From: a bacterium
Lineage (GTDB): Bacteria > Hydrothermota > UBA3073 > JACQXS01 > JAUWAR01
Direction of reading: 5' to 3'
Length of the DNA: 31,840 nt
NCBI GenBank assembly: GCA_030601965.1
Contig: JAUWAR010000001.1
Span: 1-31,840, forward strand
Shown here piece by piece: positions 1-31,840 of the stretch. The translations under genes were made by a program, and so were the position numbers. Positions within the stretch are counted from its first letter, which is position 1. Each line of letters starts with the position of its first letter. Below the pieces are notes generated by a model. That model was not told the DNA's origin. It was given only the letters and a program-made list of their open reading frames with translations, and ran no database searches.

Positions 1-16
1 GATTATCAATATTCAT
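1..16 (-). CDS. 5' fragment of the gene after hslV (MNIDN...), possibly hslU; truncated by window edge
   Basis: ATG at 16..14 on the minus strand, 78 nt after the hslV stop. The hslU identity is inferred only from the usual hslV-hslU order. Confidence 0.25.
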
Positions 17-23
17 GAGAAAC

Positions 24-92
24 GGTTATTGGTTCATAGTTCATTGTTCATAGACAAAATAATTAACAACTATGAACTAATAACAATGAACC
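24..92. repeat. Inverted pair of degenerate heptamer arrays, NGTT(C/A)(A/T)T family
   Basis: 24-53 reads GGTTATT GGTTCAT AGTTCAT TGTTCAT; the reverse complement of 68-92 reads GGTTCAT TGTTATT AGTTCAT AGTT. Confidence 0.8.
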
Positions 93-93
93 A

Positions 94-624
94 TTACAAT
101 GTTTCTATTACTATATTCTCATTTGTATATAGGCATATAGAGGCTGTAAGTTTGATAGATTGTTCTACAATCTCTTTGGCACTTAAATTTGAATATTTTA
201 CAAGTGCCCTTGCCGCAGCGAGTGCATAAGGTCCACCTGAACCTAATGCTATTATCCCATCATCGGGCTGTATGATATCACCACTTCCAGAAACGATGTA
301 AGAATGGTCTTTATCAAGAATACCTAAAATTGCCTCAAGCCGTCTTAACATCTTATCAGTCCTCCAGTCTTTTGCAAGTTCTATAACAGCCCTTTCCAAG
401 TTACCATGAAATTCATCTAATTTATTTTCAAATCTCTCAAAGAGTGTAAGTGCATCTGCCACACCTCCAGCAAAACCAGCAAGAATTTTATCATGATAGA
501 GTCTTCGGACCTTATTTGCCTTATGTTTCATTATTGTATTTTCAAATGTTACCTGTCCATCACCACCCATAGCCGCCTTTCCTTTATACCTGATACCGAG
601 AATAGTTGTAGAGTGAATTTTCAT
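94..624 (-). CDS. hslV: ATP-dependent protease peptidase subunit HslV (ClpQ)
   Basis: [11 protein letters not shown]-terminal Thr nucleophile, [27 protein letters not shown]. Start placed at ATG 624; an alternative ATG at 693 overlaps the guaB stop. Confidence 0.93.
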
Positions 625-689
625 AATTTTATTTAAAAAGAGATTATCAGATGTTGCATCGTATGTCAAGAAATAATACGAGCGAGAAC

Positions 690-2129
<1,440 letters not shown>

Positions 2130-2131
2130 CT

Positions 2132-2149
2132 ATCCGTTAGCTAACGGAT
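2132..2149. repeat. Perfect 18-nt palindrome ATCCGTTAGCTAACGGAT with adjacent AACTAT-type array remnant (2150-2171)
   Basis: Read directly; lies in the predicted guaB 5' UTR. Confidence 0.85.
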
Positions 2150-2151
2150 CA

Positions 2152-2230
2152 ACTATAGATTATCAACTATCTTGTTGTCAAGATTTTTCACATTTTTCTT
2201 TGACATTTGAGTTCATTGAGTTGATATAGA
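2152..2230. promoter_or_regulatory. Back-to-back sigma70-type promoters for guaB and the FAD oxidoreductase
   Basis: Minus strand: TTGACA 2181-2176 and TATAGT 2157-2152. Plus strand: TTGACA 2200-2205 and TGaTATAGA 2222-2230. Confidence 0.55.
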
Positions 2231-2254
2231 GTTAACGCAATTAACTTATAATAA

Positions 2255-3403
2255 GTGAAAGAGATTGATATATTGGTAGTTGGTGGTGGTCCTGCGGGCT
2301 TGTCTGCATCCATTACTGCAAGGGAGTTCGGGGCTTCTGTTATACTTGTAGATGAAAACGATAAGATGGGTGGGCAATTAGTTAAACAGACTCACAAAAT
2401 TTTCGGGTCCAAAGAACACATTTGTGGAGTCCGAGGGCTTGATATTGGTTCAATTCTTGAAACACGAATTCACACGAATAAGAACACGAATATACACGAA
2501 AAATATACAATTTTGTCTTCGACTTCCTGTATCGGAATATATCCAAAAGAAAGTCAAACGACCCACTTACGTGGGTGCCCCGAAGTCAAAAGTCAAAAGT
2601 TTTTTGAGTGTCTAACTGTAAGGGGAGAAGAACTTATTACTATCAAATCAAAGGCGGTGATTGTTGCTACGGGTGCATCTGAGAATATGCTTTTATTTAA
2701 AGGTAATGACCTGCCGGGTGTTTATGGTGCTGGGGCAGTGCAGACACTTATGAATGTCTATGGAGTGATACCTGGTAAAAATGTGTTGATGGTAGGCTCA
2801 GGGAATATCGGGCTCATTGTGAGTTATCAGTTAATGCAAGCAGGGATTAATGTAGTTGGAATAGTTGAAGCACTTTTAGGAATTGGAGGTTATCTTGTTC
2901 ATGCCGCAAGGATACGCAGGCTTGAAATTCCAATATATACCTCTCATACTATTAAGGAGGCTATTGGTAAAGAAGAAGTGAGGGGTGCTATAATTGCAGA
3001 AATTGATACTAACTGGAAAGAGATTAATGGAACCGAGAAAAGAATTGAATGTGATACAATATGTCTTGCCGCAGGGCTTTCACCGTCCTGCGAACTTCTT
3101 AATCAGATAGGTTGTAAAATGGCCTATATTCCTGAACTTGGTGGATGGATTGCGCAGCATAGCCAGAATCTTGAAACATCTGTAAAAGGCGTATATGTAG
3201 CAGGTGATGTTTCCGGGATAGAGGAGGCTGTGACTGCTATGCTTGAAGGTAAAATAGCAGGTGCATCAGCTGTATTTGGAATATATGGATATAAGGAGGC
3301 TAAAAACTTGATAAACAAGACACTTTTAGACATTGAAGAATTCCGAAAAGGTCCATTTGGCGAAAAGGCAAGGATAGGCAAGGAAAAATTATTAAAAATT
3401 TGA
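2255..3403 (+). CDS. NAD(P)/FAD-dependent oxidoreductase (pyridine nucleotide-disulphide family; sarcosine oxidase alpha/HcnB-like)
   Basis: VVGGGPAGL FAD motif, ATGA, second GSGNIG motif, VYVAGD. GTG start. Contains two repeat-derived insertions. Confidence 0.85.
   Translation: MKEIDILVVGGGPAGLSASITAREFGASVILVDENDKMGGQLVKQTHKIFGSKEHICGVRGLDIGSILETRIHTNKNTNIHEKYTILSSTSCIGIYPKESQTTHLRGCPEVKSQKFFECLTVRGEELITIKSKAVIVATGASENMLLFKGNDLPGVYGAGAVQTLMNVYGVIPGKNVLMVGSGNIGLIVSYQLMQAGINVVGIVEALLGIGGYLVHAARIRRLEIPIYTSHTIKEAIGKEEVRGAIIAEIDTNWKEINGTEKRIECDTICLAAGLSPSCELLNQIGCKMAYIPELGGWIAQHSQNLETSVKGVYVAGDVSGIEEAVTAMLEGKIAGASAVFGIYGYKEAKNLINKTLLDIEEFRKGPFGEKARIGKEKLLKI
2461..2500 (+). repeat. In-frame ACACGAA x4 array (10-12 nt period)
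   Basis: ACACGAA at 2462, 2472, 2484 and 2494; encodes TRIHTNKNTNIHE. Confidence 0.8.
2550..2600 (+). repeat. In-frame AAGTCAA array interrupted by hairpin ACCCAC-TTAC-GTGGGT (2561-2576)
   Basis: Read directly; encodes SQTTHLRGCPEVKSQK. Confidence 0.75.
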
Positions 3404-3428
3404 CAAAATTAAGATTTTTATAGATACT
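3400..3428 (+). promoter_or_regulatory. sigma70-type promoter for the NCS2 permease
   Basis: TTGACA 3400-3405, 17-nt spacer, GATACT 3423-3428; ATG at 3439. Confidence 0.5.
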
Positions 3429-3438
3429 AAAATCTGGT

Positions 3439-4755
3439 ATGTTAGAAAAATTATTCAAACTTAAGCAACAAGGCACTACTCCAAGAACAGAGGTTATCTC
3501 TGGAGTTACTACTTTTATGACAATGGCGTATATTATATTTGTTCAGCCTGTGTTTATGTCTGCGGCAGGAATGGACTTTGGGGCCGTGATGGTTGCTACC
3601 TGTATCTCTTCAGCAATCGCCACTTTGCTTATGGGATTTCTTGCAAATTATCCCATTGCACTTGCTCCTGCTATGGGACATAATGCCTTTTTTACTTATG
3701 CTGTTTGTATTGGTATGGGTGTTCCCTGGCAGACTGCACTTGGTGCTGTATTTATCTCTGGAACGCTATTTATTATACTTTCATTCTTTGGATTCAGAGA
3801 AAAGATTATAAATGCTATTCCCAGGTCATTGAAAAATGCCATTGCTGTGGGTATAGGACTCTTTATTGCATTTATAGGGTTTCAACACGCAGGACTTGTA
3901 AAATCTGACCCAAATACATTTGTTACTCTTGGAAATTTAGGCTCTGCTCCTGTGCTTCTTGCAATCTTTGGAATATTTTTAATAGCAATACTTATGGCAC
4001 TTAAAATAAAGGGCGCACTGCTTATCGGGATAATAGTTACTGCACTAATTGGTATTCCATCAGGAATAGTAAAATATTATGGAATAATTTCTACACCACC
4101 TTCACTTGCCCCTACATTTTTCAAACTTGATGTCATAGGTGCATTTAATATGGGGCTTTTATCAGTTATCTTTATATTCTTCTTTCTTGACTTATTTGAT
4201 ACGATAGGAACTCTAATAGGCGTCTCTGAACAGGCAGGATTTATGGTTAATGGCAAACTCCCAAGAGCCAGGCAGGCTTTATTTTCTGATGCAGTTGGAA
4301 CAGTATCAGGCGCTCTACTTGGAACATCAACAGTTACAAGTTACATAGAATCTTCTGCAGGAGTGGCGAGTGGTGGGAGAACAGGGTTGTCTAATCTTGT
4401 TACAGCAGTTTTATTTATTCTCTCTATTGTCTTTTATCCACTGGCAAAAATGATTGGAGGGGGATATAACGGTCTTTATCCTGTAACCGCACCTGCACTT
4501 ATAATAGTAGGAAGTATAATGCTTGCAAATGTAACAAAGATAAAATGGGAGGATATTACAGAATCCATACCTGCCTTCCTGACTTTAATAATAATGCCAT
4601 TTACATATTCAATCACAGATGGTATCGCAATTGGTTTTATATCTTATGTAATTCTCAAACTTGTAACAAGAAAAGGTAAAGAGGTTCATCCACTCCTTTA
4701 TATATTCTCCTGTCTCTTTATACTCAGATATGTGGTTATGTTTCTGCCAAATTAA
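3439..4755 (+). CDS. NCS2 family nucleobase permease (AzgA/PbuG-like, guanine/hypoxanthine type)
   Basis: TTFMTMAYII, APAMGHNAFF, DLFDTIGTL, TVTSYIESSAG, GGRTGL, PFTYSITDGI; many TM segments. Confidence 0.95.
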   Translation: MLEKLFKLKQQGTTPRTEVISGVTTFMTMAYIIFVQPVFMSAAGMDFGAVMVATCISSAIATLLMGFLANYPIALAPAMGHNAFFTYAVCIGMGVPWQTALGAVFISGTLFIILSFFGFREKIINAIPRSLKNAIAVGIGLFIAFIGFQHAGLVKSDPNTFVTLGNLGSAPVLLAIFGIFLIAILMALKIKGALLIGIIVTALIGIPSGIVKYYGIISTPPSLAPTFFKLDVIGAFNMGLLSVIFIFFFLDLFDTIGTLIGVSEQAGFMVNGKLPRARQALFSDAVGTVSGALLGTSTVTSYIESSAGVASGGRTGLSNLVTAVLFILSIVFYPLAKMIGGGYNGLYPVTAPALIIVGSIMLANVTKIKWEDITESIPAFLTLIIMPFTYSITDGIAIGFISYVILKLVTRKGKEVHPLLYIFSCLFILRYVVMFLPN

Positions 4756-4768
4756 TAAATTTTTTTCC

Positions 4769-4796
4769 TTGACATTTTGGGAAATAGTAATATTCT
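4769..4796 (+). promoter_or_regulatory. sigma70-type promoter upstream of the cobalamin riboswitch
   Basis: TTGACA 4769-4774 and TATTCT 4791-4796. Confidence 0.55.
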
Positions 4797-4832
4797 AAAA
4801 ATAATCGTTCTTTAAAAATATATTTTTTATCC

Positions 4833-4970
4833 AAATAGGTAGAGGAAGTCTCCGTGAGATTCGGAGCGAGGTATTACCTCAAGCTGCCCCGCAACGGTAA
4901 TTTCTGATATAATAATCAGGAGAGCCCGGTCTATTACCTGTTTTGGTAAGTACTTTCGAGGGAAGGGAAG
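4833..4970 (+). ncRNA. Cobalamin riboswitch
   Basis: GGAA, then T-loop hairpin TCCG-TGAGATT-CGGA, GCCCCGCAACGGTAA core and GAGCCCGG B12-box; followed by a terminator and a BtuB-like gene. Confidence 0.88.
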
Positions 4971-4990
4971 ATATTTTTTGATTTTTATAA

Positions 4991-5026
4991 CCCCAAACCT
5001 TCTCCTTTGAAGGCTTGGGGTTTTTG
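4991..5026 (+). terminator. Intrinsic terminator of the riboswitch expression platform
   Basis: CCCCAAACCTTC / GAAGGCTTGGGG stem followed by TTTTTG, upstream of the btuB start. Confidence 0.8.
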
Positions 5027-5060
5027 TTTATGTAACTTTAAACGAAGATAGGAGGGCAAA

Positions 5061-7045
5061 ATGTTTGGTTTAATTATTGCTGTAAGTTTAATGGCACTGG
5101 TTCCTGAGGAGTATCCATTATATGAAATGGAAGAATTTGTTGTTACCGCTACGAGGATATATCAATCTTTGAAAGATGTGCCTATTACTACCACTGTTGT
5201 TACAAGGGAAGAGATTGAGGCTCTTGGGGCCCGGGATGTGGGTGAGGTGCTTCGTGGAGTGGCAGGGATAGAAATTAAAAGTTATGGACCGCTTGGTAGT
5301 AATGCCTCAGTGAGCCTCAGGGGTTCTGCCTCACAGCAGGTTCTGGTGCTGATTGATGGATGCCCAGTAAACTCTATCGCTAATGGTTGTGCCAATCTCG
5401 GAACTATATCACTGGGTAATATAAAACAAATAGAGATTGTTAAGGGTGCTATCTCGCATCTTTATGGTGCTAATGCTCTGGGAGGGGTAGTCAATATTAT
5501 TACCCGGCAGGCTACAGGACTTATTATTGAGGGAGATAGCAAATATGGAAGTTTTGATACATGGGGGCTGAAATTAAACCAGGGGGGTAAATTTGGTCAA
5601 ATAGCATACTTTCTTACTGAAGAGCATAAAGAGTCTGATGGATATCGGCCCAACTCACGCTATGAGGCAAACAGTCTATCTGGGCGATTTAGTATCCATA
5701 TAATAGAGGGATTAAAGGGCAATCTGCACTGCCGATATAATGATGCCTTATGTGGCATTCCAGGACCTCAGCCAGCCAAAGGAGTAGTGCCCAAGTATGG
5801 AAACGAGGAAGTCACCTCACTATTTGACCATCAAAAAGATAAGAATTTCTTTGGTAGCATCTCTCTGGAGTGGGAACCAATTAATCTTTCAGTAAGAACC
5901 TTATTTGACCACAGAGAGTTAGACTATTACTGGCGTCATGATGCATATGATGAACTGTGGACTCCATATACTGTGGATGAGCATTATAGATATCTTACTG
6001 ATATTCTTGGTGGGAGTATTCAGTCTCAATTTAGACCCAATAAATCCAATATAATTGTATCCGGTATAGACTATCGCCAGGTAAGTTTTTCTGCCAGGCA
6101 AATCCAAACCGATATTTCTGCAGGGACAGATACAATAGTGGCAGAATGGAGTCCATCTATAGAAGAATATGGAGTCTGGATTGAAGACGAGTGGCAAGTA
6201 GTTAAACCTATTAATATTATTGGTGGGATGAGATATGACTATCATTCTAAATATGGCAGTTGGGTAAGCCCTAATCTCGGGATTGTATATCATATAGGTA
6301 GAAATACTGCTTTTAGGTCTTCACTCGGAAAGGCATATCGGTCACCTACCTTTAATGACCTTTATTGGCCCATAAGTGGTAATTCAGAACTCAAGCCTGA
6401 GTGGGGAGTAAACTATGAACTTGGAGCAAGACACTCAATTTCTGGAGTTGTAACAATGGATGTCTCCCTGTTTAAGCGAGATACTGAGGATAAAATTGCC
6501 TGGGCACCAGATACAGGGGGAGTCTGGAAACCGACTAATGTTAATCAACATTACCTTTTAGGGGGTGAACTCACGCTTAAAAGTGCTATAGGTAGATTTA
6601 TCTCTCTCCAGGTGTCCTATACTTATCTTGATGCCGAAGAAACTGTAAGGGAAGTTGTCTACTCAGAGTGGGGTGGTGAAACAAGAACTGAGGATAGAAA
6701 AGGAAAGCAGCATTTATCCCCAGGAATATGCTGACAGCAGGAGTTACTGTTAAATCTCCATGGAATACTGACTTCCATCTATATGGCAAATGGATAGATG
6801 AAAGGGTAAATTACTATTCCAATTACAGTAATGCTCCAGTGGTTACTACCGATACCAGAAACCTTGATAGTTATACAGTTATAGATATAAGGTTAATACA
6901 GAGAATAGGAAGTGACAATATCTCAGTTGGAGTGAGTAATATCTTTAATGAGGATTATATGGAACAATTTGGCGATACTTTTGAAGATAGAGGCTATCCA
7001 ATGCCTCCAAGAAATTATAGGATTGGAATAAACTATAGTCTATAG
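5061..7045 (+). pseudogene. btuB: TonB-dependent cobalamin receptor (BtuB-like), split by a -1 frameshift near 6698-6727
   Basis: Plug motifs (VLVLIDG, IEIVKG, LYGANALGGVVNIIT) and barrel in 5061..6734. The barrel continues in the -1 frame (KRKAAFIPRNMLTAG...YRIGINYSL) to 7045. Adding one base gives 661 aa. Could be an assembly error. Confidence 0.85.
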
Positions 7046-7582
7046 ACCCAGAGATTCGTGGATTTCTTGTATTGAGGAAAGAACGAGACTGATAAAGTCT
7101 TTTAAAGAGAGTCCAATCTTTTCGCAAGCATTTATCTGCTCCCTATTTGCACCTGCGGCAAATTTCTTTTCTTTAAATCTCCGCATTACAAAATCTGTAT
7201 CAATAGAGAGGAGTTTTTTATCGGGATGCATAAGTGCGGCTGCTACTACGAGTCCAGTCAAAGGGTCAACTGCATAAAGTGCAATATCCAGTCTTGATTT
7301 TGGCTCTACATGACCTGGATGAGCCTTTATGGCATATATTATTTTCTCATCTACTTTACTTTCAAGCATTTCAGCAGTAGTAATACCGTGTTTTGGGAAA
7401 TCATCTTTTGTCTTCTCATAGTCTAAATCATGCAAAAGTCCTGCAAGACCCCAGAGTTCTTCATCCTCTTCAAAATGTCTTGCAAGTCTCCGCATAGAGG
7501 ATTCAACAGCAAGGCAATGCTTAATAAGGTTTTTTGTCTTTATTTCTTTATTTACAAGTTCAAACGCCTGTTCACGAGTCAT
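7040..7582 (-). CDS. HD/HDIG-domain metal-dependent phosphohydrolase
   Basis: KHCLAVE, GLLHDLDYE, IKAH, AVDPLTG; SD-like AAGGGGG upstream. Confidence 0.9.
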   Translation of the reverse strand: MTREQAFELVNKEIKTKNLIKHCLAVESSMRRLARHFEEDEELWGLAGLLHDLDYEKTKDDFPKHGITTAEMLESKVDEKIIYAIKAHPGHVEPKSRLDIALYAVDPLTGLVVAAALMHPDKKLLSIDTDFVMRRFKEKKFAAGANREQINACEKIGLSLKDFISLVLSSIQEIHESLGL

Positions 7583-7597
7583 TATTCCCCCTTATTT

Positions 7598-7795
7598 TAA
7601 ATTTCAAATATCAAAGCTCAAATGTCAAACGAAAACCAAATGACTAAATGTCCTTTCTGTCATTGCGAGCGATAGCGAAGCAATCTCATCTTTTAGATTG
7701 CTTCGTCGTTTCACTCCTCGCAATGACTCTCAGTGTTTTTTAGTATTTGGATTTTGGGCATTTATTTGATATTTGGATTTTGTAATTTGACATTT
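7598..7795. repeat. Composite element: AAATNTC array, REP-like TGTCATTGCGAG doublet (7658-7727), inverted AAATNTC array
   Basis: Left array 7598-7652; TGTCATTGCGAG...GAAGCAATCT paired with AGATTGCTTC...CTCGCAATGAC; right array 7741-7795 in reverse orientation, encoding the LipA tail NVKLQNPNIK. Confidence 0.85.
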
Positions 7796-8664
7796 CTTTT
7801 ATATGCTTCTTCTGCTTTGTATGAACTCCTTACCAGTGGTCCTGAAACCACATAATCAAATCCCATCTCATAACCTATACTTTCGTATTGCTCGAATTCT
7901 TCAGGAGTATAATACTTTGCAACTTTGACCTTACCTCTTGGTGGACGAAGATATTGGCCTATGGTCAAGATATTTACCTCTCTATTTCTTAAATTCTTCA
8001 TCAAGTCTATTATCTCATCTTCTGTTTCGCCAAGCCCTAACATAAATCCAGACTTTGTAATGATACGAGGATTAAGTTCTTTTACAGTCTCAAGCAAAGA
8101 GAGTGAACCAGAATAATCTGCCTCTGGTCTTATATAATCATAAAGTCTCGGAACTGTCTCTATATTATGATTTATTACTTCGGGTACAGCATCTACAACA
8201 TTCCGCATTGCATCTCTTTTTCCATTAAAATCTGGAATAAGGACTTCAATTCTTTTACCTATATTATGAATTTGTTCTATCACAGAGGAGAACAGATTAC
8301 TCCCACCATCTTCAAGGTCATCCCTTGTAACAGAGGTAACTACAACATAAGAGAGATTTAATTTTTCTGCAGCATTGGCTACATTAAAAGGTTCCTGCCA
8401 ATCCACAGAGTCTGGTTTTGCTTCCATGCCCGTCAGCTGACGGGTATTTATAGCACAGAACTTGCAATTTCTGGTGCATTTATCACCTAAAATCAAAAAA
8501 GTGGCGGTATTGTTCTTGAAGCACCCACTTATATTGGGACACCTTGCAGATTCACAGACTGTATGAAGAGATAACCCTCGTAACAGAGTTTTTATTTCAT
8601 TAAGAGATTCAGAATTAGTAAAATAATTTTTAATCCAGCAAGGAACAGGATTCTCAATTCTCAC
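7762..8664 (-). CDS. lipA: Lipoyl synthase (radical SAM)
   Basis: CX4CX5C (CESARCPNISGC), CX3CX2C (CTRNCKFC), TSVTRDDL, NHNIETV, TIGQYLRP, RSSY. Confidence 0.96.
   Translation of the reverse strand: MRIENPVPCWIKNYFTNSESLNEIKTLLRGLSLHTVCESARCPNISGCFKNNTATFLILGDKCTRNCKFCAINTRQLTGMEAKPDSVDWQEPFNVANAAEKLNLSYVVVTSVTRDDLEDGGSNLFSSVIEQIHNIGKRIEVLIPDFNGKRDAMRNVVDAVPEVINHNIETVPRLYDYIRPEADYSGSLSLLETVKELNPRIITKSGFMLGLGETEDEIIDLMKNLRNREVNILTIGQYLRPPRGKVKVAKYYTPEEFEQYESIGYEMGFDYVVSGPLVRSSYKAEEAYKRNVKLQNPNIK
8429..8444. repeat. Perfect 16-nt palindrome CCCGTCAGCTGACGGG, in frame within lipA
   Basis: Read directly; encodes T-RQLTG just after the radical-SAM Cys motif; resembles the 2132-2149 palindrome. 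Confidence 0.75.
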
Positions 8665-8668
8665 TTCT

Positions 8669-8920
8669 CTATTCTACGACCTTATATATCTTATCGTGTT
8701 TTCTCACTCTTTCTTGCACTTTAATACCAATATCATCACCAGGTTTTGCCTGTTCAACTGATTTATGTTCTATCTGCATAGACTCTATTTCTTGTGTAAA
8801 GTCTGTAGAATGTCCCTTTATATGGATTGTATCGCCCACTTTTAAGGTATCTGTTAATTTTAGAGCAACAACACCCACATGGGCAAAATAATCCTCAACT
8901 TTTCCAATCTCTTTCTCCAT
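8669..8920 (-). CDS. Small stand-alone beta-barrel protein (EF-Tu domain II-like / U32 peptidase C-terminal-like)
   Basis: IGKVEDYFAHVGV, LKVGDTIHIKG, FTQEIESMQI, AKPGDDIGIKV pattern; SD AGGGGG. Confidence 0.8.
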   Translation of the reverse strand: MEKEIGKVEDYFAHVGVVALKLTDTLKVGDTIHIKGHSTDFTQEIESMQIEHKSVEQAKPGDDIGIKVQERVRKHDKIYKVVE

Positions 8921-8943
8921 ATTTACCCCCTAAATATTATTTT

Positions 8944-10062
8944 TTATAATCTCCTTGCTATTTCTTCAGCAACTTCTAATGTTGTGTTCGTGCCACCCAT
9001 ATCATAAGTTCTAACCTTTTTCTCCTTAATAACCGTGGCAATACTATCTTCAAGTTGCCGGGCTTTTTGAGTTTCACCAAGCCACTCAAGCATAAGTTTC
9101 ACTGCAAGTAGAGTTGCTATGGGATTTACTTTATATAGTCCTGCATATTTTGGAGCAGAGCCATGGGTAGGTTCAAATACTGCATAATTATCACCTATAT
9201 TAGCAGATGAGGCAAATCCTAAGCCCCCTACTAACTGTCCAGATAGATCAGAAATTATGTCTCCAAACATATTTGATGTTACAAGAACAGAGTATTTTTG
9301 AGGGTTCTTAATAAGCCACATACACATTGCATCAATATTCGTCTCCCATAAGTCAATTTCTGGATACTCTTTTGCAATCTCCCTTGCTTCATTTACCATC
9401 ATTCCAGATGTCTCTCTTATTACATTGGGCTTTTCCACCACTGTTACAGATTTTCTGCCAGTTTTTTTCGCATATTCAAAGGCACTGCGTATAATTCTCC
9501 TGCACCCTTTCTTTGAAAAAATACGCATTGAAATGGCGAGTTCTTCTTCTGGGATGTCTTTGAATCTCTTCATCTTTGGGTGATTATTAAGAAGATAGGT
9601 TTTAAGTTCTCTGGGTGTGGGACAAAATTCAACACCGCTATAAAGACCTTCTGTATTTTCTCTGAAAACCACAATATCTATATCATCTTTGTAATTCAGA
9701 GGATTACCTTTATATGCCTTACAGGGTCTTAAGTTTGTGTATAAGTCAAAGAGTTGTCTCATTGCAACTATTGGACTATAATAGTTAAGACCCTTACCTT
9801 GTAGGTGTGGGGCAAGTTCTTTTGCCGCTTCATCTTTTGGTTTTGATGTGATAGCCCCAAAAAGGCAGCAGTCTGTGGTTTTTAAGAGTTTAATAGTTCT
9901 TTCAGGCAAAGGGTTGCCTTCTCTAACCCAGAACTCCCAGCCAATATCTCCATTTATATATTCAGCATCTAATTTAATTGCCTCAAGCACAATTCTTGCA
10001 GCCTCCAATACATCCTTACCTGTTCCATCACCTGGCAGATATGCTATCTTGTATTTGGGCAT
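8944..10062 (-). CDS. Isocitrate/isopropylmalate dehydrogenase family protein
   Basis: PGDGTG, LYTNLRP, RENTEGLYSG, KPNV, NMFGDIISD, EPTHGSAPKYAG; substrate not assignable. Confidence 0.93.
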   Translation of the reverse strand: MPKYKIAYLPGDGTGKDVLEAARIVLEAIKLDAEYINGDIGWEFWVREGNPLPERTIKLLKTTDCCLFGAITSKPKDEAAKELAPHLQGKGLNYYSPIVAMRQLFDLYTNLRPCKAYKGNPLNYKDDIDIVVFRENTEGLYSGVEFCPTPRELKTYLLNNHPKMKRFKDIPEEELAISMRIFSKKGCRRIIRSAFEYAKKTGRKSVTVVEKPNVIRETSGMMVNEAREIAKEYPEIDLWETNIDAMCMWLIKNPQKYSVLVTSNMFGDIISDLSGQLVGGLGFASSANIGDNYAVFEPTHGSAPKYAGLYKVNPIATLLAVKLMLEWLGETQKARQLEDSIATVIKEKKVRTYDMGGTNTTLEVAEEIARRL

Positions 10063-10071
10063 CTATTTTTT

Positions 10072-10150
10072 GTTATACCTCAAAACTCAGTAGTGTCAAG
10101 ATATTCTTTTCAGATTTTTCTTGACTAATGTATATTCTATCAACTATAAA
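10072..10150. promoter_or_regulatory. Back-to-back sigma70-type promoters for the dehydrogenase and the antiporter
   Basis: Minus strand: TTGACA 10099-10094 and TATAAC 10077-10072. Plus strand: TTGACT 10121-10126 and TATAAA 10145-10150. Confidence 0.55.
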
Positions 10151-10165
10151 CTATCTACTAAATAC

Positions 10166-10226
10166 TGTCATGCTGAACTTGTTTCAGCATCTTATTTTGA
10201 GATTCCGAAATAAATTCGGAATGACA
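10166..10226. repeat. REP-like doublet TGTCATGCTGAACTTGTTTCAGCATCT / AGATTCCGAAATAAATTCGGAATGACA
   Basis: Two hairpins with inverted TGTCAT termini, ending 5 nt before the antiporter ATG. Confidence 0.8.
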
Positions 10227-10231
10227 ATATT

Positions 10232-11215
10232 ATGTTAGTTTTCCTTAAATTTATTATTGCCTGTGCCGCGATTATATATGCAGGCTATAAACTCTCTCTT
10301 TATGGAGATATAATCTCTGAAAAGACATCTATTACCCGCTCCTTGATGGGTTTTGTCTTTCTTGCATTGGCAACATCACTGCCAGAATTCGCTGTCTCCG
10401 GCAGTTCTATACTCGCTGTGAACTCCCCTGACCTTGCAGTCGGAGATATATTCGGGTCCATTGTCATAAATATTGGAATACTTACATTTCTCTCTGTATT
10501 TAGCGGGTCTATACTGATTAAAGCAAGCAAGAACCATATTCTGCCCACTGCCTTTACTATCCTTCTTATTTCAACAATTGGGTTTTTCCTCTTTATCAGG
10601 AAGATTACTTGTCTGCGTCTCGCAGGTTTTAACATTGGGTTTGAAAGCCTTGTTATAGTTGTTATATTTATTCTTGGAATAAGACTTGTTTTTAGACATG
10701 AGAAAGTCTCAGTAGAAGAAATAAAGACCAAAAAGTATAGTAATATCTCCTTAAGATTTGCATCTATTCTGTTCTGTTTATATTTTATCGTTGTTGTCTT
10801 TTTAGGAATATGGCTTTCAAGAATTGGTAGGGAAATAACTGTTCTTATGGGATGGACGGATTCTCTTGTGGGAACTTTCTTTTTGGGACTTGCTACCTCT
10901 TTTCCTGAACTTGTAGTAACAATTACAGCCATTAAATTCAGTGTGGATATGGCGGTAGGGGATATTATCGGGAGTAATTTTATAGATTGTCTCATAATCC
11001 CATTTTGTGATATTCTACACAGAAAGGGACCGATCCTTTCTGATGTTTCTGCATCACATATTTCCACTCTCTTTTTAGCGATGATACTGAGTTCTATATT
11101 AATTATAGGGTTCTTTTACAAATCTAAGAGAAAATTCTTGAAGATGGGATGGACAGAGATTGCACTTATTATTACCTTTGTTTCAGGAATCTGTTTTTTA
11201 GTAAAAGTTCTATAA
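10232..11215 (+). CDS. Sodium:calcium antiporter family protein (CaCA, YrbG-like)
   Basis: Two alpha repeats: ALATSLPE...GDIFGS and GLATSFPE...GDIIGSN; about 10 TM segments. Confidence 0.92.
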   Translation: MLVFLKFIIACAAIIYAGYKLSLYGDIISEKTSITRSLMGFVFLALATSLPEFAVSGSSILAVNSPDLAVGDIFGSIVINIGILTFLSVFSGSILIKASKNHILPTAFTILLISTIGFFLFIRKITCLRLAGFNIGFESLVIVVIFILGIRLVFRHEKVSVEEIKTKKYSNISLRFASILFCLYFIVVVFLGIWLSRIGREITVLMGWTDSLVGTFFLGLATSFPELVVTITAIKFSVDMAVGDIIGSNFIDCLIIPFCDILHRKGPILSDVSASHISTLFLAMILSSILIIGFFYKSKRKFLKMGWTEIALIITFVSGICFLVKVL

Positions 11216-11223
11216 ATGAAATA

Positions 11224-11295
11224 ATGGAATGGGTTGTTCCACAAGAATTTGAAGAACAAGCAAGAAAAATAATTCAAGAAGCAAATGCAGTATGA
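11224..11295 (+). CDS. Possible 23-aa small ORF or gene remnant (MEWVVPQEFEEQARKIIQEANAV)
   Basis: Fills the intergenic gap; its TGA overlaps the purC ATG (ATGA). Confidence 0.35.
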   Translation: MEWVVPQEFEEQARKIIQEANAV

Positions 11296-12191
11296 AACTC
11301 TTTAAGAGAGGTAAAGTAAGGAATATATACGAGGTTGGGGACAAACTACTTATAATTGCCACGGATAGAATATCTGCCTTTGATTGTGTGCTTCCGAGTC
11401 TTATACCTGGTAAGGGAAAAATTCTTACCGCCCTTTCCGAATTCTGGTTTAATTATACAAAAGATATAATTGAAAACCATCTCATTAGTACTGATTATCA
11501 AGTTATTAAGCAAGAGTTCAAAAATTCAAGGATTCAAGAGTTCCCTGACTGCCGACGGGCAAGTAAGGAAGGTGCTTGTATGCTTGTTGTAAAAACCAAG
11601 CCAGTGCCTATTGAATGTGTTGTCAGGGGATACCTTGCAGGGTCTGGATGGAAAGAGTATCAAGACAAAGGTTCTATTTGTGGCATAGAACTAAAAAAGG
11701 GACTTTTGCAATCTGCCGAATTACCTGAACCTATTTTTACCCCTTCAACAAAAGCAGAAAAGGGACATGATATGAATATCTCTTTTGAAACTGCAGAAAA
11801 GATTGTAGGAAAGGAACCTGCCTGCTTTATTCGTGACAAGAGTCTTGAGATTTACAAAAAGGCATCAGGATATGCTGAAAAAAGAGGTTTTATCATCGCT
11901 GATACAAAATTTGAATTTGGGTATTCCGCCAAAGGCGGATCCGCCTCGGGCGGAAAAGACAATAAGATTATACTTATTGATGAACTATTCACTCCTGATT
12001 CTTCAAGATTCTGGCTAAAAGATGAGTATGAGCCAGGCAGGGCACAGAAGAGTTTTGACAAGCAGTTTGTAAGAGACTATCTGAATAGTCTGTCATGGGA
12101 CAAAAAGCCACCTGCCCCTTCACTTCCAGAGGAGATTATAGAGAAAACGAAAGAGAGGTATCTTACAGCCTATAAGAGATTAACGGGGTAA
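11292..12191 (+). CDS. purC: SAICAR synthetase
   Basis: RGKVRNIY, ATDRISAFD, IECVVRGYLAGSG, PIFTPSTKA, ADTKFEFG, LIDELFTPDSSRFW, DKQFVRDYL. Confidence 0.97.
   Translation: MKLFKRGKVRNIYEVGDKLLIIATDRISAFDCVLPSLIPGKGKILTALSEFWFNYTKDIIENHLISTDYQVIKQEFKNSRIQEFPDCRRASKEGACMLVVKTKPVPIECVVRGYLAGSGWKEYQDKGSICGIELKKGLLQSAELPEPIFTPSTKAEKGHDMNISFETAEKIVGKEPACFIRDKSLEIYKKASGYAEKRGFIIADTKFEFGYSAKGGSASGGKDNKIILIDELFTPDSSRFWLKDEYEPGRAQKSFDKQFVRDYLNSLSWDKKPPAPSLPEEIIEKTKERYLTAYKRLTG
11511..11564 (+). repeat. In-frame octamer array (CAAGAGTT CAAAAATT CAAGGATT CAAGAGTT) plus TGCC-GACG-GGCA hairpin in purC
   Basis: Read directly; encodes QEFKNSRIQEFPDCRRAS. Confidence 0.8.
11925..11954. repeat. In-frame 30-nt double hairpin TCCGCC-AAA-GGCGGA-TCCGCC-TCG-GGCGGA in purC
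   Basis: Read directly; exactly 10 codons (SAKGGSASGG) between EFGY and KDNKIILIDE. Confidence 0.9.
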
Positions 12192-12204
12192 GATTTGCAT
12201 TGAG

Positions 12205-12285
12205 TGTCATTGCGAGGAATGAAATAACGAAGCAATCTAAAAGATGGGATTGCTTCGCCCTGATAAATCGGGGCTCGCAATGACA
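12205..12285. repeat. REP-like doublet, TGTCATTGCGAG family (second copy)
   Basis: TGTCATTGCGAG...CGAAGCAATCT paired with GGATTGCTTCG...CTCGCAATGACA; between convergent purC and lapA. Confidence 0.85.
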
Positions 12286-12331
12286 GAAAGGATGTTTTGT
12301 GCCAGATTTTAAGTCTATATTATTTTACTTC

Positions 12332-12658
12332 TTACTCGCCAGAAGTAGTCACCTCTTTTTCTTCAGGTAAGGTATCAAGACTCCCTGTTCTGAGAGTGCC
12401 AACTTCTTTGTGAAGTGTTGCTATCTCCTTTTTTTGCTTTGATATCCTGCCTCTGAGTTTAACCTCATCTATTATAGCAAGAATAAATGCAAAAACCGCA
12501 CCCGCACCAAACGCCTGGATTAAAGCGATTGTAAGTGATATATCTGTAATTTTCTTGCCAAGTATATTTATGCAAACAAAAGAGGAGAAGTTCTGCGCAC
12601 CTATGATAATCCCAAATATAGCAAATAAGAAAATGACAATAATCGCAAAAAGATACAT
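12332..12658 (-). CDS. lapA: LapA-family (DUF1049) small membrane protein
   Basis: Two TM segments, GAQN...V.IN motif, basic coiled-coil tail; SD AGGAGG; follows lpt genes and rpoN. Confidence 0.7.
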   Translation of the reverse strand: MYLFAIIVIFLFAIFGIIIGAQNFSSFVCINILGKKITDISLTIALIQAFGAGAVFAFILAIIDEVKLRGRISKQKKEIATLHKEVGTLRTGSLDTLPEEKEVTTSGE

Positions 12659-12666
12659 AATGCCTC

Positions 12667-14016
12667 CTATTTTAAGTTCACTCGTCCATTAGACGAAGGG
12701 ATTCCCCAAAGTTTTCTGTATTTTACTACAGTAGTCCTTGCAATATCAAATCCCTCTTTCTTTAAAATCTCCACAATTTGTTTATCACTTAAAGGTTTGT
12801 TTTTATCCTCATTTTCAATTGACTCCTTGAGCCGTTTTTCTATCTTGTTCCACTCTTTGTTTTTACCGGCACTGAATATTTTCTTGAGAGGGAAAACACC
12901 AATAGGTGTCTGAATATACTTACCTCTTATTGCCCTTGATACAGTTGAGACATTTCTGTTTATCCCTTCTGCAACTTCAAGCATGGTCAAGAGTTTAAGC
13001 GAAATAACATCTTTTTTTAAAAACCCCTCTTCTTCCTTCACTATATACCTTCCAATAGCAAGCATGGTTTGCCTCCGCTTTTCTATAGAGGAAACAAGAA
13101 AGTTGGCATCAGTCCACTTTTTTCTGAGATAAGATACTTCATTTTTTGAAAATCTTTTGGGATTACTCATATACTCCCTGTAAAGTTTTGATACTGTGAT
13201 ATGTGGAATATACTTGTCGTTGAGATAGACCGTCCACTTCCCATCCTGTTCCTCAACGACAATATCAGGTATAATATATTGGGTTTCGCCACCACCCCAT
13301 ATCTTGCGAGGTTTTGGAACAAGGGAGATAATTATCTCTCTGACTTCTCTGAATGTATCTGCATCTATTCTAAACAAATTCTTGATTTTTGTGTGATTTC
13401 CTGCAAGGAAATCATTGAGAAATTTATCCACTACTCTATATGCAAGAGAACCTTTGAATCCCATCTCTTCAAGCTGAATAAGCAGTGATTGCCTCATATC
13501 TCTGGCACCAATACCCACAGGGTCCAAAAAGTGGATTTTCTCAAGAACCCCTTTAACTATCTTTAATTCTTGGTCAAGCAAAGATGCAATCTCCTCCAGA
13601 GGTTCAGTTAAATACCCATCCTCATTTAAAGAAAATACAATATGTTTGGCTATGTTAAGTTCATTCTCTTTTTTGAAAGTAAGTTTTATCTGGTCCATCA
13701 GATATTCCTCGAATTTTAATTCCGGGACTACTGGGGAAGGTGTATAATCTTCACCCTTTCCGTCTGCCGGATGGCGGGAAGGTCTCCAGTATGGGTCTCT
13801 TGGATAGTTTGATAAGTCATCCTTAGTCTCCCTGGGAATATCAAATTCATACTCTTCTTGAGTATCTTTTTTTTCAAGAAATGGGTTCTGTTCAAGATTC
13901 TGCTCTATTACCTCCCTGAGTTCAAGTTGATTTATCTGAAGTAGCTTAAGACTTTGAACAAGTAAGGGCGCCAGAGTGGTCTCAAGCCGTAGTTCTTGTC
14001 GTAGTTCTTGCCCCAT
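12667..14016 (-). CDS. rpoN: RNA polymerase sigma-54 factor
   Basis: Gln/Leu-rich region I (LLQ...LEQNPFLE), DPVGIGARD, PDIVV, STVSRAIRGKY, PLSD; RpoN box variant ARTTVVKYR. Confidence 0.95.
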   Translation of the reverse strand: MGQELRQELRLETTLAPLLVQSLKLLQINQLELREVIEQNLEQNPFLEKKDTQEEYEFDIPRETKDDLSNYPRDPYWRPSRHPADGKGEDYTPSPVVPELKFEEYLMDQIKLTFKKENELNIAKHIVFSLNEDGYLTEPLEEIASLLDQELKIVKGVLEKIHFLDPVGIGARDMRQSLLIQLEEMGFKGSLAYRVVDKFLNDFLAGNHTKIKNLFRIDADTFREVREIIISLVPKPRKIWGGGETQYIIPDIVVEEQDGKWTVYLNDKYIPHITVSKLYREYMSNPKRFSKNEVSYLRKKWTDANFLVSSIEKRRQTMLAIGRYIVKEEEGFLKKDVISLKLLTMLEVAEGINRNVSTVSRAIRGKYIQTPIGVFPLKKIFSAGKNKEWNKIEKRLKESIENEDKNKPLSDKQIVEILKKEGFDIARTTVVKYRKLWGIPSSNGRVNLK

Positions 14017-14030
14017 TTTTTAACTTTGAA

Positions 14031-14081
14031 GGAGTTAATCCGTCAGGATTTTATAATATAAAAGGCTCACGCCTTAACTCC
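14031..14081. repeat. REP-like doublet with GGAGTTAA termini between lptB and rpoN
   Basis: GGAGTTAA-TCC-GTCA-GGA, AT-rich spacer, AGGC-TCAC-GCCT-TAACTCC. Confidence 0.6.
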
Positions 14082-14087
14082 ACTTTT

Positions 14088-14810
14088 TCACATTTTGAAT
14101 TTTTCTCCCAGATATATTTTTCTTGCCTCTGGGTTATTCACAAGTTCAAGAGAAGAGCCAGAAATAAGCACCTTGCCATCTGAGATAATATAAGCCCTGT
14201 CAGTGATTTCCAATGTCTCACGGACATTATGGTCTGTAATAAGTATTCCAAGACCCCGTTCTTTCAAATCTTTTACTATAGTCTGGATATCGCTTCGCAC
14301 AATAGGGTCAATTCCTGTAAAAGGCTCGTCAAGAAGCAGAAAAGAGGGTTTTGGAACAAGGGCTCGTGCAATCTCAACTCTTCTTCTCTCGCCACCTGAT
14401 AAAGAAACCCCCCTTGTTCTGCTTACTTTCTTTAGATGCAACAGTTCCAATAACTCTTCAAGCCTTTTTTGTCTTACTGATTTATCCTTTTCGCATACCT
14501 CAAGGATGGCAAGGATATTCTCTCGGACAGTCAATCTTCTGAAAACCGATGGTTCTTGTGAGAGATAACCTATACCTTTGCGGGCTCTCTGGTGCACAGG
14601 ATAATATGAAATATCTTCATCATTTAGGATTACTTTGCCTGCCTCAGGTTTTACAAGTCCAATTATCATATAAAAAGTGGTCGTCTTTCCCGCCCCATTT
14701 GGACCAAGAAGACCTACAATCTCTCCTCTCTTTATCTCAATTGCCACCTCATTTACAACTCTTCGCCTCTTGTATGTCTTTACCAAACCCTCTGTTTTTA
14801 AGACATCCAT
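14088..14810 (-). CDS. lptB: LPS export ABC transporter ATPase
   Basis: GPNGAGKTTTFY, YLSQEPSVFR, LSGGERRRVEIARAL, LLDEPFTGIDP, ITDHNVRETL. Confidence 0.97.
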   Translation of the reverse strand: MDVLKTEGLVKTYKRRRVVNEVAIEIKRGEIVGLLGPNGAGKTTTFYMIIGLVKPEAGKVILNDEDISYYPVHQRARKGIGYLSQEPSVFRRLTVRENILAILEVCEKDKSVRQKRLEELLELLHLKKVSRTRGVSLSGGERRRVEIARALVPKPSFLLLDEPFTGIDPIVRSDIQTIVKDLKERGLGILITDHNVRETLEITDRAYIISDGKVLISGSSLELVNNPEARKIYLGEKFKM

Positions 14811-14822
14811 CCCGTTATCTTG

Positions 14823-15563
14823 TCACTTTTTTCTCTTACCTTTTATTTTTCCTCTTACTATGACTTTTTCTGTCTCTCCATTCCGGATGTAAATATCCAC
14901 TATCTTCCCATAGAGAGTATCTATTTTTGTCACAACACATACATTCCCAGAAAGAGTAGCATTTTCCTTGTCTGTAAAATAGTTAATAGTATCAGAATAT
15001 GCAGTTATATCACCTTGCTTGAGATAGGCGTTATTCATAATAACCATATATTTCTTCTTGGGATTATACAAACCCTTGTCTCCTCTTACAACTAAATCCT
15101 GTTCCTTCTTTTTATATTCAACATTTCCATTGAATGTAACATCTTTGCCTTTCAGATATTCACTACTTTCTGCAACTATTATGTCTGTCCCCTGTTGTGC
15201 CATAATTCCATTACGAAAATTACCCTTTTCTTCATTAAACCAGTATTCTCCATCTTTACCAAGAATAAGAAGCGAATCTTCTTGCACTATGATTGTATCA
15301 TAAAGCGTTGCTTTATTCTCGGTAATAACAGCCCTAAAAGTTTCAATAATAAGATTGTGTTGCGTGAACTTGACATTTCCAATAAAATGCGTAGTAGAGC
15401 CTTTTAGAATAGTAGAATCTGCCCAGACCTGATACTCTGAAATTCCAAAGCCCAAATCCCAAATTCCAAATAAAGCCCAAATCCCAAATGCCAAATAAGA
15501 TTTAAAATTTCCTAATGTTTGGATTTTGGATTTTGGATTTTGGATTTTATCTCCCGTATCCAT
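14823..15563 (-). CDS. lptA: LptA/OstA-like periplasmic LPS transport protein
   Basis: Repeated beta-jellyroll motifs (F.GNV, ..ADTI.Y, L.GNV); lies between lptC and lptB; start ATG 15563 overlaps the lptC end. Confidence 0.75.
   Translation of the reverse strand: MDTGDKIQNPKSKIQTLGNFKSYLAFGIWALFGIWDLGFGISEYQVWADSTILKGSTTHFIGNVKFTQHNLIIETFRAVITENKATLYDTIIVQEDSLLILGKDGEYWFNEEKGNFRNGIMAQQGTDIIVAESSEYLKGKDVTFNGNVEYKKKEQDLVVRGDKGLYNPKKKYMVIMNNAYLKQGDITAYSDTINYFTDKENATLSGNVCVVTKIDTLYGKIVDIYIRNGETEKVIVRGKIKGKRKK
15440..15548. repeat. Inverted pair of heptamer arrays encoding the LptA-like N-terminus
   Basis: (GGATTTT)4 perfect at 15521-15548; AAA(T/G)(T/C/G)CC units at 15440-15496. Confidence 0.9.
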
Positions 15564-16065
15564 AAGTATCTCTAATTTTAATACAGGTAAGGTCTGGATT
15601 GCTTTCAAGACCCTTGCCTATGATAGTCTTATCCTGTTCTGTAATTTTTATCTCTTTGTCTGTTCTGATTTTGCTCTCTTTATTCAGCCATTCCAGTTCA
15701 CTTGTTTCAAGGTTTTTCCCTTCCTTAGTAACCACTTTCACATCTCCGAAAGCCTTCATATTGTCAGTCTCCCCAAAGTATATTCCGCTATCTGCCGTAA
15801 GAGTAGAGTAAATCTTTTTATTTCTATAGAAATCAAGTCTAATAGTATAGACAATTATTCTATCTTCATAAGAGACTGCCTTTTCTGCATTTAGTTCCCA
15901 ATCTCGGGCACCTTTTGTTGTTGCTGTAAGACTGAATCCAACCGCCTCTTCTTTGATATTACTGTCTGGAATAAGAGATTTGTTTTCTCTGTCTCCACAT
16001 CCAGCAAGAAGTAGGAAGTAGGAAGTGAGAAGTAGGAAGTAAGATTTGTATTGATTTGTGTTCAC
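15547..16065 (-). CDS. lptC: LPS export protein LptC, with lipobox (LLAG-C)
   Basis: WELNAEKA, TLTADSG, AFGDVKVV, LETSELEW, IIGKGLESN; first gene of lptCAB. GTG 16065 chosen from promoter geometry (track uses 16080). Confidence 0.85.
   Translation of the reverse strand: MNTNQYKSYFLLLTSYFLLLAGCGDRENKSLIPDSNIKEEAVGFSLTATTKGARDWELNAEKAVSYEDRIIVYTIRLDFYRNKKIYSTLTADSGIYFGETDNMKAFGDVKVVTKEGKNLETSELEWLNKESKIRTDKEIKITEQDKTIIGKGLESNPDLTCIKIRDTYGYGR
16007..16041. repeat. (A/G)GAAGT(A/G) x5 heptamer array encoding the LptC signal h-region
   Basis: AGAAGTA GGAAGTA GGAAGTG AGAAGTA GGAAGTA; the minus strand reads YFLLLTSYFLLL. Confidence 0.9.
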
Positions 16066-16071
16066 AGTTAT

Positions 16072-16137
16072 ATAATACACCCATTTTTATAAAAAGTCAA
16101 TAAAAATCTTGACACTAACAGTAAAAAAATATATAGA
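16072..16137. promoter_or_regulatory. Back-to-back sigma70-type promoters for lptC and the OM beta-barrel gene
   Basis: Minus strand: TTGACT 16100-16095, 17 nt, TATTAT 16077-16072. Plus strand: TTGACA 16109-16114, 17 nt, TATAGA 16132-16137. Confidence 0.6.
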
Positions 16138-16147
16138 GAGAGATTAT

Positions 16148-16765
16148 ATGAGATTACTTCCTCTTTTATTATTAGTGCCACACATAGTTATAGGTGGATT
16201 TAAATACTCTGTAGGAATTGGTGCAGGGAATTATAATCCCTCTTTAGAGAGCCTTAATAACTATCTCCAATCCTATGAAGGAAAGACTATCAATCCAAGT
16301 ATTTTGTTCCAGGGAGATATCCGGGCTCATATTATAAATATCTCCTGTGGATTGGGTATCGGATATTTCAAGGGCAAAGCCCCTGGCGCGCCTTCTTCAC
16401 TAAGCACTATTCCAATATCTATTGATATGGGGTATAAAATGACAGCACTTCCAGCACTTCTTTTCTTCTATCCAGGTATTGGTTATGAATTTGTCTTTAC
16501 AAAATATGAAGATAATAGTTTAGTAGCAAGCACCTGGGCAAAAAGAATATTCCCATCTTTAACTACAATCTTTACAGTTTTGGAAAATACAGATGCGGAA
16601 TTATGTATAAGATATAAATTTGCACACGCAAATAAACTAAAAATTGATAAAGCCAAAATTTCAGCATTTACCGAAGGCGATTATTTCAAAGGTTATACTG
16701 ATACTCCTCTTCCTATTGAACTTGATGGATTTTATATAGGGGTAGGTATAAGGTACTACCCATAA
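16148..16765 (+). CDS. Outer-membrane beta-barrel protein (small OmpA/OmpW-like barrel)
   Basis: Signal peptide MRLLPLLLLVPHIVIG, alternating aromatic/Gly strands, terminal strand FYIGVGIRYYP. Confidence 0.7.
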   Translation: MRLLPLLLLVPHIVIGGFKYSVGIGAGNYNPSLESLNNYLQSYEGKTINPSILFQGDIRAHIINISCGLGIGYFKGKAPGAPSSLSTIPISIDMGYKMTALPALLFFYPGIGYEFVFTKYEDNSLVASTWAKRIFPSLTTIFTVLENTDAELCIRYKFAHANKLKIDKAKISAFTEGDYFKGYTDTPLPIELDGFYIGVGIRYYP

Positions 16766-16769
16766 AAAT

Positions 16770-16922
16770 ATGTGGCAGTGTTGGGCTATATTTTATACAA
16801 GCCTCTGGATAGCTGCTTCAGGCTATTTCTTTGGTGGCGATATTAAACTGTCTAATATTATATTTGGACTTGCATTGGCAGTTCTCTCCTTCTGGGCGGG
16901 AATCAAGGCAAGAAGGAGGTAG
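16770..16922 (+). CDS. 50-aa two-helix membrane protein, absent from the ORF track
   Basis: MWQCWAIFYTSLWIAASGYFFGGDIKLSNIIFGLALAVLSFWAGIKARRR; ATG 4 nt after the upstream stop; basic C-terminus. Confidence 0.65.
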   Translation: MWQCWAIFYTSLWIAASGYFFGGDIKLSNIIFGLALAVLSFWAGIKARRR

Positions 16923-16974
16923 GGCAAGGCTTTAGCCTTGCGTTTATAGAAGCAAACCTAAAGGTTTGCCCTAC
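16919..16974. repeat. GTAG-type REP doublet
   Basis: GTAGGGCAAGGC-TTTA-GCCTTGC paired with GCAAACC-TAAA-GGTTTGCCCTAC. Confidence 0.85.
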
Positions 16975-17001
16975 AATCTCCCTTAAGATACCAACTAATT
17001 A

Positions 17002-17628
17002 ATGGATAGTTTTATAAGGATTATCATCTCAATTATTGTTCTGTTCTTTTCTATTATCATTCATGAGGTATCACATGGATATATGGCACTTGTAAGGGGA
17101 GACCCTACAGCAAGAGATGCTGGAAGACTTACCTTAAATCCTATTCCACATATTGATATATTCGGTACTATTATCTTGCCATTACTACTCATAATTATGC
17201 GGTCATCTATACTTTTTGCATGGGCAAAACCTGTACCTATCAACCCTTATAACTTCCAGAATTCTAAAAAGGACACAATGCTTGTGGGTGCAGCAGGACC
17301 CCTCAGTAATATAGGACTTGCAATAGTATTTGCCATTCTTTTTAGAGTATTTGGTGCAACTTTTGTAGGACAGTTCCTCTTATTTGGTGTTGCAATAAAT
17401 CTTATACTTGCTTTCTTTAACCTCGTTCCCATCCCTCCTCTTGATGGCTCAAGAATCCTTCAGGGTTTTTTATCTTATGAAGCAGCCCAGAAATATATGG
17501 TTATAGAGAGATTTGGATTTATTATTATCTATTTTCTACTCTTTGCTGGACTTTTTCAGCATATACTCCTTCCAATAGTCTCTTTTTTCCTCAGGCTCTT
17601 AACAGGTATAGGTTTTGGAGGATTGTGA
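17002..17628 (+). CDS. Site-2 protease family (M50) intramembrane metalloprotease
   Basis: HEVSH zinc motif, GDPTA..GRLTLNP..HID, AAGPLSN, NLVPIPPLDG. Confidence 0.95.
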   Translation: MDSFIRIIISIIVLFFSIIIHEVSHGYMALVRGDPTARDAGRLTLNPIPHIDIFGTIILPLLLIIMRSSILFAWAKPVPINPYNFQNSKKDTMLVGAAGPLSNIGLAIVFAILFRVFGATFVGQFLLFGVAINLILAFFNLVPIPPLDGSRILQGFLSYEAAQKYMVIERFGFIIIYFLLFAGLFQHILLPIVSFFLRLLTGIGFGGL

Positions 17629-18638
17629 CTTCTACTAAATACTTCCTAATTTTTACTTCCTACTTCTTACTTCTTACTTCCTACTTCTTAGGTTGTGCCA
17701 AAAAGGCCCCTCCACCCTCACCGGATAGATGGGCACCTAAACTTACAAAGGTTAATGCAATAGATAATACCCATATTAGACTCTACTTTACCGAAAGACT
17801 TGATGAAAATTCTGTAAAAAATATAGCGAATTATTCAATTCGGGACTGGAAAGTCCCTCCTACAATACTGGAGGTCTACTCATCAGCATTAAAGAACCAG
17901 GATATCTTTCTTGCTGTTGCAAAGATGGAACCAATAGAATACACTATTATAGTAAAAGGGGTAAAAGATATTTCTTTAAATCTTATGAAAGAGACACAAA
18001 AGAGATTTACAGGCTCCATTATTCCTGATACAACAGCCCCTGTTATCCTTTTAAAACCTCCAGCAATTTTGACGAATGTAAAGCAGGATACTTTTTTTAC
18101 TGTGAAATTTTCTGAACCCATTAAGAAGTTTGAATCTCTTATCCTTCCCACTTCCCACTTCTCACTTCCCACTTCTTATTTATCCTGGGACTCATCTTAT
18201 ACAAGTCTGACTATAAGTCCTAAAATTCTTGATACAAGTTTATTTTATAGTTTTTATGCCAGGGCTTACGATGCTGATTCTAATAGTGTCTTTTTTACCT
18301 TTTCTTTTACTGGAAAAGAAAAACTGCCAGAACTCATTATAGAAGGAGAAACAGAAAAGTCTGCACTAATCTTGGTTTTTAAGGATAAAATTCCTATAAA
18401 AGTAGCCGTATCAGACATACAGGGAGTCTATTCTTTAAAGCATCTTGATAAAGGAGATTATATTCTCAAAGTCTTTAAAGATAGCAATATCTTTGAGCAA
18501 AGCATAGAATTAATAGTAAGCAGGCAGGATGTAGATATTTTTTCTCCTGGTTCTATAGATTCAACTTTCATTCCACTATTAGAGACTATCCAAATAATTT
18601 TTCCTTCCGAATCTCGTCTTTATTACCATAAAAAATAA
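17625..18638 (+). CDS. Lipoprotein with bacterial Ig-like (Big_5-type) domains
   Basis: Lipobox FLG-C, Pro-rich linker CAKKAPPPSPD..AP, L.FTE.LD, GVKD..N, DTTAP, V.FSEPI; GTG overlaps the upstream TGA. Confidence 0.75.
   Translation: MTSTKYFLIFTSYFLLLTSYFLGCAKKAPPPSPDRWAPKLTKVNAIDNTHIRLYFTERLDENSVKNIANYSIRDWKVPPTILEVYSSALKNQDIFLAVAKMEPIEYTIIVKGVKDISLNLMKETQKRFTGSIIPDTTAPVILLKPPAILTNVKQDTFFTVKFSEPIKKFESLILPTSHFSLPTSYLSWDSSYTSLTISPKILDTSLFYSFYARAYDADSNSVFFTFSFTGKEKLPELIIEGETEKSALILVFKDKIPIKVAVSDIQGVYSLKHLDKGDYILKVFKDSNIFEQSIELIVSRQDVDIFSPGSIDSTFIPLLETIQIIFPSESRLYYHKK
17640..17688. repeat. TACTTC(C/T) heptamer array (7 units, one degenerate) encoding the lipoprotein h-region
   Basis: Same unit as the lptC array; reads YFLIFTSYFLLLTSYF. 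Confidence 0.9.
18144..18178. repeat. CTTC(C/T)(C/T)A x5 heptamer array, in frame in the lipoprotein
   Basis: CTTCCCA CTTCCCA CTTCTCA CTTCCCA CTTCTTA; reads LPTSHFSLPTSY. Confidence 0.85.
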
Positions 18639-19212
18639 TATTCCCCTTTTGCAATATTCCAATATTTGTGCATAAAGGATAAAGAGAAGTGTTTTTGCAG
18701 GAAAATAAGAGGAATATTTTTGACTTTTGCCCAAGTCTTTTAAGGAAAGGAACTACTTTTTTCTCGTTTTCTTTATCAATCGCCCGCAGAGGTTCATCAA
18801 TAATTAGAAGTTCCGGGTCATAAGATAAAGAGGCAAGAGATAACATCTTCTTTTCACTGAAAGATAGGTTCTGGCAGGGCATTTCTTTATCAAATCCAAA
18901 GTAAGATATAACTCTATCTATTCTCTCAGGAGGTAGTTCATATTTTTTAATTCCAAAACTTATTTCATCCTGCACTTTATCAAGAAACAGTCCCTCTTGG
19001 GGTATTTCAAAAGATATACCTGTTACAGGTGATGACTCATTTTCTATTGTTATTCTTCCTTTTTCTGGTTTAAGAAGTCCTGCAATCAAAAGTGCAAGCG
19101 TAGTTTTACCAAAACTATTATCTCCAAAGAATCCTGTGATTCCTTGCTCAATGGTAATGCTTAAATTCTTTATTATAGAGCCGAATGAAAGATTTTCAAT
19201 TAGTATTTTCAT
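18586..19212 (-). CDS. ABC ATPase (EcfA/CbiO-like) with degenerate motifs
   Basis: Walker A GDNSFGKTT, F..P..GLF...V.DEISFG, signature LSFSE, Walker B LIIDEP, no H-loop His. Confidence 0.75.
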   Translation of the reverse strand: MKILIENLSFGSIIKNLSITIEQGITGFFGDNSFGKTTLALLIAGLLKPEKGRITIENESSPVTGISFEIPQEGLFLDKVQDEISFGIKKYELPPERIDRVISYFGFDKEMPCQNLSFSEKKMLSLASLSYDPELLIIDEPLRAIDKENEKKVVPFLKRLGQKSKIFLLFSCKNTSLYPLCTNIGILQKGNIIFYGNKDEIRKEKLFG

Positions 19213-19247
19213 TTAATTGAGGGACTTGTAAGACTCCACCAATAATG

Positions 19248-19302
19248 GTAGTCGCAGGCTTCAGCCTGCGATATTATAACGCAACCTAAAGGTTGCGGCT
19301 AC
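19248..19302. repeat. GTAG-type REP doublet (second copy)
   Basis: GTAGTCGCAGGC-TTCA-GCCTGCG paired with CGCAACC-TAAA-GGTTGCGGCTAC. Confidence 0.85.
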
Positions 19303-20149
19303 CCTCTTTTAGTGGTAATTCTTTAATTTCTTCAAGATACTGCTCTTGTTTATTCTTATTTTTCCTATTTGCAGATTTTATTGCAGATTGGATGCCTCCA
19401 AAATAGAACCTGTTTAATCCTAAAGAGCCAATAAGAAGAGCACTCTTGTAATCCATGTTTTTTATATTTAGAACAGTAAGATACCCTGAAAGTCCAGTAA
19501 GTAGGAAGGACATAATCCCTGTTTTAATCTTTCCTGTGTATATATGTCCTGCCCCTGGGATGATTGCAGAAAGTATGCCTGCCTTTCTTGGTGAATAAAC
19601 TGGAAGGTTTTCTCCTTTTCTTGCAAATTCTACAAGTTTTGCATCATCTGTCTTTTCAAATTCAGAACCTGCTTGCCCCCATCTTTTTTCAAGAAGATAG
19701 GTTATGCCCATTAAATATGCCTTTTGTTCTTTATTTTGTAAATCTATTAGTTCTATTCTTGCCAGACTATATTCACCAAGTGCTATATAATTCTTTGCCA
19801 GAGAAAGGGAAATCCTTTCCATTAACTCCTGGTCATTATAATATTTTAACCCAAGTTCTTTCAGGTATTCTGTTGCATTTCTTATATCTCCATTTTTTTC
19901 ATAAGATTCTGCAATCTTAAACTTAATAGTTTCAGACTCGGGATGAAAAAATAGTTCCCTTCTATACTCGGTAATTGCATTATAATAATCTCCTTTATCA
20001 AACAAATAATCACCAAAAGAAGCAAAAAGAGGATAGCAAGTAGTAAGTAGCAAGTAGCAAGTAGTAAGTAGTAAAAAACCTTTATTTGCTGGTGTTCTGG
20101 TATTCTGGTGTGCTAAAGTTGCCTTCGGCAAATCTAGTGCTCTATTCAT
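19286..20149 (-). CDS. Exported TPR protein with C-terminal Gly-rich hydrophobic hairpin (TM2/DUF5683-like)
   Basis: FGDYLFDKGDYYNAITEYRR TPR, SPRKAGILSAIIPGAGHIYTG motif; start 20149 or 20155. Confidence 0.8.
   Translation of the reverse strand: MNRALDLPKATLAHQNTRTPANKGFLLLTTCYLLLTTCYPLFASFGDYLFDKGDYYNAITEYRRELFFHPESETIKFKIAESYEKNGDIRNATEYLKELGLKYYNDQELMERISLSLAKNYIALGEYSLARIELIDLQNKEQKAYLMGITYLLEKRWGQAGSEFEKTDDAKLVEFARKGENLPVYSPRKAGILSAIIPGAGHIYTGKIKTGIMSFLLTGLSGYLTVLNIKNMDYKSALLIGSLGLNRFYFGGIQSAIKSANRKNKNKQEQYLEEIKELPLKEGSRNL
20034..20134. repeat. Element mosaic at the TPR gene 5' end: TAG(C/T)AAG-type x6 (20034-20075), octamer x3 (20087-20110), TTGCC-TTC-GGCAA hairpin
   Basis: Read directly; encodes LPKA, HQNTRTPA and LLLTTCYLLLTTCY. 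Confidence 0.8.
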
Positions 20150-20759
20150 CAGCATTTAGCCTTTCATTGAGATGTTTTTCTCTGCTATGTTTATTAAAGA
20201 GTTTTGCTGAAATTACAGAGCCATAAATGTCACCCACATAAAGCAGAAGACTAAATATACCAAGTCCATAAGCAGGAAGTTCTTTATCTTCTTCATAATA
20301 ACTATATGCAAGTGATGAAGAACCAACTATTAGAATAAAGGAGAACAATCCATCTCCAAGTCTTCCAGAATACGCCCTTCCACTTCCGGGGATAACAGCA
20401 GAAAGGATACCGGCTACAACAGGATTTTTATATGGGATTCCTTTGCCGTTTGTTTTACCAATCTCAAAAATCGCATTTGTTTTTCTGAATATCTCCATAG
20501 CCTGTTCATATTTACCTGATTTTTGATAACAAAGCCCAATCTTAAACTCTATATCGTTCTTTTTGGGACAAGTGGGGGAGAGATATAAAAATCTTTGATA
20601 TTCAGTAATAGCTCTATCATAATCTTTTTGTTCATACAAAAAATCTGCAAAGGAGAGAACTTTGTCAGGGTTAAGGATTTGTGAAAGATTATCTGGATAG
20701 GTTATGGATGCAAGAAACAAGAAGGCAAGAAAGATATGGTTTCTATTCCACCGGGTCAT
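20142..20759 (-). CDS. Exported TPR protein with C-terminal Gly-rich hydrophobic hairpin, paralogue of 19286..20149
   Basis: FADFLYEQKDYDRAITEYQR TPR, KNPVVAGILSAVIPGSGRAYSG; N-terminal hydrophobic stretch. Confidence 0.8.
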   Translation of the reverse strand: MTRWNRNHIFLAFLFLASITYPDNLSQILNPDKVLSFADFLYEQKDYDRAITEYQRFLYLSPTCPKKNDIEFKIGLCYQKSGKYEQAMEIFRKTNAIFEIGKTNGKGIPYKNPVVAGILSAVIPGSGRAYSGRLGDGLFSFILIVGSSSLAYSYYEEDKELPAYGLGIFSLLLYVGDIYGSVISAKLFNKHSREKHLNERLNADE

Positions 20760-21084
20760 ATAGTTTATATCCTCTTTGTTTAGTCCATTTTACCTTATAG
20801 TATTCTGGCGCATATTGCCAGGAAAAGTAATTGCATCTTTCAAGTCTATCAAATGCCATTATGGTACCTTTTATGGGACCGTGTTTTTTTATTGCCTGTC
20901 CAGCATAACGGGAGCAGGAAGGAGTAAAATTACACACATCACCTTGTATGTCAGAAAAAACAAATTGATAAACTTTTATAACTTTTTCCAATAGAAAGGA
21001 AAGTGGATAAAACTGCTTTTGAGGAGTAATGGCTAAAGTATCTGCGGAAAGATTAAGAAATAATACTATTAAAGAAACATACAC
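20743..21084 (-). CDS. YidD-family paralogue with N-terminal signal-like segment
   Basis: VYQ..S..QG..CNFTPSCSRYA..AI.K.G..KG..M..DRL.RCN motif; leader MYVSLIVLFLNLSA; GTG start uncertain. Confidence 0.85.
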   Translation of the reverse strand: MYVSLIVLFLNLSADTLAITPQKQFYPLSFLLEKVIKVYQFVFSDIQGDVCNFTPSCSRYAGQAIKKHGPIKGTIMAFDRLERCNYFSWQYAPEYYKVKWTKQRGYKLYDPVE

Positions 21085-21104
21085 ACTGAGGAACTAAAAT
21101 AAAG

Positions 21105-21139
21105 AATAAAATAAGGGAGGAAGAATAAATCCTCCTCCC
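21105..21139 (-). terminator. Probable intrinsic terminator after the 149-aa secreted protein
   Basis: Minus strand GGGAGGA...TCCTCCC stem followed by TTATTTTATT. Confidence 0.55.
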
Positions 21140-21147
21140 TATCCTTA

Positions 21148-21597
21148 CTATTTTCTGAGGTTCTCCTTTTGTTCTATTTCTGTCATTGTCTTGCCGTCCA
21201 TAGCCTCCAAGGCAATCATAAGCCTTCCAATAGGAAGCCCTATAACATCGGTGCCCAGTTTGACCCATTCCATTGTTCTAACATTTCGCTCCTTAAATTC
21301 TCTACCAACTCTTGGGCCTAAAAGCCATGCTGCAAAACATCCGCCAACCCCTGCCGCTTGATAACCCTTATACCAGCAAAGTGGGGCTCCTATAACCACA
21401 AGCTGCAACCACTCCTGTATTTCTATAGGCTTACCCTCATTCATCTCAAGTCCAATTCTTGGCCCAAGACAACAAGAGGCAAAGCCTGGCATCATCCCCC
21501 CCTCGCCTTTTGCTGGAGCAGTCTCTTGAGCAAATCCAGAGGAAAGAATGAAGCAGAAGACAATACTTATAAAAACTGACATCATAGCTTTACGCAT
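21148..21597 (-). CDS. Secreted hypothetical protein with an internal duplication
   Basis: SD AGGAGG, signal peptide ending GFA, repeats ASCCLGPRIGLE..EWLQL and AAWLLGPRVGRE..EWVKL. Confidence 0.8.
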   Translation of the reverse strand: MRKAMMSVFISIVFCFILSSGFAQETAPAKGEGGMMPGFASCCLGPRIGLEMNEGKPIEIQEWLQLVVIGAPLCWYKGYQAAGVGGCFAAWLLGPRVGREFKERNVRTMEWVKLGTDVIGLPIGRLMIALEAMDGKTMTEIEQKENLRK

Positions 21598-21706
21598 AAT
21601 ATCACCTCCTCTTAATTTATTTAGCATAATATTGCAAAAGTATGATAAAATGTCAAGAACTTTTTTTATTCCAAAATTTTTACCCCTTTTGCCGGCTTCA
21701 TAATGT

Positions 21707-22517
21707 TCACTGACTGGTTCCGAAAAGACAACATCCTATTGCACTACCCATAAGACACCCTGTAGTAGCATTTCTTACTTGGGCCTTTTTGCCTGCCTTT
21801 TTGTAACAACTTCTATAAGCGGAGACATACTCTGGCGACTTCCCCAGTAATCTAACTGCTGGTGGAGATGGTTCAATTATATAAGCGGCTCCGACAGTTA
21901 ATAAGGGAAATAGGCAACCAGCGCCCATCCAGAGTGTCTTATTTATGTCAGATTTAGCATCAAGTTTAGCTCGTAAACAAACATTCCAATAGTCGCCTTT
22001 TTCTGTTGGCGCTCTGGATATTGGCTCTTTGTATTTTGTAGGCACTTCTCTTCTTTCTGCGGTTTCAAATGTTCCTGTTGCAATCTGCTGAGCTATTTTA
22101 TAACAGGCATTTGGTATTTCACCTTCTGACCTGCACTGCACACTACGTGCAGATTCAATCTCGCCTGATGCAGTATTTATCATCCTTATATTTATAGTAT
22201 AAATCTCTCCCATAGCTATAACACTGCCTGTTACAACCAATTTCGCCCCCAACATTCTACCTATCTCTGAGGCAGTGCTTTCATCAAGCACTCCCGTCAT
22301 ACTAAGTTTCTGTTCAGATAAGACCTTTTCAAGTTTTGTCCGTTCAACTACTCTATATTCACCTGTATTTACAAGTTCCGTGCGCAGAAATTCTGCTACC
22401 CCTCTTGCCAAAGATGACCTTACTACTTATTGGTTCAAAATCAAGCACTGCTATCACAGGTTTCTGTGCCCATACGGTTGAGGCTGCTAACATAAATACT
22501 GCAATATATTTACACAT
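21707..22517 (-). pseudogene. Secreted CsgG/FlgO/TolB-N-like domain protein with C-terminal unknown domain; +1 frameshift near 22420-22430
   Basis: SD AAGGAG, ATG 22517, signal peptide and KPVIAVLDFEP in one frame; LARGVAEFLRTELVNTGEYRVVER...VVTGSV in the next frame. Removing one base gives 269 aa. Confidence 0.75.
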
Positions 22518-22551
22518 AATAACTTCTCCTTTCGTAAGTGTAAATTACACA

Positions 22552-22622
22552 CTGGGGAGCAAGGATTCGAACCTCGATACCAGGATCCAGAGTCCTGTGT
22601 CCTGCCGTTGGACGACTCCCCA
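22552..22622 (-). tRNA. tRNA-Gln (anticodon CTG); CCA not encoded
   Basis: TGGGGAG/CTCCCCA acceptor stem, CAGGA-CTCTGGA-TCCTG anticodon arm, GGTTCGAATCC T-arm. Confidence 0.95.
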
Positions 22623-22623
22623 A

Positions 22624-22663
22624 ACTAAAAGTCTAAAATACCTAAATGCCTAAACACCTAAAA
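22624..22663. repeat. Degenerate octamer array x5 immediately 5' of tRNA-Gln
   Basis: ACTAAAAG TCTAAAAT ACCTAAAT GCCTAAAC ACCTAAAA. Confidence 0.6.
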
Positions 22664-22693
22664 TAAAATATCTTTTTACTCCTAATTTTTAAA

Positions 22694-22722
22694 GGTCTAA
22701 TTCCAGATAATGTAAAAGTCAA
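22694..22722 (-). promoter_or_regulatory. Putative sigma70 promoter of tRNA-Gln
   Basis: TTGACT 22722-22717, 17 nt, TAGACC 22699-22694. Confidence 0.4.
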
Positions 22723-22755
22723 GAATTTAATTCCTAAAATTTTGTAATTTGGGAT

Positions 22756-24390
22756 TTAAAATCTGGAAATCCCAATCTTCCTTACTACAAGTTCTATAAT
22801 AAGTAATCCTAATACAAATAAAAGCAAAAATCTCTTCAAATGTAATCGCGACCAGGAGGTCGCTCCTACACTAATAACAGGAGAAAAGAAATTCTTACTT
22901 ATATTTACTGAAAACCCTTTCACATTTTCAAGTCTATAATTACCCATAATCTCTGGGGTGATATAGACATATAATCCAGTCTGTGTTTGTTTTGGAAATA
23001 GAGTAGTAACCCCTTGTGGAGTTACACACTTATAAGGTCTAAATTGGACAACCTTGAACCTTGCCTGGTCCCCGACAAGGAAATTTTGTTTCTCTTTCTC
23101 CTTTCCAGCTAAATAATAAACAGTGTTATAAATAAAAGGCACAAATAGAGGAGAGAGCACAAAATCACCTCCCTCTTTTATTAATGAAAAAAGAAAGTAT
23201 ATCACCCCGCAATCTTGCGGGGTGCCACCAGATTTTTCTACTATCGCTGGAGTGCCATCAGAAAAATATGCAATAACTTTTCCTGTGATAGTGGTATCAG
23301 CAGGAATGAATTTGATTTGTTTAATATCCTCTTTATTTAAACCCCAGAATACTGGATGTGAAAAATCTATCCTTGAGAGATTAAGAAAAGAGAGATGTGA
23401 GATGTGAGATGTGAGATGTGGGTAACAGATAAGACTTCCTTTATCTGGTTGGAAACTTGGGTATTCCATAAATATCATTACATCAAAATTGGGTTTAGGG
23501 GTCTCAGATATTTTAACCTCAACAGGTGTAGAAACCTCAGGTGGTGAGAGTGCGTTCTTCACATAAAATGTAGCAGATTCCTCACCAACAATAAGAATCT
23601 TTAGAGGTTCCTGCTCGGGATATGTAAAATATCTCCTGTTATCAATCTCAAAATCATCTCTGCCTCTTATCTCTATAAAACCAGAACTTCCAGTGAAGGT
23701 TTTATTTAGAGGAAATATTACAGTAGAAACTGATAAAGGTTGTATCTGTGCCCTTTTTCCAAACAGGTTCTCTCCCATAGATAGTTCAGCGATTATCTCC
23801 TTTTCTATTTTAGAGAAGTTTCTTATTACTGCACAGACTTTAGGATTATCAGAAAGAGGGTTAAGAATAAATAAACTATCTATTCCAAGACTATTTTTTG
23901 AAGACTCAATTTCTATTTTCTTGATGCCCTGTTTTACAGGCTTGTCTTTTTCTGTAATAACGCAACTTCTTTCTGGTAAATCAAGAAGAGAGAACTTTTT
24001 ATAAACCCATCTTGCATCTTTATTTAGTTCTTCTCCGGAAGTGAGGATACAAAATGCCCCTTTTCTTTGTAATTTTAATGCAATCTCCTTACCTTTTTCA
24101 AAAACTGGGTGCATAGTATATGAATTATCAAGTATAACAAGTCTTGCTTTCCTTCTTATTACAGGATTTGCAAATGCAAAAACAAGTAATAGGATAGCAA
24201 GTGTCCTTATAATAAGAAGAATTATATCCTTAAGTTTTAGAAATCCTCTTTCTCCTTTCTCTGCTTTTCGTAATAGTTGTATTGATGGGAAAAATTTCTT
24301 TTGCATTCTTGTTCTTGCCACAAGATGTATAATAAAAGGAATAGGAACAGCGAAAAGTCCAAAGAGAAACAAAGGATTTAGAAATGCCAT
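22756..24390 (-). CDS. BatA-domain membrane protein with reduced vWA-like region
   Basis: MAFLNPLFLFGL..VPIP.IIHL, FPSIQLL, LLI.R.L....L..AFA.P, ILDNSYTM, DDFEIDN.RY, C-terminal TM ending LIIEL. Confidence 0.85.
   Translation of the reverse strand: MAFLNPLFLFGLFAVPIPFIIHLVARTRMQKKFFPSIQLLRKAEKGERGFLKLKDIILLIIRTLAILLLVFAFANPVIRRKARLVILDNSYTMHPVFEKGKEIALKLQRKGAFCILTSGEELNKDARWVYKKFSLLDLPERSCVITEKDKPVKQGIKKIEIESSKNSLGIDSLFILNPLSDNPKVCAVIRNFSKIEKEIIAELSMGENLFGKRAQIQPLSVSTVIFPLNKTFTGSSGFIEIRGRDDFEIDNRRYFTYPEQEPLKILIVGEESATFYVKNALSPPEVSTPVEVKISETPKPNFDVMIFMEYPSFQPDKGSLICYPHLTSHISHLSFLNLSRIDFSHPVFWGLNKEDIKQIKFIPADTTITGKVIAYFSDGTPAIVEKSGGTPQDCGVIYFLFSLIKEGGDFVLSPLFVPFIYNTVYYLAGKEKEKQNFLVGDQARFKVVQFRPYKCVTPQGVTTLFPKQTQTGLYVYITPEIMGNYRLENVKGFSVNISKNFFSPVISVGATSWSRLHLKRFLLLFVLGLLIIELVVRKIGISRF
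22848..22869 (-). repeat. Single GTAG-type REP in frame in the BatA-like gene
   Basis: Minus strand GTAGGAGCGACC-TCCT-GGTCGC; encodes VGATSWS. Confidence 0.75.
23203..23224. repeat. 22-nt hairpin CACCCCGCAA-TC-TTGCGGGGTG in frame in the BatA-like gene
   Basis: 10-bp perfect stem; encodes TPQDCGV. Confidence 0.8.
23392..23419. repeat. Perfect (GAGATGT)4 in frame in the BatA-like gene
   Basis: Minus strand reads TSHISHL-type peptide. Confidence 0.9.
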
Positions 24391-24412
24391 AATTTAGTGG
24401 GTTAATCGTTTC

Positions 24413-25291
24413 CTAAACTACTTTCCTTGCAGCAAGATAAAAAAGAAGAGCATTCTCAAGAGGATGCGAGGTATTGATAAATGTATAGTCAATCTCTTTG
24501 GACCTCAGGTCAGTTTTATATCTCCCGCGCCATCTATTGAACTCATTAAGGTAAGAATCTCTAATCTCTGGTCCTGTTTTAATTTCATCGTTTTTCTCAA
24601 GGTCTCTGAAGATAAATCCATCTTTAAATGGGAATAAAATCTCTGCACTATCCATAATATGGAAGACAATTACCTCATTTTTCTTACCCTTGAAGACTTT
24701 TAATGAATGGATTGTCGCCTCAGGCGACTTATCAAGAAGGTCCGAAATAAGTATTACGAGACCCCTTCTTTTGATTCTTGCTGCAAGTTTTAACAAAATA
24801 GATGCGATATCTGTCTCTCCACCTGTGTTTTGTGTTTCAAGAACATTCATAATATGTCCAAGATGAGCCTTGGTGCTACCTGGAGACAAGAAATGTTCTA
24901 TACTACTATTAAAAGTGGTAAGTGATACTGCGTCTTTTTGATTTATGAGCAGATATGAAAGAGAGGCAGCCAAATACGCCCCATATTCAAATTTTGAGAT
25001 GCCATTTGATGTATATGACATTGAATTTGAGGCATCAAGAATTATATAGGCTGATAGATTAGTCTCTTCTTCAAATTGTTTTGTATAGAGTCTTTGTCTT
25101 CTTGCATATACCTTCCAGTCTATTCTTTTTGGTGCATCCCCTGGCATATAAGGTCTATGTTCTGTGAACTCAAGGGAAAAGCCATGGTATGGCGACTTAT
25201 GTAGCCCCACCATAAGTCCTTCAACAACGAGTCTTGCTCTTAACTCCATAGACTCAATCTTTGATAATATCTTGGGGTCAAGATATTTCAT
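24413..25291 (-). CDS. DUF58 family protein (vWA-like, usual MoxR partner)
   Basis: GLHKSPYHG.S.EF.EHR.Y.PGD...IDWKV.AR, KQFEEETN, ILDASNSM, LISDLLD. Confidence 0.93.
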   Translation of the reverse strand: MKYLDPKILSKIESMELRARLVVEGLMVGLHKSPYHGFSLEFTEHRPYMPGDAPKRIDWKVYARRQRLYTKQFEEETNLSAYIILDASNSMSYTSNGISKFEYGAYLAASLSYLLINQKDAVSLTTFNSSIEHFLSPGSTKAHLGHIMNVLETQNTGGETDIASILLKLAARIKRRGLVILISDLLDKSPEATIHSLKVFKGKKNEVIVFHIMDSAEILFPFKDGFIFRDLEKNDEIKTGPEIRDSYLNEFNRWRGRYKTDLRSKEIDYTFINTSHPLENALLFYLAARKVV

Positions 25292-25292
25292 T

Positions 25293-25370
25293 GGTTATTA
25301 GTTATTGGTTTGTAGTTATTGGTATTTTATTCTATTTTATCTATGAACAATGAACTATCAACTATGAACC
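25293..25370. repeat. Inverted pair of heptamer arrays, same family as 24-92; supplies the yidC stop
   Basis: GGTTATT AGTTATT GGTTTGT AGTTATT at 25293-25320; reverse complement of 25341-25370 is GGTTCAT AGTTGAT AGTTCAT TGTTCAT AG. Confidence 0.8.
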
Positions 25371-26996
25371 TATTTGTGCATACTTTTTGCGGATAAGATA
25401 TGACTGGATATTTGAGAACATATTATAGACACACCAATATAACACTATTCCAGCAGGAAATCTCAGGAATATAACAGTCATAAATATTGGCATGAAATAC
25501 ATCATCATTTTCTGTTGTTGGTTTTGAGTATTGGCTGTACCTTGCAGCTTAGTCTGGAGGAACATCATACCACCCATCAGTAAAGGCAAGATATAATAGG
25601 GGTCTCTATAAGAGAGGTCATCAATCCAGTGAGGAACAAAGGTCGCCCCCCTCATGGCTATAGTAGTTTGAAGTATCGCATAGAGTGCAAAGAATACAGG
25701 CATCTGGAAAATCATTGGAAGACAACCGCCCACTGGATTCACCTTATGTTTTTTATAAATCTCCATCGTCTCCTTATTTAATCTCTGTGGGTCTTTTTTG
25801 TATTTCTGTCGCAGAGCCTGGATTTTAGGTTGAATTCTCTGCATATCCATCATAGATTTATGCTGGGTTTTGGTAAAAGGATAAAACACAACCGTCATAA
25901 GTAAAGAGAAAACTATTATCACCAATCCAAAATTTGGTATAAATTTATGTAAGCCTAGGAAAATTTTAAGGACAAATCGTGATATAGGTCTTATCCATTT
26001 AAATCCAAAATAGCAGGCATTTTCCAGACCAGTCCCCATCTTCTTCATTTTATCATAATCAAGAGGCCCTGTATAGATTTTGAAACAAAATTCATCTCTT
26101 GCCCTTGTTGTAAGGGATATTCCAATCCTCATTGAACTCGGGTCTTTAGGTGTAGGAGGTGCCATAGCACACATACAGCCTGCACCTCCACCAATTCTCT
26201 CTTTGCCAAATCTTTTAATTGAATACTCTATAGTTTCTATTTTTTGTGGTATAATTGCGGCAAGGAAATATTTATTTTTTATCCCAACCCAGTTTATATT
26301 ACCAGGACTTATGAACTCTGTTGTATCAAGTGAATTTACATTCTTGAAAAGGGGTTCGGGATTCTCTCCAGTAGATGCAACCCCTGCAAAATACCTCAAC
26401 TCTTCTGCGACATCCCTTTCTGTAGCATTTAACCCGGAGTTTACTAAAATCTTATACTTCTCCACATCTTCAACTTTTAAGGATAAATCTGCCATATAAC
26501 TTGTATCGTTAAAAGTATATTCCTTCTTTAATAATCTTTTCTCAATATTTAATCCATAGACTATATAATTTTTATCTCTCTTTAGTATCTGGAACACATT
26601 ATCTTTCAAGTCAACAGATGTTCCGTTCATAATAAGCATATCTGTAAATGCTTTTTGTCCTTCAGGTATGAGTTCAACATCTCTCTTCTCCTGATCTTTA
26701 TATTTTTTAAGTTGAATACTCTTGATAGATGCCCCTTTTGATGTAAGAATCACCCTCATAAGAGGGGTCTCAATTGTATCAAGAACAGATGTCAGATCTA
26801 ATGTCTCAGGCATAAGAGTCTTGCCTGCCCGGCCGAGGACTTCTGTCCTCTCTCTTCTCTTTTCTCTCTCCTCTGTTCTAATTTCTGGTTCCCGACCTGG
26901 AACTGGTTCCTTAGGAGCTCTGGAGACCATAAGCCAGTTCCAGAATATAAGAATCAAAAAGATTAAAATTATGGCTAAAAAACTTCGCTTTTCCAT
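25362..26996 (-). CDS. yidC: Membrane protein insertase YidC
   Basis: N-terminal TM, periplasmic domain (GASIKSIQLKKY, WVGIKNKYF), NFGLVII, SMMDMQRIQPKI..L..KYK, VNPVGGCLP..QMPVF.ALY, DPYYILP, GIVLYW. Confidence 0.96.
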   Translation of the reverse strand: MEKRSFLAIILIFLILIFWNWLMVSRAPKEPVPGREPEIRTEEREKRRERTEVLGRAGKTLMPETLDLTSVLDTIETPLMRVILTSKGASIKSIQLKKYKDQEKRDVELIPEGQKAFTDMLIMNGTSVDLKDNVFQILKRDKNYIVYGLNIEKRLLKKEYTFNDTSYMADLSLKVEDVEKYKILVNSGLNATERDVAEELRYFAGVASTGENPEPLFKNVNSLDTTEFISPGNINWVGIKNKYFLAAIIPQKIETIEYSIKRFGKERIGGGAGCMCAMAPPTPKDPSSMRIGISLTTRARDEFCFKIYTGPLDYDKMKKMGTGLENACYFGFKWIRPISRFVLKIFLGLHKFIPNFGLVIIVFSLLMTVVFYPFTKTQHKSMMDMQRIQPKIQALRQKYKKDPQRLNKETMEIYKKHKVNPVGGCLPMIFQMPVFFALYAILQTTIAMRGATFVPHWIDDLSYRDPYYILPLLMGGMMFLQTKLQGTANTQNQQQKMMMYFMPIFMTVIFLRFPAGIVLYWCVYNMFSNIQSYLIRKKYAQIGS

Positions 26997-27000
26997 ATTA

Positions 27001-27035
27001 TTTTTGCATTTCGATATTTGATTTTTGCATTTTTA
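27001..27035. repeat. Degenerate heptamer array x5 at the yidD-yidC junction
   Basis: TTTTTGC ATTTCGA TATTTGA TTTTTGC ATTTTTA. Confidence 0.55.
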
Positions 27036-27239
27036 CGGTACCGGGTCATATCCTCCCTTTGAGAGAGGATTACACCTTAAAATCCTCCATATTCCCAACA
27101 TAAGACCTTTCAAAACTCCATATTTTTCTACTGATTCTATTGCATATTCCGAGCAGGATGGATAATACTTACAGGTTTGAGGCAAAAATGTAGATATAAG
27201 AATCTGATAAGTTCTGATTAAAAAATCAATTAATCGCAT
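27033..27239 (-). CDS. yidD: Membrane protein insertion efficiency factor YidD
   Basis: YQILIS...[12 protein letters not shown]...G.LKG...RILRCNP...GGYDPVP; located between rnpA and yidC. Confidence 0.96.
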
Positions 27240-27555
27240 TTTTTAAGAGCATCTCCAAATTCTCTTTCAATTCCCAGAAATCTAAATCTTCTGCACCTTT
27301 ATGGGCTATTATTAGCATATCTATTCCTTTTTTAACCTCGGAATTTCTATAAATCTCCCTCAATCTCCGTTTGAGTTTATTTCTCTTCACCGCTCCTTTT
27401 ATCTTCCTTGAAATAATAAATGCAACTCTGGACTCACCGCCTCCACCATCCCTCTCCTTAAAAATAACACTGATTACATCTTTCCTTCTCTGTTTTCCTT
27501 GTTCAAAGAGCAAATCAAAATCTTTCTTCTTTGTTATTCTCTCTTGTTTGGACAC
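27226..27555 (-). CDS. rnpA: Ribonuclease P protein component
   Basis: [33 protein letters not shown] (RNR motif); start GTG 27555 or TTG 27561. Confidence 0.93.
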
Positions 27556-27560
27556 TTCCA

Positions 27561-27631
27561 AGTCTGTATTGATGCTCTATGTTTGTCAAGATATTTTTAT
27601 CTTGACATCTTTTAAGTTTATACTTCACAGT
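27561..27631. promoter_or_regulatory. Back-to-back sigma70-type promoters for rnpA and lgt
   Basis: Minus strand: TTGACA 27589-27584 and CAGACT 27566-27561. Plus strand: TTGACA 27602-27607 and CACAGT 27626-27631 (weak -10 elements). Confidence 0.45.
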
Positions 27632-27642
27632 GCTAACTTGAA

Positions 27643-28416
27643 ATGTATCGCACTATTTTACAGATTGGACCCATTAACATAAGGTCATGGGGACTTATGC
27701 TCGCTATAGCATTTATTGTCGGAATAATTATTGCCGAAAAAAGGGCAAAAAAATATGGATTATTACCTCAACAAGTAGTAAATCTTGGGCTAATCATAAT
27801 TATAGCAGGTGTAGCCGGTGCAAGATTACTATTCATCTTTGAGCATATTAAGGATTTTACAGCCAACCCCTACGAGATATTCGCTGTATGGGCAGGAGGA
27901 CTTAGTTATTACGGAGGCTTTATCCTTGCTTTTCTCTGTGCTTTCTTTTATCTTAAGAAAAATAAAATTCCTGTAGGAGCAATGATGAATGTCCTCGCCC
28001 CTTCACTTGCTATTGGCTTTTTCATCGGAAGAATAGGATGTTTTTTGAATGGTTGTTGTTTTGGCGAACCTACCACAATGCCCTGGGGGGTAGTCTTTCC
28101 AGAAGACGCACCTGCAAGATGGATATATGAAGAGGCAATTAAACTACATCCCACTCAACTCTATTCCTCTTTATCGGGACTTATAAGTTTCTTTATCCTG
28201 CTCCTGTTAGAGAAAAAATTCAAATTCATCAGAAGAGATGGTCTTTTATGTTTTTCTTTTTTTATTTTATACGGATTATGGCGATTTATTATAGAATTCT
28301 TCAGACACCACGAATCTTACATTGTAGGCTGGTTCACAGAAGGCCAGGCACTTTCCATAGCAATTATTATATTCTCTGTAAGTATGATTTGGTGGAAGGT
28401 TAAGAAATCAAAATGA
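27643..28416 (+). CDS. lgt: Prolipoprotein diacylglyceryl transferase
   Basis: IRSWGLM, GARLL, GGLSYYGG, GRIGCFLNGCC.G, PWG..FP, HPTQLYS, RF.IEFFR. Confidence 0.96.
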   Translation: MYRTILQIGPINIRSWGLMLAIAFIVGIIIAEKRAKKYGLLPQQVVNLGLIIIIAGVAGARLLFIFEHIKDFTANPYEIFAVWAGGLSYYGGFILAFLCAFFYLKKNKIPVGAMMNVLAPSLAIGFFIGRIGCFLNGCCFGEPTTMPWGVVFPEDAPARWIYEEAIKLHPTQLYSSLSGLISFFILLLLEKKFKFIRRDGLLCFSFFILYGLWRFIIEFFRHHESYIVGWFTEGQALSIAIIIFSVSMIWWKVKKSK

Positions 28417-29123
28417 ATTTCTTCAAGGACATACTGGATTTTATTCTCCCTCCACACTGTGCTATATGCAAAAAACCACTTAAAAGACAAGAGAACCTTG
28501 TTTGTGAAAAGTGTATAAATGGAATTGAATTGACTTATCCACGCAAGGAGATTGATTCATTAAGAGTTAAGTCACTTGCAACTGGTGATAGAATATTAGA
28601 ACTTATTCATCTTTTCAAGTATAGGGCAAAAATTTCCATTGGAAAAAGACTTGGGCAAATGATGAGTGCTGTTTTTGAAAATGATAAAGTTCTTAAGCAA
28701 ACCGATGTAATTATTCCTGTTCCGCTGTATAGAACCAGACAGAGACAAAGGGGATTCAATCAGAGTGAAATCCTTGCCTCTGCAATGTCAAAAGAACTTG
28801 GCAAAACAGCCATCATAGAAGAACCTGGCAAAATAGGCGTCTCGCCTGTTTCTATTTATAAAAATGCATTGATTCGGACAAGGAATACAAAGTCCCAGAC
28901 AAGTTTTACTGCTAAAGACCTTTCTCGTAGCGATAAGATAAGATTAAGAAAATTAAATGTAAAAAACGCATTTTGGGTAAGGAGACCAGAACTTGTAAAG
29001 GGCAAGAAAATTGCTCTGATTGATGACGTTTTCACAACAGGCGCTACTTTACAAGAATGTGCGAAAACTTTACTTAACGCAGGGGCAGATACAGTTTCTG
29101 CTATAACTTGTATGTCTGCATAA
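28413..29123 (+). CDS. comF: ComF family protein (zinc ribbon plus phosphoribosyltransferase-like domain)
   Basis: PPHCAIC...VCEKC, FKYR, IPVPL...R.RGFNQS, LIDDVFTTGATL. Confidence 0.9.
   Translation: MNFFKDILDFILPPHCAICKKPLKRQENLVCEKCINGIELTYPRKEIDSLRVKSLATGDRILELIHLFKYRAKISIGKRLGQMMSAVFENDKVLKQTDVIIPVPLYRTRQRQRGFNQSEILASAMSKELGKTAIIEEPGKIGVSPVSIYKNALIRTRNTKSQTSFTAKDLSRSDKIRLRKLNVKNAFWVRRPELVKGKKIALIDDVFTTGATLQECAKTLLNAGADTVSAITCMSA
28831..28851. repeat. Hairpin AAATAGGCG-TCT-CGCCTGTTT in frame in comF
   Basis: Read directly; encodes KIGVSPV. Confidence 0.6.
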
Positions 29124-29124
29124 G

Positions 29125-31296
29125 ATGAAACTTGTAATTGTAGAATCACCTCCAAAAGCCCGCACCATTCAGAAATTTCTATCTTCAGAGTATATGGTAC
29201 TCTCCTCAAAAGGGCATATAAGAGATTTACCTCCACGGGAATTCGGAGTAGATATCAAAAATGGGTTTAAACCAACTTATAAAATTCTAAAGGATAAACA
29301 AAAAGTTGTTAAAGGACTTAAGGAAAAATCAAAAGATGCCAATCTAATCATACTTGCTACAGACCCAGACAGAGAAGGAGAAGCAATAGCCTATCATATT
29401 TTATATGTGATTGGAAAACCTGCAAAGAGGGCTCTACTTTATGAAATAACAAAAGAAGCTGTGAACGATGCTATAAGAAATCCAGAGGAACTAAATATGG
29501 CAAAAGTAGATGCTCAACAGGCACGAAGAATACTTGATAGACTTGTTGGATATGAGGTGAGCCCTTTACTCTGGAGTGTTTTCAAGCAACGAAACCTCTC
29601 TGCAGGTAGAGTTCAATCTGTTGCTCTAAGGCTTGTATGTGAAAGAGAAAAAGAGATAAGAGAATTTGTTCCAGAAGAATACTGGGAAATAAACTGTAGA
29701 TTAAATCTCAAATCTCAAATCTCAAATCTCAAATCCTTTATTGTTGCAAAACTAATAAAAATAGACGAAGAAAAAGCAAAGATAACGAACGAAAAAGAGG
29801 CAACCAAAATCGAGTCTGAACTTAAAAATGAGGAATTTATAGTAGAGAATTTCAAAAAAGAGGAGAAGAAAAAAATGCCTTCTCCTCCATATATCACAAG
29901 TACTCTCCAGCAAGATGCATCTATCAGACTACGGTTTTCTACCAAAAAGACTATGCAAATCGCCCAGCAACTCTTTGAGGAAGGTTATATCACTTATATG
30001 CGAACGGATTCTGTAAGGATTGCCCCAAAGGCATTAGATAATATAAGGAAATATATAAATAAAATACTTGGCAGGGAATATCTACCAGATAAACCTCATT
30101 TTTACAAAGAAAAGAAGACAGCCCAGGCTGCACACGAGGCAATAAGACCCACATCTGTAGAAAAGGTTCCCGACAAAATCAAACAAGACCTTACACCTGA
30201 CCAGTTCAGAATCTATTCTCTTATATGGAGAAGAACCCTTGCCTCTCAGATTTCATCTGCACTAATAGAAATAAGAAACTTAGATATAAAAGCCGGTAAG
30301 TTCCTTTTAAGGGCGAGTGGCAAAAAGACTATATTTTCGGGATTTATGGCTATTTATAAAATAGAGCAAGAAAAAACTTCAGAGGTAATCACCTCTCAGG
30401 AGATTCCAGAGATTGAGAAGGGCACCTTCTTGAATCTACTTGAAGTTATAAAAGACCAGCACTTCACAAAGCCCAGGCTAAGATATACGGAAGGCACGAT
30501 GGTAAAGGAACTTGAGGCAAATGGAATAGGAAGACCATCAACCTATGCCCCGACAATATCAAGGATAATAGAAAAAGAATATGTCACAAAGGAAAACGGC
30601 AAACTATTAGCCACTGACCTTGGAGAAGCAATCAATACTGTCCTTGTTGCTCGTTTTCCTGATATTTTCAATGTTGATTTCACAAGAGAGATGGAGGAGA
30701 ATCTTGACAAGATAGAATTGGAAAAACTCAACTGGAAAATGCTATTACATAATTTCTATGGGCCATTTAAAAAAGATGTAATTAAATTTCAGGAAGAGCG
30801 AGAGGAGGTAAAGACACTTATGGAAGAGAAAAGCAATGAAATATGCGAAAAATGTGGAAAACCAATGGTAATAAAATTAGGAAAGTATGGTAAGTTTCTT
30901 GCCTGTACAGGTTTTCCAGAGTGCAAAAATACAAGACCTGTGGATTCAGATGTAAAGACTGCACCAGAAAAAACGGGTGAGACCTGTCCAAAATGTGGTA
31001 GTCCACTTGTCGTAAAAAAAGGAAGATATGGTCAGTTTATTGGGTGTTCAAACTATCCAAAATGTAATTTCATAAAACCAAAATCAATTGGTATAAAGTG
31101 TCCTGAGTGTGGGAGTGAACTTGTTGAGAAGAAAACAAAGAAGGGGAAAATTTTTTATGGATGCAGTAACTATCCAGAGTGTAAATTTGCGATATGGGAC
31201 AAGCCTATAAGTAAAAAGTGTTCTTCTTGTGGTAATCCATTTATGGTAGAGAAAAAGGGTACACTTGTATGTCCCAAGTGTGGTTCAACTCCATAA
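29125..31296 (+). CDS. topA: DNA topoisomerase I (type IA) with C-terminal zinc ribbons
   Basis: VESP.K..TI, SKGHIRDL, ATDPDREGE, SAGRVQS, YITYMRTDS (catalytic Tyr), AHEAIRP, GIGRPSTYA, repeated C..C...GC..YP.C ribbons. Confidence 0.98.
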   Translation: MKLVIVESPPKARTIQKFLSSEYMVLSSKGHIRDLPPREFGVDIKNGFKPTYKILKDKQKVVKGLKEKSKDANLIILATDPDREGEAIAYHILYVIGKPAKRALLYEITKEAVNDAIRNPEELNMAKVDAQQARRILDRLVGYEVSPLLWSVFKQRNLSAGRVQSVALRLVCEREKEIREFVPEEYWEINCRLNLKSQISNLKSFIVAKLIKIDEEKAKITNEKEATKIESELKNEEFIVENFKKEEKKKMPSPPYITSTLQQDASIRLRFSTKKTMQIAQQLFEEGYITYMRTDSVRIAPKALDNIRKYINKILGREYLPDKPHFYKEKKTAQAAHEAIRPTSVEKVPDKIKQDLTPDQFRIYSLIWRRTLASQISSALIEIRNLDIKAGKFLLRASGKKTIFSGFMAIYKIEQEKTSEVITSQEIPEIEKGTFLNLLEVIKDQHFTKPRLRYTEGTMVKELEANGIGRPSTYAPTISRIIEKEYVTKENGKLLATDLGEAINTVLVARFPDIFNVDFTREMEENLDKIELEKLNWKMLLHNFYGPFKKDVIKFQEEREEVKTLMEEKSNEICEKCGKPMVIKLGKYGKFLACTGFPECKNTRPVDSDVKTAPEKTGETCPKCGSPLVVKKGRYGQFIGCSNYPKCNFIKPKSIGIKCPECGSELVEKKTKKGKIFYGCSNYPECKFAIWDKPISKKCSSCGNPFMVEKKGTLVCPKCGSTP
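29703..29736 (+). repeat. Perfect (AAATCTC)4 plus AAATCC in frame in topA
   Basis: Encodes NLKSQISNLKS. Confidence 0.9.
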
Positions 31297-31350
31297 TTTT
31301 CAAATTTACACTTTCCACTTTGTATTTTATGAAATTTTTTTATTTTTTTC

Positions 31351-31380
31351 TTGACAAAAATCATAGGTCACCCTAACAAT
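31351..31380 (+). promoter_or_regulatory. sigma70 promoter with overlapping DtxR-type operator ATAGG-TCAC-CCTAA (31363-31376)
   Basis: TTGACA 31351-31356; TAGG-N4-CCTA inverted repeat just upstream of a DtxR-family gene. Confidence 0.55.
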
Positions 31381-31418
31381 TATAGGGTAAGTTCTTTCAA
31401 GGAAAAAGGTATTTAAAA

Positions 31419-31840
31419 ATGGATAGGTTAACACCCAGTCTTGAGGATTACCTTGAGTCAATCTGGATAATAGGTCTCACAAAAAAAGTGGTAAGAGTAA
31501 AAAATATTGCAGAACTCTTAAGTCTCAGGACGGCATCGGTGATAGGGGCAATAAAGATATTGTCAGAAAAGGGATTGGTTATTCATGAAAGCTACGGTTA
31601 TATTGAACTTACTACTAAAGGTATTATAGAGGCAAAGAAGATATACGAAAAGCATAAACAACTTTCCAAATTCTTTCATGAAATGCTTGGGATAGATTTA
31701 AAGACATCTACAAAAGATGCTTGCCAGTTTGAACATTATATTAGTAAAAGAACAATGAATAGAATTATAAAATTTATAAAGTTTATAGAGACCTGTCCCG
31801 AAGGGGACCCTAACTGGCTTTCCAATTTCCAATACTTTGC
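31419..31840 (+). CDS. DtxR/MntR-family metal-dependent transcriptional regulator, 3' end truncated by window
   Basis: LTPSLEDYLESI, VRVKNIAELL...ASV..AIK.L..KGLV.HE.YG.IELT..G, KH..L..F..E.LG, DAC.FEH. Confidence 0.92.
   Translation, partial: MDRLTPSLEDYLESIWIIGLTKKVVRVKNIAELLSLRTASVIGAIKILSEKGLVIHESYGYIELTTKGIIEAKKIYEKHKQLSKFFHEMLGIDLKTSTKDACQFEHYISKRTMNRIIKFIKFIETCPEGDPNWLSNFQYF

Follow-up and report, generated by a model that had tools for sequence, protein, structure and literature searches.

Heptamer arrays in signal peptides as a probable facet of a genome-wide spread of repeats into the coding DNA of a WOR-3-like bacterium

Over-represented heptanucleotide simple sequence repeats (SSRs) have been described in Xanthomonas (GGGAATC) and Nostoc [GGGGA(C/T)T] (PMC4692102), and TAACTGA repeats occur in Beggiatoaceae, cyanobacteria, and Bacteroidetes (PMC4679880). 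A general excess of heptamers in bacteria was reported in 2007, as cited in both of these papers. In Neisseria opa genes, the part of the gene that specifies the signal peptide contains a tandem CTCTT repeat; although this pentamer is out of step with the codons, it encodes the hydrophobic part in any phase (PMC3745409). PF05635, a family considered below, comprises the 23S rRNA IVS protein and the Avd family of DGRs (PMC10053308). Our literature searches that combined heptamer repeats with signal peptides found no description of array-built signals. Here, we analyze four such leaders in a 31,840-nt window (the whole stretch of DNA studied) from a 1.22-Mb metagenome-assembled genome (MAG) of an uncultured, WOR-3/Stahlbacteria-like bacterium, with a completeness of 84%. 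Our data favor the view that heptamer arrays in signal peptides belong to a wider spread of repeats through the coding DNA of this genome and are no device dedicated to export.

The four genes carry the Pfam domains LptD_N/LptA, LptC, Big_5, and TPR/DUF5683, and in each a period-7 array found by TRF is translated in frame as the N-terminal h-region, as a sequence-only reading of this DNA had proposed. In the LptA-like gene (PF03968; 14823 to 15608, minus strand, likely start ATG 15563), a degenerate array of ∼8 copies of TTTGGGA on the coding strand (15440 to 15496, minus) encodes LAFGIWALFGIWDLGFGI. A second array (15518 to 15548, minus; AAAATCC ×4.4 on the coding strand) encodes the basic n-region KIQNPKSKIQ, overlaps the lptC stop, and is a near-inverted copy of the first (inverted distance 1). 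The resulting leader has a K-rich n-region, an 18-residue h-region with one Asp, and VWA ahead of the conserved DSTIL. The gene for the lipoprotein form of LptC (PF06835; 15547 to 16080, minus) starts at GTG 16080 or GTG 16065, and its array (16008 to 16041, minus; CTACTTC/CTTACTT family, 4.9 copies) encodes YFLLLTSYFLL directly 5′ of the lipobox LAGC; the leader, MNTNQYKS-YFLLLTSYFLLL-AGC, fits the PROSITE PS51257-type lipobox pattern. The Ig-like (Big_5) lipoprotein gene (17625 to 18638, plus strand) has 6.9 copies of TACTTCC/T (17640 to 17687, plus), giving the leader MTSTK-YFLIFTSYFLLLTSYF-LGC with its lipobox-like FLGC. Both lipoprotein leaders have the SPII layout of a positively charged n-region, an uncharged h-region, and a lipobox and are predicted to direct export. 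Finally, the TPR/DUF5683 envelope protein gene (19286 to 20155, minus) has an array of 5.4 CTTGCTA/CTTACTA copies (20034 to 20071, minus) that encodes the h-region LLLTTCYLLLTTCY, followed by LFA-SF.

The units of the LptC, Ig-like, and TPR arrays all fall within one family, CTTACTN, and these three arrays are single, with no inverted partner within 150 nt. The sequence-only reading had correctly noted the TACTTC(C/T) unit common to the LptC and Ig-like genes but overlooked both this single family and the hydrophilic array at 15518 to 15548. The periodicity of the DNA is far above what the peptides demand: the 7-nt self-identity of the four arrays is 0.72 to 0.89, compared to 0.41 to 0.53 when the same peptides are re-encoded by genome codon usage, and, per array, 0 to 17 of 20,000 such synonymous resamplings reached the observed value. 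Because 7 is coprime with 3, translation passes through every frame within an array, so that each unit yields a single cyclic heptapeptide on each strand; as the sequence-only reading had correctly calculated, three units span seven codons, and arrays of one unit are indeed entered in differing phases across the genome. The proposed frame independence holds within an array but not beyond it, where gain or loss of one unit shifts the downstream frame.

For all four genes, the orthologues carry conventional signal peptides, and these terminate at the Cys or mature start that is also found here. Specifically, the signals of the LptA-like orthologues are short and ordinary and stop ahead of a conserved ADS(S/T)IL, the orthologues of LptC retain GC-K, those of the Ig-like protein retain C-AKKxPPxSPD, and N-terminal signals are present in those of the TPR protein. 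Thus, the arrays appear to have replaced or lengthened existing h-regions of the LptC, LptA, Ig-like, and TPR leaders and not to have created export. The earlier proposal that arrays replaced or created signals is supported for replacement or extension, the Lpt genes included, but not for creation, since every orthologue examined already has a signal. In genome G007, LptC bears another array (CTGTCTA) at the same place, whereas its congener G001 has an LptC without an array. Exact-sequence clusters of the four proteins were singletons, all from this MAG; in an LptB-seeded metagenome scan, the nearest relative was at 64% identity, and none of 33 LptC N-termini from the loci of that scan had a 7- or 8-nt array.

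Across the MAG, TRF at a score of 40 or more found 328 period-7 arrays, compared to none in an order-3 Markov genome, and a comparable excess was absent at periods 5, 6, and 9. Arrays are typically 4 to 5 units long (31 to 36 nt). Under a crude longest-ORF gene model, whose ORFs may extend into upstream arrays, 240 arrays are genic (73% in ORFs), 53 intergenic, and 35 partial. Arrays are enriched at gene starts, with 71 of 218 genic arrays beginning within the first 40 codons (12% expected), and those at N termini differ in character: KD exceeds 1 in 49% of them versus 6% of internal arrays. Array-built h-regions make up 14 of the 40 PROSITE-type lipobox signals in the MAG (35%), compared to 28 of 325 N-terminal hydrophobic segments in general. 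The pattern proposed by the sequence-only reading is in this sense genome-wide, and its h-region units form a narrow, recurring family, but a dedicated export system is not supported, as only ∼38 of the 328 arrays form N-terminal hydrophobic segments. The majority are either hydrophilic insertions within cytoplasmic housekeeping proteins or intergenic, and many of them are arranged in inverted pairs. Array density is uneven over WOR-3, from 0 to 43 per 100 kb.

The unit repertoire is restricted, with 99 canonical units seen versus ∼269 expected and a top unit multiplicity of 20 versus ∼4; single-linkage clustering merged nearly all units into one chain and was thus uninformative. Units and their positions are related: those carrying stops are mostly intergenic, and AAAACTC reads KLKTQNS in 18 of 18 genic arrays. 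The CTTACTN family (within one mismatch) provides 29 of the 38 h-region arrays, compared to an expected share of ∼13%. Hydrophobic filtering alone as the cause of unit choice is excluded by this excess and by the rarity of CTTACTG in ordinary hydrophobic coding DNA, where its share is 0.3% (rank 107 of the 149 heptamer necklaces that give a usable h-region). Since hydrophobicity does not explain the excess, an additional cause is required, either a mechanism that acts on particular units or the copying of arrays from one locus to another.

Arrays also lie inside proteins. In the window, these include a second array of the Ig-like gene (18144 to 18175, plus; CTTCCCA ×4.6; LPTSHFSLPT), an array in a BatA-domain protein (23392 to 23420, minus; ×4.1; HLTSHISHL), one past the first TM segment of yidC (26840 to 26879, minus; RTEEREKRRERTE), and one in topoisomerase I (29703 to 29735, plus; AAATCTC ×4.7; NLKSQISNLK). 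Genome-wide, at least 58 clean internal arrays form hydrophilic inserts in housekeeping proteins, with TopA, AlaRS, two class I aaRSs, PurL, SMC, PheT, and a Mur ligase among the hosts. Six sites in AlaRS, aaRS, PurL, and Mur proteins were aligned with orthologues, and all lie at indel-tolerant positions; at the PurL loop, genome G013 bears a different array. Ancestral-like seeds are present at two sites, CTCAAATC in the PurL of G001 and AAATCCTGA in its aaRS. We considered whether slippage by a net three units, which would add 7 residues, accounts for the arrays in coding DNA. This fits TopA, in which the array is a 7-residue insert relative to a Stahlbacteria orthologue, and roughly the LptC and Ig-like leaders, but fails at the other sites: insert sizes there were 0, +5, +9, and +9 residues, plus one AlaRS insert of unsettled size.

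These findings are best explained by lineage-specific heptamer repeat families sorted by selection on their coding potential, with the four leaders as local examples, a reading that we regard as probable though by no means secure. A limited set of heptanucleotide families would have expanded genome-wide, with slippage, perhaps from local one-unit seeds, making arrays that may arise or land anywhere, genes included. Selection would then sort the families by the heptapeptide they encode. Units with stops on both strands would be kept between genes; A-rich units, with their K/Q/S/N-rich reading, may persist in signal n-regions and where soluble proteins have surface loops; and the CTTACTN family (LLLTAYC, YFLLLTS, LLLTTYY, LLLTTCY) may persist where a loose hydrophobic stretch suffices, mainly in Sec/lipoprotein h-regions. 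At the four leaders, an array would have taken over or lengthened the h-region, whereas the charge of the n-region, the cleavage determinant (lipobox Cys or signal-peptidase site), and the mature protein would have stayed as they were; the array leaders probably function in export. Three observations count against this explanation: tolerance does not obviously predict the excess of array-built signals among lipoproteins, the insert sizes misfit simple three-unit slippage, and the CTTACTN share goes beyond hydrophobic compatibility.

The same data can be read in other ways. The arrays might be a portable, frame-independent h-region (plus n-region) cassette that recombination or a mobile inverted-array element copies between genes and that is kept for its export signals. 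The predominance of one family among h-region arrays, though it is rare as a single-copy 7-mer, would then be expected, as would the signal peptides that the same unit forms at non-orthologous genes of other WOR-3 families; moreover, at least seven signals join a K-rich array to a hydrophobic one, two of them as inverted pairs (LptA and C108), and 35% of lipobox signals are array-built. We nonetheless consider such a cassette unlikely, because no conserved ends, target duplications, or common flanks surround same-unit arrays (only lipobox codons were shared among 14 CTTACTN-family arrays), all orthologues already had signals, most arrays lie outside signals, and the CTTACTN family is also found as noncoding intergenic inverted pairs. 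The position of the arrays near the 5′ ends of envelope protein genes, together with a unit length that does not fit whole codons, also recalls contingency loci, in which slipped-strand events switch single envelope genes on and off, as CTCTT does in Neisseria opa leaders. Rather than being confined to dispensable surface or modification genes, however, the arrays occur in lptC, lptA, yidC, topA, alaS, class I aaRS genes, purL, and smc, and in the essential ones (lptC, lptA, topA, yidC, and aaRS genes) an off state would be lethal. The tracts are short (4 to 7 units), and two independent runs gave contigs with the same array sequences, although contigs hide minor variants. A check of 36 further CTTACTN-family arrays turned up no lipoprotein gene with a shifted frame, with one ambiguous locus (C23, 6605 to 6652). 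Switching of this kind is very unlikely to account for the arrays.

Other alternatives place nucleic acid or machinery ahead of the peptide. Inverted pairs could act as hairpins, serving as terminators, mRNA-stability or translation-control elements, or protein-binding sites, with coding incidental. Adjacent arrays are inverted copies in 20 of 97 pairs (among 457 arrays), five times the 4.4% expected by chance; many such pairs sit between co-oriented genes, and the LptA 5′ region folds into a predicted RNA hairpin of −40.2 kcal/mol (z −3.9). In addition, at PF05635 loci of WOR-3 relatives, 7- or 8-nt arrays, mostly heptamers, adjoin the gene in 10 of 10 cases, on both sides in 8, and are often inverted. 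But the LptC, Ig-like, and TPR arrays are unpaired and most genic arrays solitary, and we give a nucleic-acid function as the primary role a low probability. We know of no paper on PF05635 genes bracketed by inverted heptamer arms. It is conceivable, but doubtful, that dedicated machinery makes and spreads the arrays, possibly tied to such PF05635 (Avd-like) cassettes; an inverted pair would then be a two-sided module, usable on either strand, whose purine-rich arm supplies a basic n-region and whose pyrimidine-rich arm supplies an h-region, and from which cells recruit, and perhaps exchange or switch, export signals. A PF05635 homologue was not found in this 84%-complete genome, either with the Pfam model or when the six-frame translation was searched with an HMM that had been derived from the proteins of the relatives, and a link to the arrays of this genome is therefore tentative. 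That the arrays reflect misassembly, or real starts farther downstream, is extremely improbable. Longest-ORF calls can run into upstream arrays, and Logan contigs tend to end at arrays. However, the conserved lipobox Cys and mature N-termini directly follow the arrays, so the h-region must lie upstream, which contradicts starts beyond them. Over the LptA, Ig-like, and TPR arrays, Logan contigs of two runs (SRR14872663 and SRR34846495) match the window with 100% identity; contig L191 spans the Ig-like array and L193 the TPR array, both unchanged. Arrays reproduced base for base in independent runs are not assembly artefacts.

Read as heptamer families sorted by selection, the genome offers a natural experiment in how little sequence a signal peptide needs: about a third of the lipoprotein leaders, and essential Lpt leaders, would consist of a 7-residue peptide repeated via DNA slippage or copying. 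It also suggests that proteins, aminoacyl-tRNA synthetases and topoisomerase I among them, can absorb simple-repeat DNA wholesale, and its narrow repertoire points to a sequence-specific process behind the long-noted heptamer excess of bacteria. In practical terms, short-read assemblies break at arrays of this type, and start codons and signal peptides of MAGs can be misannotated because of them.

Rickettsia palindromic elements (RPEs), ∼100 to 150 bp in size, are defined elements with conserved sequence, whereas the repeats described here are simple 7-nt arrays of many units without conserved ends. The likeness to RPEs and other MITEs lies in repeats of inverted symmetry that housekeeping proteins tolerate as in-frame insertions where the site is permissive (PMC10969869). 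With Neisseria opa, the arrays share a unit that is not a multiple of three and a hydrophobic signal-peptide part encoded in any phase; unlike opa, they have a 7-nt unit in 4 to 7 copies, show no length variation at the level of contigs, and occur in dozens of unrelated genes, including essential ones. The known heptanucleotide SSRs (GGGAATC, TAACTGA, and the cyanobacterial STRR) resemble them in unit length, in having ∼4 to 5 units and hundreds of copies per genome, and in their patchy phylogeny. Those SSRs, however, consist of one dominant unit and are mainly intergenic, being under-represented in ORFs (PMC4692102), whereas this genome has ∼99 units, with 73% of its arrays located in ORFs and translated, and uses one family for signal-peptide cores.

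Period-7 arrays were detected by Tandem Repeats Finder in the h-region of the LptA-like protein (15440-15496) and in the leaders of LptC (16008-16041), the Ig-like lipoprotein (17640-17687) and the TPR protein (20034-20071), along with ∼15 more heptamer arrays in the 31.8-kb window. Pfam assigned the four genes to LptD_N/LptA, LptC, Big_5 and TPR/DUF5683, respectively; rpoN and lptB are neighbors, the usual operon arrangement. Translated in frame with the surrounding ORFs, the N-termini read ...KIQNPKSKIQTLGNFKSY-LAFGIWALFGIWDLGFGI-SEYQVWADSTIL (LptA-like), ...NTNQYKS-YFLLLTSYFLLL-AGC (LptC), MTSTK-YFLIFTSYFLLLTSYF-LGC-AKK (Ig-like) and ...ANKGF-LLLTTCYLLLTTCY-PLFASF (TPR), bearing out the sequence-only reading that these h-regions are translated 7-nt arrays. 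When each array peptide was re-encoded 20,000 times using the codon usage of the genome, mean 7-nt self-identity was 0.41-0.53, compared to the observed 0.72-0.89, which was attained by 0 to 17 of the 20,000 resamplings per peptide. Thus, the 7-nt periodicity belongs to the DNA itself; a high content of Leu/Phe codons does not account for it. Across the LptA, Ig-like and TPR arrays, the window is matched at 100% identity by Logan contigs from two SRA runs. Three Logan contigs (L077, L191 and L192) terminate exactly at heptamer arrays (window 15546, 16006/16008 and 17629), and such unitig ends suggest that the arrays are one cause of the fragmentation of the source MAG.

The four leaders were compared with those of orthologues. 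LptC orthologues within the order are lipoproteins whose leaders are short and ordinary (for example, MKYLLILIPIFIFGC-K, MKFFPLLFFLIIFGC-K and MIRYFNILILLLLTAGC-K), and their Cys aligns to the Cys just after the array. In the WOR-3 relative G007 the LptC leader contains a different heptamer array (CTGTCTA x4, read CLLSTVYCLL), though the congener G001 lacks an array there. In LptA orthologues, a short signal stops directly before the conserved ADSSIL, Ig-like orthologues read MKTKIFYLFLFLLIFGC-AKKGPPTSPD and similar, and TPR orthologues carry ordinary hydrophobic N-terminal leaders ahead of FADxLF. Because these leaders end at the same Cys or mature start, true start codons downstream of the arrays are excluded. 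The arrays fill exactly the h-region of pre-existing signals, which are ∼5-7 residues longer than in the orthologues. Of the proposal that arrays replaced or created signal peptides, replacement is supported, even in the essential Lpt genes, where the LptC and LptA leaders are array-built and those of the orthologues ordinary; creation gains no support, as the orthologues have ordinary signals. Judged by these alignments, repeat DNA of one narrow unit family encodes, and has replaced, predicted signal-peptide cores, essential Lpt genes included.

The source MAG (1.22 Mb, 157 contigs, GC 37%, 84% complete), for which TopA gives a Candidatus Stahlbacteria (WOR-3) MAG as the closest named relative, contains 121 exact tandem repeats of period 7 with at least three copies, versus 1, 4, 7 and 5 for periods 5, 6, 8 and 9. 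At a TRF score of at least 40, there were 328 heptamer arrays (modal length 31-36 nt) and 93 octamer arrays, and none of either in an order-3 Markov simulation. Our own crude ORF-based gene model placed 240 heptamer arrays as genic, 53 as intergenic and 35 as partial; octamer arrays, unlike heptamers, are mainly intergenic or partial (58/93). By the same crude model, 71 of 218 genic arrays start within the first 40 codons (12% expected), and mean hydropathy exceeds 1 in 49% of these versus 6% of internal arrays. Dozens of leaders are array-built (for example, CLLLTAYCLL-VTGC, YFLLLTSYFLLL-SGC and LLLTTYCLLLTT-GC), including 14 of 40 PROSITE-type lipobox signals and 28 of the 325 genes that have a hydrophobic N-terminal segment of any kind. 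In several, a second, K-rich array forms the n-region (KSEIRNPKSE, RIEKRELRI, QNAKRKTQ and, in LptA, KIQNPKSKIQ).

Arrays also lie deep within genes. The 58 clean cases encode hydrophilic heptapeptide repeats such as KLKTQNS, KSQISNL, QNSEFRI and NPKSEIR, in hosts that include topoisomerase I, AlaRS, two class I aminoacyl-tRNA synthetases, PurL, SMC, PheT and a Mur ligase, and where aligned with orthologues they fall in loops that tolerate indels. The PurL surface loop after SEHCxHKT, which holds a CAGAATT array in the source genome (L156), an AAAATCA array in the relative G013 (L171) and none in other relatives, seems to have received arrays on more than one independent occasion. The arrays are thus not export-specific, and no signs of a dedicated export system or of export-signal creation are in evidence. 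The original array observation stands and is extended, and its interpretation has partial support, for replacement and not for creation or a dedicated system.

Unit and strand track coding potential. AAAACTC reads KLKTQNS in 18 of 18 cases because its complement strand contains a stop, and AACTAAT and other units that contain a stop whichever strand is read lie between genes or furnish stop codons. The repertoire comprises 99 canonical units versus ∼269 expected, the top unit occurring 20 times versus ∼4 expected. A heptapeptide that is stop-free, uncharged and hydrophobic would result from 149 oriented heptamer necklaces, among which the CTTACTN family (up to one mismatch) would be expected to take a ∼13% share; it makes up 29 of 38 N-terminal hydrophobic arrays, and the LptC, Ig-like and TPR units belong to it (rotating CTTACTT gives TACTTCT). 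CTTACTG seldom occurs as a single-copy 7-mer where ordinary DNA encodes hydrophobic stretches (0.3% share, rank 107 of 149). This excess and rarity make hydrophobic filtering with random local seeding insufficient as a full account; the alternatives are that certain heptamers are more prone to expand or that arrays copy from one locus to another. Flanks of 14 CTTACTN-family arrays share nothing beyond lipobox codons, so a cassette with set boundaries is not indicated. For two internal arrays, about one copy of the unit is present at the matching position of the orthologue (CTCAAATC for PurL and AAATCCTGA for an aminoacyl-tRNA synthetase, both from G001), which hints at growth of arrays in place. 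Insert sizes relative to orthologues (0, +5, +7, +9 and +9 residues, plus one AlaRS insert of unfixed size) do not fit pure three-unit slippage. Signal-peptide replacement is probably part of a general heptamer-array invasion of coding and non-coding DNA, with selection sorting arrays by coding potential.

Inverted copies (up to one mismatch) make up 20 of 97 neighboring array pairs (within 150 nt) versus 4.4% of random pairs, with no enrichment of direct copies among those 97. One such pair makes up the LptA leader, with the n-region encoded by the purine-rich arm and the h-region by the pyrimidine-rich arm, and the RNA of this leader is predicted to form a long hairpin (−40.2 kcal/mol, z −3.9); a second leader of this build lies on contig C108. 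The predicted two-array hairpin (window 15430-15565, minus strand) takes in the stop of lptC, the start of lptA and the entire LptA signal, and it could couple or throttle lptA translation. Other inverted pairs, CTTACTG-family ones included, lie between co-oriented genes or within T9SS C-terminal domains. Arrays occur in frame in two apparent T9SS C-terminal sorting domains with NPF...IYDLSGRL motifs (C150:8833-8907 and C132:9370-9404), one locus being an inverted pair.

Arrays of CTTACTG are found in 17 of 272 WOR-3 genomes, spread over several families, and here too they lie in leaders at the N-termini of non-orthologous proteins. In the genomes sampled, array density runs from 0 per 100 kb (G001, G012, G026) to 43 (G011), with 27 in the source genome, and varies within one genus. 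A lead is offered by PF05635, the 23S-rRNA IVS protein and family of DGR Avd (PMC10053308), of which many WOR-3 genomes carry multiple copies (up to 16). All 10 loci examined (L181-L190, from G004, G005, G007, G009, G017, G020, G021, G022, G030 and G031) have arrays with 7- or 8-nt units, heptamers for the most part, within ∼100 nt of the gene; 8 of the 10 have them on both sides, and inverted copies are frequent. The two sampled genomes that lack PF05635 lack arrays as well; PF05635 was not detected in the 84% complete, array-bearing source genome, and G001 has PF05635 and no arrays in 76 kb.

Arrays of this kind might act as phase-variation switches, and low-level slippage may occur at them. 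We doubt such a function: the arrays sit in essential genes, the tracts are short, and the arrays are identical in contigs of two independent runs, although contigs hide minority alleles. Moreover, none of 36 further CTTACTN-family arrays lies in a frame-shifted lipoprotein gene, apart from one ambiguous locus (C23:6605-6652). There, a K-rich array is followed by a long, signal-peptide-like hydrophobic array with an in-frame stop between the two, which could be a decayed or switched-off leader.

An excess of heptamer SSRs in bacteria is known and unexplained, the described cases being chiefly intergenic (PMC4692102, PMC4679880); our literature search found no paper tying signal peptides to heptamer repeats. 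In the window, the LptC and Ig-like arrays carry one unit in opposite orientations at a distance of 1.6 kb and enclose two genes, one for an M50 peptidase and one an unannotated ORF of 218 aa. Recombination between these arrays would exchange the 5' parts of both leaders, and their arrangement echoes the gene-between-inverted-arms layout. For arrays as switches, the closest textbook analogue is Neisseria opa, with its CTCTT repeat in leader peptides (PMC3745409).
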